This document shows positions 1 through 64,000 of a stretch of 64,000 nt of DNA, piece by piece. The DNA lies in the NCBI RefSeq assembly GCF_046105845.1, contig NZ_CP151004.1. One strand, written 5' to 3'. Position 1 is the first letter of the stretch, and each line of letters opens with the position of its first letter. The notes below the pieces were generated by a model. It did not search any database and was not told the origin of the DNA. It saw only the letters and a list, made by a program, of their open reading frames with translations. The stretch comes from Escherichia coli. GTDB lineage: Bacteria; Pseudomonadota; Gammaproteobacteria; Enterobacterales; Enterobacteriaceae. The position numbers were made by a program, and so were the translations under genes.

Positions 1-2270
1 AGTTAAAACAAAGTGCACTTGATTTCCATGAATTTCCAGTTCCAGGGAAAATCCAGGTTTCTCCAACCAAGCCTCTGGCAACGCAGCGCGATCTGGCGCT
101 GGCCTACTCACCAGGCGTTGCCGCACCTTGTCTTGAAATCGAAAAAGACCCGTTAAAAGCCTACAAATATACCGCGCGCGGTAACCTGGTGGCGGTGATC
201 TCTAACGGTACGGCTGTGCTGGGGTTAGGCAACATTGGCGCACTGGCAGGCAAACCGGTGATGGAAGGCAAGGGCGTTCTGTTTAAGAAATTCGCCGGGA
301 TTGATGTATTTGACATTGAAGTTGATGAACTCGACCCGGACAAATTTATTGAAGTCGTCGCCGCGCTCGAACCAACCTTCGGCGGCATCAACCTCGAAGA
401 CATTAAAGCGCCAGAATGTTTCTATATTGAACAGAAACTGCGCGAGCGGATGAATATTCCGGTATTCCACGACGATCAGCACGGCACGGCAATTATCAGC
501 ACTGCCGCCATCCTCAACGGCTTGCGCGTGGTGGAGAAAAACATCTCTGACGTGCGTATGGTGGTTTCCGGCGCGGGTGCTGCAGCAATCGCCTGTATGA
601 ACCTGCTGGTCGCGCTGGGTCTGCAAAAACATAACATCGTGGTTTGCGACTCAAAAGGCGTTATCTATCAGGGCCGTGAGCCAAACATGGCGGAAACCAA
701 AGCCGCATATGCGGTGGTGGATGACGGCAAACGTACCCTCGATGATGTGATTGAAGGCGCGGATATTTTCCTGGGATGTTCCGGCCCGAAAGTGCTGACC
801 CAGGAAATGGTGAAGAAAATGGCCCGTGCGCCAATGATCCTGGCGCTGGCGAACCCGGAACCGGAAATTCTGCCGCCGCTGGCGAAAGAAGTGCGTCCGG
901 ATGCCATCATCTGTACCGGCCGTTCCGACTACCCGAACCAGGTGAACAACGTTCTTTGCTTCCCGTTCATCTTCCGTGGCGCGCTGGACGTTGGCGCAAC
1001 CGCCATCAACGAAGAGATGAAACTGGCGGCGGTACGCGCGATTGCAGAACTGGCCCATGCGGAACAGAGTGAAGTGGTGGCTTCAGCTTATGGCGATCAG
1101 GATCTGAGCTTTGGTCCGGAATACATCATTCCAAAACCATTTGATCCGCGCTTGATCGTTAAGATCGCTCCTGCGGTCGCTAAAGCCGCGATGGAGTCGG
1201 GTGTGGCGACGCGTCCGATTGCTGATTTCGACGTCTACATCGACAAGCTGACGGAGTTCGTTTACAAAACCAACCTGTTTATGAAGCCGATTTTCTCCCA
1301 GGCTCGCAAAGCGCCGAAGCGCGTCGTTCTGCCGGAAGGGGAAGAGGCGCGCGTTCTGCATGCCACTCAGGAACTGGTAACGCTGGGGCTGGCGAAACCG
1401 ATCCTTATCGGTCGTCCGAACGTGATCGAAATGCGCATTCAGAAACTGGGCTTGCAGATCAAAGCGGGTGTTGATTTTGAGATCGTCAATAACGAATCCG
1501 ATCCGCGCTTTAAAGAGTACTGGACTGAATACTTCCAGATCATGAAGCGTCGCGGTGTCACTCAGGAACAGGCGCAGCGTGCATTGATCAGTAACCCGAC
1601 AGTGATCGGCGCGATCATGGTTCAGCGTGGCGAAGCCGATGCAATGATCTGCGGTACGGTGGGCGATTATCATGAACATTTTAGCGTGGTGAAAAATGTC
1701 TTTGGTTATCGCGATGGCGTTCACACCGCAGGTGCCATGAACGCGCTGCTGCTGCCGAGTGGTAACACCTTTATTGCCGATACATACGTCAATGACGAAC
1801 CAGACGCAGAAGAGCTTGCGGAGATCACCTTGATGGCGGCAGAAACTGTTCGTCGTTTTGGTATTGAGCCGCGCGTGGCTCTGTTGTCGCACTCCAACTT
1901 TGGTTCTTCTGACTGCCCGTCGTCGAGCAAAATGCGTCAGGCGCTGGAACTGGTCAGGGAACGTGCACCAGAACTGATGATTGATGGTGAAATGCACGGC
2001 GATGCAGCGCTGGTGGAAGCGATTCGCAGCGACCGTATGCCGGACAGCCCTTTGAAAGGTTCCGCCAATATTCTGGTGATGCCGAACATGGAAGCTGCCC
2101 GCATTAGTTACAACTTATTGCGCGTTTCCAGCTCGGAAGGTGTGACTGTCGGCCCGGTGCTGATGGGCGTGGCGAAACCGGTTCACGTGTTAACGCCGAT
2201 CGCATCGGTACGTCGTATCGTCAACATGGTGGCGCTAGCCGTGGTTGAAGCACAAACCCAACCGCTGTAA
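1..2270 (+). CDS. maeB: NADP-dependent malic enzyme MaeB (malic enzyme domain plus phosphotransacetylase-like C-terminal domain); 5' end lies upstream of window
   Basis: Open frame from window edge to TAA 2268-2270; translation (..[27 protein letters not shown].. to ..VVEAQTQPL) recognised as MaeB; ORF-track entry 189..2270 is only the first internal Met. Confidence 0.95.
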
Positions 2271-2289
2271 TTCATTCTTAACTCTCACG

Positions 2290-2320
2290 CTTACCCTGAA
2301 TATTCAGGGTAAGCGGTTTT
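2290..2320 (+). terminator. Rho-independent terminator after maeB
   Basis: Inverted repeat cttaccctg..cagggtaag followed by cggtttt, 20 nt after maeB stop. Confidence 0.75.
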
Positions 2321-2562
2321 CCTGAAATATATTAGCAAAGTTTATTACTGAGTTTGCGAATAATAAAAAAAGCAGTATATAAATTATCTCGATATTATTT
2401 TATTTATATTCATGCCTCGCATATGAAAGTTTATTCATAACAGTAAATATCTCTCCATTCTTAGTGATCTACCTCACCTTTTAAACGCGCTTGCCGAATT
2501 TTGTTATTTACTCTGACGAAAAATTGTCACGATACACGAAAGTTTTTCACAGGCGGCGACTC
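2321..2562 (+). promoter_or_regulatory. AT-rich upstream region of the eut operon (expected main eut promoter / EutR-responsive region)
   Basis: About 240 bp of strongly AT-rich non-coding sequence directly upstream of eutS; exact -35/-10 and EutR site not resolved by eye. Confidence 0.4.
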
Positions 2563-2898
2563 ATGGATAAAGAACGCATCATTCAGGAATTTGTGCCCGG
2601 TAAACAGGTCACACTGGCGCATCTCATCGCGCATCCCGGCGAGGAACTGGCGAAGAAAATCGGCGTTCCTGATGCGGGCGCAATCGGCATTATGACGCTA
2701 ACTCCCGGCGAAACGGCGATGATCGCCGGTGATTTAGCACTAAAAGCCGCCGATGTGCATATCGGTTTTCTCGACCGTTTTAGCGGCGCGTTGGTGATTT
2801 ATGGCTCGGTGGGTGCAGTAGAAGAAGCGTTATCACAAACCGTCAGCGGTTTAGGGCGTTTATTAAATTATACGCTTTGTGAAATGACCAAAAGTTAA
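2563..2898 (+). CDS. eutS: Ethanolamine-utilisation microcompartment shell protein EutS (BMC domain)
   Basis: 111-aa translation [29 protein letters not shown]..; first gene of eut cluster; upstream in-frame Met of ORF track (2491) rejected. Confidence 0.92.
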
Positions 2899-2910
2899 TA
2901 CGAGGCATTC

Positions 2911-3390
2911 ATGAAACGAATTGCGTTTGTGGGTACCGTCGGGGCAGGAAAAACAACGTTATTTAATGCGTTGCAGGGAGATTATACCCTCGCCAGAAAA
3001 ACGCAGGCCGTAGAATTTAATGATAAGGGCGATATTGATACGCCGGGTGAATATTTTAGCCATCCCCGCTGGTATCACGCCTTAATTACCACGCTACAGG
3101 ATGTGGACATGCTGATCTATGTCCATGGCGCAAATGACCCGGAAAGCCGATTGCCTGCCGGGTTGCTGGATATTGGCGTCAGCAAACGGCAAATCGCCAT
3201 CATCAGTAAAACGGACATGCCGGATGCTGACGTCGCCGCAACGCGAAAGTTATTGCTTGAGACGGGCTTCGAGGAGCCGATTTTCGAGCTAAACAGCCAC
3301 GACCCGCAAAGCGTGCAGCAACTGGTGGATTATCTGGCATCTCTCACCAAACAGGAGGAAGCAGGTGAAAAAACTCATCACAGCGAATGA
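2911..3390 (+). CDS. eutP: Ethanolamine utilisation protein EutP (P-loop NTPase)
   Basis: 159 aa, Walker A motif GTVGAGKTT near N-terminus; position between eutS and eutQ. Confidence 0.92.
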   Translation: MKRIAFVGTVGAGKTTLFNALQGDYTLARKTQAVEFNDKGDIDTPGEYFSHPRWYHALITTLQDVDMLIYVHGANDPESRLPAGLLDIGVSKRQIAIISKTDMPDADVAATRKLLLETGFEEPIFELNSHDPQSVQQLVDYLASLTKQEEAGEKTHHSE

Positions 3391-4066
3391 TATTCGTGAA
3401 GCACACGCGCGCGGCGAACAGGCAATGTCCGTGGTTCTGCGCGCCAGCATTATTACCCCGGAAGCCCGTGAAGTGGCAGATCTACTGGGTTTTACCATCA
3501 CTGAATGTGATGAATCGACCCCGGTAACGGCGTCCGTTCCCGCCAGCGTGCCAGCCGATAAAACCGAAAGCCAGCGCATCCGCGAAACCATCATCGCCCA
3601 GCTACCGGAAGGCCAGTTTACCGAAAGCCTGGTCGCGCAGCTGATGGAAAAAGTGATGAAGGAAAAACTGTCGCTGGAGCAGGGTGCAATGCAGCCGAGT
3701 TTCAAATCGGTGACCGGCAAAGGCGGCATCAAAGTTATTGATGGCAGCAGCGTCAAGTTTGGTCGTTTCGACGGCGCACAGCCACACTGCGTCGGATTAA
3801 CGGATCTGGTCACCGGAGACGACGGCAGCAGCATGGCCGCTGGTTTTATGCAGTGGGAGAACGCCTTCTTCCCGTGGACCCTGAACTATGACGAAATCGA
3901 CATGGTACTGGAAGGGGAACTGCACGTTCGCCACGAAGGCGAAACCATGATCGCCAAAGCAGGCGACGTGATGTTTATCCCGAAAGGCTCCAGCATCGAA
4001 TTTGGTACGACATCCAGCGTGAAATTCCTGTATGTCGCCTGGCCGGCTAACTGGCAATCCCTATGA
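3365..4066 (+). CDS. eutQ: Ethanolamine utilisation protein EutQ (cupin-fold)
   Basis: 233 aa; GTG start at 3365 preceded by aggaggaa SD; overlaps eutP 3' end; translation MKKLITANDIREAHARGEQ.. Confidence 0.9.
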   Translation: MKKLITANDIREAHARGEQAMSVVLRASIITPEAREVADLLGFTITECDESTPVTASVPASVPADKTESQRIRETIIAQLPEGQFTESLVAQLMEKVMKEKLSLEQGAMQPSFKSVTGKGGIKVIDGSSVKFGRFDGAQPHCVGLTDLVTGDDGSSMAAGFMQWENAFFPWTLNYDEIDMVLEGELHVRHEGETMIAKAGDVMFIPKGSSIEFGTTSSVKFLYVAWPANWQSL

Positions 4067-4866
4067 AAGATTTCATCACCGAAGCATGGCTAAGAGCGAA
4101 CCATACGCTCAGCGAAGGCGCAGAGATCCATCTCCCTGCGGACAGTCGCCTGACGCCCTCTGCCCGGGAGTTGCTGGAAAGCCGCCATCTGCGCATCAAG
4201 TTTATTGACGAGCAGGGCCGCCTGTTTGTTGACGATGAACAGCAGCAGCCGCAGCCCGTTCATGGGCTGACCAGTAGCGATGAACATCCGCAGGCGTGCT
4301 GCGAACTGTGCCGCCAGCCGGTGGCGAAAAAGCCGGATACGCTGACTCACCTGTCGGCGGAAAAAATGGTTGCCAAAAGCGATCCGCGTCTGGGTTTTCG
4401 TGCGGTTCTCGACAGCACCATTGCGCTGGCAGTGTGGCTGCAAATTGAACTGGCGGAACCGTGGCAGCCGTGGCTGGCGGATATCCGTTCGCGTCTTGGC
4501 AACATTATGCGTGCCGATGCGCTGGGGGAACCGCTGGGCGATCAAGCGATTGTCGGGCTTTCTGACGAAGATCTGCACCGGCTTTCTCATCAGCCGTTGC
4601 GTTATCTTGGTCACGATCATCTGGTGCCGGAAGCCAGCCACGGGCGCGATGCGGCGTTGCTGAATCTGCTACGCACCAAAGTGCGGGAAACCGAAACCGT
4701 AGCGGCGCAGGTGTTTATCACCCGCAGCTTTGAAGTATTACGCCCGGACATCTTGCAGGCGCTGAACCGCCTTTCCAGCACGGTCTACGTGATGATGATC
4801 CTGAGCGTAACGAAGCAGCCGCTAACGGTGAAGCAGATCCAACAACGACTGGGGGAAACGCAATGA
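4063..4866 (+). CDS. eutT: EutT corrinoid adenosyltransferase
   Basis: 267 aa; ATGA start/stop overlap with eutQ; position in eut operon. Confidence 0.9.
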
Positions 4867-5879
4867 TTATTGAACGTTGTCGTGAACTGGCGTTGCGAGC
4901 GCCCGCCACAGTGGTTTTTCCGGATGCGTTAGATCAACGTGTGCTGAAAGCTGCGCAATATTTACATCAACAAGGTCTGGCAACGCCCATTCTGGTCGCC
5001 AATCCGTTTGAACTTCGTCAGTTTGCGCTCAGTCACGGCGTGGCGATGGACGGGCTACAGGTGATAGATCCACATGGCAACCTCGCAATGCGGGAAGAAT
5101 TTGCCCATCGCTGGCTGGCCCGCGCGGGCGAAAAAACGCCGCCGGATGCGCTGGAAAAACTCACCGAACCGCTTATGTTCGCCGCAGCAATGGTCAGCGC
5201 CGGTAAAGCGGATGTCTGTATCGCGGGCAACCTCTCTTCCACGGCGAATGTGCTGCGTGCCGGATTACGCATTATCGGCTTGCAGCCAGGCTGTAAAACG
5301 CTCTCCTCCATTTTCCTGATGCTGCCACAGTACAGTGGCCCCGCATTGGGCTTTGCCGATTGCAGCGTGGTGCCACAGCCGACGGCGGCGCAGTTGGCGG
5401 ATATCGCGCTTGCCAGCGCCGAAACCTGGCGCGCCATCACCGGAGAAGAGCCGCGCGTGGCGATGTTGTCGTTTTCCAGTAACGGCAGCGCCCGTCACCC
5501 CTGCGTTGCCAATGTCCAGCAGGCGACAGAAATCGTCCGTGAGCGCGCGCCGCAGTTGGTAGTCGATGGCGAGTTGCAGTTTGACGCCGCCTTCGTGCCG
5601 GAAGTGGCGGCGCAAAAAGCGCCTGCCAGCCCGCTACAAGGCAAGGCCAATGTGATGGTTTTTCCGTCGCTGGAAGCCGGAAATATTGGCTACAAAATCG
5701 CACAACGACTCGGCGGATATCGTGCCGTCGGGCCATTGATACAAGGACTTGCCGCGCCGATGCACGATCTCTCTCGTGGTTGTAGCGTGCAGGAAATTAT
5801 CGAGCTGGCGCTGGTGGCAGCTGTGCCGCGTCAGACAGAAGTAAACCGTGAAAGCAGTTTACAAACACTGGTTGAATGA
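4863..5879 (+). CDS. eutD: EutD phosphotransacetylase (Pta family)
   Basis: 338 aa Pta-like translation; ATGA overlap with eutT. Confidence 0.92.
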
Positions 5880-5917
5880 ACGGTCCCGTTCTGGACCCTG
5901 ATAAAGAGGAAAGCACA

Positions 5918-6211
5918 ATGGAAGCATTAGGAATGATCGAAACCCGGGGCCTGGTTGCACTGATTGAGGCTTCTGACGCGATGGTTAAAGCTGCGCGCGT
6001 CAAGCTGGTTGGTGTTAAGCAGATTGGCGGCGGCCTGTGTACTGCCATGGTTCGTGGTGATGTTGCAGCCTGTAAAGCCGCGACCGACGCAGGTGCTGCA
6101 GCGGCACAGCGTATCGGCGAGCTGGTATCTGTACACGTTATCCCGCGTCCGCACGGCGACCTGGAAGAAGTCTTCCCGATCGGCCTGAAAGGCGATAGCA
6201 GCAACCTGTAA
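5918..6211 (+). CDS. eutM: EutM major microcompartment shell protein (BMC-H)
   Basis: 97 aa [28 protein letters not shown]..; SD aaagagga 8 nt upstream; ORF-track N-terminal extension (5876) rejected. Confidence 0.93.
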
Positions 6212-6317
6212 TCACCCTGTGTGACGTCGATTCGGGCGTCACGCTCTCTCCTTTTTCAGTTTACCTTCCGCGGAGGGTAGGGGGAGCTTTTACCTGAAAT
6301 ACGCCACGGAGGCGGGT

Positions 6318-6605
6318 ATGAAACTGGCAGTCGTCACTGGACAAATTGTTTGTACCGTACGCCATCACGGACTGGCGCATGACAAATTGCTGATGGTGGA
6401 AATGATTGATCCACAAGGTAATCCTGACGGGCAATGTGCCGTCGCCATCGACAATATTGGCGCGGGAACCGGGGAGTGGGTGTTGCTGGTGAGTGGCAGT
6501 TCTGCCCGCCAGGCGCATAAAAGCGAAACGTCACCGGTCGATCTGTGCGTGATTGGCATCGTCGATGAGGTGGTGTCTGGCGGTCAGGTAATTTTCCACA
6601 AATAA
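6318..6605 (+). CDS. eutN: EutN microcompartment vertex protein (BMC-P)
   Basis: 95 aa MKLAVVTGQIVCTVRHHGL..; follows eutM. Confidence 0.92.
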   Translation: MKLAVVTGQIVCTVRHHGLAHDKLLMVEMIDPQGNPDGQCAVAIDNIGAGTGEWVLLVSGSSARQAHKSETSPVDLCVIGIVDEVVSGGQVIFHK

Positions 6606-6616
6606 GGCAGAACATC

Positions 6617-8020
6617 ATGAATCAACAGGATATTGAACAGGTGGTGAAAGCGGTACTGCTGAAAATGCAAAGCAGTGACACGCCGCCCGCCGCCGTTCAT
6701 GAGATAGGCGTTTTCGCGTCCCTGGATGACGCCGTTGCGGCAGCCAAAATTGCCCAGCAAGGGTTAAAGAGCGTGGCAATGCGCCAGTTAGCCATTGCTG
6801 CCATTCGTGAAGCAGGCGAAAAACACGCCAGAGATTTAGCGGAACTTGCCGTCAGTGAAACCGGCATGGGCCGCATCGAAGATAAATTTGCCAAAAACGT
6901 CGCTCAGGCGCGCGGCACACCGGGCGTTGAGTGCCTCTCTCCGCAGGTGCTGACTGGCGACAACGGCCTGACTTTAATTGAAAACGCGCCCTGGGGCGTG
7001 GTGGCTTCGGTGACGCCTTCCACTAACCCGGCGGCAACCGTCATTAATAACGCCATCAGCCTGATTGCCGCGGGCAACAGCGTCATTTTTGCCCCGCATC
7101 CGGCGGCGAAAAAAGTCTCCCAGCGGGCGATCACGCTGCTCAACCAGGCGATTGTTGCCGCAGGCGGGCCGGAAAACTTACTGGTTACTGTGGCCAATCC
7201 GGATATCGAAACCGCGCAACGTTTGTTCAAGTTCCCGGGTATCGGCCTGCTGGTGGTGACCGGCGGCGAAGCGGTAGTGGAAGCGGCGCGTAAACACACC
7301 AATAAACGTCTGATTGCCGCAGGTGCTGGCAACCCGCCGGTAGTGGTGGATGAAACCGCTGACCTCGCCCGTGCAGCTCAGTCCATCGTCAAAGGCGCGT
7401 CTTTCGATAACAACATCATTTGTGCCGACGAAAAGGTACTGATTGTTGTGGATAGCGTAGCCGATGAACTGATGCGTCTGATGGAAGGCCAGCACGCGGT
7501 GAAACTGACCGCAGAGCAGGCGCAGCAGCTACAACCGGTGTTGCTGAAAAATATCGACGAGCGCGGAAAAGGCACCGTCAGCCGTGACTGGGTTGGTCGT
7601 GATGCGGCGAAAATCGCGGCGGCAATCGGCCTTACAGTTCCGGAACAAACGCGACTGCTGTTTGTAGAAACCACCGCAGAACATCCGTTTGCCGTGACCG
7701 AACTGATGATGCCGGTGCTGCCCGTCGTGCGCGTCGCCAACGTGGCGGATGCCATTGCGCTGGCGGTGAAACTGGAAGGCGGTTGCCACCACACGGCGGC
7801 AATGCACTCGCGCAATATCGAGAACATGAACCAGATGGCGAATGCCATTGATACCAGCATTTTCGTTAAGAACGGACCGTGCATTGCCGGGCTGGGGCTG
7901 GGCGGGGAAGGCTGGACCACCATGACCATCACCACGCCAACCGGTGAAGGGGTAACCAGCGCGCGTACGTTTGTCCGTCTGCGTCGCTGTGTATTAGTCG
8001 ATGCGTTTCGCATTGTTTAA
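6617..8020 (+). CDS. eutE: EutE CoA-acylating acetaldehyde dehydrogenase
   Basis: 467 aa aldehyde-dehydrogenase-like translation with N-terminal BMC-targeting-like helix; operon position. Confidence 0.92.
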   Translation: MNQQDIEQVVKAVLLKMQSSDTPPAAVHEIGVFASLDDAVAAAKIAQQGLKSVAMRQLAIAAIREAGEKHARDLAELAVSETGMGRIEDKFAKNVAQARGTPGVECLSPQVLTGDNGLTLIENAPWGVVASVTPSTNPAATVINNAISLIAAGNSVIFAPHPAAKKVSQRAITLLNQAIVAAGGPENLLVTVANPDIETAQRLFKFPGIGLLVVTGGEAVVEAARKHTNKRLIAAGAGNPPVVVDETADLARAAQSIVKGASFDNNIICADEKVLIVVDSVADELMRLMEGQHAVKLTAEQAQQLQPVLLKNIDERGKGTVSRDWVGRDAAKIAAAIGLTVPEQTRLLFVETTAEHPFAVTELMMPVLPVVRVANVADAIALAVKLEGGCHHTAAMHSRNIENMNQMANAIDTSIFVKNGPCIAGLGLGGEGWTTMTITTPTGEGVTSARTFVRLRRCVLVDAFRIV

Positions 8021-8030
8021 GGAGTAACCG

Positions 8031-8867
8031 ATGGCGCACGACGAACAATGGCTCACCCCACGTCTGCACATAGCGGCAACGCTGTGTAACCAGACGCCTG
8101 CCGCGACGGAATCTCCGCTGTGGCTGGGGGTGGATTTGGGCACCTGCGATGTGGTGTCGATGGTTGTTGACCGCGACGGTCAGCCGGTGGCGGTATGCCT
8201 CGACTGGGCTGATGTGGTCCGCGACGGCATCGTCTGGGATTTCTTCGGTGCGGTCACCATTGTTCGTCGCCATCTCGACACCCTCGAGCAGCAATTCGGT
8301 CGCCGTTTTAGCCATGCGGCGACCTCTTTTCCTCCAGGTACGGACCCGCGTATTTCCATCAACGTGCTGGAGTCTGCCGGGCTGGAAGTGAGCCATGTGC
8401 TGGATGAGCCAACCGCAGTCGCGGATCTGCTGCAACTGGACAACGCCGGTGTAGTGGATATCGGCGGTGGCACTACCGGCATTGCCATCGTGAAAAAGGG
8501 CAAGGTGACGTACTCGGCAGATGAAGCCACCGGCGGACATCACATCTCTCTGACTCTCGCCGGAAATCGTCGTATTTCGCTGGAAGAGGCAGAGCAGTAC
8601 AAGCGCGGTCACGGTGAAGAGATTTGGCCCGCGGTGAAACCGGTGTACGAAAAAATGGCGGACATTGTTGCCCGGCATATTGAAGGGCAGGGCATTACTG
8701 ATTTATGGCTGGCGGGCGGCTCCTGTATGCAACCGGGCGTGGCGGAACTGTTTTGCAAACAATTCCCGGCGTTACAGGTGCATCTACCGCAGCACAGTTT
8801 GTTTATGACCCCGCTGGCGATCGCCAGTAGCGGGCGAGAGAAAGCGGAGGGGATCTATGCAAAATGA
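8031..8867 (+). CDS. eutJ: EutJ Hsp70/actin-fold chaperone-like protein
   Basis: 278 aa; motifs DLGTCDV, VDIGGGTTGIA typical of actin/Hsp70 ATPase fold. Confidence 0.9.
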   Translation: MAHDEQWLTPRLHIAATLCNQTPAATESPLWLGVDLGTCDVVSMVVDRDGQPVAVCLDWADVVRDGIVWDFFGAVTIVRRHLDTLEQQFGRRFSHAATSFPPGTDPRISINVLESAGLEVSHVLDEPTAVADLLQLDNAGVVDIGGGTTGIAIVKKGKVTYSADEATGGHHISLTLAGNRRISLEEAEQYKRGHGEEIWPAVKPVYEKMADIVARHIEGQGITDLWLAGGSCMQPGVAELFCKQFPALQVHLPQHSLFMTPLAIASSGREKAEGIYAK

Positions 8868-10044
8868 ATTGCAGACCGCGCTCTTTCAGGCGTTCGATAC
8901 CCTGAATCTGCAACGGGTAAAAACATTTAGCGTTCCACCGGTGACGCTTTGCGGTCCGGGCGCGATGAGCAGTTGCGGGCAGCAAGCGCAAACGCGTGGG
9001 CTGAAACATCTGTTCGTGATGGCAGACAGCTTTTTGCATCAGGCGGGGATGACCGCCGGGCTGACGCGTAGCCTGGCCGTTAAAGGTATCGCCATGACGC
9101 TCTGGCCATGTCTGGTGGGCGAACCGTGCATCACCGACGTGTGTGCAGCCGTGGCGCAGTTGCGTGAATCGGGTTGCGATGGGGTGATCGCGTTTGGTGG
9201 TGGCTCGGTGCTGGATGCGGCAAAAGCCGTGGCGTTGCTGGTGACGAATCCCGATAGCACGCTGGCAGAAATGTCAGAAACCAGCATTCTGCAACCGCGC
9301 CTGCCGTTGATTGCCATTCCAACGACCGCCGGAACCGGCTCTGAAACCACCAACGTAACGGTGATTATCGACGCTGTGAGCGGGCGCAAGCAGGTGTTAG
9401 CCCACGCCTCGCTGATGCCGGATGTGGCGATTCTCGACGCTGCGCTGACCGAAGGCGTGCCGTCGCATGTCACGGCGATGACTGGCATTGATGCGTTAAC
9501 CCATGCTATTGAAGCGTACAGCGCGCTGAACGCGACACCGTTTACCGACAGCCTGGCGATTGGCGCAATCGCGATGATTGGTAAATCACTGCCGAAAGCG
9601 GTGGGCTACGGTCATGACCTTGCCGCGCGCGAGAGCATGTTGCTGGCTTCATGCATGGCGGGAATGGCGTTTTCCAGTGCGGGGCTTGGGTTATGCCACG
9701 CGATGGCGCATCAGCCGGGGGCGGCGCTGCATATTCCGCACGGTCTGGCGAACGCCATGTTGCTGCCAACGGTGATGGAATTTAACCGGATGGTTTGTCG
9801 TGAACGCTTTAGTCAGATTGGTCGGGCGCTGCGAACTAAAAAATCCGACGATCGTGACGCTATTAACGCGGTAAGTGAGCTGATTGCGGAAGTCGGGATT
9901 GGTAAACGACTGGGCGATATTGGTGCGACATCTGCGCATTACGGCGCATGGGCGCAGGCCGCGCTGGAAGATATTTGTCTGCGCAGCAACCCGCGTACCG
10001 CCAGCCTGGAGCAGATTATTGGTCTGTATGCTGCGGCGCAATAA
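8857..10044 (+). CDS. eutG: EutG iron-containing alcohol dehydrogenase
   Basis: 395 aa Fe-ADH-like translation; overlaps eutJ 3' end by 11 nt. Confidence 0.92.
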   Translation: MQNELQTALFQAFDTLNLQRVKTFSVPPVTLCGPGAMSSCGQQAQTRGLKHLFVMADSFLHQAGMTAGLTRSLAVKGIAMTLWPCLVGEPCITDVCAAVAQLRESGCDGVIAFGGGSVLDAAKAVALLVTNPDSTLAEMSETSILQPRLPLIAIPTTAGTGSETTNVTVIIDAVSGRKQVLAHASLMPDVAILDAALTEGVPSHVTAMTGIDALTHAIEAYSALNATPFTDSLAIGAIAMIGKSLPKAVGYGHDLAARESMLLASCMAGMAFSSAGLGLCHAMAHQPGAALHIPHGLANAMLLPTVMEFNRMVCRERFSQIGRALRTKKSDDRDAINAVSELIAEVGIGKRLGDIGATSAHYGAWAQAALEDICLRSNPRTASLEQIIGLYAAAQ

Positions 10045-10057
10045 AAGTGTACGGACA

Positions 10058-10160
10058 GTCCCCTCGCCCCTTTGGGGAGAGGGTTAGGGTGAGGGGAACA
10101 GAGTCGCGCCGGTGCAAACAATTACCCTCACCCCGGCCCCTCGGCTTCCAGAGTGAGGGA
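10058..10160. repeat. GC-rich palindromic intergenic repeat cluster (REP/BIME-like) between eutG and eutH
   Basis: cccctcgcccctttggggagagggttagggtgagggg ... ccctcaccccggcccctcgg; imperfect inverted repeats flanking a short spacer. Confidence 0.6.
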
Positions 10161-10213
10161 AAAACCCACTTTCAGCATTGGCAATAAATAACAACTAACA
10201 GGGAGTAAAGGTG

Positions 10214-11440
10214 ATGGGAATTAACGAAATCATCATGTACATCATGATGTTCTTTATGCTGATAGCTGCCGTAGACAGGATCCTGTCGCAGTTCGGTGGT
10301 TCTGCTCGTTTCCTCGGTAAGTTCGGTAAAAGTATCGAAGGATCAGGCGGGCAGTTTGAAGAAGGCTTTATGGCAATGGGCGCTCTGGGCCTGGCGATGG
10401 TCGGTATGACCGCGCTGGCACCGGTACTGGCTCACGTACTCGGGCCGGTAATTATCCCGGTTTACGAAATGCTCGGTGCAAACCCGTCAATGTTCGCCGG
10501 AACACTGCTGGCGTGCGATATGGGCGGGTTCTTCCTCGCCAAAGAGCTGGCGGGCGGCGACGTAGCAGCGTGGCTATACTCTGGGTTAATTCTCGGGTCG
10601 ATGATGGGGCCAACGATTGTGTTTTCCATTCCGGTGGCGCTCGGCATTATCGAACCTTCTGACCGTCGTTATCTGGCGCTCGGCGTGCTGGCGGGCATTG
10701 TGACCATTCCGATTGGCTGTATTGCTGGTGGTCTGGTTGCTATGTACTCCGGTGTGCAGATCAACGGTCAGCCGGTGGAATTCACCTTTGCGCTGATCCT
10801 GATGAACATGATCCCGGTACTTATCGTTGCGGTGCTGGTGGCGCTGGGGCTGAAATTCATCCCGGAAAAAATGATCAACGGCTTCCAGATCTTCGCCAAA
10901 TTCCTCGTTGCATTGATCACCCTCGGTCTTGCTGCCGCGGTAGTGAAATTCCTCCTTGGCTGGGAACTGATCCCCGGTCTGGATCCTATCTTTATGGCCC
11001 CTGGCGATAAACCCGGTGAAGTGATGCGCGCCATTGAAGTTATCGGTTCTATCTCCTGCGTTCTGTTAGGGGCGTACCCGATGGTACTGCTGCTGACTCG
11101 CTGGTTTGAAAAACCGCTGATGAGCGTCGGTAAAGTGCTGAATATGAACAACATCGCGGCAGCTGGCATGGTGGCAACGCTTGCCAACAATATCCCGATG
11201 TTCGGCATGATGAAGCAGATGGATACCCGCGGCAAAGTGATCAACTGTGCCTTCGCCGTTTCCGCTGCTTTCGCCCTGGGTGACCACTTAGGCTTCGCCG
11301 CTGCCAACATGAACGCCATGATTTTCCCGATGATTGTCGGCAAGTTGATCGGCGGCGTAACGGCGATTGGCGTGGCGATGATGCTGGTGCCAAAAGAAGA
11401 CGCGACCGCGGCCAAAACCGAAGTGGAGGCACAATCGTGA
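10214..11440 (+). CDS. eutH: EutH ethanolamine permease
   Basis: 408 aa polytopic membrane protein MGINEIIMYIMMFFMLIAAVD..; ATG at 10214 with ggag SD chosen over GTG at 10211. Confidence 0.9.
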   Translation: MGINEIIMYIMMFFMLIAAVDRILSQFGGSARFLGKFGKSIEGSGGQFEEGFMAMGALGLAMVGMTALAPVLAHVLGPVIIPVYEMLGANPSMFAGTLLACDMGGFFLAKELAGGDVAAWLYSGLILGSMMGPTIVFSIPVALGIIEPSDRRYLALGVLAGIVTIPIGCIAGGLVAMYSGVQINGQPVEFTFALILMNMIPVLIVAVLVALGLKFIPEKMINGFQIFAKFLVALITLGLAAAVVKFLLGWELIPGLDPIFMAPGDKPGEVMRAIEVIGSISCVLLGAYPMVLLLTRWFEKPLMSVGKVLNMNNIAAAGMVATLANNIPMFGMMKQMDTRGKVINCAFAVSAAFALGDHLGFAAANMNAMIFPMIVGKLIGGVTAIGVAMMLVPKEDATAAKTEVEAQS

Positions 11441-12840
11441 ACACTCGCCAGCTACTGAGCGTCGGTATCGATATCGGCACCACCACCACCCAGGTGATCT
11501 TCTCCCACCTGGAGCTGGTTAACCGTGCGGCGGTGTCGCAGGTGCCGCGCTACGAATTCATCAAACGCGAAATTAGCTGGCAAAGCCCGGTGTTCTTTAC
11601 CCCTGTCGATAAACAGGGTGGTTTAAAAGAAGCGGAACTGAAATCGCTGATTTTAGAGCAATATCAGGCTGCGGGCATTGCGCCGGAAAGCGTTGATTCT
11701 GGTGCCATCATCATCACCGGTGAAAGCGCGAAAACCCGCAACGCTCGCCCGGCGGTGATGACGCTCTCCCAGTCGCTGGGCGATTTTGTCGTCGCCAGCG
11801 CCGGGCCGCATCTCGAATCCGTGATCGCCGGTCACGGTGCCGGGGCGCAAACCCTTTCTGAACAACGGCTGTGTCGGGTCCTGAATATCGATATCGGCGG
11901 TGGCACCGCGAACTACGCCCTGTTCGATGCCGGAAAAATCAGCGGCACCGCCTGCCTCAACGTCGGCGGTCGCCTGCTGGAAACCGACAGCCAGGGGCGC
12001 GTGGTTTACGCTCATAAACCGGGGCAGATGATTGTGGATGAGTGCTTCGGTGCAGGCACTGACGCCCGTTCGCTGACCGGCGCGCAGCTGGTGCAGGTTA
12101 CCCGGCGGATGGCAGAACTGATTGTCGAAGTGATTGACGGAACGCTCTCGCCGCTCGCGCAGGCATTGATGCAAACCGGTTTGTTGCCCGCAGGTGTTAC
12201 GCCCGAAATCATTACGCTTTCTGGCGGCGTGGGCGAATGTTATCGCCACCAGCCCGCCGACCCGTTCTGTTTTGCCGATATCGGCCCGCTGCTGGCAACG
12301 GCGCTGCATGACCATCCGAGCCTGCGTGAGATGAACGTGCAGTTTCCGGCGCAAACCGTACGCGCCACGGTGATTGGCGCGGGTGCACATACCCTTTCGC
12401 TCTCTGGCAGCACAATCTGGCTGGAGGGCGTACAACTGCCGCTGCGCAATTTGCCGGTGGCGATCCCGATTGATGAAACGGATCTGGTGAGTGCCTGGCA
12501 ACAAGCGCTAATTCAACTGGATCTTTGCCCCAAAACTGACGCGTACGTGCTGGCGCTTCCCGCCTCGCTGCCTGTGCGTTACGCCGCGGTACTGACGGTC
12601 ATCAACGCGCTGGTCGATTTCGTCGCGCGTTTTCCGAATCCGCATCCCCTGCTGGTGGTGGCCGGGCAGGACTTTGGTAAAGCTCTGGGCATGTTGTTGC
12701 GCCCACAGCTACAACAACTCCCGTTGGCAGTCATTGACGAAGTGATTGTCCGCGCGGGGGACTATATCGACATTGGTACGCCTCTTTTTGGCCGATCGGT
12801 TGTGCCGGTGACGGTGAAATCACTCGCATTTCCTTCCTGA
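11437..12840 (+). CDS. eutA: EutA ethanolamine ammonia-lyase reactivase
   Basis: 467 aa; GTG start overlapping eutH stop; translation ..NTRQLLSVGIDIGTTTTQVIFS.. Confidence 0.9.
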   Translation: MNTRQLLSVGIDIGTTTTQVIFSHLELVNRAAVSQVPRYEFIKREISWQSPVFFTPVDKQGGLKEAELKSLILEQYQAAGIAPESVDSGAIIITGESAKTRNARPAVMTLSQSLGDFVVASAGPHLESVIAGHGAGAQTLSEQRLCRVLNIDIGGGTANYALFDAGKISGTACLNVGGRLLETDSQGRVVYAHKPGQMIVDECFGAGTDARSLTGAQLVQVTRRMAELIVEVIDGTLSPLAQALMQTGLLPAGVTPEIITLSGGVGECYRHQPADPFCFADIGPLLATALHDHPSLREMNVQFPAQTVRATVIGAGAHTLSLSGSTIWLEGVQLPLRNLPVAIPIDETDLVSAWQQALIQLDLCPKTDAYVLALPASLPVRYAAVLTVINALVDFVARFPNPHPLLVVAGQDFGKALGMLLRPQLQQLPLAVIDEVIVRAGDYIDIGTPLFGRSVVPVTVKSLAFPS

Positions 12841-12851
12841 GGGAACGACTT

Positions 12852-14213
12852 ATGAAACTAAAGACCACATTGTTCGGCAATGTATATCAGTTTAAGGATG
12901 TAAAAGAGGTGCTGGCTAAAGCCAACGAACTGCGTTCGGGGGATGTGCTGGCAGGCGTTGCAGCGGCAAGTTCACAGGAGCGCGTGGCGGCAAAGCAGGT
13001 GTTGTCGGAAATGACCGTAGCGGACATCCGCAATAATCCGGTGATTGCCTATGAAGATGACTGCGTGACGCGGCTGATTCAGGACGATGTTAACGAAACG
13101 GCCTACAACCAGATTAAAAACTGGAGCATCAGCGAACTGCGTGAGTATGTGCTAAGCGATGAAACCAGCGTGGACGACATTGCCTTTACCCGCAAAGGGC
13201 TGACCTCGGAAGTGGTCGCGGCGGTAGCGAAGATTTGCTCCAACGCGGACCTGATCTACGGCGCGAAGAAAATGCCGGTGATCAAAAAGGCCAATACCAC
13301 CATCGGTATTCCGGGCACCTTCAGCGCCCGCTTGCAGCCAAACGACACCCGTGACGACGTGCAAAGTATCGCCGCGCAAATCTACGAAGGGCTTTCCTTC
13401 GGGGTGGGCGATGCGGTGATCGGCGTTAACCCGGTGACTGACGACGTGGAAAACTTAAGCCGCGTGTTGGACACCATTTACGGCGTGATCGACAAATTCA
13501 ACATCCCAACTCAGGGCTGCGTGCTGGCGCACGTCACCACCCAGATTGAAGCGATCCGTCGTGGCGCACCAGGCGGGCTGATTTTCCAGAGTATCTGCGG
13601 CAGCGAAAAAGGGCTGAAAGAATTTGGCGTGGAGCTGGCGATGCTCGACGAAGCGCGCGCAGTGGGCGCAGAGTTCAATCGTATCGCCGGGGAAAACTGC
13701 CTCTACTTCGAAACCGGACAAGGTTCGGCGCTGTCTGCTGGCGCTAACTTCGGCGCAGACCAGGTGACGATGGAAGCGCGTAACTACGGGCTGGCGCGTC
13801 ATTACGATCCGTTTATCGTCAACACCGTGGTCGGCTTTATTGGGCCGGAGTATCTCTACAACGACCGCCAGATTATCCGTGCGGGCTTAGAAGATCACTT
13901 TATGGGTAAGCTGAGCGGCATCTCTATGGGCTGTGACTGCTGCTACACCAACCACGCTGACGCTGACCAGAACCTCAACGAAAACCTCATGATCCTGCTC
14001 GCCACCGCAGGCTGCAACTACATCATGGGGATGCCGCTGGGCGATGACATCATGCTCAACTATCAGACCACCGCATTCCACGACACTGCCACTGTGCGTC
14101 AGTTACTCAACCTGCGCCCGTCACCGGAGTTTGAACGCTGGCTGGAAAGCATGGGCATTATGGCAAACGGTCGCCTGACCAAACGGGCGGGCGATCCGTC
14201 ACTGTTCTTCTGA
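12852..14213 (+). CDS. eutB: Ethanolamine ammonia-lyase large subunit EutB
   Basis: 453 aa; begins 11 nt after eutA stop; recognised EutB translation. Confidence 0.95.
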   Translation: MKLKTTLFGNVYQFKDVKEVLAKANELRSGDVLAGVAAASSQERVAAKQVLSEMTVADIRNNPVIAYEDDCVTRLIQDDVNETAYNQIKNWSISELREYVLSDETSVDDIAFTRKGLTSEVVAAVAKICSNADLIYGAKKMPVIKKANTTIGIPGTFSARLQPNDTRDDVQSIAAQIYEGLSFGVGDAVIGVNPVTDDVENLSRVLDTIYGVIDKFNIPTQGCVLAHVTTQIEAIRRGAPGGLIFQSICGSEKGLKEFGVELAMLDEARAVGAEFNRIAGENCLYFETGQGSALSAGANFGADQVTMEARNYGLARHYDPFIVNTVVGFIGPEYLYNDRQIIRAGLEDHFMGKLSGISMGCDCCYTNHADADQNLNENLMILLATAGCNYIMGMPLGDDIMLNYQTTAFHDTATVRQLLNLRPSPEFERWLESMGIMANGRLTKRAGDPSLFF

Positions 14214-14233
14214 TGACGCGGAGATAACACATC

Positions 14234-15118
14234 ATGGATCAAAAACAGATTGAAGAAATTGTACGCAGCGTGATGGCGTCAATGGGACAAGCGGCCCCCG
14301 CGCCGTCAGAAGCAAAGTGCGCCACCACCTGTGCGGCACCGGTGACCTCGGAAAGCTGCGCGCTGGACTTAGGCTCTGCGGAAGCAAAAGCGTGGATTGG
14401 CGTTGAAAACCCGCATCGCGCAGACGTATTAACAGAACTGCGTCGCAGCACCGTGGCCCGCGTTTGTACCGGTCGTGCCGGTCCGCGTCCGCGTACCCAG
14501 GCGTTGCTGCGTTTCCTGGCCGATCACTCTCGTTCGAAAGATACCGTACTGAAAGAAGTGCCGGAAGAGTGGGTGAAAGCGCAGGGCTTGCTGGAAGTCC
14601 GCTCTGAAATTAGCGACAAAAATCTCTACCTGACTCGTCCGGATATGGGCCGCCGCCTGTGTGCAGAAGCTGTTGAAGCCCTGAAAGCACAGTGTGTTGC
14701 TAATCCGGACGTGCAGGTCGTTATTTCTGATGGCCTGTCAACTGATGCGATCACCGTGAACTACGAAGAGATCCTGCCACCGCTGATGGCGGGCCTGAAA
14801 CAGGCCGGGCTGAAAGTCGGTACGCCATTCTTTGTTCGTTATGGTCGCGTGAAGATTGAAGATCAGATCGGTGAGATCCTCGGCGCGAAAGTGGTGATCC
14901 TGCTGGTGGGGGAACGCCCGGGATTAGGGCAGTCAGAAAGTCTCTCCTGCTACGCCGTTTACTCGCCGCGTATGGCAACCACCGTTGAAGCCGATCGCAC
15001 CTGTATCTCTAACATTCACCAGGGCGGCACGCCGCCGGTTGAAGCCGCAGCCGTCATTGTGGATTTGGCGAAACGTATGCTGGAGCAGAAAGCATCCGGC
15101 ATCAACATGACCCGATAA
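14234..15118 (+). CDS. eutC: Ethanolamine ammonia-lyase small subunit EutC
   Basis: 294 aa; follows eutB. Confidence 0.93.
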
Positions 15119-15127
15119 GGAGGCATC

Positions 15128-15787
15128 ATGCCAGCTTTAGATTTGATTCGACCGTCGGTAACCGCCATGCGGGTGATTGCCTCCGTTAACGCCGAATTTG
15201 CGCGTGAACTGAAATTGCCGCCGCATATTCGTAGCCTTGGGCTGATTTCTGCCGACTCCGATGACGTAACCTACATTGCGGCTGACGAAGCGACCAAGCA
15301 GGCGATGGTCGAAGTGGTGTATGGCCGCTCGCTGTATGCGGGAGCTGCACACGGACCGTCACCGACTGCCGGTGAAGTGCTGATTATGCTCGGTGGGCCA
15401 AACCCGGCGGAAGTGCGTGCTGGTCTGGATGCGATGGTTGCGCATATTGAAAATGGCGCGGCTTTCCAGTGGGCTAATGATGCGCAAGATACGGCATTCC
15501 TGGCACATGTAGTTTCGCGTACCGGTTCTTATCTCTCATCAACCGCCGGGATCACGCTTGGCGATCCGATGGCGTATCTGGTGGCACCGCCGCTGGAAGC
15601 GACCTACGGCATTGATGCAGCCCTGAAATCTGCCGACGTACAGCTGGTGACCTATGTCCCGCCGCCGTCTGAAACCAACTACTCGGCAGCATTTTTAACC
15701 GGTAGCCAGGCCGCGTGTAAAGCAGCCTGTAACGCCTTTACCGATGCAGTGCTGGAAATCGCGCGTAATCCAATCCAGCGTGCGTAA
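15128..15787 (+). CDS. eutL: EutL microcompartment shell protein (tandem BMC domain)
   Basis: 219 aa; follows eutC. Confidence 0.92.
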
Positions 15788-15799
15788 CGGAGGTTGCCG

Positions 15800-16300
15800 A
15801 TGATCAATGCACTGGGATTGCTGGAAGTGGACGGCATGGTCGCCGCGATAGATGCAGCTGATGCCATGCTCAAAGCAGCTAACGTTCGTCTGCTCAGTCA
15901 CGAAGTGCTTGACCCTGGTCGCCTAACGCTGGTGGTGGAAGGCGATCTGGCGGCGTGTCGTGCGGCGCTGGACGCAGGTTGTGCTGCCGCGATGCGTACC
16001 GGGCGTGTCATCAGCCGTAAGGAGATCGGTCGGCCAGACGATGACACCCAGTGGCTGGTTACTGGCTTTAACCGCCAGCCGAAGCAACCCGTAAAGGAAC
16101 CCGACGCGCCAGTTATCGTCGCGGAATCTGCTGACGAGTTGTTGGCGCTGTTAACATCAGTACGTCAGGGAATGACGGCAGGAGAAGTGGCAGCCCACTT
16201 TGGCTGGCCGCTCGAAAAAGCCAGAAATGCGCTCGAACAGCTCTTTTCTGCCGGGACGTTACGTAAACGCAGTAGTCGTTATCGTCTCAAGCCCCATTAA
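15800..16300 (+). CDS. eutK: EutK microcompartment shell protein (BMC domain with C-terminal basic extension)
   Basis: 166 aa MINALGLLEVDGMVAAIDAADAMLKAANV..; ATG at 15800 with acggagg SD chosen over upstream TTG. Confidence 0.9.
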   Translation: MINALGLLEVDGMVAAIDAADAMLKAANVRLLSHEVLDPGRLTLVVEGDLAACRAALDAGCAAAMRTGRVISRKEIGRPDDDTQWLVTGFNRQPKQPVKEPDAPVIVAESADELLALLTSVRQGMTAGEVAAHFGWPLEKARNALEQLFSAGTLRKRSSRYRLKPH

Positions 16301-16345
16301 CCTGTCGGAGGTGCCGGGTGTCCTACAACACCCGGCATTAACATC

Positions 16346-17398
16346 ATGAAAAAGACCCGTACAGCCAATTTGCACCATCTTTATCATGAACCCTTACCCG
16401 AAAACCTGAAGCTCACGCCGAAGGTCGAAGTGGATAATGTTCATCAACGACAGACAACGGATGTCTATGAACATGCTTTGACGATTACCGCCTGGCAGCA
16501 GATTTACGATCAGCTGCATCCGGGCAAGTTTCATGGTGAATTTACGGAAATTCTACTCGATGATATTCAGGTTTTTCGTGAATACACCGGTCTGGCGCTG
16601 CGTCAGTCGTGCCTGGTCTGGCCGAACTCGTTCTGGTTTGGCATTCCGGCGACGCGCGGTGAGCAGGGATTTATCGGTTCGCAATGTTTGGGAAGCGCAG
16701 AAATTGCGACGCGCCCTGGCGGCACCGAGTTTGAATTAAGTACGCCGGACGATTACACGATCCTGGGCGTAGTGCTTTCTGAAGATGTCATCACCCGTCA
16801 GGCTAACTTTTTGCATAATCCGGATCGGGTATTACATATGCTGCGTAGCCAGTCGGCGCTGGAAGTGAAAGAACAGCATAAAGCCGCGCTGTGGGGCTTT
16901 GTCCAACAGGCGCTGGCGACATTTTGCGAGAACCCGGAAAATCTTCATCAGCCTGCTGTGCGTAAAGTGCTGGGGGATAATTTGCTAATGGCGATGGGGG
17001 CGATGCTGGAAGAAGCGCAGCCAATGGTGACGGCGGAAAGCATCAGTCATCAGAGTTACCGTAGATTACTTTCCCGCGCCCGTGAATATGTGCTGGAAAA
17101 TATGTCTGAGCCGGTGACGGTGCTGGACTTGTGTAATCAACTGCATGTCAGCCGCCGCACGCTACAAAACGCGTTTCACGCTATTTTAGGCATTGGCCCA
17201 AATGCGTGGCTGAAACGCATTCGCCTGAACGCCGTACGCCGCGAACTGATAAGCCCTTGGTCGCAAAGCACAACGGTAAAAGACGCAGCCATGCAGTGGG
17301 GATTCTGGCATCTGGGGCAATTCGCCACGGATTATCAGCAACTGTTTGCCGAGAAGCCGTCACTGACGCTGCATCAGCGGATGCGGGAATGGGGGTGA
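16346..17398 (+). CDS. eutR: EutR AraC-family transcriptional activator of the eut operon
   Basis: 350 aa with C-terminal AraC-type HTH; last gene of eut cluster. Confidence 0.92.
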
Positions 17399-17403
17399 GG
17401 GAG

Positions 17404-18306
<903 letters not shown>

Positions 18307-19176
18307 TTACCGCTTTCTCGAGTGTGCTTTCTGGTTGTCAAACCAGTGAAAATAACTGATCACGCCTTCGGCAATCGCTGTGGCGATTTTCTGGCGAAAT
18401 GCCGCCGTGCCTAACAGCCGCTCTTCTTCCGGATTGGTGATAAACGAGGTTTCCACCAGCACCGAAGGAACCGACGGCGATTTCAACACCACAAACGCGG
18501 CTTGTTCGGTGTTGCGGCTGTGCAGTTTATGCACCGGCTTAATCTTTTTCAGAATATGCGAGCCAAGCGTCAGGCTGTTTTTAATAGTATCGGTTTGCAC
18601 CAGATCAAACAGCACTTGCTGCAATAGGTGATCCTTGTCAGTCGCCTTTTTACCAGCAACTTCATCGGCGCGGTTTTCGCGTTCAGACAGGTATTTCGCC
18701 ATTGCGCTACTTGCACCGCGGTTAGAGAGGGCAAATACCGAAGCACCGGCAGCTTTCGGGTTGGTAAAGCCGTCGGCATGAATTGACATAAACAGATCTG
18801 CGCCATGTTTATGGGCGATTTCAACGCGATCGTAAAGTGGGATAAACGTATCGCCAGAACGCGTTAAACGCGCATCAATGCCATGATTACGCAAAATGGA
18901 ACGGACGTTTTTAGCAATCGCCAGCACCACATGTTTTTCTTTCGAACCGTTGCGTCCGATCGCTCCGGTATCAATCCCTCCGTGGCCTGGATCGAGAACA
19001 ACGACACGTTTGCCGCCAGATTTTTTTGCTTTCGGCTTGCTGTGTCCGTTGCTGGTTTTTAAAGGTTCTTCTTTGGCGATGGCTTGCGACATTCCTGACA
19101 ACGTCAGCGCTGCAAGTCCTGCTTTCAGCACCTGGCGGCGCGAAGTGAGTGTTTTTAGTGGTTTAAAAGTGCTCAT
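18307..19176 (-). CDS. amiA: N-acetylmuramoyl-L-alanine amidase AmiA (Tat-exported)
   Basis: 289 aa; N-terminal twin-arginine signal TSRRQVLKAGLAALTLSG; directly upstream of hemF. Confidence 0.94.
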   Translation of the reverse strand: MSTFKPLKTLTSRRQVLKAGLAALTLSGMSQAIAKEEPLKTSNGHSKPKAKKSGGKRVVVLDPGHGGIDTGAIGRNGSKEKHVVLAIAKNVRSILRNHGIDARLTRSGDTFIPLYDRVEIAHKHGADLFMSIHADGFTNPKAAGASVFALSNRGASSAMAKYLSERENRADEVAGKKATDKDHLLQQVLFDLVQTDTIKNSLTLGSHILKKIKPVHKLHSRNTEQAAFVVLKSPSVPSVLVETSFITNPEEERLLGTAAFRQKIATAIAEGVISYFHWFDNQKAHSRKR

Positions 19177-19389
19177 ACGGCCTGAGTTGTAATAATAAAG
19201 TTCCAGATGTTATATCGTATCGCGTAATCCGTTACGACCGTTTGCTGTTGAGAATTGTTTTACTTTTCATTTCAATAGTTGACAACTCCCCATTATGCCA
19301 CTTTTTCAACCGATTTTCGTCAGATATTGGCTAATTCGACCGTTCACGCCATAATCAGCCTTTTAACCCGCAAAAAGGTAACGAATACC

Positions 19390-19815
19390 ATGGAGATACG
19401 CGTATTTCGCCAGGAAGATTTCGAAGAGGTCATCACCCTTTGGGAGCGTTGCGACTTGCTGCGTCCGTGGAACGATCCGGAAATGGACATCGAGCGTAAG
19501 ATGAACCATGACGTCAGTTTGTTTCTGGTCGCTGAGGTAAACGGTGAAGTGGTCGGCACGGTGATGGGCGGTTATGACGGGCATCGCGGGTCTGCTTATT
19601 ATCTTGGCGTGCATCCAGAGTTTCGTGGGCGTGGGATTGCCAATGCGTTGCTTAATCGGTTGGAGAAAAAGCTGATTGCTCGCGGCTGCCCGAAAATTCA
19701 GATCAACGTGCCGGAAGATAACGACATGGTGCTCGGAATGTATGAACGCCTGGGATATGAACACGCCGACGTGCTGAGTTTGGGTAAGCGTTTGATTGAA
19801 GATGAAGAGTACTGA
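19390..19815 (+). CDS. ypeA: GNAT-family N-acetyltransferase YpeA
   Basis: 141 aa [24 protein letters not shown]..; ORF-track N-terminal extension (19279) rejected. Confidence 0.9.
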
Positions 19816-20251
19816 GTTTCATCCTGTCCATTATGATGCGCACGGTCGCCTGCGTTTACCCTTGCTCTTCTGGCTTGTGCTATTGCTTCAGGCGCGAACC
19901 TGGGTGCTGTTTGTCATTGCCGGTGCGTCGCGCGAGCAGGGTACTGCACTGCTAAATCTGTTTTATCCCGATCACGATAATTTCTGGCTGGGGTTGATTC
20001 CCGGCATTCCGGCGGTGCTGGCGTTTTTGCTGAGTGGTCGGCGGGCTTCATTTCCCCGTATCTGGCATGTGCTCTATTTTCTGTTGCTGTTGGCGCAAGT
20101 GGTTTTACTTTGCTGGCAACCGTGGCTGTGGCTGAACGGTGAATCCGTTAGCGGTATCGGTCTGTCGCTGGTAGTGGCGGATATTGTGGCGTTAATCTGG
20201 CTGCTGACCAATCGACGTTTACGCGCTTGTTTTAATGAAGAAAAAGAATAA
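19802..20251 (+). CDS. yfeZ: Inner-membrane protein YfeZ
   Basis: 149 aa hydrophobic protein [30 protein letters not shown]..; overlaps ypeA 3' end by 14 nt. Confidence 0.88.
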
Positions 20252-20311
20252 CGGCACTTTTTGGTGAATTTGCACTCCAAGCAACGTTATTGAATAACCA
20301 AAGGAAGTGAC

Positions 20312-20887
20312 ATGAAATCGCTGCGTTTAATGTTATGCGCTATGCCGCTGATGCTGACCGGCTGTTCCACGATGTCGTCAGTTAACTGGTCTGCCGCTAA
20401 CCCGTGGAACTGGTTTGGGTCGTCCACCAAAGTGAGCGAGCAGGGCGTTGGTGAATTAACGGCGTCCACACCACTGCAAGAACAACCCATTGCCGATGCG
20501 CTTGATGGCGATTATCGCCTGCGCAGCGGAATGAAAACCGCGAACGGCAACGTGGTGCGCTTTTTTGAAGTGATGAAAGGCGACAACGTGGCGATGGTGA
20601 TTAACGGCGATCAGGGTACGATCAGCCGCATTGATGTGCTGGATAGCGATATTCCTGCTGACACCGGTGTTAAAATCGGTACACCGTTTAGCGACCTTTA
20701 CAGCAAAGCATTTGGCAATTGCCAAAAAGCTGATGGTGATGATAATCGTGCCGTCGAATGTAAAGCCGAAGGCAGTCAACATATTAGCTACCAGTTCAGC
20801 GGGGAATGGAGTGGTCCTGAAGGGTTAATGCCTTCGGACGATACCCTGAAAAACTGGAAAGTCAGTAAAATTATCTGGCGGCGTTAA
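20312..20887 (+). CDS. yfeY: Lipoprotein YfeY
   Basis: 191 aa; signal peptide with lipobox LTGC; aaggaag SD. Confidence 0.9.
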   Translation: MKSLRLMLCAMPLMLTGCSTMSSVNWSAANPWNWFGSSTKVSEQGVGELTASTPLQEQPIADALDGDYRLRSGMKTANGNVVRFFEVMKGDNVAMVINGDQGTISRIDVLDSDIPADTGVKIGTPFSDLYSKAFGNCQKADGDDNRAVECKAEGSQHISYQFSGEWSGPEGLMPSDDTLKNWKVSKIIWRR

Positions 20888-20898
20888 TTTGCGTCTGA

Positions 20899-21882
<984 letters not shown>

Positions 21883-21906
21883 GCGTTTCTGATTCGATGA
21901 TGAAAG

Positions 21907-21938
21907 GCCAGCCAGTAACATTACTGACTGGCTTTTTT
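21907..21938. terminator. Bidirectional rho-independent terminator between yfeX (+) and yfeW (-)
   Basis: gccagccagtaa..ttactgactggc hairpin flanked by A-rich and tttttt runs. Confidence 0.75.
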
Positions 21939-21939
21939 A

Positions 21940-23241
21940 TTACTGCTTTAACGCCGCATACACCTGATCAACCACCCAACCATAAGTTGCAATCGGTAGC
22001 TGACCGCTTTCGAACATATTGGGATTTTTTTGTGGATCGGCAACTGGCGAATGTGGCTTGTTGCTTAACATCACAATCGCCATATGATTCACCGGATCGA
22101 TAACGGTCACCGTCCCGGTCCAGCCAGTGTGACCGTAGGTTTGCGGGCTTGCCAGCGTGCCAAACGTCGGTGTCATGGTGGCATTACCATTCACGCGCCA
22201 GCCGAGGCCAAAAGTGGCATCTTCCTTAGAGCTGGTGGTGAACATCTTCACCGTTTCTGCATTGAACAGCTGCACATCACCATAGCCACCGCCGTTCAGC
22301 ATCGTTTGCATTAACACCGCAATATCGCCGGTATTGGAAAACAAACCTGCGTGCCCGGAAACGCCGCCCATCGAATAAAAGGCTTTTTCATCGTGCACCT
22401 GACCCCAGAGAGTGGAGGTGCGGATATTCGGGAAATGGATCACGCCATCGCGGGTATTGCCGTTGAGTTCCGTGGCGGCAATTTGTTGCGGTTTAAAGCC
22501 TTTCAGTAGCGGATTAAACACCGTATGCGTCAGGCCGAGCGGGCGATAAATCGACTCTTCAACATAGCGGTCAAGTGGCTGACCGGTAACCGACTCGACG
22601 ATAAATCCAAGCAGCATATAATCGACATCGCTGTAGATATGCTTGCTGCCGGGCTGATACTCCAGCGGCGTGCGCTTGATCATCTCCAGCGTCTGGCCTT
22701 TATCCTGGGAATATAACGCGCCCGCGACCGCTTTATTCGGATATTGTGGGTCCGCCGGGAAACCGCCGCTGTGATGCAGCAGGTCAGAAATCCGCAGCGT
22801 GTTTTTGCCTTTGATGGTGTCATTTGGACTATCGGCAAATCCCGGAATATATTTCGCAATCCGATCGTCAGGATGCAGCTTGCCTTCGCTCATTAGCTTT
22901 TGCAGAGCAAAGTTAGTGGCGTACATCTTGGTATTGGAAGCCAGGTCATACAGCGTCCCGGTGGTGGCTTTGACAGGCTGTTCCATCAATACGCTGCCAT
23001 CGTACTTTTTCGCCGCTCCCCAGGCTTTGCGATACACAATCTGATTATCTTTTATAATCAGCAGGTTTACGCCGGGATAACCGGCGTCCACTTGCTGGCT
23101 AATCCAGCGATCCATCTGGTTAAGCCGTTCGACGTTGAACCCTGCTTTCTCTGGCGAACTTTCTGTCAGTACAGGGTATTTTGCGGCGCTGACGCTACAA
23201 CTAACAGCCAGCAGAGAAAGATAGAGCATTGTCCGTTTCAT
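21940..23241 (-). CDS. yfeW: Penicillin-binding protein 4B (beta-lactamase-fold DD-peptidase) YfeW
   Basis: 433 aa MKRTMLYLSLLAVSCSVSAA.. with signal peptide; ORF-track N-terminal extension rejected. Confidence 0.92.
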   Translation of the reverse strand: MKRTMLYLSLLAVSCSVSAAKYPVLTESSPEKAGFNVERLNQMDRWISQQVDAGYPGVNLLIIKDNQIVYRKAWGAAKKYDGSVLMEQPVKATTGTLYDLASNTKMYATNFALQKLMSEGKLHPDDRIAKYIPGFADSPNDTIKGKNTLRISDLLHHSGGFPADPQYPNKAVAGALYSQDKGQTLEMIKRTPLEYQPGSKHIYSDVDYMLLGFIVESVTGQPLDRYVEESIYRPLGLTHTVFNPLLKGFKPQQIAATELNGNTRDGVIHFPNIRTSTLWGQVHDEKAFYSMGGVSGHAGLFSNTGDIAVLMQTMLNGGGYGDVQLFNAETVKMFTTSSKEDATFGLGWRVNGNATMTPTFGTLASPQTYGHTGWTGTVTVIDPVNHMAIVMLSNKPHSPVADPQKNPNMFESGQLPIATYGWVVDQVYAALKQ

Positions 23242-23245
23242 GATA

Positions 23246-24670
<1,425 letters not shown>

Positions 24671-24673
24671 GGG

Positions 24674-25570
24674 TTATTCCTTGTCTAAAACCTGACGAAT
24701 AAAGCCGCCGTGTTGATCCAGGCGTTTTTTAGCTTCTGCGGCATCGAGATTTTTCAGCACCATCACAATGGCCGTTTTACAGTTGCGCTCGCAGGCAACC
24801 AATGCCGCTTCCGCTTGCTCTGCGCTACATCCGGTAGCGTTTTTGACGATATTGACCTGGCGCACATGCAGTTTTTCGTTGGTGGCGACCACATCGACCA
24901 TCAGGTTGCCGAACACTTTGCCGGATTTAATCATCAGCCCGGTGGAAAGCATATTGAGCACCAGTTTCTGCGCCGTGCCTGCTTTCATTCGCGAAGAACC
25001 GGTGACTACTTCGGCACCTACAATCGGTGTAATGGCAAACTCTGCGGTGGTTGAAACGGCGCTCCCCGGATTACAGGAAATTCCCACTGTGCGGCAGCCG
25101 AGCTGGCGCGCGTATTCCAGTCCGGCAATCACATACGGCGTACGACCGCTGGCGGCAATACCGACCACCACATCCTGCGCGGTTAAGCCGATATTTTTCA
25201 GATCATTAATACCACCTTCCCGGCTATCTTCCGCGCCTTCCACCGCGTGCTGAATGGCATATTCGCCGCCAGCAATCAAACCAACCACCAGACCCGGTTT
25301 CACGCCGTAGGTCGGCGGGCATTCGCTGGCATCCAGAATCCCCAGACGACCTGATGTTCCCGCACCGAGATAAATCAGACGCCCACCGCCGCTTACCTGG
25401 GCGTGGATAACATCGATCGCCGCGGCGATATCCGGCAGTACGCGCTCAACGGCAAGCGGCACGGTTTTATCTTCATCGTTGATAATCCGGCACATTTCCA
25501 GCGTCGATACGCGGTCAATTTCAGCCGAGGCGGCGTTCGAGCCTTCAGTAATCATCTTTTCAAGTTGCAT
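24674..25570 (-). CDS. murQ: N-acetylmuramic acid 6-phosphate etherase MurQ (SIS domain)
   Basis: 298 aa; murQ stop 3 nt upstream of murP start. Confidence 0.94.
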
Positions 25571-25733
25571 CGGTGGTGACCTTACTATTTACGATCAAAT
25601 AATTGCAGATGTATGGAATCATATATCCCGAATTGACAGACTTAAAGGAATCATTGAGTCTACACTCGCAGAGTGTGAAGAGCGTCATAAGAACTTAAGC
25701 GGAATTTTTGCTGCCAGCCCAGGAGAGTGGAAG
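25571..25733. promoter_or_regulatory. murQ-murR divergent promoter/operator region
   Basis: 163-bp AT-rich interval between divergently transcribed murQP and murR; by established biology carries MurR operators and a CRP site; individual sites not resolved. Confidence 0.4.
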
Positions 25734-26591
25734 ATGTTGTACCTGACGAAAATACGCAATGCGGAAAGTGAATTTACCGGGAACGAGCAAAAAATTGCTG
25801 ACTTTCTGCGGGCCAACGTGAGTGAGCTGAAATCTGTCTCTTCGCGCAAGATGGCGAAACAGCTCGGCATCAGTCAGTCGAGTATTGTGAAGTTTGCTCA
25901 GAAGCTCGGCGCTCAAGGATTTACTGAATTGCGTATGGCGTTAATTGGCGAATACAGTGCCAGCCGGGAGAAAACGAATGCCACGGCGCTGCACCTGCAC
26001 AGTTCGATTACCAGTGATGATTCGCTGGAAGTGATTGCCCGCAAACTGAATCGCGAAAAAGAGCTGGCGCTGGAGCAAACCTGCGCGTTGTTCGACTACG
26101 CGCGGCTGCAAAAAATCATTGAGGTCATCAGTAAAGCGCCATTTATCCAGATAACGGGCCTGGGCGGGTCGGCGTTGGTGGGGCGCGATCTTTCATTCAA
26201 ACTGATGAAAATTGGTTATCGTGTGGCCTGTGAAGCTGACACGCATGTACAAGCCACCGTTTCCCAGGCGCTAAAAAAAGGCGATGTACAAATCGCTATC
26301 TCTTACAGCGGCAGTAAAAAAGAGATTGTCTTGTGCGCCGAGGCAGCACGAAAGCAGGGGGCAACGGTGATTGCCATTACCTCGTTAACCGATTCCCCGC
26401 TGCGGCGGCTGGCGCATTACACCCTCGATACCGTTTCTGGCGAAACCGAATGGCGTAGCTCGTCGATGTCCACCCGCACGGCGCAAAATTCTGTTACCGA
26501 TTTACTGTTTGTTGGCCTTGTGCAACTCAATGATGTGGAGTCATTGAAAATGATTGAGCGCAGCAGTGAGCTAACACAACGCCTGAAATGA
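25734..26591 (+). CDS. murR: RpiR-family repressor MurR (HTH + SIS domain)
   Basis: 285 aa [14 protein letters not shown]..; ggagag SD; ORF-track start 25479 would overlap murQ and is rejected. Confidence 0.92.
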
Positions 26592-26719
26592 TGCATAAAG
26601 CAGCGACTGGATTGAGATTTTCCTGAATTAGTGAGCTGATCCGCAGCAATATTTTGTTTATCCTGTATTTTCAGAGGGAATGGAGTGTAACGCTCTGTAT
26701 TAACAAGGAGAGCATTAAA

Positions 26720-27511
26720 ATGGGTAAACTCACGGGCAAGACAGCACTGATTACGGGCGCATTGCAGGGAATTGGCGAAGGAATTGCCAGAACTTTTGCG
26801 CGTCATGGCGCAAACCTAATCTTGCTGGATATCTCCCCTGAGATCGAAAAGCTGGCGGACGAACTGTGTGGTCGTGGTCATCGCTGTACGGCGGTTGTCG
26901 CCGATGTGCGTGACCCGGCGTCGGTAGCCGCAGCTATCAAACGCGCGAAGGAAAAAGAAGGGCGCATTGATATCCTGGTGAATAACGCAGGCGTTTGTCG
27001 TCTGGGCAGTTTCCTCGATATGAGCGATGAAGATCGCGATTTCCATATTGATATCAATATTAAAGGTGTATGGAACGTCACGAAGGCGGTGCTGCCGGAG
27101 ATGATTGCCCGCAAAGATGGTCGCATTGTGATGATGTCTTCAGTCACTGGCGATATGGTGGCCGATCCGGGTGAAACGGCGTACGCTTTAACGAAAGCGG
27201 CGATTGTTGGCCTGACTAAATCGCTGGCGGTGGAGTACGCGCAGTCGGGGATTCGCGTTAACGCCATCTGCCCGGGATACGTCCGCACGCCAATGGCGGA
27301 AAGCATTGCCCGCCAGTCGAACCCGGAAGATCCAGAATCGGTGCTGACTGAAATGGCAAAAGCAATCCCGATGCGTCGCCTCGCCGATCCGCTGGAAGTC
27401 GGCGAACTGGCAGCCTTCCTCGCATCGGATGAATCAAGTTATTTAACCGGTACACAGAATGTGATTGATGGCGGCAGCACACTGCCGGAGACGGTTAGCG
27501 TCGGCATCTGA
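26720..27511 (+). CDS. ucpA: Short-chain dehydrogenase/reductase UcpA
   Basis: 263 aa with TGALQGIG Rossmann motif; aaggag SD. Confidence 0.92.
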   Translation: MGKLTGKTALITGALQGIGEGIARTFARHGANLILLDISPEIEKLADELCGRGHRCTAVVADVRDPASVAAAIKRAKEKEGRIDILVNNAGVCRLGSFLDMSDEDRDFHIDINIKGVWNVTKAVLPEMIARKDGRIVMMSSVTGDMVADPGETAYALTKAAIVGLTKSLAVEYAQSGIRVNAICPGYVRTPMAESIARQSNPEDPESVLTEMAKAIPMRRLADPLEVGELAAFLASDESSYLTGTQNVIDGGSTLPETVSVGI

Positions 27512-27523
27512 TTCACCTCTGTT

Positions 27524-27556
27524 TCCTCCCTGCATTTGTGGGGAGGATTTCGTCTT
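27524..27556 (+). terminator. Rho-independent terminator after ucpA
   Basis: tcctccc..gggagga hairpin followed by tttcgtctt. Confidence 0.7.
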
Positions 27557-27681
27557 GAACTAAGTTCTTATTCCCTTTTCAACTTCCAAATCACCAAACG
27601 GTATATAAAACCGTTACTCCTTTCACGTCCGTTATAAATATGATGGCTATTAGAAAGTCATTAAATTTATAAGGGTGCGCA

Positions 27682-28698
27682 ATGGCCGTTAACTTACTGA
27701 AAAAGAACTCACTCGCGCTGGTCGCTTCTCTGCTGCTGGCGGGCCATGTACAGGCAACGGAACTGCTGAACAGTTCTTATGACGTCTCTCGCGAGCTGTT
27801 TGCAGCCCTTAATCCGCCGTTTGAGCAACAATGGGCAAAAGATAACGGCGGCGACAAACTGACGATAAAACAATCTCATGCCGGGTCATCAAAACAGGCG
27901 CTGGCGATTTTGCAGGGCTTAAAAGCAGACGTTGTCACTTATAACCAGGTGACCGACGTACAAATCCTGCATGACAAAGGCAAGCTGATCCCGGCCGACT
28001 GGCAGTCGCGCCTGCCGAATAACAGCTCGCCGTTCTACTCCACCATGGGCTTCCTGGTGCGTAAGGGCAACCCGAAGAATATTCACGACTGGAACGACCT
28101 CGTGCGCTCCGACGTGAAGCTGATTTTCCCGAACCCGAAAACGTCGGGTAACGCACGTTATACCTATCTGGCGGCATGGGGTGCAGCGGATAAAGCTGAC
28201 GGTGGCGACAAAGCCAAAACCGAACAGTTTATGACCCAGTTCCTGAAAAACGTTGAAGTGTTCGATACCGGTGGCCGTGGCGCGACCACCACCTTTGCCG
28301 AGCGCGGGCTGGGCGATGTGCTGATTAGCTTCGAATCGGAAGTGAACAACATCCGCAAACAGTATGAAGCGCAGGGCTTTGAAGTGGTGATTCCGAAAAC
28401 CAATATTCTGGCGGAATTCCCGGTGGCGTGGGTCGATAAAAACGTGCAGGCCAACGGTACGGAAAAAGCAGCAAAAGCTTACCTGAACTGGCTCTACAGC
28501 CCGCAGGCGCAAACCATCATCACCGACTATTACTACCGCGTAAATAACCCGGAAGTCATGGACAAACTGAAAGACAAATTCCCGCAGACCGAACTGTTCC
28601 GCGTGGAAGACAAATTTGGCTCCTGGCCGGAAGTGATGAAAACCCACTTCACCAGCGGCGGCGAGTTAGACAAGCTGTTAGCGGCGGGGCGTAATTAA
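27682..28698 (+). CDS. cysP: Thiosulfate/sulfate-binding periplasmic protein CysP
   Basis: 338 aa with signal peptide; first gene of cysPUWAM. Confidence 0.94.
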
Positions 28699-29531
28699 TG
28701 TTTGCAGTTTCATCAAGACGCGTGCTGCCGGGCTTTACCTTAAGCCTCGGCACCAGTCTGCTGTTTGTGTGCCTGATTTTGCTGCTGCCGCTCTCCGCGC
28801 TGGTGATGCAGCTAGCTCAGATGAGCTGGGCGCAGTACTGGGAGGTGATCACCAACCCGCAGGTGGTCGCGGCCTACAAAGTGACGCTGCTGTCAGCGTT
28901 TGTGGCATCAATTTTTAACGGCGTTTTCGGTTTGCTGATGGCGTGGATCTTAACCCGCTATCGCTTTCCGGGCCGCACGCTGCTTGATGCGCTGATGGAT
29001 TTACCCTTTGCGCTGCCAACGGCAGTCGCCGGTTTGACGCTGGCCTCGCTCTTTTCCGTGAACGGTTTTTACGGTGAATGGCTGGCGAAGTTTGATATCA
29101 AAGTTACCTATACCTGGCTGGGGATTGCGGTGGCGATGGCTTTTACCAGTATTCCGTTTGTGGTGCGTACCGTGCAGCCGGTGCTGGAAGAGTTAGGCCC
29201 GGAATATGAAGAAGCGGCAGAAACGCTCGGCGCAACGCGCTGGCAGAGTTTCTGCAAAGTGGTGCTGCCGGAGCTTTCTCCGGCGCTGGTGGCGGGCGTG
29301 GCGCTGTCGTTTACCCGCAGCCTCGGTGAGTTTGGCGCGGTGATTTTTATCGCCGGAAACATCGCCTGGAAGACGGAAGTGACGTCGCTGATGATTTTTG
29401 TTCGCTTACAGGAGTTTGATTACCCGGCGGCGAGCGCGATTGCTTCGGTGATCCTCGCGGCATCCCTGCTGCTGCTGTTCTCAATTAACACTCTGCAAAG
29501 TCGCTTTGGTCGGCGTGTGGTAGGTCATTAA
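28698..29531 (+). CDS. cysU: Sulfate/thiosulfate ABC transporter permease CysU (CysT)
   Basis: 277 aa permease; TAATG stop/start overlap with cysP. Confidence 0.94.
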   Translation: MFAVSSRRVLPGFTLSLGTSLLFVCLILLLPLSALVMQLAQMSWAQYWEVITNPQVVAAYKVTLLSAFVASIFNGVFGLLMAWILTRYRFPGRTLLDALMDLPFALPTAVAGLTLASLFSVNGFYGEWLAKFDIKVTYTWLGIAVAMAFTSIPFVVRTVQPVLEELGPEYEEAAETLGATRWQSFCKVVLPELSPALVAGVALSFTRSLGEFGAVIFIAGNIAWKTEVTSLMIFVRLQEFDYPAASAIASVILAASLLLLFSINTLQSRFGRRVVGH

Positions 29532-30406
29532 TGGCGGAAGTGACACAGTTGAAGCGTTATGACGCGCGCCCGATTAACTGGGGCAAATGGTTTCTGATTG
29601 GCATCGGGATGCTGGTATCGGCGTTCATCCTGCTGGTGCCGATGATTTATATCTTCGTACAGGCATTCAGCAAAGGGCTGATGCCGGTTTTACAGAATCT
29701 GGCCGATCCGGACATGCTGCACGCCATTTGGCTGACGGTGATGATTGCGCTGATTGCCGTACCGGTGAACCTGGTGTTCGGCATTCTGCTGGCGTGGCTG
29801 GTGACGCGCTTTAACTTCCCCGGACGCCAGTTACTGCTGACGCTACTGGACATTCCGTTTGCCGTATCGCCGGTGGTTGCCGGTCTGGTGTATCTGCTGT
29901 TCTACGGCTCTAACGGCCCGCTCGGCGGCTGGCTGGATGAGCATAACCTGCAAATTATGTTCTCCTGGCCGGGAATGGTGCTGGTCACCATCTTTGTGAC
30001 ATGTCCGTTTGTGGTGCGCGAGCTGGTGCCGGTGATGTTAAGCCAGGGCAGCCAGGAAGACGAAGCGGCGATTTTGCTTGGCGCGTCCGGCTGGCAGATG
30101 TTCCGTCGCGTCACATTGCCGAATATTCGCTGGGCGCTGCTGTATGGCGTGGTGCTGACCAACGCCCGCGCGATTGGCGAGTTTGGCGCGGTATCGGTGG
30201 TTTCCGGCTCGATTCGCGGCGAAACACTTTCGCTGCCGTTACAGATTGAATTGCTGGAGCAGGACTACAACACCGTCGGCTCCTTTACCGCCGCCGCGTT
30301 GTTGACGCTGATGGCGATTATTACCCTGTTTTTAAAGAGTATGTTGCAGTGGCGCCTGGAGAATCAGGAAAAACGCGCGCAGCAGGAGGAACATCATGAG
30401 CATTGA
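29531..30406 (+). CDS. cysW: Sulfate/thiosulfate ABC transporter permease CysW
   Basis: 291 aa permease; start overlaps cysU stop. Confidence 0.94.
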
Positions 30407-31493
30407 GATTGCCAATATTAAGAAGTCTTTTGGTCGCACCCAGGTGCTGAATGATATCTCACTGGATATTCCCTCTGGTCAGATGGTCGCGCTGCTGGGG
30501 CCGTCCGGTTCCGGGAAAACCACGCTGCTGCGCATTATCGCCGGGCTGGAGCATCAAACCAGCGGGCATATTCGCTTCCACGGCACCGACGTCAGCCGCC
30601 TGCATGCGCGCGATCGTAAAGTCGGTTTCGTGTTTCAGCATTACGCGCTGTTCCGCCATATGACGGTGTTCGACAATATCGCTTTCGGCCTGACGGTGCT
30701 GCCGCGTCGCGAGCGCCCGAATGCCGCAGCCATCAAAGCGAAAGTGACAAAATTGCTGGAGATGGTGCAGCTTGCGCATCTGGCGGATCGTTATCCAGCA
30801 CAGCTTTCCGGCGGCCAGAAACAGCGTGTGGCACTGGCGCGCGCGCTGGCTGTAGAACCGCAAATTCTGCTGCTTGATGAACCGTTTGGCGCGCTGGATG
30901 CGCAGGTGCGTAAAGAGTTGCGTCGCTGGCTGCGTCAGTTACATGAAGAGCTGAAATTCACCAGCGTGTTTGTGACCCATGATCAGGAAGAAGCGACCGA
31001 AGTAGCCGATCGTGTAGTGGTGATGAGCCAGGGCAATATCGAGCAGGCTGATGCACCGGACCAGGTATGGCGCGAACCAGCGACCCGTTTTGTACTCGAA
31101 TTTATGGGCGAAGTGAACCGCCTGCAGGGAACCATTCGCGGCGGGCAGTTCCATGTTGGCGCACATCGCTGGCCGCTGGGCTATACACCTGCGTATCAGG
31201 GGCCGGTGGATCTCTTCCTTCGTCCGTGGGAAGTGGATATCAGCCGCCGTACCAGCCTCGATTCGCCGCTGCCGGTACAGGTACTGGAAGCCAGCCCGAA
31301 AGGCCACTACACCCAATTAGTCGTGCAGCCGCTGGGGTGGTACAACGAAGCGCTGACGGTCGTGATGCACGGCGACGACGCCCCGCAACGTGGCGAGCGT
31401 TTATTCGTTGGTCTGCAACATGCGCGGCTGTATAACGGCGACGAGCGTATTGAAACCCGCGATGAGGAACTTGCTCTCGCACAAAGCGCCTGA
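30396..31493 (+). CDS. cysA: Sulfate/thiosulfate ABC transporter ATP-binding protein CysA
   Basis: 365 aa; Walker [10 protein letters not shown] and ABC signature LSGGQKQR. Confidence 0.95.
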
Positions 31494-31514
31494 TAGGTTG
31501 AGTGAATGTTAAAC

Positions 31515-31546
31515 GCCCGGAGGCGCTTCCCGCGATCCGGGCTTTT
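31515..31546 (+). terminator. Terminator-like hairpin between cysA and cysM (possible partial terminator)
   Basis: gcccgga..tccgggc stem followed by ttttt. Confidence 0.5.
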
Positions 31547-31567
31547 TAATGGCAAGGTTTGTAATCT

Positions 31568-31603
31568 GTAGGCCTGATAAGACGCGCAAGCGTCGCATCA
31601 GGC
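31568..31603. repeat. REP (repetitive extragenic palindrome)
   Basis: gtaggcctgataagacgcgcaagcgtcgcatcaggc, classic E. coli REP-type palindrome. Confidence 0.85.
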
Positions 31604-31626
31604 AACACCACGTATGGACAGAGATC

Positions 31627-32538
31627 GTGAGTACATTAGAACAAACAATTGGCAATACGCCTCTGGTGAAGTTGCAGCGAATGGGGCCGAATAACGGCAG
31701 TGAAGTCTGGTTGAAACTGGAAGGCAATAACCCGGCAGGTTCGGTGAAAGATCGTGCGGCGCTTTCGATGATCGTCGAGGCGGAAAAGCGCGGGGAAATT
31801 AAACCGGGTGATGTCTTAATCGAAGCCACCAGTGGTAACACCGGCATTGCGCTGGCAATGATTGCCGCGCTTAAAGGCTATCGCATGAAATTGCTGATGC
31901 CCGACAACATGAGCCAGGAACGCCGTGCGGCGATGCGTGCTTATGGTGCGGAACTGATTCTTGTCACCAAAGAGCAGGGCATGGAAGGTGCGCGCGATCT
32001 GGCGCTGGAGATGGCCAATCGTGGTGAAGGAAAGCTGCTCGATCAGTTCAATAATCCTGATAATCCCTTCGCTCATTACACCACCACCGGGCCGGAAATC
32101 TGGCAGCAAACTGGCGGGCGCATTACCCATTTTGTCTCCAGCATGGGAACAACCGGCACTATCACCGGCGTTTCACGCTTTATGCGCGAACAATCCAAAC
32201 CGGTGACCATTGTTGGCCTGCAGCCGGAAGAGGGCAGTAGCATTCCCGGCATTCGCCGCTGGCCTGCGGAATATCTGCCGGGGATTTTCAACGCTTCGCT
32301 GGTGGATGAGGTGCTGGATATTCATCAGCGAGAAGCGGAAAACACCATGCGCGAACTGGCAGTGCGGGAAGGAATATTCTGTGGCGTCAGCTCCGGCGGC
32401 GCGGTTGCCGGAGCACTGCGCGTGGCAAAAGCTACCCCCGGCGCGGTGGTTGTGGCGATCATCTGCGATCGCGGCGATCGCTACCTTTCTACCGGGGTGT
32501 TTGGGGAAGAGCATTTTAGTCAGGGGGCGGGGATTTAA
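31627..32538 (+). CDS. cysM: Cysteine synthase B (O-acetylserine sulfhydrylase B) CysM
   Basis: 303 aa (V)STLEQTIGNTPLVKLQRMG..; GTG start; ORF-track start 31549 lies in REP and is rejected. Confidence 0.93.
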   Translation: MSTLEQTIGNTPLVKLQRMGPNNGSEVWLKLEGNNPAGSVKDRAALSMIVEAEKRGEIKPGDVLIEATSGNTGIALAMIAALKGYRMKLLMPDNMSQERRAAMRAYGAELILVTKEQGMEGARDLALEMANRGEGKLLDQFNNPDNPFAHYTTTGPEIWQQTGGRITHFVSSMGTTGTITGVSRFMREQSKPVTIVGLQPEEGSSIPGIRRWPAEYLPGIFNASLVDEVLDIHQREAENTMRELAVREGIFCGVSSGGAVAGALRVAKATPGAVVVAIICDRGDRYLSTGVFGEEHFSQGAGI

Positions 32539-32540
32539 GA

Positions 32541-32933
<393 letters not shown>

Positions 32934-32934
32934 G

Positions 32935-33000
<66 letters not shown>

Positions 33001-33013
33001 GAGAAAAAATTAA

Positions 33014-33865
33014 ATGAGTAGTTTGTTGTTGTTTAACGATAAGAGCAGGGCATTGCAGGCGGATATCGTCGCCGTGCAGTCGCAGGTAGTGTACGGCAGC
33101 GTAGGCAACAGCATTGCCGTGCCTGCTATCAAACAGAACGGCCTGAATGTCTTTGCCGTGCCGACGGTATTGCTGAGCAATACACCGCATTATGACACTT
33201 TCTACGGTGGTGCGATTCCGGACGAATGGTTTAGCGGCTATTTGCGTGCGCTTCAGGAGCGTGATGCGTTGCGCCAACTTCGTGCTGTAACCACGGGCTA
33301 TATGGGAACGGCATCGCAAATCAAAATCCTTGCCGAGTGGCTGACTGCGCTACGCAAAGACCATCCTGACCTATTGATCATGGTCGATCCGGTGATTGGC
33401 GATATTGATAGCGGAATTTATGTCAAACCTGACCTTCCCGAGGCGTATCGACAATATTTACTGCCGCTGGCGCAGGGAATTACCCCCAATATTTTTGAGC
33501 TGGAAATCCTGACCGGTAAAAATTGCCGCGATCTCGACAGTGCCATTGCTGCCGCAAAAAGTCTGCTTTCAGACACATTAAAATGGGTGGTGATTACCAG
33601 CGCCTCCGGTAATGAAGAAAATCAGGAGATGCAGGTGGTGGTGGTCAGTGCCGACAGCGTGAATGTCATTTCCCATTCACGGGTTAAAACTGACCTGAAA
33701 GGGACTGGCGACCTGTTTTGTGCTCAGCTTATCAGTGGCTTGTTGAAAGGTAAGGAATTAACTGACGCGGTACATAGCGCGGGATTACGTGTGCTGGAGG
33801 TGATGCGCTATACCCAGCAGCATGGTAGCGATGAATTGATTTTGCCGCCGCTGGCGGAAGCATAA
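33014..33865 (+). CDS. pdxK: Pyridoxal/pyridoxine/pyridoxamine kinase PdxK
   Basis: 283 aa [32 protein letters not shown].. Confidence 0.94.
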
Positions 33866-33892
33866 AAAATGGCGCCGATGGGCGCCATTTTT
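33864..33892. terminator. Bidirectional rho-independent terminator between pdxK (+) and crr (-)
   Basis: aaaaaa-atggcgcc-gatg-ggcgccat-ttttt; perfect 8-bp stem with A and T tracts on either side. Confidence 0.85.
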
Positions 33893-33906
33893 CACTGCGG
33901 CAAGAA

Positions 33907-34416
33907 TTACTTCTTGATGCGGATAACCGGGGTTTCACCCACGGTTACGCTACCGGACAGTTTGATCAGTTCTTTGATTTCGTCCATGTTGGAGATAACA
34001 ACCGGAGTCAGGGTAGACTTGGCTTTCTCTTCCAGCAGCGGCAGATCAAATTCAATGACAGTATCGCCAACTTTCACGCGCTGACCTTCTTCAGCAATAC
34101 GCTTGAAGCCTTCGCCTTTCAGTTCAACGGTGTCGATACCGAAGTGGACGAACAGTTCAACGCCGCTATCAGATTCGATAGAGAACGCGTGGTTAGTTTC
34201 AAAGATTTTACCAATGGTGCCGTCTACAGGCGCGACCATTTTGTTTCCAGTTGGTTTGATAGCAATGCCATCACCAACGATTTTTTCCGCAAAAACGACA
34301 TCCGGCACGTCTTCGATATTGACGATCTCGCCAGAGAGCGGAGCAATGATCTCAATAGTTCCGGTATCCTTCTTGTCGTCGGAAACCAGAGATTTCAGTT
34401 TATCGAACAAACCCAT
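33907..34416 (-). CDS. crr: PTS glucose-specific EIIA component (EIIA-Glc)
   Basis: 169 aa [37 protein letters not shown].. Confidence 0.97.
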
Positions 34417-34456
34417 GATCTTCTCCTAAGCAGTAAATTGGGCCGCATCTCGTGGA

Positions 34457-36184
34457 TTAGCAGATTGTTTTTTCTTCAATGAACTTGTTAACCAGCGTCA
34501 TTAACTCGTCCGTTGTCGGTTGAGCAAGAGCCTGCTCTGCTAACACCTTCGCATCTTCGAAGTTCGTGTTACGGATAATCTTCTTAATGCGCGGGATAGA
34601 AATGGCGCTCATAGAGAATTCGTCCAGACCCATCCCCAGCAACAGAAGTGTAGCACGTTCATCGCCAGCAAGCTCACCACACATGCCAGTCCATTTGCCT
34701 TCAGCATGAGAAGCATCAATAACTTGCTTGATCAAGTTCAGCACGGACGGTGACATTGGCTGGTAAAGGTGTGAAATCATATCATTACCACGGTCAACTG
34801 CCAGAGTGTACTGCGTTAAATCATTGGTGCCGATACTAAAGAAATCAACTTCTTTGGCTAAATGACGTGCAATTGTTGCGGCAGCCGGTGTTTCCACCAT
34901 TACGCCGATTTCAATTGACTCGTCAAACGCTTTACCTTCGTCGCGCAGTTCCTGTTTGTAGATTTCGATCTCTTTGCGCAGTGCACGTACTTCTTCAACA
35001 GAGATGATCATCGGGAACATAATGCGCAATTTACCGAAAGCCGAGGCACGCAGGATAGCGCGGAGCTGATCGCGCAGGATCTCTTTACGATCCATCGCGA
35101 TACGGATAGCGCGCCAGCCGAGGAACGGGTTCTCTTCTTTCGGGAAGTTCATGTATGGCAGCTCTTTGTCGCCGCCGATGTCCATGGTACGAACGATAAC
35201 CGCCTGCGAGCCACACGCTTCAGCCACTGCTTTGTAAGCAGCAAACTGTTCTTCTTCAGTGGGCAGCGCGTCGCGGTCCATGAACAGGAACTCAGTACGA
35301 TACAGACCAACGCCTTCAGCGCCGTTACGCTCTGCACCTTCAACGTCACGAACCGTACCAATGTTAGCGCACACTTCTACCTGGTGACCGTCCAGCGTAA
35401 TAGCTGGCAGATCTTTCAGTTTAGCAAGCTCTGCTTTTTCAGAAGCCACTTGCTCCTGAACAGCGCGCATTTTATCAATAACTTCGTTGGTTGGATTGAC
35501 GTAAACCTGATTATTTACGGCATCCAGAATCAGATAGTCGTCATTTTTCACCTGAGAGGTGACGCTACCGGTACCCACGATAGCAGGCAGTTCCAGAGAA
35601 CGCGCCATGATAGAGGTGTGGGAAGTACGGCCACCCGCGTCGGTGATGAAACCCAGCACCTTCTTCAGGTTCAGCTGTGCGGTTTCGGACGGCGTCAGGT
35701 CAGCGGCAACCAGAATGACTTCATCCTGAATGGCGCTCAGGTCGATAATCTTCAGGCCCAGGATGTTGCGCAGCAGGCGCTTACCGATATCACGTACGTC
35801 AGCCGCACGTTCTTTCAGGTATTCATCATCCAGCTCTTCCAGGGCAGAAGCCTGACCTTCGATAACTTCATGAGCAGCTGCGTCAGCTGTCATGTGCTTA
35901 TCTTTAATCAGGGCTATGATTTCCTGCTCCAGCTCCTCATCTTCGAGCAGCATAATATGCCCTTCAAAGATGGCTTCTTTTTCTTCACCGAACGTTTCAC
36001 CAGCTTTCGTTTTGATCGTTTCCAGCTGGGCTGATGCCTTGGCACGACCGCTCAGAAAACGTTCAACTTCCTGATCAACCTGGTCGGCAGAAATTTTTTT
36101 CCGGTCAATGACAATTTCGTCTTCTTTCAGAAGCAGAGCTTTACCGAAAGCGATACCCGGGGATGCTAAAATGCCTGAAATCAT
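34457..36184 (-). CDS. ptsI: PTS Enzyme I (phosphoenolpyruvate-protein phosphotransferase)
   Basis: 575 aa [30 protein letters not shown].. Confidence 0.97.
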
Positions 36185-36228
36185 AACCCTACCTTACTTG
36201 TGACTGATTTTTAAAAGAACCCGGGAAA

Positions 36229-36486
36229 TTACTCGAGTTCCGCCATCAGTTTAACCAGATGTTCAACCGCTTTCTGCTCGTCTTCGCCTTCTGCGGAGAT
36301 AGTCACAACGGTACCTTGAGTCAGGCCCAGAGTCTGCAGTTTAAACAGGCTTTTCGCGCTGGCGCTTTTGCCGTTGGAAGTCACAGTAATTTCAGAAGTG
36401 AAGCCCTTAGCTTCTTTTACAAACTGGGCAGCAGGGCGGGTGTGCAGACCGTTCGGAGCGGTAATGGTAACTTCTTGCTGGAACAT
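36229..36486 (-). CDS. ptsH: PTS phosphocarrier protein HPr
   Basis: 85 aa [29 protein letters not shown].. Confidence 0.97.
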
Positions 36487-36818
36487 TGTATTTCCCCAAC
36501 TTATAGGTTTAGTGTTGTGGAACTAAAGTCTAGCCTGGCGGTTCGACTTTAGCCTGTATTGTTAGCGCCAGTTTTTAACAGACGCGATGCACGAAGAGCG
36601 CAATACAGTCCATTGCTGGCGGGTGTTGACCGCTGACGTTTCGTACGTCATTAAACATTATGCCGCTAAAGGAAGAATTGAACCAAATCATAAAATCGAT
36701 TCAGCTTTGGCTTTTCCTGTAACGATTAATTTCGCGCATCAAAATAATTAGTCTGGTTAAATACCAGTTCCGACAGGCTGAATCAATGCCAGGAGGGGCG
36801 AAAGTTTGAAGCAGGCCA
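36487..36818 (-). promoter_or_regulatory. ptsHI-crr upstream regulatory region (multiple promoters expected)
   Basis: About 330-bp non-coding interval upstream of ptsH; by established biology carries ptsH promoters with CRP and Mlc control; individual sites not resolved. Confidence 0.4.
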
Positions 36819-36847
36819 CAAAAAAGCACCTGAAAAGGTGCTTTTTT
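36819..36847 (-). terminator. Rho-independent terminator after cysK (symmetrical A/T flanks)
   Basis: aaaaaa-agcacc-tgaaaa-ggtgct-ttttt, 20 nt downstream of cysK stop. Confidence 0.8.
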
Positions 36848-36869
36848 ACGCATTTTTAACAAGCTGGCA

Positions 36870-37841
36870 TTACTGTTGCAATTCTTTCTCAGTGAAGAGA
36901 TCGGCAAACAATGCGGTGCTTAAATAACGCTCACCCGATGACGGTAGAATAACCACAATATTCTTGTTGGTAAAGCTTTCATCTTCTTGTAGTTTCAACG
37001 CCGCAGCAACAGCTGCTCCAGAAGAGATACCTGCAAGAATACCTTCTTCTTCCATCAGACGACGCGCGGTAGAAATGGCTTCTTCATTGGTGATGCCAAT
37101 GACTTTATCGACCAGCTTGAGATCGAGGTTCGCCGGGATAAAACCAGCGCCAATACCCTGAATTTTATGCGGGCCAGGTTTAATCTCTTCACCTGCCAGC
37201 GCCTGGGCGATAACTGGAGAATCGGTTGGCTCAACGGCGACAGAGATAAGATCGGTCTTGCCTTTGGTGCCTTTAATGTAGCGGCTGACGCCGGTCAGCG
37301 TACCGCCAGTCCCAACGCCAGCAATAAATACATCAACCTGACCGTCGGTATCTTCCCAGATCTCCGGACCGGTGGTTTTTTCGTGAATTTCAGGGTTTGC
37401 CGGATTGCTGAATTGTTGCAGCAGCAGGTATTTCTCTGGATTGCTGGCGACAATTTCTTCTGCTTTTTGGATTGCGCCTTTCATGCCTTTAGCACCTTCG
37501 GTCAGCACCAGGTTTGCACCTAACGCTTTCAGCAGCTTGCGGCGTTCAATACTCATGGTTTCTGGCATGGTCAGGGTGAGTTTGTAACCGCGAGCGGCAG
37601 CGACATAGGCCAGTGCAATCCCGGTATTACCGCTGGTCGGTTCAACCAGTTCAACGCCTGGTTTCAGCACGCCGCGCTTTTCGGCATCCCAAATCATGTT
37701 GGCACCGATACGGCACTTAACGCTGAAGCTGGGGTTACGAGATTCCACCTTCGCCAGAATGCGTCCGTTACCGATGCGATTCAGGCGAACCAGCGGCGTG
37801 TGACCGATAGTCAGCGAGTTATCTTCAAAAATCTTACTCAT
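36870..37841 (-). CDS. cysK: Cysteine synthase A (O-acetylserine sulfhydrylase A) CysK
   Basis: 323 aa [44 protein letters not shown].. Confidence 0.97.
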
Positions 37842-38025
37842 GGCCTGTCCTTAACTGTATGAAATTGGGATACAACAGGTAGCATACCCGCTCAGAGAAT
37901 ATGCGGAAGTAAGGATTTAGCATATCTATATGCAGAAGGGAAATAATGACATGCAAGATGGAATAAGGGGCGGCATAAGCCACCCCTGTTTCACACAAGC
38001 GGTTTACAAAATAACCGGTAGATTG

Positions 38026-38787
38026 TTACCGCCACATCGCGTGTTTATCGCGATAGCAATCGACCCACATCGCCGTCGCACCACAAACGGCAACGGGCAT
38101 GATGAACAGATTAAGCAGAGGGATCATCGTAAACAGGCTGGTTAAAGCACCAAACTGCATATTGGTGATTTTGCGTGTGCGCAGGGCGGTGCGCATCTCT
38201 TTAAACGGCACTTTGTGGTTATCGAAGGGGTAATCGCAATACTGGATGGCTAACATCCAGGCGCTAAACAGGAACCACAGTACCGGCGCGACGGTTTGCC
38301 CAATACCAGGGATGAAGTAAAGAATTAGCAATACAATTGCGCGCGGCAGATACCAGGCAAATTTTTGCCATTCGCGTTTCATGATTCGCGGCACATCTTT
38401 CATGATACCGAAAATCCCGGTATCTGGCGGTGTAGCGCCAGTCAATCGTGCTTCCAGTTGTTCAGCCAATAAACCATTGAACGGAGCGGCAATCCAGTTA
38501 GCAATCGTTGAGAAGAAATAGCCAAACACTAACAGCACAGAGATGACAGCCAGAGGCCACAACAGATAGCTCAGCCATTGTAACCAGTCCGGAACATAAC
38601 TCATGAGAGTCGGGATCCAGACATCGAGTTGCGTAAAGAGCCACCAGAATGCGCCCCCCATCAACAAAATATTGACCAGCAGCGGTAAAATAACGAAACG
38701 CCGAATCCCAGGTTGCGAGACGAGCTTCCAGCCTTGCGCAAAATAGTAAAAACCGCTGCGTGGGGCAGATGTGAATGATGAAACCAT
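38026..38787 (-). CDS. cysZ: Sulfate transporter CysZ
   Basis: 253 aa polytopic membrane protein [31 protein letters not shown].. Confidence 0.94.
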
Positions 38788-39016
38788 AATCAGGATGAGC
38801 TCCTTTTGACCAATCCCAGGAAAATTCTGCGTATTTTACCGGGTAATTGCGCAATGGACAGTTAGGATATGTTCGAAAAAACAGCAAAAAGCACGATTTC
38901 ATCTATCTTTGTGCTGTGAAAGTTAATAGTGCACTTGCACTTGAGGTAATCGGCAAATACTCTTAGTGAGTAAATGTTTGCCGTGGTGGCAAGGTGTTAG
39001 AACAACAGAGAATATA

Positions 39017-40015
39017 ATGATGCAGGATTTGCGTCTGATATTAATCATTGTTGGCGCGATCGCCATAATCGCTTTACTGGTACATGGTTTCTGGACCAGC
39101 CGTAAAGAACGATCTTCTATGTTCCGCGATCGGCCATTAAAACGAATGAAGTCAAAACGTGACGACGATTCTTATGACGAGGATGTCGAAGATGATGAGG
39201 GCGTTGGTGAGGTTCGTGTTCACCGCGTGAATCATGCCCCGGCTAACGCCCAGGAGCATGAGGCTGCTCGTCCGTCGCCGCAACACCAGTACCAACCGCC
39301 TTATGCGTCTGCGCAGCCGCGTCAACCGGTCCAGCAGCCGCCTGAAGCGCAAGTACCGCCGCAACATGCTCCGCGTCCAGCGCAGCCGGTGCAGCAACCC
39401 GTGCAGCAGCCTGCCTATCAGCCGCAGCCTGAACAGCCGTTGCAGCAGCCAGTTTCGCCACAGGTCGCATCAGCGCCACAGCCAGTGCATTCAGCACCGC
39501 AACCGGCACAACAGGCTTTCCAGCCTGCAGAGCCTGTAGCGGCACCACAGCCTGAGCCTGTAGCGGAACCGGCTCCAGTTATGGATAAACCGAAGCGCAA
39601 AGAAGCGGTGATTATCATGAACGTCGCGGCGCATCACGGTAGCGAGCTAAACGGTGAACTGCTTCTTAACAGCATTCAACAAGCGGGCTTCATTTTTGGC
39701 GATATGAATATTTACCATCGTCATCTTAGCCCGGATGGCAGCGGCCCGGCGTTATTCAGCCTGGCGAATATGGTGAAACCGGGAACCTTTGATCCTGAAA
39801 TGAAGGATTTCACTACTCCGGGTGTCACTATCTTTATGCAGGTACCGTCTTACGGTGACGAGCTGCAGAACTTCAAGCTGATGCTGCAATCTGCGCAGCA
39901 TATTGCCGATGAAGTGGGCGGTGTCGTGCTTGACGATCAGCGCCGTATGATGACTCCGCAGAAATTGCGCGAGTACCAGGACATCATCCGCGAAGTCAAA
40001 GACGCCAACGCCTGA
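39017..40015 (+). CDS. zipA: Cell division protein ZipA
   Basis: 332 aa [25 protein letters not shown].. with N-terminal TM anchor, P/Q-rich linker, C-terminal FtsZ-binding domain; ORF-track extension (38966) rejected. Confidence 0.93.
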
Positions 40016-40044
40016 TACACTTAAGGCAAATTAACTCCTCTTCG

Positions 40045-40068
40045 AACCCCCGCTTGTCGGGGGTTTTT
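40045..40068 (+). terminator. Rho-independent terminator after zipA
   Basis: cccccg-cttgt-cggggg hairpin followed by ttttt. Confidence 0.8.
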
Positions 40069-40076
40069 AGCATTGA

Positions 40077-42101
<2,025 letters not shown>

Positions 42102-42102
42102 G

Positions 42103-42321
42103 ATGGAAAAAGAGCAGCTGATTGAAATAGCCAATACGATAATGCCGTTTGGCAAATACAAAGGGCGTCGCTTAATCGACCTGCCGGAGGAGTATCTTCT
42201 GTGGTTTGCCCGCAAAGATGAGTTCCCGGCAGGGAAGCTCGGTGAGCTAATGCAAATCACGCTGCTGATTAAAACTGAGGGGCTGACGCAACTGGTCCAG
42301 CCCCTGAAGCGTCCTCTTTAA
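42103..42321 (+). CDS. ypeB: Small protein YpeB (DUF3820)
   Basis: 72 aa MEKEQLIEIANTIMPFGKYKGRRLIDLPEEYLLWF..; starts 1 nt after ligA stop. Confidence 0.85.
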   Translation: MEKEQLIEIANTIMPFGKYKGRRLIDLPEEYLLWFARKDEFPAGKLGELMQITLLIKTEGLTQLVQPLKRPL

Positions 42322-43316
42322 GCTTTATTGGCGCGGCTTTCCTGCTGCGCCTGTAACTGTTCGGTCTGGTGTTTGTATCGACGCGCCAGCACCGCACAGA
42401 CCATCAATTGGATCTGATGGAAAATCATCAGAGGCAGCACCATCATACCGATCACCGATGTGGGGAAAAGAATGTTTGCCATCGGGATGCCATTTGCCAG
42501 ACTCTTTTTCGAACCACAAAAGACGATAGTAATTTCATCTGCCTTATTGAAGCCCAGTCGGCGTGCCATAAAGACGTTAACTACAATCACGATAGCCAGA
42601 AGAACGCAGCTGACCACCACGATAAACAGCAATGATCCCCAGCCAACTTTATGCCAGATACCATTAACAACGGCTTCGCTGAACGCTGTATAAACCACCA
42701 ATAGAATGGACGTCTGGTCAGTTTTCGCAATCCATTTTTTATTGCGCGACACCCAGTCACCAATCCACGGCCGGGAAAGATGCCCCAACACAAACGGCAG
42801 CAGCAGTTGCAGCATAATTTTACCGACCTGCTCAAGGCTGCCCCCTGCACCGTGAACATTCATCACCAGACCAACCAGCAATGGTGAAAGGAAAATCCCC
42901 AGCAGGCTGGATGCTGACGCAGAACAAACCGCCGCCGCGACGTTACCGCCCGCCATTGACGTGAAGGCGATTGCAGACTGCACGGTAGCGGGGAGAATGC
43001 ACAAGTAGAGAAAACCGGAGTAGAGCATCGGGTCGACATTTACCGGTTTCCACCAGGCAAACAGCACGCCCAGAATCGGAAACAGCACGAAGGTGCTGCA
43101 CATTACCCACAAATGCAGTCGCCAGTGCCCACCGCCAGCAATAATCGCCTCACGCGACAACTTCGCGCCGTGCATAAAAAACAGCAGGGCAATCGCTGCG
43201 GTGGTCAGATTTTCAAAGAAGGGGACGAAATCGCCTCTGGCCGGAAAGAAAGAGGCCAGCAACACCACCGTGATCAGGGTTAAGGTGAAAGGATCGAGGA
43301 TACGAAAAAGTTTCAT
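42318..43316 (-). CDS. yfeH: Putative bile-acid/Na+ symporter family membrane transporter YfeH
   Basis: 332 aa polytopic membrane protein; stop codon overlaps ypeB stop in antiparallel. Confidence 0.88.
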   Translation of the reverse strand: MKLFRILDPFTLTLITVVLLASFFPARGDFVPFFENLTTAAIALLFFMHGAKLSREAIIAGGGHWRLHLWVMCSTFVLFPILGVLFAWWKPVNVDPMLYSGFLYLCILPATVQSAIAFTSMAGGNVAAAVCSASASSLLGIFLSPLLVGLVMNVHGAGGSLEQVGKIMLQLLLPFVLGHLSRPWIGDWVSRNKKWIAKTDQTSILLVVYTAFSEAVVNGIWHKVGWGSLLFIVVVSCVLLAIVIVVNVFMARRLGFNKADEITIVFCGSKKSLANGIPMANILFPTSVIGMMVLPLMIFHQIQLMVCAVLARRYKHQTEQLQAQQESRANKA

Positions 43317-43405
43317 AAAGACTCCAGATGATCGATGGTTCTATTGTGCTTCTTCCAGTTTGAGAAATAAAATTGATTTATTGCATCCATTCATGAAGAA
43401 AACAG

Positions 43406-44332
43406 ATGAATTATTCTTTAAAACAATTAAAGGTTTTCGTCACAGTAGCGCAGGAGAAAAGTTTTAGTCGTGCAGGAGAGCGTATCGGCCTGAGCCAGTC
43501 GGCAGTGAGTCACAGTGTGAAGGAGCTGGAAAATCATACTGGTGTTCGCCTGCTGGACAGAACCACGCGTGAAGTGGTGCTTACAGATGCAGGGCAGCAG
43601 TTGGCTTTGCGTCTTGAGCGACTGCTGGATGAACTTAACAGCACGTTGCGCGATACCGGGCGTATGGGGCAACAACTGAGCGGAAAAGTTCGGGTCGCTG
43701 CCAGCCAGACCATTTCCGCGCATCTTATTCCGCAATGCATTGCTGAAAGCCATCGCCGCTATCCAGATATTCAGTTTGTCCTGCACGATCGTCCGCAGCA
43801 GTGGGTGATGGAAAGTATTCGCCAGGGAGATGTCGATTTTGGCATCGTCATCGATCCAGGCCCAGTGAGCGATCTGCAATGTGAAGCGATTCTTTCCGAG
43901 CCTTTCTTCTTGCTTTGCCATCGCGATAGCGCTTTGGCCGAGGAAGATTATGTACCCTGGCAGGCATTACAGGGAGCGAAATTGGTGTTGCAGGATTACG
44001 CGTCAGGCAGCCGACCGCTGATTGACGCAGCTCTGGCGCGCAACGGTATTCAGGCGAATATTGTGCAGGAGATTGGTCATCCGGCGACGCTGTTCCCGAT
44101 GGTAGCCGCAGGCATCGGCATCAGTATTCTTCCCGCACTGGCGCTACCATTGCCTGAAGGTAGCCCACTGGTGATAAAGCGCATTACACCGGTGGTAGAA
44201 CGCCAGTTGATGCTGGTGCGCAGGAAGAACCGTTCACTTTCCACCGCCGCACAAGCGTTATGGGACGTGGTACGAGACCAGGGCCATGCGCTAATGGCTG
44301 GGCGGGAAGGGGATCCGTTGTATCAGATATAG
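43406..44332 (+). CDS. yfeR: LysR-type transcriptional regulator YfeR
   Basis: 308 aa [42 protein letters not shown].. (N-terminal HTH); divergent from yfeH. Confidence 0.92.
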
Positions 44333-44664
44333 ATATCGATCTGAGTCGTTTTTTCAACAGGATTTGGAAGGGATGCATTCAGAGACAAACGCTGCTCTTT
44401 CTCCTGCGCTTTTTCTGCCTGCTGTCTTTGCAACTGCGCCAGTTGTGTTTCCAGTAGGGTGATTTGCTGCTGAATCAATTCGGCCTGTTTTTGCTTGTCT
44501 TCAGCACTGCCGCTAGTGTCTGCAATCTCTTTAATTTGTTGAGTGAGTTTGATGATTTGCTGACTTATCCGCGCAATTTGTGAAGCAACATCGCTACCTT
44601 CTGATGCCCTGTTACTACTCTGTGTTTGTATGGAAGGAATTGAAGTTGGAGAGATAGTGGCCAT
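44323..44664 (-). CDS. Hypothetical coiled-coil protein, FlxA-like (flagellar-regulon-type protein of unknown function)
   Basis: 113-aa ORF with GAGG SD 8 nt upstream of ATG; S/T-rich N-terminus then Q/L/K/E-rich predicted coiled coil ([57 protein letters not shown]), C-terminus ..QIDIYI; own sigma-28-like promoter; family assignment from memory, not searched. Confidence 0.6.
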
Positions 44665-44692
44665 TGTTCAGTCCTCGTCACTGTACGAGGTA

Positions 44693-44719
44693 ATATCGGC
44701 AGAAGAACAAGGAACTTGA
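44693..44719 (-). promoter_or_regulatory. Putative sigma-28 (FliA)-dependent promoter of the FlxA-like ORF
   Basis: Minus-strand read TCAAGTTC-N11-GCCGATAT vs FliA consensus TAAAGTTT-N11-GCCGATAA; 28 nt upstream of the ORF start. Confidence 0.5.
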
Positions 44720-44752
44720 GAAGAAAAATCAATCTTACAAACCGCATATAGC

Positions 44753-44779
44753 AAAAAAGCGCCTTTAGGGCGCCTTTTT
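44753..44779 (-). terminator. Rho-independent terminator of the valU-valX-valY-lysV tRNA operon
   Basis: A-tract, gcgcc..ggcgc hairpin, T-tract immediately 3' of lysV. Confidence 0.75.
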
Positions 44780-44783
44780 ACAT

Positions 44784-44859
44784 TGGTGGGTCGTGCAGGA
44801 TTCGAACCTGCGACCAATTGATTAAAAGTCAACTGCTCTACCAACTGAGCTAACGACCC
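44784..44859 (-). tRNA. lysV: tRNA-Lys (anticodon UUU)
   Basis: Reverse complement reads GGGTCGTTAGCTCAGTTGGTAGAGCAGTTGACTTTTAATCAATTGGTCGCAGGTTCGAATCCTGCACGACCCACCA; 76 nt with encoded CCA. Confidence 0.97.
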
Positions 44860-44863
44860 GAAG

Positions 44864-44939
44864 TGGTGGGTGATGACGGGATCGAACCGCCGACCCCCTC
44901 CTTGTAAGGGAGGTGCTCTCCCAGCTGAGCTAATCACCC
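44864..44939 (-). tRNA. valY: tRNA-Val (anticodon UAC)
   Basis: Reverse complement reads GGGTGATTAGCTCAGCTGGGAGAGCACCTCCCTTACAAGGAGGGGGTCGGCGGTTCGATCCCGTCATCACCCACCA; 4-nt spacer to lysV. Confidence 0.97.
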
Positions 44940-44985
44940 ACTTCGGTACTTCACATTTTTACAAGAAATTTAGCTGGTGAGAAAG

Positions 44986-45061
44986 TGGTGGGTGATGACG
45001 GGATCGAACCGCCGACCCCCTCCTTGTAAGGGAGGTGCTCTCCCAGCTGAGCTAATCACCC
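44986..45061 (-). tRNA. valX: tRNA-Val (anticodon UAC)
   Basis: Identical 76-nt tRNA-Val copy. Confidence 0.97.
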
Positions 45062-45105
45062 ACTTCTCAATTTCTTGCTACACGGCGGAGACTACATAAA
45101 GTAGT

Positions 45106-45181
45106 TGGTGGGTGATGACGGGATCGAACCGCCGACCCCCTCCTTGTAAGGGAGGTGCTCTCCCAGCTGAGCTAATCACCC
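45106..45181 (-). tRNA. valU: tRNA-Val (anticodon UAC)
   Basis: Identical 76-nt tRNA-Val copy; first gene of the tRNA operon. Confidence 0.97.
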
Positions 45182-45198
45182 CCGCTGTGTGGAGTCGC

Positions 45199-45226
45199 AT
45201 TATAGGGAGAGTTCAAAATGAGTCAA
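45199..45226 (-). promoter_or_regulatory. Sigma-70 promoter of the valU tRNA operon (stringent-type)
   Basis: Minus-strand read TTGACT-N16-TATAAT followed by GC-rich discriminator gcgactcc, about 18 nt upstream of valU. Confidence 0.7.
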
Positions 45227-45439
45227 CGCATTTTCTAAAGAAATTGTTCGTTCGTCGTAAATTTAAGCAAGATGATCGCAAAACAGACCGTGTTGCGCAA
45301 TTTGTCAACGAAAACAATAATGCGTAAGGTTGCAACCCGAACTACATTGAGGAATCAGGCGGGAGTGATAGAATATCGCCCACTCAATTTTTCCAGGATT
45401 TGCCGGTTGTCGGCATCTTTCTAAACGTAAGGCCATTTC

Positions 45440-46855
45440 ATGAAAATCAAAACTCGCTTCGCGCCAAGCCCAACAGGCTATCTGCACGTTGGCGGCGCGC
45501 GTACTGCTCTTTACTCCTGGCTTTTTGCACGTAACCACGGCGGTGAGTTCGTGCTGCGTATTGAAGACACCGATCTTGAGCGTTCCACGCCGGAAGCTAT
45601 CGAAGCCATTATGGATGGCATGAACTGGCTGAGCCTGGAGTGGGATGAAGGTCCGTACTACCAGACCAAACGTTTTGATCGCTACAACGCGGTGATCGAT
45701 CAGATGCTGGAAGAGGGCACAGCTTATAAATGCTATTGCTCTAAAGAGCGCCTGGAAGCGCTGCGCGAAGAGCAAATGGCGAAAGGTGAGAAACCGCGTT
45801 ATGACGGTCGCTGCCGCCACAGCCATGAGCATCATGCTGATGATGAACCGTGCGTTGTACGTTTTGCTAACCCGCAGGAAGGTTCTGTTGTTTTTGACGA
45901 TCAGATCCGTGGTCCGATCGAATTCAGCAACCAGGAGCTGGATGATCTGATTATCCGTCGTACCGATGGTTCTCCAACCTATAACTTCTGTGTGGTGGTT
46001 GACGACTGGGATATGGAAATCACCCACGTTATCCGTGGCGAAGACCATATCAACAACACGCCACGCCAGATCAACATTCTTAAAGCACTGAAAGCGCCGG
46101 TACCGGTTTACGCGCACGTTTCTATGATCAACGGCGATGACGGCAAAAAACTGTCCAAACGTCACGGGGCGGTCAGCGTAATGCAGTATCGTGATGACGG
46201 TTATCTGCCAGAAGCACTGCTGAACTATCTGGTGCGTCTGGGCTGGTCCCACGGCGATCAGGAAATCTTCACTCGTGAAGAGATGATCAAATACTTCACC
46301 CTGAATGCCGTCAGCAAATCTGCCAGTGCGTTCAACACCGACAAGCTGCTGTGGCTGAACCATCACTACATTAACGCGCTACCGCCGGAGTATGTTGCTA
46401 CTCACTTACAGTGGCACATTGAGCAGGAAAATATCGATACCCGTAACGGCCCGCAGCTGGCTGATCTGGTGAAACTGCTGGGCGAACGCTGCAAGACGCT
46501 GAAAGAGATGGCACAGAGCTGCCGTTATTTCTACGAAGATTTTGCTGAGTTCGATGCCGACGCCGCGAAAAAACATCTGCGTCCGGTAGCGCGTCAGCCG
46601 CTGGAAGTGGTTCGTGACAAACTGGCCGCGATTACTGACTGGACCGCTGAAAACGTTCATCACGCTATTCAGGCGACGGCGGATGAGCTGGAAGTGGGTA
46701 TGGGTAAAGTTGGTATGCCGCTGCGTGTCGCCGTAACTGGTGCGGGGCAGTCTCCGGCGCTGGATGTTACCGTTCACGCAATCGGTAAGACCCGCAGTAT
46801 CGAGCGTATCAACAAAGCGCTGGCTTTTATTGCTGAACGCGAAAATCAGCAGTAA
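45440..46855 (+). CDS. gltX: Glutamate--tRNA ligase GltX
   Basis: 471 aa [30 protein letters not shown].. with class I HVGG and KLSKR motifs. Confidence 0.97.
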
Positions 46856-46872
46856 TTAGCGCATAAAAGATA

Positions 46873-46904
46873 AACGGCAGGAGAGATACCCCTGCCGTTT
46901 TTTA
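46873..46904. terminator. Bidirectional rho-independent terminator between gltX (+) and yfeD (-)
   Basis: 9-bp stem aacggcagg/cctgccgtt followed by tttttt; A-rich on the 5' side. Confidence 0.8.
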
Positions 46905-46905
46905 T

Positions 46906-47298
46906 TTATTCTGATTCATCTATGTCGAGACGAGCAAGGAAATTACGAATTCCTTCGCGTGACAAAAATTGCGCAACTTTTTCCTGCTCACTGTGAGTCA
47001 TGTTGTCTATTGCGCTGATGATTTGCCGATAAGCAGGAGTGCGAATCCCCGGTGCGTATTCGGCAAGGGGTTCTTCGGCTTCCAGAAGCATCGGCGTGTT
47101 ATGGAAGGCTGGCGTGTTCTGAATAAACTCGCAAACTTGCGTATCGACCAGAATAAGTCTGGCACGACCGCCTTTCACGCCAGGAAACTTTTCCGTTTTC
47201 CAGCCTTTTTCTCTGATCCAACGGTTAACAGTTTGTTTAGCCACACCGAGGCATTCAGCCAGTTCTTCGGTGGTCATTTTATTGCGTAATCTTTTCAT
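46906..47298 (-). CDS. yfeD: Small putative DNA-binding protein YfeD (HTH)
   Basis: 130 aa MKRLRNKMTTEELAECLGVAKQTVNRWIREKGW..; paralogous to adjacent yfeC. Confidence 0.88.
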   Translation of the reverse strand: MKRLRNKMTTEELAECLGVAKQTVNRWIREKGWKTEKFPGVKGGRARLILVDTQVCEFIQNTPAFHNTPMLLEAEEPLAEYAPGIRTPAYRQIISAIDNMTHSEQEKVAQFLSREGIRNFLARLDIDESE

Positions 47299-47299
47299 A

Positions 47300-47644
47300 T
47301 TATTTGCTATCGCGAATCCCTAAGCGTTGTAATAATCCGATAATCCCTTCCCGCAGAAGCAAGGATGTAAACTGTTTTTGTTCAACTGGCGTCATCTCTT
47401 TCGCCAGTGTCACCAGCAACACTTCAAGCGGCGCATCACCAGACAGGGCAGGCGCTTCTCCCTGACCTTCTGGACGTTCAGCATTGCGAATATATTCACG
47501 AACCTGTTCATTGACGTGAACCAGTCGGGCTTTGCCACCCTGGACGCCAGGTTTTGGTGACGTTGTCCAGCCTTCCTTGCGTACCCATTTATTAATGGTC
47601 TGGCGGCTATAGCCGGTCAGTCTGGCAAGTTCATCTGGCGTCAT
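47300..47644 (-). CDS. yfeC: Small putative DNA-binding protein YfeC (HTH)
   Basis: 114 aa MTPDELARLTGYSRQTINKWVRKEGW..; strong SD aaggagagg before this ATG; alternative upstream start at 47659 would add 5 aa. Confidence 0.85.
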   Translation of the reverse strand: MTPDELARLTGYSRQTINKWVRKEGWTTSPKPGVQGGKARLVHVNEQVREYIRNAERPEGQGEAPALSGDAPLEVLLVTLAKEMTPVEQKQFTSLLLREGIIGLLQRLGIRDSK

Positions 47645-47818
47645 CCTCTCCTTGAACATAACAATTCCCTGAATGTATGTGGGTCTATTAGTCGTTCATT
47701 TTATAACACCACTTTACAGGAAACCGTGACATGAATAACTACTGAATGCGAGCGGTTTTCCAAAATTGTTCATTTGCCTGATTTTTCAGCGATTGAAACT
47801 ACACGTTGCAATTTGCCG

Positions 47819-47847
47819 TTGACACATTCGGGCGGAATTCATATGAT
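47819..47847 (+). promoter_or_regulatory. Sigma-70 promoter of the alaX-alaW tRNA operon (stringent-type)
   Basis: TTGACA-N17-TATGAT followed by GC-rich discriminator gccgcccg, about 30 nt upstream of alaX. Confidence 0.7.
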
Positions 47848-47879
47848 GCCGCCCGTCAACTCGACAAGCTTTACGTGAC

Positions 47880-47955
<76 letters not shown>

Positions 47956-47994
47956 AATTTTGCACCCAGCAAATTTGGTACGTAAACGCATCGT

Positions 47995-48070
<76 letters not shown>

Positions 48071-48079
48071 AATTTCCAA

Positions 48080-48105
48080 CCCTCGCTGCAAAGCGGGGGT
48101 TTTTT
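48080..48105 (+). terminator. Rho-independent terminator after alaW
   Basis: ccctcgct-gcaa-agcggggg hairpin followed by tttttt. Confidence 0.8.
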
Positions 48106-48277
48106 GTCTCTGCTTTTTGCCGCTTTTGTAATACAGTCTACGTCCGGGTTAGCGCCGCCTGGTGAAAGCATCATTGGATGAAAAATCGGCAACAGGCTGG
48201 CCCCTGTTTGCTTCGCGATGCGAATAAACTTATTATTTGTGTGCCTGAAAACCCCGATCAGTGAGAGTAGTGTACTC

Positions 48278-50467
48278 ATGTTTGTGGAGCATAACCTGAT
48301 AAAAAATATCAAGATATTCACACTAGCGTTTACGCTCACCGTGGTACTTATTCAGCTATCCCGTTTTATTTCGCCACTTGCCATTATCCATTCCAGTTAT
48401 ATCTTTCTGGCGTGGATGCCACTGTGCGTAATGCTGTCAATCTTGTTTATCTTTGGCTGGCGCGGTGTCGTTCCCGTTTTATGCGGGATGTTTTGCACCA
48501 ATCTGTGGAACTTTCATCTCTCTTTTTTACAGACCGCGGTCATGCTCGGCAGCCAGACGTTTGTGGTGTTGTGTGCCTGCGCAATATTACGCTGGCAGCT
48601 GGGGACGCGTTGGCGTTATGGATTGACCAGCCGATATGTCTGGCAACGTCTTTTCTGGCTTGGTTTGGTGACGCCGATCGGCATCAAATGCAGCATGTAT
48701 CTTGTGGGGAGCTTTTTTGATTTCCCGCTAAAGATATCCACCTTTTTCGGCGATGCGGATGCCATTTTCACAGTCGTTGATTTACTAAGCCTTTTCACCG
48801 CTGTGCTGATTTACAACATGCTTTTCTACTATCTCACTCGCATGATTGTAAGTCCCCACTTTGCGCAGATATTGTGGTGCAGGGATATCGCTCCGTCGTT
48901 GGGCAAAGAGAAACGCGCATTTACCTTAAGCTGGCTGGCAGCGTTAAGCGTGCTGCTACTTCTGCTGTGCACACCGTATGAAAATGACTTTATTGCCGGT
49001 TACCTGGTGCCCGTTTTCTTCATTATCTTTACCCTCGGGGTCGGTAAGCTCCGCTATCCGTTTTTAAATCTCACCTGGGCTGTTTCAACGCTTTGCCTTC
49101 TGAATTACAACCAGAACTTTTTGCAAGGGGTGGAAACCGAATATTCGCTGGCATTTATTCTCGCGGTGCTGATTTCCTTTAGCGTTTGCCTGCTCTATAT
49201 GGTGCGCATTTATCATCGCAGTGAATGGCTTAATCGCCGCTGGCATTTGCAGGCGCTGACCGATCCGTTAACGCTCCTACCCAACTTTCGTGCGTTAGAA
49301 CAAGCGCCGGAGCAAGAGGCGGGCAAGAGTTTTTGCTGCCTGCGCATTGATAATCTTGAGTTTATGAGTCGTCATTACGGCTTAATGATGCGCGTTCACT
49401 GTATCCGATCAATTTACCGTACGCTGCTGCCGTTGATGCAGGAAAACGAAAAGTTGTATCAATTGCCGGGTAGTGAACTGCTGTTAGTGCTGAGCGGGCC
49501 GGAAACGGAAGGGCGACTCCAGCATATGGTTAACATCCTGAATAGTCGGCAAATTCACTGGAACAATACCGGGCTGGATATGGGCTATGGTGCTGCCTGG
49601 GGGCGTTTTGATGGAAATCAGGAAACCCTGCAACCCTTGTTGGGGCAGTTAAGCTGGCTGGCGGAGCAATCCTGCGCACATCATCATGTGCTGGCGCTGG
49701 ATAGCAGAGAGGAGATGGTTTCCGGGCAGACCACTAAACAGGTGCTATTGCTGAATACCATTCGTACGGCGTTAGATCAGGGTGATTTGCTGCTCTACGC
49801 CCAGCCAATTCGCAACAAAGAGGGTGAAGGTTATGATGAGATCCTCGCGCGACTGAAATATGACGGCGGCATTATGACCCCGGATAAGTTTCTGCCCCTT
49901 ATTGCTCAGTTTAACCTTAGCGCGCGTTTTGATTTGCAAGTGCTGGAATCCTTGTTGAAGTGGCTGGCAACACACCCTTGCGACAAAAAAGGTCCGCGCT
50001 TTTCAGTCAATTTAATGCCGCTCACGCTGCTGCAAAAGAATATTGCCGGGCGGATTATTCGTCTGTTTAAGCGTTATCACATCTCCCCGCAGGCGGTCAT
50101 TCTTGAGATCACCGAGGAGCAGGCGTTTTCTAACGCAGAAAGCAGCATGTACAACATCGAGCAACTGCATAAGTTTGGCTTCCGGATTGCGATTGATGAC
50201 TTTGGCACCGGCTATGCCAACTACGAACGGTTAAAGCGTTTGCAGGCTGATATCATCAAAATTGATGGTGTCTTTGTGAAAGATATCGTCACGAATACGC
50301 TGGATGCGATGATTGTGAGATCAATTACCGATCTGGCGAAAGCGAAGTCATTGAGTGTGGTCGCGGAGTTTGTCGAGACGCAACAGCAGCAGGCGCTATT
50401 GCATAAGCTCGGGGTGCAATATCTGCAAGGGTATTTGATTGGTCGCCCGCAGCCATTAGCTGATTAA
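48278..50467 (+). CDS. pdeA: Cyclic-di-GMP phosphodiesterase PdeA (YfeA): N-terminal membrane sensor domain, degenerate GGDEF, EAL domain
   Basis: 729 aa MFVEHNLIKNIKIFTLAFTL..; C-terminal EAL signatures (..IAIDDFGTGYANYERL..); ORF-track extension (48218) rejected. Confidence 0.92.
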   Translation: MFVEHNLIKNIKIFTLAFTLTVVLIQLSRFISPLAIIHSSYIFLAWMPLCVMLSILFIFGWRGVVPVLCGMFCTNLWNFHLSFLQTAVMLGSQTFVVLCACAILRWQLGTRWRYGLTSRYVWQRLFWLGLVTPIGIKCSMYLVGSFFDFPLKISTFFGDADAIFTVVDLLSLFTAVLIYNMLFYYLTRMIVSPHFAQILWCRDIAPSLGKEKRAFTLSWLAALSVLLLLLCTPYENDFIAGYLVPVFFIIFTLGVGKLRYPFLNLTWAVSTLCLLNYNQNFLQGVETEYSLAFILAVLISFSVCLLYMVRIYHRSEWLNRRWHLQALTDPLTLLPNFRALEQAPEQEAGKSFCCLRIDNLEFMSRHYGLMMRVHCIRSIYRTLLPLMQENEKLYQLPGSELLLVLSGPETEGRLQHMVNILNSRQIHWNNTGLDMGYGAAWGRFDGNQETLQPLLGQLSWLAEQSCAHHHVLALDSREEMVSGQTTKQVLLLNTIRTALDQGDLLLYAQPIRNKEGEGYDEILARLKYDGGIMTPDKFLPLIAQFNLSARFDLQVLESLLKWLATHPCDKKGPRFSVNLMPLTLLQKNIAGRIIRLFKRYHISPQAVILEITEEQAFSNAESSMYNIEQLHKFGFRIAIDDFGTGYANYERLKRLQADIIKIDGVFVKDIVTNTLDAMIVRSITDLAKAKSLSVVAEFVETQQQQALLHKLGVQYLQGYLIGRPQPLAD

Positions 50468-50474
50468 CAGGCGT

Positions 50475-50506
50475 AAAAAAGCCGGGGAATGATCCCCGGC
50501 TTTTTT
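50475..50506. terminator. Bidirectional rho-independent terminator between pdeA (+) and nupC (-)
   Basis: aaaaaa-gccgggga-atga-tccccggc-tttttt; perfect 8-bp GC stem. Confidence 0.85.
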
Positions 50507-50516
50507 ATGTATGGTT

Positions 50517-51719
50517 TTACAGCACCAGTGCTGCGATTGACGCAGACAGCACACTCACCAGGGTAGAGCCGTAAACCAGTTTCAGACCGAAGCGAGAAAC
50601 CACGTTACCTTGCTCTTCATTCAGGCCTTTAACCGCACCAGCGATAATCCCGATAGAAGAGAAGTTAGCGAAGGAAACCAGGAACACAGAGATGATGCCT
50701 TCAGCACGCGGAGAGAGCGTGGAAGCAATTTTCTGCAGATCCATCATCGCAACGAACTCGTTGGAAACCAGTTTGGTCGCCATGATACTGCCCACTTGCA
50801 GTGCTTCACTGGAAGGAACACCCATCACCCATGCAATCGGATAGAAGATGTAGCCCAGGATGCCCTGGAAGGAGATGCTGTAGCCAAACCAGCCAGTCAC
50901 GGTGGCAAACAGTGCGTTCAGCGCGGCGATCAGGGCGATAAAGCCGATCAGCATCGCGGCAACGATAATGGCAACTTTGAAACCTGCCAGAATGTATTCA
51001 CCCAGCATTTCGAAGAAGCTCTGACCTTCGTGCAGGTTGGACATCTGGATGTTTTCTTCACTGGCATCAACACGGTAAGGGTTGATCAGCGACAGCACGA
51101 TAAAGGTGCTGAACATGTTCAGTACCAGCGCCGCAACGACGTATTTCGGTTCCAGCATGGTCATGTATGCACCAACGATGGACATCGACACGGTGGACAT
51201 CGCCGTGGCAGCCATGGTGTACATGCGATTGCGGGAGATTTTGCCGAGGATATCTTTATAGGCAATAAAGTTTTCAGACTGACCCAGAATCAGGGAGCTG
51301 ACGGCGTTAAAGGATTCCAGTTTGCCCATACCGTTGACTTTGGAGAGCAGGAAACCAATTGCGCGGATAATTACCGGCAACACGCGAATGTGCTGGAGAA
51401 TACCGATCAGTGCAGAGATAAAGACGATTGGGCACAGCACTTTCAGGAAGAAGAATGCCAGGCCTTGATCATTCATGCTACCAAAGACGAAGTTAGTCCC
51501 TTCGTTGGCAAATCCGAGCAGTTTTTCGAACATTTCGGAGAAGCCTTTCACGAAGCCTAAACCAACGTCGGAGTTCAGGAAGAACCACGCCAGTAACACT
51601 TCGATAACAAGCAGTTGAATAACATAACGGATACGAATTTTTTTGCGGTCGCTGCTTACCAGCAGTGCGAGAATCGCAACAACGGCAAGTGCCAGTACAA
51701 AATGAAGGACGCGGTCCAT
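50517..51719 (-). CDS. nupC: Nucleoside:H+ symporter NupC
   Basis: 400 aa [53 protein letters not shown]..; ORF-track extension rejected. Confidence 0.95.
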
Positions 51720-51984
51720 ATTTGCTCCAAATATGAGGCAGGTTAAATTTCCGTGCACATTCTATGTAACATGGTTAAGGAAAACGAGATCTGACACACA
51801 CTATAATGACGTCCTGTGACCAGCTTCAAAAATAGTGAGCTGTCATACATTTCTGCTATGTTGTGTATGGAAGCTGAAAGTTATGTAAATGTGCTAACAT
51901 TAAACATAACCATAACATTCAAGTCATCAATCTTTTCGTAGTCATAATCCTGGTCTATCAGAGAAATCACCACAACCCATTTAA

Positions 51985-52005
51985 ATGAATTTGATAATCA
52001 TTCTC
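51985..52005 (+). promoter_or_regulatory. Putative Fur box in mntH promoter
   Basis: tgaatttgataatcattctcg resembles Fur consensus GATAATGATAATCATTATC; about 50 nt upstream of mntH. Confidence 0.55.
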
Positions 52006-52020
52006 GTTTGGCATAGCATG

Positions 52021-52042
52021 AAACATAGCAAAGGCTATGTTT
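52021..52042 (+). promoter_or_regulatory. Putative MntR operator in mntH promoter
   Basis: Perfect inverted repeat aaacatagc-aaag-gctatgttt, 13 nt upstream of mntH start. Confidence 0.6.
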
Positions 52043-52045
52043 TAG

Positions 52046-53293
<1,248 letters not shown>

Positions 53294-53321
53294 TTCAACT
53301 GGCGTCGTACCAGGCATCACT

Positions 53322-53410
53322 GGCGGATGCGGCGTAAAACGCCTTATCCGCCCTATGCGTTAAAGAGACGGTTTGTAGGTCTGATAAGACGCGCTAGCGT
53401 CGCATCAGGC
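53322..53410. repeat. BIME: two REP palindromes between mntH and ypeC
   Basis: ggcggatgcggcgtaaaacgccttatccgcc and gtaggtctgataagacgcgctagcgtcgcatcaggc. Confidence 0.85.
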
Positions 53411-53434
53411 ATTGTGCTCCATTGGCGAATGTGT

Positions 53435-53761
53435 TTAATGGCGGTGTCCATGTCCGCGGCCTTTTCCACGATGATCGTCACGATCGCGCCAGCCTTCACG
53501 ATAGCCACGCTCATACGCTTTACGCTTATCCCAGCCACGATGGTAGCCATTATCATGACGCCACCAGCGGTTCTTACGCCATTCATAATTGCGATGCCAG
53601 TAGTCACGGTCGCGCCAGTGACCACCGTCCCAGTAATTACCGTAATGATCGCGATCGCCAATTTGTAATTTGATTGATGGCAGTAGGGTGATTTCACCTG
53701 CGTTTGCCGCAAGCGGGGTAAATGCCATCAGGGCGGCCGCCAGAAACAGTGACCTGAACAT
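53435..53761 (-). CDS. ypeC: Secreted basic repeat protein YpeC (DUF2502)
   Basis: 108 aa [21 protein letters not shown].. signal peptide then periodic H/R/D/W-rich repeats ([29 protein letters not shown]..). Confidence 0.88.
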
Positions 53762-53875
53762 TGTTATTCTCCTTCACGATCGAAGCCGTCAGCGGCCTGT
53801 TAACGCAATATTACGGGGAGGTAAAGCCCCGTATCATCGCCATAACTCTTAAATCATAAAGGAGAGCATTTTTTG

Positions 53876-55132
53876 CTAAACGTTATCGTGGGGGGGCTGT
53901 TGCTTCGGACGATTGACCATCATCATCGGCTTACCTGCTAATAACAGCCATGCCGGAAGCATGACGATACAGAGCAGCGGTAGCAATGTGGTATTGGGTA
54001 CAACGACTGCCGCCATAAAAAGACTTAACCAGCCATCGCGTGTTACCACCAGCACGATGCCGAGAATAGCGCAGGAAACGGTTATTGCCGCTGGAACGGC
54101 GGGAACGTGCTCATGCAGCATCAACCCTAATGCCACCCCGACAAACACTGCCGGGAAGATTCGCCCACCGCGAAAGCCACTGGCGGCAGCAACGACCAGG
54201 GCGGCAAGTTTAATTACCGCCAGCAAAAAGTAATCGCTGGTGCTGAAAGCCTGATTTGCCACCATCTGCTGCATCTCATCCAGCCCTTTAAACAGCGAAA
54301 CTGGTCCACCCATAACCCCCAGAATACCGAGAATAAATCCGCCAATACCCAGCACGAGCACCGGATTTTTCATTTGATGCATCATCGCGTGCAACCGTGG
54401 TAAGCACCATACGGCGACCATCCCTGCTGCGATGGCAATCGCCGCGACAATTGCACCGCTGAGAATATCGGTCATTTCCATTTTTCCGTAATGCGCAATG
54501 GGCAGTGAAAAATGGGGATGGAAAAATAATCCGGTAGTAAGTGCACCAGCTGCTGCCGCCATTAACGGCGCAAAAAGACGATCCCATAGCGGAACTTCAC
54601 TACTACCATTTAAGGTTTGCGAAAATATCAACGCCGCCGCAACAGGTGTGCCAAACAGTGCGCCGATGGTGCCGGCAGAGGCTAAAATAGTCCACTCCAT
54701 TCGGTTGACGCGCGGTAACAGACGAGCGCCAATGGCAACCGCAAGGGCGATATTGACGGTCATGATCGGATGTTCCGGCCCCAGGCTGACGCCGCCAGCA
54801 AGACCGAGAATTAATGCTACGATAAGTCCAGGTAGCGCAGAGGGCGGAACCGGTGCGCCGATCAGCGGTTCACAGGCGGGGTCTGGTCCAGCATGCCCCT
54901 GGCTGAAACGGATAACCAACCCCACCGCAATACCTGTTAGCGTTAATATGGCGATGATCCAGAAAGGTGAATCCTGAGCTATCCCCAGAGTTCCCGGCAG
55001 TCGTTGCCAGAGCAAATTCTGTAATACCGAGGCGATTTTCATCACCACAATCAGAATAAGACTGGACGCAATCCCAATTGCCACGGCGGGGAGCGATAAT
55101 AACAACATGGTTCTGGCTCGCGGATGGAGCAT
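53876..55132 (-). CDS. yfeO: Putative ion-transport membrane protein YfeO (ClC channel-like)
   Basis: 418 aa polytopic membrane protein [32 protein letters not shown].. Confidence 0.9.
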
Positions 55133-55335
55133 GTTCTATTCCTTATGCGGGGTCAGATACTTAGTTTGCCCAGCTTGCAAAAAGGCATCGCTGCAATTGG
55201 TGCTGAAACGATAAAGTAATTGTGTGACCCAGATCGATATTTACAGGGAGCCTGCCTTTCCGGCGTTGTTGTTATGCCCCCAGGTATTTACAGTGTGAGA
55301 AAGAATTATTTTGACTTTAGCGGAGCAGTTGAAGA

Positions 55336-56301
55336 ATGACAAAGTATGCATTAGTCGGTGATGTGGGCGGCACCAACGCACGTCTTGCTCTGTGTGATAT
55401 TGCCAGTGGTGAAATCTCGCAGGCTAAGACCTATTCAGGGCTTGATTACCCCAGCCTCGAAGCGGTCATTCGCGTTTATCTTGAAGAACATAAGGTCGAG
55501 GTGAAAGACGGCTGTATTGCCATCGCTTGCCCAATTACCGGTGACTGGGTGGCAATGACCAACCATACCTGGGCGTTCTCAATTGCCGAAATGAAAAAGA
55601 ATCTCGGTTTTAGCCATCTGGAAATTATTAACGATTTTACCGCTGTATCGATGGCGATCCCGATGCTGAAAAAAGAGCATCTGATTCAGTTTGGTGGCGC
55701 AGAACCGGTCGAAGGTAAGCCTATTGCGGTTTACGGTGCCGGAACGGGGCTTGGGGTTGCGCATCTGGTCCATGTCGATAAGCGTTGGGTAAGCTTGCCA
55801 GGCGAAGGCGGTCACGTTGATTTTGCGCCGAATAGTGAAGAAGAGGCCATTATCCTCGAAATACTGCGTGCAGAAATTGGTCATGTTTCGGCGGAACGCG
55901 TGCTTTCTGGCCCAGGACTGGTGAATTTGTATCGCGCAATTGTTAAAGCCGACAACCGCCTGCCAGAAAATCTCAAGCCAAAAGATATTACCGAACGCGC
56001 GCTGGCTGACAGCTGCACCGATTGCCGCCGTGCGTTGTCGCTGTTTTGCGTCATTATGGGCCGTTTTGGCGGCAATCTGGCGCTCAATCTCGGGACATTT
56101 GGCGGCGTGTTTATTGCGGGTGGTATCGTGCCGCGCTTCCTTGAGTTCTTCAAAGCCTCTGGTTTCCGTGCCGCATTTGAAGATAAAGGGCGCTTTAAAG
56201 AATATGTCCATGATATTCCGGTGTATCTCATCGTCCATGACAATCCGGGTCTTCTCGGTTCCGGTGCACATTTACGCCAGACCTTAGGCCACATTCTGTA
56301 A
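55336..56301 (+). CDS. glk: Glucokinase Glk
   Basis: 321 aa [35 protein letters not shown].. Confidence 0.97.
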
Positions 56302-56314
56302 CTCCTTCCTGTTA

Positions 56315-56345
56315 TATCGGGAGGTAACTCTCCCGATAATCTTTT
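56315..56345 (+). terminator. Rho-independent terminator after glk
   Basis: tatcgggag-gtaact-ctcccgata hairpin followed by atctttt. Confidence 0.75.
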
Positions 56346-56519
56346 AAATCATACAGTTAATTCAATTTTCCTTTGTGTCCCCTCACAAGGCCGACCTGCG
56401 TCACACTTCCGTACAGCGGGATTAATTCTCCAGTAAATGCATTATTTGTCTGGTAACGGCGATTTGTTTTGCACGTTCATAATTTCACTCGTCAACTATC
56501 ACTGAACGAGGAATTAACG

Positions 56520-56846
56520 ATGAGTAAGAAACTGATTGCCTTATGTGCCTGCCCGATGGGCCTGGCTCACACCTTTATGGCCGCTCAGGCGCTGGAAGAA
56601 GCGGCGGTAGAAGCCGGTTATGAAGTGAAAATTGAAACCCAGGGTGCGGACGGCATCCAGAACCGCCTGACGGCGCAGGATATCGCCGAAGCGACCATCA
56701 TCATCCACTCCGTGGCGGTTACCCCGGAAGATAACGAACGTTTCGAATCACGCGACGTTTATGAAATCACTTTGCAGGACGCAATTAAAAATGCTGCGGG
56801 CATCATCAAAGAAATCGAAGAGATGATTGCCTCTGAACAACAGTAA
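56520..56846 (+). CDS. fryB: PTS fructose-like EIIB component FryB
   Basis: 108 aa MSKKLIALCACPMGLAHTFMAAQALEEAA.. (EIIB-Fru-type CxxC phosphorylation site); ORF-track extension rejected. Confidence 0.92.
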   Translation: MSKKLIALCACPMGLAHTFMAAQALEEAAVEAGYEVKIETQGADGIQNRLTAQDIAEATIIIHSVAVTPEDNERFESRDVYEITLQDAIKNAAGIIKEIEEMIASEQQ

Positions 56847-56867
56847 TATTCGACAGGGATAATTGTT

Positions 56868-58115
56868 ATGGCCATTAAAAAACGCAGTGCAACCGTTGTG
56901 CCTGGCGCATCCGGTGCGGCAGCGGCAGTTAAGAATCCGCAGGCCTCTAAAACCAGCTTCTGGGGTGAACTCCCGCAGCATGTGATGTCAGGGATTTCAC
57001 GCATGGTGCCGACCTTAATTATGGGCGGTGTGATCCTCGCTTTCAGCCAGCTGATTGCTTATAGCTGGCTTAAAATTCCTGCTGAGATCGGCATCATGGA
57101 TGCTCTTAATAGCGGGAAATTCTCCGGTTTCGACCTCTCCTTACTTAAATTTGCCTGGCTGTCGCAGTCCTTCGGCGGCGTGTTGTTTGGTTTCGCCATT
57201 CCGATGTTTGCTGCATTTGTGGCGAACTCTATAGGTGGCAAACTGGCGTTTCCGGCTGGTTTTATCGGCGGCTTGATGTCTACCCAGCCGACGCAACTGC
57301 TGAACTTCGATCCCAGCACTATGCAATGGGCGACCTCTTCGCCGGTGCCGTCCACCTTCATTGGTGCGCTGATTATTTCTATCGTTGCCGGTTACCTTGT
57401 GAAATGGATGAACCAGAAAATCCAGTTACCGGATTTCCTGTTAGCGTTCAAAACCACATTTTTGCTACCGATTCTTTCCGCCATTTTTGTCATGCTGGCG
57501 ATGTACTACGTCATCACCCCCTTTGGCGGCTGGATCAACGGCGGTATTCGTACCGTGCTGACTGCCGCAGGTGAGAAGGGCGCGCTGATGTACGCGATGG
57601 GGATCGCCGCGGCGACAGCAATCGACCTTGGTGGCCCGATCAACAAAGCCGCAGGTTTCGTTGCCTTCAGCTTTACCACGGACCACGTATTACCGGTCAC
57701 CGCACGTTCTATCGCTATCGTTATTCCGCCGATTGGTCTGGGTCTGGCGACCATTATTGACCGTCGTTTAACCGGCAAACGCCTGTTCAGTGCTCAGCTT
57801 TATCCGCAGGGTAAAACCGCCATGTTCCTGGCCTTTATGGGGATCAGTGAAGGTGCGATTCCGTTTGCACTGGAAAGCCCCATCACCGCCATTCCGTCGT
57901 ATATGGTCGGCGCGATTGTCGGCTCAACCGCCGCTGTCTGGCTGGGCGCAGTGCAATGGTTCCCGGAATCCGCTATCTGGGCATGGCCACTGGTCACTAA
58001 CCTCGGCGTCTACATGGCGGGGATCGCGCTGGGGGCAGTCATAACTGCGCTGATGGTGGTGTTCCTGCGTCTGATGATGTTCCACAAAGGTAAATTGTTA
58101 ATCGATAGCCTGTAA
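56868..58115 (+). CDS. fryC: PTS fructose-like EIIC component FryC
   Basis: 415 aa polytopic membrane protein. Confidence 0.93.
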
Positions 58116-58129
58116 GAAGGACAATCCTG

Positions 58130-59215
58130 ATGACATTACTCGCTTCGCTGCGCGACTGGCTTAAGGAGCAACAACTGGATGCGGTGCTTCTCTCCTCACG
58201 GCAGAACAAACAGCCGCATCTGGGGATCTCCACCGGATCAGGCTATGTGGTGATTAGCCGTGTAAGTGCGCACATTCTGGTGGATTCGCGCTACTACGCG
58301 GATGTCGAAGCCCGCACGCAAGGCTACCAGCTGCATTTGCTTGACGCGACGAACACGCTTACCACTATCGTCAATCAAATCATTGCCGATGAGCAGTTGC
58401 AAGCGCTCGGTTTTGAAGGCCAGCAGGTATGTTGGGAAACCGCGCACCGCTGGCAGTCTGAACTCAATGCGAAACTGGTTAGCGCCACGCCGGATGTGCT
58501 GCGGCAAATCAAAACGCCAGAGGAGGTGGAGAAAATCCGCCTCGCCTGTGGGATTGCCGATCGCGGTGCTGAGCATATTCGCCGCTTTATTCAGGCGGGG
58601 ATGAGCGAGCGCGAGATAGCCGCTGAACTGGAGTGGTTTATGCGCCAGCAGGGCGCAGAAAAAGCCTCTTTCGATACCATTGTCGCCAGCGGCTGGCGTG
58701 GGGCGCTGCCGCACGGCAAAGCCAGCGACAAGATTGTTACAGCGGGCGAGTTTGTCACTCTCGATTTCGGTGCGCTGTATCAGGGCTACTGCTCTGATAT
58801 GACGCGCACCTTGCTGGTGAATGGCGAAGGGGTGAGCGCCGAATCTCACCCGCTGTTTAACGTCTATCAAATTGTCCTGCAGGCACAGCTCGCAGCAATC
58901 TCCGCGATTCGCCCCGGCGTGCGCTGCCAGCAGGTTGACGACGCCGCGCGCCGGGTCATTACAGAAGCAGGTTATGGCGACTATTTCGGTCATAACACCG
59001 GTCATGCTATCGGCATTGAAGTCCATGAAGAGCCGCGTTTTTCACCGCGGGATACCACGACGCTACAGCCAGGCATGTTACTGACCGTGGAGCCGGGGAT
59101 TTATTTGCCAGGGCAAGGGGGCGTGCGCATCGAAGATGTTGTGCTGGTCACCCCGCAAGGCGCAGAAGTGCTCTACGCCATGCCGAAAACAGTGTTGCTC
59201 ACGGGAGAGGCATAA
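58130..59215 (+). CDS. ypdF: Xaa-Pro aminopeptidase-family metallopeptidase YpdF (M24)
   Basis: 361 aa with pita-bread fold motifs (..[13 protein letters not shown]..). Confidence 0.92.
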
Positions 59216-60252
59216 TGGATTTATCGTTATTAAAAGCGTTGAGCGAGGCAGATGCGATAGCCTCCTCGGAACAGGAAGTACGGCAGATCCTGCTGGAAGA
59301 AGCGGATCGCCTGCAAAAAGAAGTGCGATTTGATGGGCTGGGATCGGTGCTGATCCGCCTCAATGAATCGACAGGTCCGAAGGTGATGATCTGTGCGCAT
59401 ATGGACGAAGTGGGATTTATGGTGCGCAGCATCTCCCGCGAAGGGGCGATCGATGTGTTGCCGGTTGGCAATGTACGCATGGCTGCCCGCCAGCTTCAGT
59501 CGGTGCGTATCACTACCCGTGAAGAGTGCAAAATTCCAGGCCTACTTGACGGCGACCGGCAGGGGAATGATGTCAGCGCCATGCGCGTGGACATTGGTGC
59601 GCGCTCGTATGACGAAGTGATGCAGGCGGGAATTCGTCCAGGCGATCGCGTCACCTTTGATACAACTTTTCAGGTTCTCCCTCACCAGCGGGTGATGGGG
59701 AAAGCCTTTGATGATCGCCTCGGTTGCTATCTGCTGGTGACGTTACTACGTGAGCTGCACGACGCCGAACTGCCTGCGGAGGTGTGGCTGGTGGCAAGTT
59801 CCAGCGAAGAGGTGGGATTACGCGGCGGGCAAACTGCCACCCGCGCGGTGTCGCCGGACGTCGCCATTGTGCTTGATACCGCCTGCTGGGCGAAAAACTT
59901 TGATTATGGCGCGGCTAACCATCGTCAGATTGGTAACGGGCCGATGCTGGTGTTAAGCGATAAATCGCTGATTGCGCCGCCAAAACTTACCGCGTGGATT
60001 GAAACCGTGGCGGCAGAAATTGGCGTGCCGTTGCAGGCGGATATGTTCAGCAACGGTGGCACGGACGGTGGGGCGGTGCACTTAACCGGCACTGGCGTAC
60101 CCACAGTGGTGATGGGGCCTGCCACCCGCCACGGACATTGCGCGGCATCGATTGCCGATTGTCGCGACATTTTGCAGATGCAGCAACTTTTATCTGCCCT
60201 TATTCAACGTCTTACGCGTGAGACGGTTGTTCAACTGACGGATTTCAGATGA
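59215..60252 (+). CDS. ypdE: M42-family aminopeptidase YpdE
   Basis: 345 aa; start overlaps ypdF stop. Confidence 0.92.
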
Positions 60253-60276
60253 TCTCCTGATTAACCCGGAGCGGTT

Positions 60277-62772
60277 ATGCTAACGATTCAATTTCTCTGT
60301 CCTTTGCCTAACGGTCTGCATGCTCGTCCGGCGTGGGAACTTAAAGAACAGTGCAGCCAGTGGCAAAGCGAAATCACCTTCATCAACCATCGCCAGAACG
60401 CAAAGGCAGATGCCAAAAGCTCGCTGGCGCTGATTGGCACTGGCACTTTATTTAATGACAGTTGCAGCCTGAACATTAGCGGCAGCGATGAAGAGCAGGC
60501 GCGGCGCGTGCTGGAAGAGTACATCCAGGTGCGCTTTATCGACAGCGACAGCATTCAGCCGACGCAGGCAGAACTGACGGCGCATCCGCTGCCGCGTTCA
60601 TTAAGCCGTCTGAATCCTGATTTACTGTACGGCAATGTGCTGGCAAGCGGCGTCGGCGTGGGTACGCTGACCCTGTTACAGAGCGACAGCCTCGACAGTT
60701 ATCGGGCCATCCCGGCCAGTGCGCAAGACTCCACCCGGCTGGAGCACAGCCTGGCAACGCTTGCCGAGCAACTGAACCAGCAGCTGCGTGAGCGTGACGG
60801 CGAAAGCAAAACTATCCTCAGCGCCCATTTGTCGCTGATTCAGGATGATGAATTTGCAGGCAATATCCGTCGCCTTATGGCAGAACAGCATCAGGGGCTG
60901 GGGGCGGCGATCATCAGCAATATGGAGCAGGTTTGCGCCAAACTATCTGCTTCTGCCAGCGATTATCTGCGCGAGCGGGTCAGCGACATTCGCGATATCA
61001 GCGAACAGTTGCTGCATATCACCTGGCCGGAACTGAAGCCGCGCAACAATCTGGTGCTGGAAAAACCGACTATTCTGGTGGCCGAGGATTTAACCCCAAG
61101 CCAGTTTTTGAGCCTCGATTTAAAAAATCTTGCGGGCATGATTCTGGAGAAAACCGGGCGCACCTCGCATACCCTGATTCTGGCCCGTGCCTCGGCGATC
61201 CCGGTACTGAGTGGCTTGCCGCTGGATGCGATCGCGCGCTATGCCGGGCAACCGGCAGTGCTTGACGCCCAGTGCGGCGTGCTGGCGATTAACCCTGATG
61301 ACGCGGTGAGCGGTTATTATCAGGTCGCGCAGACGCTGGCGGATAAACGCCAAAAACAACAGGCGCAGGCCGCCGCGCAGCTGGCCTATTCCCGTGATAA
61401 CAAGCGTATTGATATTGCGGCGAATATCGGCACCGCTCTGGAAGCGCCAGGCGCGTTTGCCAACGGCGCGGAAGGTGTTGGGCTGTTCCGTACTGAAATG
61501 CTCTATATGGATCGCGACAGCGCGCCGGACGAGCAGGAGCAATTTGAAGCCTACCAGCAGGTGCTACTGGCGGCGGGCGACAAGCCGATTATCTTCCGCA
61601 CGATGGACATCGGCGGCGATAAAAGCATTCCTTATCTGAATATTCCCCAGGAAGAGAACCCGTTCCTCGGCTATCGCGCGGTACGTATTTACCCGGAATT
61701 TGCGGGCCTGTTCCGCACTCAACTGCGGGCCATTTTGCGCGCCGCCAGTTTCGGCAACGCCCAGTTGATGATCCCAATGGTTCACAGCCTCGATCAGATC
61801 TTATGGGTGAAGGGCGAGATCCAAAAAGCGATCGTTGAGCTTAAGCGCGATGGCCTGCGTCATGCAGAGACGATTACGCTGGGTATCATGGTGGAAGTGC
61901 CGTCGGTGTGCTACATCATCGATCACTTCTGCGATGAGGTAGATTTCTTCAGTATCGGCTCCAACGATATGACCCAGTATCTGTATGCGGTCGATCGTAA
62001 TAACCCGCGCGTATCGCCGCTGTATAACCCGATTACGCCATCGTTCCTGCGCATGTTGCAGCAGATTATTACCACTGCGCATCAGCGGGGTAAATGGGTA
62101 GGCATTTGCGGTGAACTGGGCGGTGAAAGCCGTTATCTGCCGCTACTGCTTGGGCTGGGCCTGGACGAGTTAAGTATGAGTAGCCCGCGCATTCCGGCGG
62201 TGAAAAGCCAGCTTCGTCAACTGGATAGCGAGGCGTGTCGGGAACTGGCGCGTCAGGCATGTGAATGCCGCAGCGCGCAGGAAATTGAAGCGTTACTCAC
62301 CGCCTTTACGCCGGAAGAAGACGTTCGCCCACTGCTGGCGCTGGAGAATATCTTTGTTGATCAGTCCTTTAGCAATAAAGAGCAGGCGATCCAGTTCCTG
62401 TGCGGTAACCTCGGCGTTAACGGGCGCACTGAACATCCGTTCGAGCTGGAAGAGGATGTCTGGCAGCGGGAAGAGATTGTTACCACCGGCGTTGGTTTTG
62501 GCGTAGCGATCCCGCACACCAAATCTCAGTGGATCCGTCATTCCAGTATCAGCATTGCCCGGCTGGTGAAACCGGTTGACTGGCAGTCAGAAATGGGCGA
62601 AGTCGAACTGGTGATCATGCTGACACTGGGCGCTAACGAAGGGATGAATCATGTGAAAGTCTTCTCGCAGCTGGCGCGTAAACTGGTGAATAAAAACTTC
62701 CGCCAGTCGCTGTTCGCCGCGCAAGATGCGCAAAGCATCCTGACGCTGCTGGAAACGGAATTAACCTTCTGA
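60277..62772 (+). CDS. fryA: PTS multiphosphoryl transfer protein FryA (fused HPr-like, Enzyme I-like and EIIA-like domains)
   Basis: 831 aa; N-terminal HPr-like domain (..LHARPA..), central EI-like PEP-utilising domain (..GGRTSHT.., ..SIGSNDMTQY..), C-terminal EIIA-like domain. Confidence 0.93.
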   Translation: MLTIQFLCPLPNGLHARPAWELKEQCSQWQSEITFINHRQNAKADAKSSLALIGTGTLFNDSCSLNISGSDEEQARRVLEEYIQVRFIDSDSIQPTQAELTAHPLPRSLSRLNPDLLYGNVLASGVGVGTLTLLQSDSLDSYRAIPASAQDSTRLEHSLATLAEQLNQQLRERDGESKTILSAHLSLIQDDEFAGNIRRLMAEQHQGLGAAIISNMEQVCAKLSASASDYLRERVSDIRDISEQLLHITWPELKPRNNLVLEKPTILVAEDLTPSQFLSLDLKNLAGMILEKTGRTSHTLILARASAIPVLSGLPLDAIARYAGQPAVLDAQCGVLAINPDDAVSGYYQVAQTLADKRQKQQAQAAAQLAYSRDNKRIDIAANIGTALEAPGAFANGAEGVGLFRTEMLYMDRDSAPDEQEQFEAYQQVLLAAGDKPIIFRTMDIGGDKSIPYLNIPQEENPFLGYRAVRIYPEFAGLFRTQLRAILRAASFGNAQLMIPMVHSLDQILWVKGEIQKAIVELKRDGLRHAETITLGIMVEVPSVCYIIDHFCDEVDFFSIGSNDMTQYLYAVDRNNPRVSPLYNPITPSFLRMLQQIITTAHQRGKWVGICGELGGESRYLPLLLGLGLDELSMSSPRIPAVKSQLRQLDSEACRELARQACECRSAQEIEALLTAFTPEEDVRPLLALENIFVDQSFSNKEQAIQFLCGNLGVNGRTEHPFELEEDVWQREEIVTTGVGFGVAIPHTKSQWIRHSSISIARLVKPVDWQSEMGEVELVIMLTLGANEGMNHVKVFSQLARKLVNKNFRQSLFAAQDAQSILTLLETELTF

Positions 62773-62774
62773 CG

Positions 62775-63632
62775 TTAGCCCTGAAAACGGGCGCTGTACT
62801 CTCCCGGCGTCAGGCCAAACTGACGCCGGAAAACGCGACAAAAATAGTCGCTGTCCGGAAAACCGCAACGCTGTGCCACTTCATGAATCGACAGATGATA
62901 TTTCTGCAAAATCATCCTCGCCTTCGCCATTCGCACCCAACGCACATATTCGATAAAACGCATTGTTCCATGCTGCGCAAACAGTTTTGACAGATGATTG
63001 GGCGTGATATTAAAAAACTGCGCCACGCTCTCACGGGTGAGCGGCTGGGCATAATTATCCTGAACCCAGTTACAAATGCTGTGATAGAGAAAATCGCCGC
63101 GCGGCTGCGAATTGCCCGGCGGCATATTCACCACGTTACGGCAAAGATGCAGCAAACTTAACACCAGCGGCTGAATGATATTCTGCTCCAGCGGCGAACG
63201 GCTAAGATGGGTGAGGGCAGTAAGCATTGCTTCACCTTCGCCGCGTTGCAGGCTGGGAAGTTGGATCTGGCGAGCAGGATGTAACAACGACGTGGTGCGG
63301 CTATCGTAAAATGATAAGCCAAGCCAGGTCGGTGCGAACACCAGGCTTAACAGCATCACCGGTTTGTTGTTGACCGGTAAATTAGCCGCGCGTGCCGGAA
63401 TAAACAGCATTTCTCCTTCCACCATACGTTGCTGCTTTGCTTCCAGCAGATTGCCGTATTCGCCGCGTAGCACGATATCCAGACGGGGAAAATCAATACA
63501 TAAACTGCCCACTGGCAATGAGGCAGGCTGGCTGGCAAACCAGACGCGCCCCAGTAGTTGCGGGTTAAGCACCAGGCCGCTGAACAGATCGGCGAAAAAT
63601 TGTTGATCGGCGGGCAAGCCTGGTGCTTTCAT
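62775..63632 (-). CDS. ypdC: AraC-family transcriptional regulator YpdC
   Basis: 285 aa with C-terminal AraC-type HTH; stop 2 nt from fryA stop (convergent). Confidence 0.9.
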   Translation of the reverse strand: MKAPGLPADQQFFADLFSGLVLNPQLLGRVWFASQPASLPVGSLCIDFPRLDIVLRGEYGNLLEAKQQRMVEGEMLFIPARAANLPVNNKPVMLLSLVFAPTWLGLSFYDSRTTSLLHPARQIQLPSLQRGEGEAMLTALTHLSRSPLEQNIIQPLVLSLLHLCRNVVNMPPGNSQPRGDFLYHSICNWVQDNYAQPLTRESVAQFFNITPNHLSKLFAQHGTMRFIEYVRWVRMAKARMILQKYHLSIHEVAQRCGFPDSDYFCRVFRRQFGLTPGEYSARFQG

Positions 63633-63644
63633 GAAAGTTCCCGA

Positions 63645-64000
63645 TTAAAGATGCATTAACTGGCGGAATTCTTTAACTTTGCTGCGGCTGACCGGCACTT
63701 CAAAATCCAGATCTTTCAGCCGCAGAATATAGGTGTTATTAAACCACGGTTCGATCTCGCGGATTTTGTTCAGATTGACACAAAATGAGCGATGGCAGCG
63801 GAAAAAATGCGACGGCGGCAGCTTGCTGCAAAACTCGGTAATGTTCATCGGCATTACGTAGGATTCACGCCGCGTATAGACAAAGGTCATTTTCTCGTGC
63901 GCTTCGGCGTAATAGATATCGTTAATTGGCGTGACAATGATTCGCTCATCTTTCACCAGATTAATGGTGTCATTCTCACGCGTTACCGTCGCGGCAGGCG
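63645..64000 (-). CDS. ypdB: LytTR-family response regulator YpdB, C-terminal part only (gene continues beyond window end)
   Basis: Open frame from window edge to stop at 63645; translation ends ..SRSKVKEFRQLMHL, a LytTR DNA-binding domain; N-terminal receiver domain outside window. Confidence 0.85.
   Translation of the reverse strand, partial: PAATVTRENDTINLVKDERIIVTPINDIYYAEAHEKMTFVYTRRESYVMPMNITEFCSKLPPSHFFRCHRSFCVNLNKIREIEPWFNNTYILRLKDLDFEVPVSRSKVKEFRQLMHL

What the first reader, a model, noticed from the sequence alone, without database searches (positions are those of the whole stretch)
53435..53761. ypeC encodes a secreted protein built of periodic Trp/His/Arg/Asp repeats
After a signal peptide, the 108-aa product is dominated by short repeats rich in H, R, D, W, Y and G (..[45 protein letters not shown].. 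ending [10 protein letters not shown]). This is compositionally odd, and the low-complexity DNA produces long spurious ORFs in other frames. With a REP/BIME immediately downstream and mntH nearby, a periplasmic metal-binding role is a tempting but unproven guess.
Basis: partly seen in the sequence, partly recalled or inferred. Interest (0 to 1): 0.25.

Follow-up and report, generated by a model that had tools for sequence, protein, structure and literature searches.

The report
YpeC: small periplasmic envelope-stress protein
This is the already-annotated E. coli gene ypeC, a small exported protein of unknown function with a very odd Arg/Asp/His/Trp/Tyr/Gly composition. Published data tie it to the Rcs envelope-damage response and the MarA/SoxS regulon rather than to metal supply, so the metal-binding idea stays untested.

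Summary
The ORF is real and sits exactly where stated (53435..53761, minus strand, 108 aa). It is E. coli ypeC, Pfam DUF2502, found in about 5,300 of 5,426 complete E. coli genomes and under purifying selection (dN/dS 0.08-0.16).

The odd composition, the spurious ORFs in other frames, the downstream REP pair and the mntH neighbour are all confirmed. "Periodic repeats" is not: there is no DNA tandem repeat and no significant internal protein repeat.

The protein has three parts:
- a signal peptide;
- one conserved 45-50-residue aromatic mini-domain (signature P..L.IGDRD..G.YWDG..WRD..WW), predicted confidently by AlphaFold2 and without PDB neighbours;
- a variable, disordered, cationic tail ending in a His/Gly tract.

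The metal guess gets little support. ypeC is convergent with mntH, its upstream region has no Fur, MntR or Zur box (mntH's has both Fur and MntR), and relatives elsewhere are not next to metal genes. The one point in its favour is a His-rich C-terminus kept across the family.

Published data instead show strong Rcs-linked expression (42-60x induced by a LolCDE inhibitor, 24x down in an rcsB mutant) and a MarA/SoxS-bound marbox, which I located at 53866-53880. The paralogue yaaX is also Rcs-regulated.

Most likely this is an Rcs effector that binds an anionic envelope component. Function remains unproven, and interest is low to moderate.

The parts
53435..53761 (-). ypeC CDS (108 codons plus stop at 53435-53437)
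   Evidence: ORF list; RefSeq annotation as ypeC; PF10697 at E=3e-24; dN/dS 0.075-0.16 over codons 1-66 against Klebsiella and Shimwellia
53699..53761 (-). Signal peptide, residues 1-21 ([21 protein letters not shown], cleavage predicted after ANA)
   Evidence: Read from the sequence. The A-x-A position is nearly invariant in family alignments. No lipobox Cys and no twin-Arg. No dedicated predictor was run.
53552..53698 (-). Conserved DUF2502 mini-domain, residues 22-70 ([13 protein letters not shown], then [24 protein letters not shown], then the hairpin [11 protein letters not shown])
   Evidence: Invariant or nearly invariant positions P28, L32, G35, D38, G41, Y43, W44, D45, G46, W49, W55. 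62% identical to paralogue YaaX over res 2-66. AF2 pLDDT 82-90 in the full-length model; 88.1 mean and pTM 0.62 for the domain alone.
53588..53659 (-). 24-residue family module, residues 35-58 ([24 protein letters not shown]); present twice in some relatives
   Evidence: Module HMM built from 112 instances scores 40.7 bits here and only about 2 bits elsewhere in YpeC. Two-module relatives include P0160, P0170 and P0194 (regex check), plus others seen by eye.
53438..53551 (-). Variable low-complexity cationic tail, residues 71-108, ending in the His/Gly tract [10 protein letters not shown] (53438-53467)
   Evidence: AF2 pLDDT below 50 for res 73-108. Tail pI 10.6 and +6 at pH 7. Tails do not align across the family but keep their composition: 19% R, 17% G, 16% H; at least 3 His in the last 12 residues in 57 of 65 members.
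53769..53775 (-). Shine-Dalgarno GAAGGAG, 7 nt before the ATG
   Evidence: Sequence; conserved in Klebsiella and Shimwellia
53796..53826 (-). Conserved promoter-proximal block CTTTACCTCCCCGTAATATTGCGTTAACAGG, containing a -10-like TAATAT (53808-53813)
   Evidence: Conserved among E. coli, Klebsiella and Shimwellia. The consensus sigma-70 scan found no full promoter, which fits an activator-dependent promoter. The TSS was not determined here.
53866..53880 (+). marbox GCATTTTTTGCTAAA, 105 bp upstream of the ATG and overlapping the yfeO stop codon
   Evidence: Exact match located. It is the site reported under a MarA ChIP-seq peak with in vitro MarA binding, and is also an E. coli SoxS ChIP-exo target (PMC5684230). 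The identical site lies under a SoxS peak in Salmonella (PMC10268841). Conserved in Klebsiella and Shimwellia.
53322..53411 (.). REP pair (BIME-like) between the mntH and ypeC stop codons: REP at 53322-53352 (+) and REP at 53375-53411 (-). A partial third arm lies at 53299-53317.
   Evidence: Inverted-repeat arms and direct repeat D1; REP-core pattern hits in opposite orientations; sub-threshold Rfam naRNA4 hits

Best explanation
ypeC encodes a small Sec-exported periplasmic protein of the DUF2502 family, made as part of the envelope-damage response.

Shown here or in cited papers:
- The protein consists of a signal peptide, one conserved ~48-residue aromatic, beta-rich mini-domain (signature P..L.IGDRD..G.YWDG..WRD..WW), and a fast-evolving, disordered, strongly cationic Arg/Gly/His/Trp/Tyr tail that ends in a His/Gly tract.
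- The gene is monocistronic. It has a conserved marbox bound by MarA and SoxS.
- Its mRNA rises 42-60-fold when lipoprotein trafficking is blocked (an Rcs-inducing stress) and falls 24-fold when rcsB is disrupted.
- The paralogue yaaX and a Serratia homologue are also Rcs-controlled.

Inferred mechanism: once exported, the cationic and aromatic surface (net about +8 at pH 7 and about +14 at pH 5.5) binds a polyanionic envelope component. Candidates are lipid A or LPS-core phosphates, anionic phospholipid head groups, peptidoglycan, or periplasmic or capsular glycans. Binding would use Arg/Lys/His charge plus Trp/Tyr stacking, and would stabilise or shield the envelope while Rcs reports outer-membrane or peptidoglycan damage. 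The His/Gly end would make binding pH-tunable or metal-tunable. The ligand and the physiological effect are not known.
For: Identity and reality of the gene:
- ORF, annotation and family match.
- Purifying selection, dN/dS 0.075-0.16.
- The 701-bp ypeC region is covered at 80% or more in 5,317 of 5,426 complete E. coli genomes.

Architecture:
- Family alignments.
- YaaX is 62% identical over res 2-66 only.
- The module HMM finds a single copy.
- AF2 is confident for res ~27-70 and gives a disordered tail.
- Tail composition is conserved without positional conservation.
- The mature protein is basic: pI ~10, +7.6 at pH 7, +14 at pH 5.5.

Regulation:
- The marbox is at 53866-53880 and is conserved across genera.
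- MarA ChIP-seq plus in vitro binding, and a SoxS ChIP-exo target (PMC5684230).
- A SoxS peak on the identical site in Salmonella (PMC10268841).
- 42-60x induction by a LolCDE inhibitor, alongside osmB, bdm, wca, ycfJ, spy and ivy-type Rcs genes (PMC5105897).
- 24x lower in an rcsB-disrupted O157:H7 isolate (PMC5343319).
- yaaX is listed in the RcsB regulon (PMC2731931), induced by colicin M together with Rcs genes (PMC3599342) and 8-12x by the LolCDE inhibitor.
- A Serratia DUF2502 promoter was chosen as an Rcs reporter on the basis of its similarity to Rcs-regulated yaaX (PMC8470065).
- Rcs is triggered by lysozyme, beta-lactams, polymyxin B and outer-membrane defects, and it induces protective periplasmic proteins (PMC7917084).
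Against: - No ligand, phenotype or localisation experiment exists in the searched literature.
- I could not identify an RcsB box: the best match to the RcsAB consensus is 8/14. Rcs control could therefore be indirect.
- The rcsB and LolCDE data are transcriptome tables, not targeted tests.
- The AF2 domain has no structural neighbour in the PDB and no Pfam relative beyond DUF2502, so nothing links the fold to a binding activity.
- A conserved His-rich C-terminus fits metal binding at least as well as pH tuning.
Confidence: 0.4

Rival explanations
1. This is the first reader's idea: a periplasmic metal-binding protein acting as a buffer, sink or chaperone. The C-terminal His/Gly tract and the many His and Asp residues would coordinate Zn2+, Ni2+ or Cu2+ in the periplasm, protecting the envelope or handing metal to transporters.
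For: - A His-rich C-terminus is kept across the family despite no positional conservation: at least 3 His in the last 12 residues in 57 of 65 members, with (HG)n runs in Klebsiella and Enterobacter and His runs elsewhere.
- YaaX also ends His-rich.
- yaaX appears with zraP and the cus genes among genes changed in cusS mutants (PMC10920338).
- One UniRef entry names a Pantoea member a zinc ABC substrate-binding protein. This is probably only similarity between His-rich stretches.
Against: - ypeC upstream has no Fur, MntR, Zur, CusR, CueR or NikR-like site above background, while the same scan finds a perfect MntR box and a 15/19 Fur box upstream of mntH.
- ypeC is convergent to mntH with REPs between them.
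- Adjacency to Nramp holds only for the orthologous locus. DUF2502 genes elsewhere have no metal neighbours.
- None of the ypeC papers found is a metal study.
- His/Gly tracts are poor Mn2+ ligands (general coordination chemistry, from my own knowledge), so the mntH link is chemically weak.
- The most conserved part is the aromatic domain, not the His tract.
Confidence: 0.22
2. A periplasmic stress chaperone or 'shield' protein. In this reading the largely disordered, highly charged protein acts ATP-independently to keep envelope proteins soluble during stress, functionally like Spy or CpxP but unrelated in sequence.
For: - It is co-induced with spy and degP under LolCDE inhibition.
- Half of the mature protein is predicted disordered and highly charged.
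- The family has no enzymatic motif and no domain fusions.
Against: - There is no similarity to any chaperone family.
- The conserved part is a compact aromatic domain rather than a client-binding cradle.
- No experimental hint was found.
Confidence: 0.1
3. An inhibitor or decoy against an external attacker of the envelope, for example a muramidase, colicin or other toxin, by analogy with the Rcs-induced lysozyme inhibitors.
For: [quoted passage not shown]
- yaaX is induced by colicin M.
- The protein is a small periplasmic singleton gene.
Against: - No similarity to Ivy, MliC or PliG-type families (Pfam scans).
- A strongly cationic protein is an unlikely binder of cationic lysozyme or cationic peptides.
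- No PADLOC hit.
Confidence: 0.05
4. Not a functional protein: a spurious or decaying ORF created by biased DNA.
For: Four or five of the six reading frames stay open for about 90 codons or more in this region, so an open frame alone proves nothing.
Against: - dN/dS is 0.075-0.16 with saturated or near-saturated dS in the annotated frame.
- There is a conserved SD and signal peptide.
- The Pfam family spans four families of Enterobacterales plus the genera Deefgea and Jeongeupia.
- The mRNA is strongly regulated.
Confidence: 0.01

Closest known systems
YaaX (E. coli b0005), the DUF2502 paralogue
   Same: It has the same layout: signal peptide, the EITL(V/L)PS(V/I)[19 protein letters not shown]..(H/N)YEWR.NRW domain (62% identity over res 2-66), then a low-complexity His-rich tail. 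It is also Rcs-regulated.
   Different: The tail is unrelated in sequence: YaaX has a Pro run and an HHKKAPHDHH...KHHR end, while YpeC has [20 protein letters not shown]...GHGHRH. The locus differs (thrC-yaaX-yaaA). No marbox has been reported or was found for yaaX.
Small Rcs-induced envelope proteins of E. coli (OsmB, Bdm, YcfJ, YpfG, YaiY, Spy, lysozyme inhibitors)
   Same: They are co-regulated: same direction of response, and a similar size of response to several of them, in the LolCDE-inhibitor and rcsB-mutant transcriptomes. They are small exported singletons.
   Different: There is no sequence or predicted-fold relationship. The composition is unique to DUF2502.
His-rich periplasmic metal-handling proteins (e.g. 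ZraP, RcnB, ZinT, and His-rich loops of ZnuA-type binding proteins); comparison from my own knowledge
   Same: They are exported and carry His-rich segments able to coordinate Zn, Ni or Cu.
   Different: No homology. ypeC has no metal-regulator site upstream. The His tract is a terminal appendage to a conserved aromatic domain.
Trp/Arg-rich cationic membrane-active peptides (indolicidin or tritrpticin type); physico-chemical analogy from my own knowledge
   Same: Very high W+R content and net positive charge. This chemistry favours binding at anionic lipid or LPS interfaces.
   Different: YpeC is an endogenous periplasmic protein with a folded domain, many Asp residues and near-balanced charge in the domain (+1). 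It is not a secreted toxin. No homology.

Membership tests
Pfam PF10697 (DUF2502) | HMM score above the curated gathering threshold | tested here: met
   85.4 bits against a cut-off of 27, E=3e-24, residues 23-106. All 65 aligned relatives match only this family.
Pfam PF10697 (DUF2502) | N-terminal signal peptide followed by the P..L.IGDRD..G.YWDG..W core | tested here: met
   Invariant or nearly invariant columns P28, L32, G35, D38, G41, Y43, W44, D45, G46, W49, W55
Rcs (RcsB) regulon | RcsB-dependent expression and induction by Rcs-activating stress | not testable with these tools
   Literature only: 24x down in an rcsB-disrupted O157:H7 isolate (PMC5343319); 42-60x up with a LolCDE inhibitor (PMC5105897); paralogue yaaX listed in the RcsB regulon (PMC2731931)
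Rcs (RcsB) regulon | Recognisable RcsB or RcsAB box near the promoter | tested here: inconclusive
   The best match to TAAGAATATTCCTA is 8/14. There is no motif shared with yaaX upstream. RcsB-only sites are degenerate, so absence is not decisive.
mar/sox/rob regulon | marbox upstream of the gene, bound by MarA or SoxS | tested here: met
   The exact published 15-mer is at 53866-53880, with 12/14 to the degenerate 20-mer, and is conserved in Klebsiella and Shimwellia. Binding data come from the literature. Activation of transcription was not tested here.
Metal-regulated periplasmic metal-binding proteins | Metal-sensing regulator site (Fur, MntR, Zur, CusR, CueR, NikR) or co-transcription with a metal transporter | tested here: not met
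   Background-level matches upstream of ypeC, against a perfect MntR box and a 15/19 Fur box upstream of mntH. ypeC and mntH are convergent.
Metal-regulated periplasmic metal-binding proteins | Metal-coordinating residues conserved | tested here: inconclusive
   The terminal His/Gly tract is conserved in composition (57 of 65 members with at least 3 His in the last 12 residues) but not in position. Binding itself is not testable here.
Tandem-repeat (periodic) proteins | Statistically supported repeated unit with fixed period | tested here: not met
   TRF finds none. Self-alignment is reached by 38 of 500 shuffles. 3-mer recurrence P=0.44. The module HMM finds a single copy.
REP/BIME elements | Imperfect palindromic REP units in alternating orientation in an intergenic region | tested here: met
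   Arms at 53322-53335 and 53339-53352; an opposite-strand REP at 53383-53406 by pattern; naRNA4 (REP-derived) sub-threshold hits
WW domain or choline/cell-wall-binding repeats (lead recalled from memory because of G.YYWDG-like motifs) | Match to the family profile or fold | tested here: not met

The most novel reading that the evidence does not exclude
DUF2502 could be a previously unrecognised type of periplasmic ligand-binding mini-domain: about 48 residues, Trp/Tyr/Arg/Asp-rich, with no PDB neighbour, and sometimes duplicated in tandem. Together with a cationic, His-ended disordered tail, it would act as a direct Rcs effector by coating or bridging an anionic envelope polymer or lipid, in a pH-switchable or metal-switchable way. 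That would give one of the most strongly Rcs-induced y-genes a concrete protective role.
Probability: 0.25. Interest if true: 0.5.

Novelty: already known. Interest (0 to 1): 0.22.

Why it matters
ypeC is among the most strongly induced genes when the outer-membrane lipoprotein pathway is blocked, and it is a conserved MarA/SoxS target. Even so, neither it nor its paralogue yaaX has a known function.

Knowing that the protein is one folded aromatic domain plus a cationic His-ended tail, rather than a periodic repeat protein, makes focused experiments possible: domain against tail, envelope polyanion against metal. The practical lesson for annotation is that this codon composition keeps several frames open. 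It has seeded many frameshifted chimeric 'homologues' and antisense ORF calls in public databases.

Beyond that, this is an ordinary, already catalogued gene of unknown function.

Tried and rejected
- **Periodic repeats.** TRF, direct-repeat search, self-alignment against shuffles, k-mer recurrence, residue autocorrelation and a module HMM all gave no significant periodicity.
- **Second degenerate module in the C-terminal half.** Only echoes of about 2 bits, WRKNRWW and GWRDRD. Rejected as unproven.
- **Link to mntH.** Rejected on orientation, the REP spacer, the regulator-box scan with mntH as positive control, and contexts of non-orthologous family members.
- **RcsB box search and ypeC/yaaX shared upstream motif.** Nothing convincing.
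- **Sigma-70 consensus scan.** No promoter called. Only a conserved TAATAT block was seen by phylogenetic footprint.
- **Remote homology.** The Pfam scan of 65 members, Pfam at E<=10, NCBIfam, PADLOC, a PDB profile search and a profile search of 5.8 G proteins returned only DUF2502 and no domain fusions.
- **Fold comparison.**
  - The afdb50 library was unavailable.
- **WW-domain and choline-binding-repeat resemblance.** This was recalled from memory and is not supported by any tool.
- **Literature.**
  - 'b2390' returned essentially only unrelated hits; its one relevant hit was already in the ypeC list.
  - 'STM2409' returned nothing.
  - No paper on ypeC or yaaX function was found.
- **Overlapping or antisense gene.** Rejected, because synonymous sites in the ypeC frame are free to change (dS 0.9-2.8).

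Full report

The window holds a 108-codon ORF on the minus strand at 53435..53761 with exactly the quoted product. A megablast of 53200-53900 against 5,426 complete E. coli genomes finds the region in 5,424, and 5,317 cover at least 80% of it. RefSeq labels the genes mntH, ypeC ('DUF2502 domain-containing protein YpeC') and yfeO. Pfam PF10697 matches residues 23-106 at E=3e-24; NCBIfam has no model.

- The N-terminus (MFRS, hydrophobic core, ANA|GE) has the form of a Sec/SPase I signal peptide, with no Cys and no twin-Arg. The A at -1 is nearly invariant in the family.
- After a short hydrophobic segment, residues 35-108 consist 99% of D, R, H, W, Y, G, N, K and E (16 R, 12 G, 10 D, 9 H, 8 W, 7 Y).
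- The same frames stay open in Klebsiella, Shimwellia, Pantoea and another orthologue, so openness here carries no information.
- In the annotated frame, dN/dS over codons 1-66 is 0.075-0.16 with dS 0.9-2.8. This shows a real protein and argues against any overlapping coding constraint.
- Two REP units in opposite orientation lie between the mntH and ypeC stop codons, plus a partial third arm. Rfam's REP-derived naRNA4 model hits both below threshold.

The one part that fails is 'periodic repeats'.

- TRF finds nothing.
- The best internal alignment is matched by 38 of 500 shuffles.
- Repeated tripeptides are at shuffle level, and only WRDRD occurs twice.
- Aromatic spacing shows a weak lag-6 excess only (z=2.6).

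**2. What is it?**

A read-every-protein phmmer search of 1.84 billion cluster representatives returns only 85 clusters at E<=1e-3, so the family is small. Named members come from Enterobacteriaceae, Yersiniaceae (Chimaeribacter), Erwiniaceae (Pantoea) and Pectobacteriaceae (Brenneria), plus the genera Deefgea and Jeongeupia.

Alignments show that conservation is concentrated in one block just after the signal peptide: P28, L32, G35, D38, G41, Y43, W44, D45, G46, W49 and W55. The signature is P..L.IGDRD..G.YWDG..WRD..WW.

- E. coli's own paralogue YaaX is 62% identical over residues 2-66 and unrelated afterwards.
- Several relatives carry the 24-residue module twice in tandem. YpeC has one full copy (40.7 bits) and only ~2-bit echoes at WRKNRWW and GWRDRD.
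- The C-terminal halves do not align but keep their composition. Pooled, they are 19% R, 17% G, 16% H, 11% D and 14% W+Y. Median net charge is +5, and 57 of 65 members have at least 3 His in the last 12 residues.
- Klebsiella tails show small tandem duplications, as expected for a slippage-prone disordered region.

AlphaFold2 with a 65-sequence alignment is confident for residues ~27-70 (pLDDT 82-90) and below 50 for residues 73-108. The domain alone gives mean pLDDT 88 and pTM 0.62. Both models share the same elements: short strands, a helix at 52-58 and a hairpin at 59-68.

Nothing else relates to this domain.

- A PDB profile search returns nothing.
- Pfam scans of 65 members, and permissive scans of the separate halves, find only DUF2502.
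- A profile search for distant relatives finds only fragments and no domain fusions.

The mature protein is basic: pI ~10, +7.6 at pH 7 and +14 at pH 5.5. The domain is nearly neutral and the tail strongly cationic.

**3. Context and regulation**

ypeC is monocistronic. mntH converges on it across the REPs, and yfeO ends 115 bp upstream of the ypeC start codon.

A box scan tested the metal link. The region upstream of mntH holds a perfect MntR operator (52021-52042) and a 15/19 Fur box. The region upstream of ypeC scores at background for Fur, MntR, Zur, CusR, CueR/ZntR-like and NikR patterns.

Gene neighbourhoods tell the same story.

- Orthologues in Klebsiella, Shimwellia, Chimaeribacter, Pantoea and an unnamed Logan contig keep the convergent Nramp neighbour. 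In Pantoea a methyltransferase gene lies between them.
- The upstream neighbours vary, as noted independently in PMC5770404.
- DUF2502 genes at other loci (yaaX, Deefgea, Jeongeupia, the two-module Brenneria gene, L008) sit in unrelated neighbourhoods with no metal genes.
- The mntH adjacency is therefore inherited gene order, not a functional coupling.

The upstream region holds three conserved features.

- The 15-mer GCATTTTTTGCTAAA lies at 53866-53880. This is the marbox reported under a MarA ChIP-seq peak with in vitro MarA binding, and the site is shared with the E. coli SoxS ChIP-exo set (PMC5684230). The identical sequence lies under a SoxS peak in Salmonella (PMC10268841). It is conserved in Klebsiella and Shimwellia.
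- A block CTTTACC...CGTAATAT...GTTAACAGG is also conserved.
- So is the Shine-Dalgarno sequence.

Transcriptome papers add the main clue.

- ypeC rises 42-60-fold with a LolCDE inhibitor, among classical Rcs genes (PMC5105897).
- It falls 24-fold in an O157:H7 isolate with disrupted rcsB (PMC5343319).
- It recurs in multi-stress and conjugation-stress gene sets.
- yaaX is listed in the RcsB regulon (PMC2731931). It is induced by colicin M with Rcs genes (PMC3599342) and 8-12x by the LolCDE inhibitor.
- A Serratia DUF2502 promoter was picked as an Rcs reporter because of its similarity to Rcs-regulated yaaX (PMC8470065).

I could not find a convincing RcsB box or a motif shared with yaaX, so direct control is unproven.

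**4. How it most likely works**

Shown: the protein is exported, consists of one folded aromatic domain plus a disordered cationic His-ended tail, and its expression is tied to Rcs and to MarA/SoxS.

Inferred: in the periplasm it binds an anionic envelope constituent through Arg/Lys/His charge and Trp/Tyr stacking. Candidates are LPS or lipid A phosphates, anionic phospholipids, peptidoglycan or acidic glycans. Binding would stabilise or shield the envelope while Rcs signals damage, and His titration or metal coordination at the tail would modulate it.

I give this about 0.4 overall. The identity and regulation part is near certain; the ligand part is roughly 0.3.

Rivals:
- A genuine periplasmic metal binder (0.22), supported only by the conserved His/Gly terminus and a weak yaaX/cusS hint.
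- A disordered stress chaperone (0.1).
- An inhibitor or decoy like the Rcs-induced lysozyme inhibitors (0.05). A cationic protein is an unlikely partner for cationic attackers.
- A spurious ORF (0.01), which the selection data exclude.

**5. Comparison with what is known, and novelty**

The object is the catalogued E. coli gene ypeC (b2390, UniProt P64542 as listed), a full member of DUF2502. Its marbox and its Rcs-linked expression are published.

This analysis adds four things:
- the corrected anatomy (single conserved module, duplicated in some relatives, plus a compositionally conserved tail);
- the negative result on periodicity;
- the negative regulatory and contextual evidence for a link to mntH;
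- the observation that the predicted mini-fold has no PDB neighbour.

None of this establishes a function, so the finding is 'already known' as an entity with an open function. Interest is low to moderate (0.22). It is a good candidate for a focused study of Rcs effectors, but nothing here is surprising to a specialist.

Noticed in passing
window 52018..52074 (+): An 18-codon ORF ([18 protein letters not shown]) is annotated as a hypothetical protein (WP_418134935.1) in RefSeq strain PCN033. It overlaps the perfect MntR operator (52021-52042) and the mntH start codon (52055). It could be a leader peptide or an annotation artefact.
   Followed up: partly
protein database hits P0001-P0201; locus L010:4797-5300 (-): About half of the 201 database 'homologues' of YpeC fail a simple check for an intact DUF2502 core and tail. 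Most have Thr/Ile/Val/Ala-rich tails, i.e. frameshifted or alternate-frame chimeras, mostly from raw assemblies; the rest are fragments. In Deefgea, a 167-aa antisense ORF is called over the DUF2502 gene. The codon composition of this family systematically misleads gene callers.
   Followed up: partly
protein P0213 (Pantoea stewartii): A DUF2502 protein carries the UniRef name 'Zinc ABC transporter substrate-binding protein'. This is probably annotation transfer through a His-rich stretch, not evidence of function.
   Followed up: no
window 53866..53880 and 53876..53878: The ypeC marbox overlaps the stop codon of the upstream gene yfeO. The regulatory site therefore lies partly inside yfeO's coding end.
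   Followed up: no
window 53299..53317: A third, partial REP arm (CTGGCGTCGTACCAGGCAT, 84% identical to 53394-53412) lies directly after the mntH stop codon. The intergenic BIME may therefore once have had three units.
   Followed up: no
proteins P0091, P0064 (Klebsiella): Klebsiella YpeC tails differ by small tandem duplications (GWYK x2; GPGGRG x2) and by (HG)n length. This suggests slippage-driven length variation of the tail within a genus.
   Followed up: no
L012:6001-6429 (Brenneria), P0160, P0170, P0194, P0198: Some family members contain the 24-residue GDRD..G.YWDG..WRD..WW module twice, about 30 residues apart. Brenneria carries such a two-module gene at a locus unrelated to ypeC, next to an FKBP-type isomerase gene.
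   Followed up: partly
window 53814..53830 (-): A short inverted repeat GGGG-CTTTACCT-CCCC lies just upstream of the -10-like TAATAT in the ypeC promoter region. The loop (CTTTACC) is conserved across genera, but the stem is not conserved in Shimwellia.
   Followed up: no

Follow-up and report, generated by a model that had tools for sequence, protein, structure and literature searches.

Among the systems closest to the fry locus, MngA/MngB, the 2-O-alpha-mannosyl-D-glycerate PTS of Escherichia coli, is the characterised mannosylglycerate system (cited in PMC2815779) and combines a fructose-family permease with a cytoplasmic hydrolase that then frees a sugar phosphate from the phosphorylated conjugate. 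Two further E. coli PTS operons, frv (frvABXR) and sgc (sgcXBCQAER), are uncharacterised, and each contains an M42 protein. Firmicutes carry a module, represented by CD2484-CD2490 in C. difficile, that is ordered PRD regulator-IIA-IIB-IIC-M24-(M42 or M20)-PatB. In addition, Staphylococcus hominis processes Cys-Gly-S-conjugates with a dipeptidase and PatB, and in its Cys-Gly-3M3SH pathway the M20 dipeptidase PepA and the PatB lyase dismantle an amino-acid conjugate (PMC11742315, PMC7385124).

The fry locus shares the layout of MngA/MngB, and GH38 partners occur in FryC-family sister loci as well; however, fry has two metallopeptidases in the place of MngB and its own EI-HPr-IIA protein, and FryC is 28% identical to the IIC domain of K-12 MngA and falls into a separate clade, which rules out MngA as its direct orthologue. 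FrvX and SgcX are 35 and 32% identical to YpdE, respectively, with the same invariant metal residues, whereas the frv and sgc permeases belong to other lineages (FrvB IIC 27% identical; Sgc in the galactitol family), and those operons have neither an M24 partner nor a dedicated EI/HPr and differ in their regulators. The Firmicute module contains orthologous IIB, IIC and M24 genes in the same order and an M42 orthologue in 15 loci, but it uses a separate IIA, the general EI and HPr and a PRD-type rather than an AraC-type activator, and it includes PatB nearly always. The S. hominis pathway likewise pairs an M20 dipeptidase with a PatB-family lyase, but it is sugar-free and works through a peptide transporter instead of a PTS, and E. 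coli fry has neither M20 nor PatB.

The window, i.e., the whole stretch of 64,000 nucleotides of E. coli DNA analysed here, contains the already known fryBC-ypdFE-fryA operon and the convergent regulator gene ypdC (Table 1). Genes, order, lengths and junctions all match those of E. coli K-12 (b2387-b2382), without substantive difference, and the RefSeq annotation of E. coli lists the same genes with identical lengths. All but 2 of the 5426 complete E. coli genomes (5424) have the locus; the 8-kb region shows 98.5% nucleotide identity to complete genomes of the species, and the window strain is not identical to any of the 5426. The six genes of the locus are complete ORFs free of internal stops, five of them head to tail on the plus strand and ypdC on the opposite strand. 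The original prediction had given the gene identities and domain order, which ORFs, Pfam and RefSeq confirmed, and had described tight packing with a ypdF/ypdE start/stop overlap and an AraC-family ypdC converging on fryA across a 2-bp gap; the spacing from fryB to fryA is indeed 21, 14, -1 and 24 nt, with a 1-base overlap (TAATG) at the ypdF/ypdE junction, and 2 bp (62773-62774) separate the stops of fryA and ypdC. The automatic ORF call pushed the start of fryB upstream to a TTG at 56469; the true start is the ATG at 56520, which has GAGGAA in front of it at 56508-56513 and the predicted -10 box upstream. The gene glk ends at 56301, and the hairpin behind it sets the upstream limit of the fry unit. 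An Rfam scan of 52000-64000 gave zero matches to RNA families.

Table 1. Genes and predicted regulatory features of the fry region and its borders in the window.
Feature	Position	Strand	Length or description
Terminator-like hairpin after glk	56315..56338	+	10-pair stem (5 GC pairs), then T-rich tail
CRP-like site, GCCGA-N6-TCACA	56390..56405	+	centre at about -92.5 from the predicted transcription start
Direct repeats R1 and R2, 20-bp offset	56419..56456	+	span about -71 to -31
R1	56419-56436	+	GGATTAATTCTCCAGTAA
R2	56439-56456	+	GCATTATTTGTCTGGTAA
-10 hexamer CATAAT, predicted fryB promoter	56478..56483	+	1.87 bits/column, 19 lineages
fryB	56520-56846	+	108 aa
fryC	56868-58115	+	415 aa
ypdF	58130-59215	+	361 aa
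ypdE	59215-60252	+	345 aa
fryA	60277-62772	+	831 aa
ypdC	62775-63632	-	285 aa
ypdB, 3' part	63645..64000	-	truncated by the window end; named from a homologous E. coli record

The transport proteins form a complete phosphorelay. FryA is a fusion of HPr (residues 6-84), EI (119-650) and EIIA_2 (687-826) according to Pfam and shares 45% identity, along the whole protein, with PtsA from the frw cluster of K-12; its EI-HPr-EIIA chain is complete, with the catalytic histidines H298 (GRTSHT), H15 (GLHARPA) and H747 (VAIPHT) as well as C611 (ICGELGG). FryB matches PTS_IIB (71.2 bits, Pfam), carries the phosphorylatable Cys11 within LCACPMGLAHT and is 58-80% identical to the IIB proteins of Firmicute and Fusobacterial sister loci. 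FryC, the membrane permease or enzyme IIC, matches PTS_EIIC (PF02378) with 51.9 bits against a cut-off of 30.7. A PF02378 EIIC together with a PF02302-type EIIB bearing the active-site Cys assigns the system to the fructose (Fru) family, and the Fry permease system shows 27-45% homology to FruA, FrwC, FrvB and MngA. The identity of FryC itself to K-12 FruA, FrwC, MngA and FrvB is only 27-29%, and it is the founding member of a distinct FryC family, with a separate clade in the IIC tree, which was built by neighbour-joining and carries no bootstrap support.

Both peptidases retain their catalytic apparatus. YpdF comprises Creatinase_N (65 bits) and Peptidase_M24 (248 bits) in Pfam, matches NF007310 with 810.9 bits and corresponds to the solved structure PDB 5CNX, "Aminopeptidase YpdF"; its five metal ligands D212, D223, H292, E321 and E335, which with Creatinase_N characterise M24B (Xaa-Pro) peptidases, are invariant among 19 orthologues down to 40% identity. 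YpdE belongs to Peptidase_M42 (287.7 bits, Pfam; NF007421, 680.9 bits), and its metal and catalytic residues H62, D64, D166, E198, E199, D221 and H308, including the co-catalytic metal ligands of TET-type M42 aminopeptidases, are invariant, also in FrvX and SgcX. The near-identical Shigella flexneri counterpart SF2450 has been solved (PDB 1YLO), and the activity of YpdE was characterised earlier, the protein being dodecameric according to unpublished data mentioned there (PMC3511314). All three M42 paralogues of E. coli (ypdE, frvX and sgcX) sit in PTS operons.

We compared 80 FryC-family loci in a genome collection that represents each species once. An M24 (YpdF-like) gene directly follows IIB-IIC in 61 of them, in Enterobacterales as well as Firmicutes, and Firmicutes usually extend the pairing with a second peptidase, of type M42 or M20, and with a C-S lyase of PatB type. 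Specifically, M24-M42-PatB occurs in 15 Firmicute loci (M24 43-49% identical to YpdF, M42 40-49% to YpdE); eight loci combine M20, regulator, IIA-IIB-IIC, M24 and PatB, one more has M24-PatB without M20, and two Rahnella loci read LacI-M20-IIB-IIC-M24. The low-GC contig L004 provided a tenth-lineage example of the permease-peptidase pairing. The PTS-peptidase pairing is thus an old unit conserved across two phyla and not an oddity, and the coupling, first described as unusual, deserves that word only when set against the PTS operons of textbooks. A GH38 alpha-mannosidase fills the place of the peptidases in 17 sister loci, GH38-type and peptidase-type loci interleave in the neighbour-joining IIC tree (no bootstrap), and the outgroup loci carry GH38, GH13 and glycerate kinase, like MngA/MngB; the hydrolase position is interchangeable between peptidases and GH38. 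Mannose-6-phosphate isomerase was the sole recurrent family among the other neighbours of the 44 non-enterobacterial loci, with none found at more than six loci; it adjoins only five to six of the 26 non-enterobacterial peptidase-type loci, one case being C. difficile pmi CD2491 (PMC3510511).

Upstream of fryB lies a conserved block that resembles the promoters of araBAD type, which combine AraC direct-repeat half-sites with CRP. As there, the fry repeats cover the place of the missing -35 and a CRP-like site lies further upstream; an upstream looping site was not identified at fry, and its YpdC and CRP sites are predicted from sequence. R1 and R2 are the sole matches within the 64 kb at no more than one mismatch (chance expectation 0.02), with a search pattern derived from R1 and R2 themselves. 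Their conservation is 0.92 and 0.93 bits/column, respectively, and their distance to the -10 box is constant whatever genes flank the block, the box following R2 by 38-39 nt in every one of the 19 lineages. The right half of the CRP-like site is conserved, and E. coli has a weak left half; GA-N6-TCACA stands at fixed spacing in 19 genus-level lineages, with a mean of 0.80 bits/column versus 0.34-0.37 for the spacers on either side. The predicted transcription start lies near 56490, about 30 nt upstream of fryB. At the -35 position stands AACGGC, unusable as a hexamer, and the fryB promoter, lacking a -35, was not picked up by the sigma-70 scan. The match counts of the generic promoter and terminator scan were at chance level, and its match at 56834-56863 was dropped as background.

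YpdC is an AraC/XylS regulator (HTH_18, 74.3 bits, and HTH_AraC, 49.1 bits, residues 204-281, Pfam), and its N-terminal 200 residues resemble no Pfam family, even with the threshold relaxed to E = 1. The gene closes the ypdABC series of E. coli, 12 nt downstream of ypdB, whose product is the response regulator of the pyruvate-sensing YpdAB system. A YpdC-like gene adjoins fry in 29 enterobacterial loci, 18 of which have no ypdAB, whereas just 11 of the 36 enterobacterial loci have ypdAB beside fry; in 19 of 28 loci, fry and ypdC meet tail to tail across no more than 6 bp. YpdC therefore travels with fry rather than with ypdAB, and ypdB is probably a neighbour and not part of the fry unit. R1 and R2 are predicted binding sites for this AraC-type protein, and YpdC is a predicted activator of the fry promoter. 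Control of fry by YpdAB, which the original prediction had suggested, is unlikely and finds no support, given the 18 loci that keep a YpdC-like gene without ypdAB.

We propose, with a probability of roughly one half, that the phosphorelay is self-contained and that it takes up and phosphorylates a conjugate of a sugar, possibly mannose, with an amino acid or peptide, which YpdF and YpdE then trim. First, phosphate from PEP would enter FryA at H298 of EI and pass through H15 of HPr and H747 of EIIA to Cys11 of FryB, and FryB would phosphorylate the cargo while FryC moves it through the membrane. Second, the cargo, whose class we infer from the gene neighbourhood, would be no plain sugar but one attached to an amino acid or short peptide, and the foremost candidate for its head group resembles an alpha-mannoside. 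The earlier guess of a sugar-modified peptide fits in kind the conjugates suggested by the comparison of loci. Third, YpdF (Xaa-Pro type) and YpdE (broad specificity) would trim the peptide part in the cytoplasm, and in most relatives outside Enterobacterales a PatB-type PLP beta-lyase of the same operon would split the sugar phosphate off the final residue through beta-elimination. Transcription would start from the -35-less promoter and depend on YpdC bound at R1 and R2, with CRP probably needed too.

Several neighbourhood findings bear on this model. PatB as the bond-breaker is suggested by the aminotransferase-fold gene, which reaches the NCBIfam cut-off or exceeds it for TIGR04350 (PatB family C-S lyase), by a Streptobacillus locus with permease and PatB alone, by one Enterobacterales genome (L056) that retains PatB after fryA, and by RidA genes close to three loci, and the adjoining mannose-6-phosphate isomerase genes support a mannose product, although their presence at so few of the 26 loci tells against it. 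The E. coli operon and most Enterobacterales have neither PatB nor GH38, so the release of the sugar phosphate is unaccounted for in E. coli; the nearby alaC was ruled out as a replacement for PatB, with 23% identity to PatB-like proteins and a shared fold class only. Zheng et al. 2005, as cited in PMC3511314, are said to have shown that YpdE and YpdF cleave ordinary peptides in vitro, which counts against a conjugate, and ChIP-exo detected no YpdC binding sites under the conditions used, which likewise counts against the proposed model (PMC8464067). A full-text literature search and the papers found assigned no substrate to Fry, and the initial description of a known locus with an undefined substrate still holds.

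A more specific form of the conjugate model, possible at best, takes the Fry family as a PTS whose cargo consists of glyco-amino acids or small glycopeptides, e.g., alpha-mannosyl-Ser/Thr peptides from fungal or host glycoproteins, which would be phosphorylated on the sugar during uptake, trimmed by M24 and M42 or M20 enzymes and, in most lineages, relieved of mannose-6-phosphate by a PatB-type enzyme. Beta-elimination would then yield mannose-6-phosphate, pyruvate and ammonia, and E. coli would retain the uptake and trimming half under the YpdC/CRP promoter. PatB enzymes are C-S lyases by known activity, and C-O elimination from glycosyl-serine would go beyond their documented chemistry. That chemistry, together with the TIGR04350 match, speaks for a cysteine S-conjugate or thio-linked sugar-peptide, e.g., of S-glycosyl or S-polyhydroxyalkyl Cys-Gly type, trimmed by the peptidases and cut at the C-S bond by PatB. 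Moreover, the M20 partner is a member of the Sapep/PepV dipeptidases with an additional match, below cut-off, to the model of the Cys-Gly-3M3SH dipeptidase, and S. hominis offers a precedent. However, we know of no abundant natural sugar-S-cysteine peptide that could account for the spread of the module in gut Firmicutes and Enterobacterales; GH38 sister loci and mannose-6-phosphate isomerase neighbours favour O-glycosides, and PatB is missing from the E. coli operon. A thio-linked cargo is unlikely.

It is rather improbable that FryABC simply transports a sugar or polyol like any other PTS and that ypdF and ypdE are housekeeping aminopeptidases that just share its transcript, as might be read from the RefSeq name of the permease, "PTS fructose transporter", and from the reported cleavage of ordinary peptides. 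Against this stand the M24 gene behind the permease across phyla, with conserved order and gaps near zero, the glycosidase at the peptidase position of sister loci, and the composition of the operon: Pfam found no sugar-phosphate kinase, aldolase or isomerase in the E. coli proteins. A glycoside hydrolase domain, as in MngAB-type systems, is present in none of the six proteins, GH38 being confined to the 17 sister loci. Glycated (Amadori or Heyns) peptides or amino acids, named in the original prediction as possible substrates, e.g., a fructosyl-peptide that is phosphorylated at C6 and from which the peptidases free the glycated residue, make a very doubtful cargo, although the permease belongs to the fructose PTS family, peptidases are present and the mannose-family gfr system sets a precedent for PTS uptake of Amadori compounds. 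The frl, fra and gfr systems rely on SIS-domain deglycases or kinases, and such domains occur in none of the six proteins and do not recur in related loci, including the 61 peptidase-type ones; in addition, N-terminal glycation blocks aminopeptidases, and this chemistry would leave PatB, GH38 and mannose-6-phosphate isomerase nothing to do.

The fry locus is not decaying, and "cryptic" in that sense, the word first applied to it, is unsupported. All six ORFs are intact, dN/dS against four species is 0.02-0.18, which indicates purifying selection and is similar to the neighbouring glk, and the 8-kb region is covered to 80% or more in 5413 of the 5426 complete genomes. An in-frame deletion of fryA gives better growth on LB after prolonged culture, and a ypdE deletion in UTI89 was outcompeted in the mouse bladder with a competitive index of 0.30 (PMC8767336). 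Despite the unreported laboratory phenotype and inducer, the absent ChIP-exo peaks and the loss of PatB from the ancestral module, a silent remnant or a purely regulatory phosphorelay devoid of a transport role is highly improbable in view of this selection, the invariant catalytic residues, the conserved promoter block, the fitness effects of both mutations and the full membrane IIC, which the regulatory nitrogen PTS is not known to have.

The proposed conjugate transport bears on fryABC and ypdEF as named K-12 genes with solved structures and near-universal conservation whose physiological role is missing. Three results open this gap in function to direct tests: the cross-phylum permease-peptidase-(PatB) module, which restricts the candidate substrates to conjugates of sugars with amino acids; the GH38 sister loci with the adjoining mannose-6-phosphate isomerase genes, which suggest mannose as the head group; and the defined promoter block with its predicted YpdC sites, which lends itself to a reporter for inducers. 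The bladder defect of the ypdE mutant suggests host relevance (PMC8767336). If the glycopeptide version were true, the family would represent a glycosidase-free route of deglycosylation that is evolutionarily interchangeable with GH38. Furthermore, if the conjugate idea is true, it would define a new class of PTS cargo and give a function to operons of gut anaerobes, including CD2484-CD2490 of C. difficile.

Our analysis showed that the fry locus combines, as one compact unit, a complete phosphorelay of its own with a permease and two intact aminopeptidases. The conservation of this unit extends across phyla, it evolves under purifying selection, and a conserved activator-type promoter precedes it. 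The six genes were found as originally predicted (see table), with plus-strand gaps of 21, 14, -1 (TAATG) and 24 nt from fryB to fryA and 2 bp between the fryA and ypdC stop codons; ypdB, cut at the window end, precedes ypdC by 12 nt. Pfam supported every domain that had been named, including the HPr-EI-EIIA order of FryA, and a homologous E. coli record carried the same gene names and lengths. The locus had been correctly identified as a known one of unknown function; none had been assigned as of 2017 (PMC5364489).

Of 5426 complete E. coli genomes, 5424 contain the 8-kb region. Across window positions 56000-64000 the closest of these genomes reached only 98.5% identity, a score shared by many strains; this places the window in E. 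coli or Shigella, with its exact lineage absent from the collection. One of the 5465 matching places lay on a plasmid, not a chromosome. Cryptic-clade Escherichia loci were 93-94% identical to the window; the record labeled Escherichia coli strain SCPM-O-B-8794, whose species label is doubtful, resembled them (93% nucleotide identity across the locus). In addition, fusion proteins (P0080, P0081, P0111 and P0085) are encoded in some E. coli assemblies, namely FryC-YpdF proteins of 657-688 aa (EIIC, Creatinase_N and M24) and an EIIC-M42 protein of 653 aa; small deletions or frameshifts spanning the narrow gaps between the genes presumably produced them.

Features of the fry locus and of the conserved block upstream of fryB
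Feature	Position	Strand	Description
GA-N6-TCACA	56390-56405		centered near -92.5
Two 20-bp direct repeats	56419-56436, 56439-56456		about -71 to -31; second element of block
Variable spacer			no -35; between direct repeats and CATAAT
CATAAT	56478-56483		last element of block
fryB	56520-56846	+	complete ORF, no internal stops
fryC	56868-58115	+	complete ORF, no internal stops
ypdF	58130-59215	+	complete ORF, no internal stops
ypdE	59215-60252	+	complete ORF, no internal stops
fryA	60277-62772	+	complete ORF, no internal stops
ypdC	62775-63632	-	complete ORF, no internal stops

Scanning a FryC-family alignment against a one-genome-per-species collection yielded 80 loci, whose genes were labeled by ORF and tblastn. 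The order IIB-IIC-M24-M42-FryA was found at 36 Enterobacterales loci, two of them interrupted by contig ends. Firmicutes carried PRD regulator-IIA-IIB-IIC-M24-M42-PatB (15 loci), M20-regulator-IIA-IIB-IIC-M24-PatB (8 loci, including C. difficile) or M24-PatB without M20 (1 locus); two Rahnella loci read LacI-M20-IIB-IIC-M24, 17 loci regulator-IIA-IIB-IIC-GH38, and one Streptobacillus locus IIA-IIB-IIC-PatB only. NCBIfam assigned the aminotransferase-fold gene to the PatB family of C-S lyases and the M20 gene to Sapep/PepV dipeptidases, and its YpdF and YpdE models were the best for the Firmicute M24 and M42 proteins. PatB is retained 3' of fryA in one Enterobacterales genome (L056), and the only other recurrent neighbor was mannose-6-phosphate isomerase, at 5-6 peptidase-type loci, the C. 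difficile one among them, and no GH38-type loci. The C. difficile operon is CD2484-CD2490, with pmi as CD2491 (PMC3510511). In our C. difficile locus (L093, 4675-13667), M20, PRD regulator, IIA, IIB, IIC, M24, PatB and the divergent isomerase gene correspond to CD2484-CD2491, reported as glucose/CcpA-regulated and as increased at 48 h in deoxycholate-induced biofilm formation. A record named Chryseobacterium sp. 18061 (L046) holds an Enterobacter-like locus in full IIB-IIC-M24-M42-FryA-AraC order (FryC 74% identical); this assembly is probably contaminated or mislabeled. The three M42 paralogues of E. coli (YpdE, FrvX and SgcX) all lie inside uncharacterized PTS operons with differing permease lineages (K-12 frv, L002 7856-10824; sgc, L003 6107-11652), so that the association of M42 with a PTS has originated or been retained on at least three occasions.

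FryC shares only 27-29% identity with other K-12 fructose-family IIC domains, and a search of 1.84 billion cluster representatives turned up few relatives. Homologues at 39-44% adjoin a GH38 alpha-mannosidase gene, followed in the longer contigs by a GH13 enzyme and, in two of these, then by glycerate kinase, which is the arrangement of glycosyl-glycerate loci such as MngA/MngB. A 54% homologue lies in a cluster of RidA, AlaDh_PNT, RpiR, EIIABC, M24, M20 and an aminotransferase-fold gene. A second search found many relatives at 60-68% in Clostridia, Negativicutes, Streptococcus suis and Rahnella, in either IIB-IIC-M24 or IIB-IIC-GH38 context. In a neighbor-joining tree without bootstrap, the FryC family formed one clade; permeases of the GH38 and peptidase types were intermixed within it, with the Firmicute M24-M42-PatB group placed beside the enterobacterial one.

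At the hydrolase position 3' of the permease, either GH38 or a set of peptidases with PatB is encoded, and this interchange argues that the enzymes work on the cargo after its import and phosphorylation. No published substrate for the fry transporter was found in our full-text literature searches, in line with the original prediction. We infer that the cargo would be a sugar to which an amino acid or a short peptide is attached; the comparison suggests a similar head group in the GH38 and peptidase types, probably alpha-mannosyl. Speculatively, PLP-dependent beta-elimination could release the sugar phosphate from Ser, Thr or Cys at the terminus; this would fit with RidA at three loci and with Streptobacillus, where PatB alone would suffice. 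The E. coli operon has no such step, and for E. coli this is the weakest point of the model. Among the less likely readings, a thio-conjugate cargo fits canonical PatB chemistry. Glycated peptides are an unlikely cargo, since the SIS deglycase is absent from all these loci, and the conserved synteny speaks against a plain sugar PTS with the peptidases as passengers.

The phosphorylation motifs are in place (FryA H15, H298 and H747; FryB C11), and all five metal ligands of YpdF and all seven metal/catalytic residues of YpdE are invariant among orthologues down to 40% identity. Solved structures matched both peptidases (YpdF, 5CNX; YpdE, 1YLO, the near-identical Shigella flexneri SF2450), and YpdE activity was characterized by Zheng et al. 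2005, as cited in PMC3511314. In pairwise comparisons with an Escherichia cryptic-clade genome, Citrobacter, Salmonella and Enterobacter, dN/dS was 0.02-0.18 for all six genes, compared with 0.02-0.07 for the neighbor glk. A UTI89 ypdE deletion was outcompeted in mouse bladder (competitive index 0.30; PMC8767336), and a 48-bp in-frame fryA deletion gave better LB growth after prolonged culture (PMC5364489). Because of these intact residues, low ratios and phenotypes, the earlier label "cryptic" stands only as having no known inducer and not as decay; selection and phenotypes likewise speak against a silent remnant.

A YpdC-like AraC gene accompanies fry at 29 enterobacterial loci, 18 of them without ypdAB and without the glk/yfeO flank, and the tail-to-tail distance between fryA and ypdC does not exceed 6 bp at 19 of 28 loci. 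Most genera keep this gap at ≤6 bp; Citrobacter and Salmonella carry insertions of 104-1134 bp, and in Salmonella enterica subsp. diarizonae and arizonae (L035, L039) ypdC is directly followed by alaC, with no ypdAB. The block of about 90 bp 5' of fryB keeps fixed spacing across 19 genus-level lineages regardless of flanking genes; its repeat pattern is unique within the 64-kb window, and its layout resembles AraC-plus-CRP promoters such as araBAD. The known target of YpdAB is yhjX. We infer that YpdC is a dedicated activator of fry and YpdAB a later neighbor. No terminator-like hairpin was found between the convergent genes (62755-62795). Transcripts of fryA and of ypdC should each continue in antisense orientation through the opposite gene, and this could link expression of the operon to that of its regulator. 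The N-terminal domain of YpdC (residues 1-200), presumed to bind the ligand, had no Pfam match, even with the cut-off relaxed to E = 1. ChIP-exo gave no YpdC peaks (PMC8464067), and CpxR overproduction raised ypdF and fryA 1.5-1.9 fold (PMC2731931).

The fry finding is real and concerns a locus already known; what our analysis adds is a sharper, testable hypothesis on its cargo and a predicted regulatory site.
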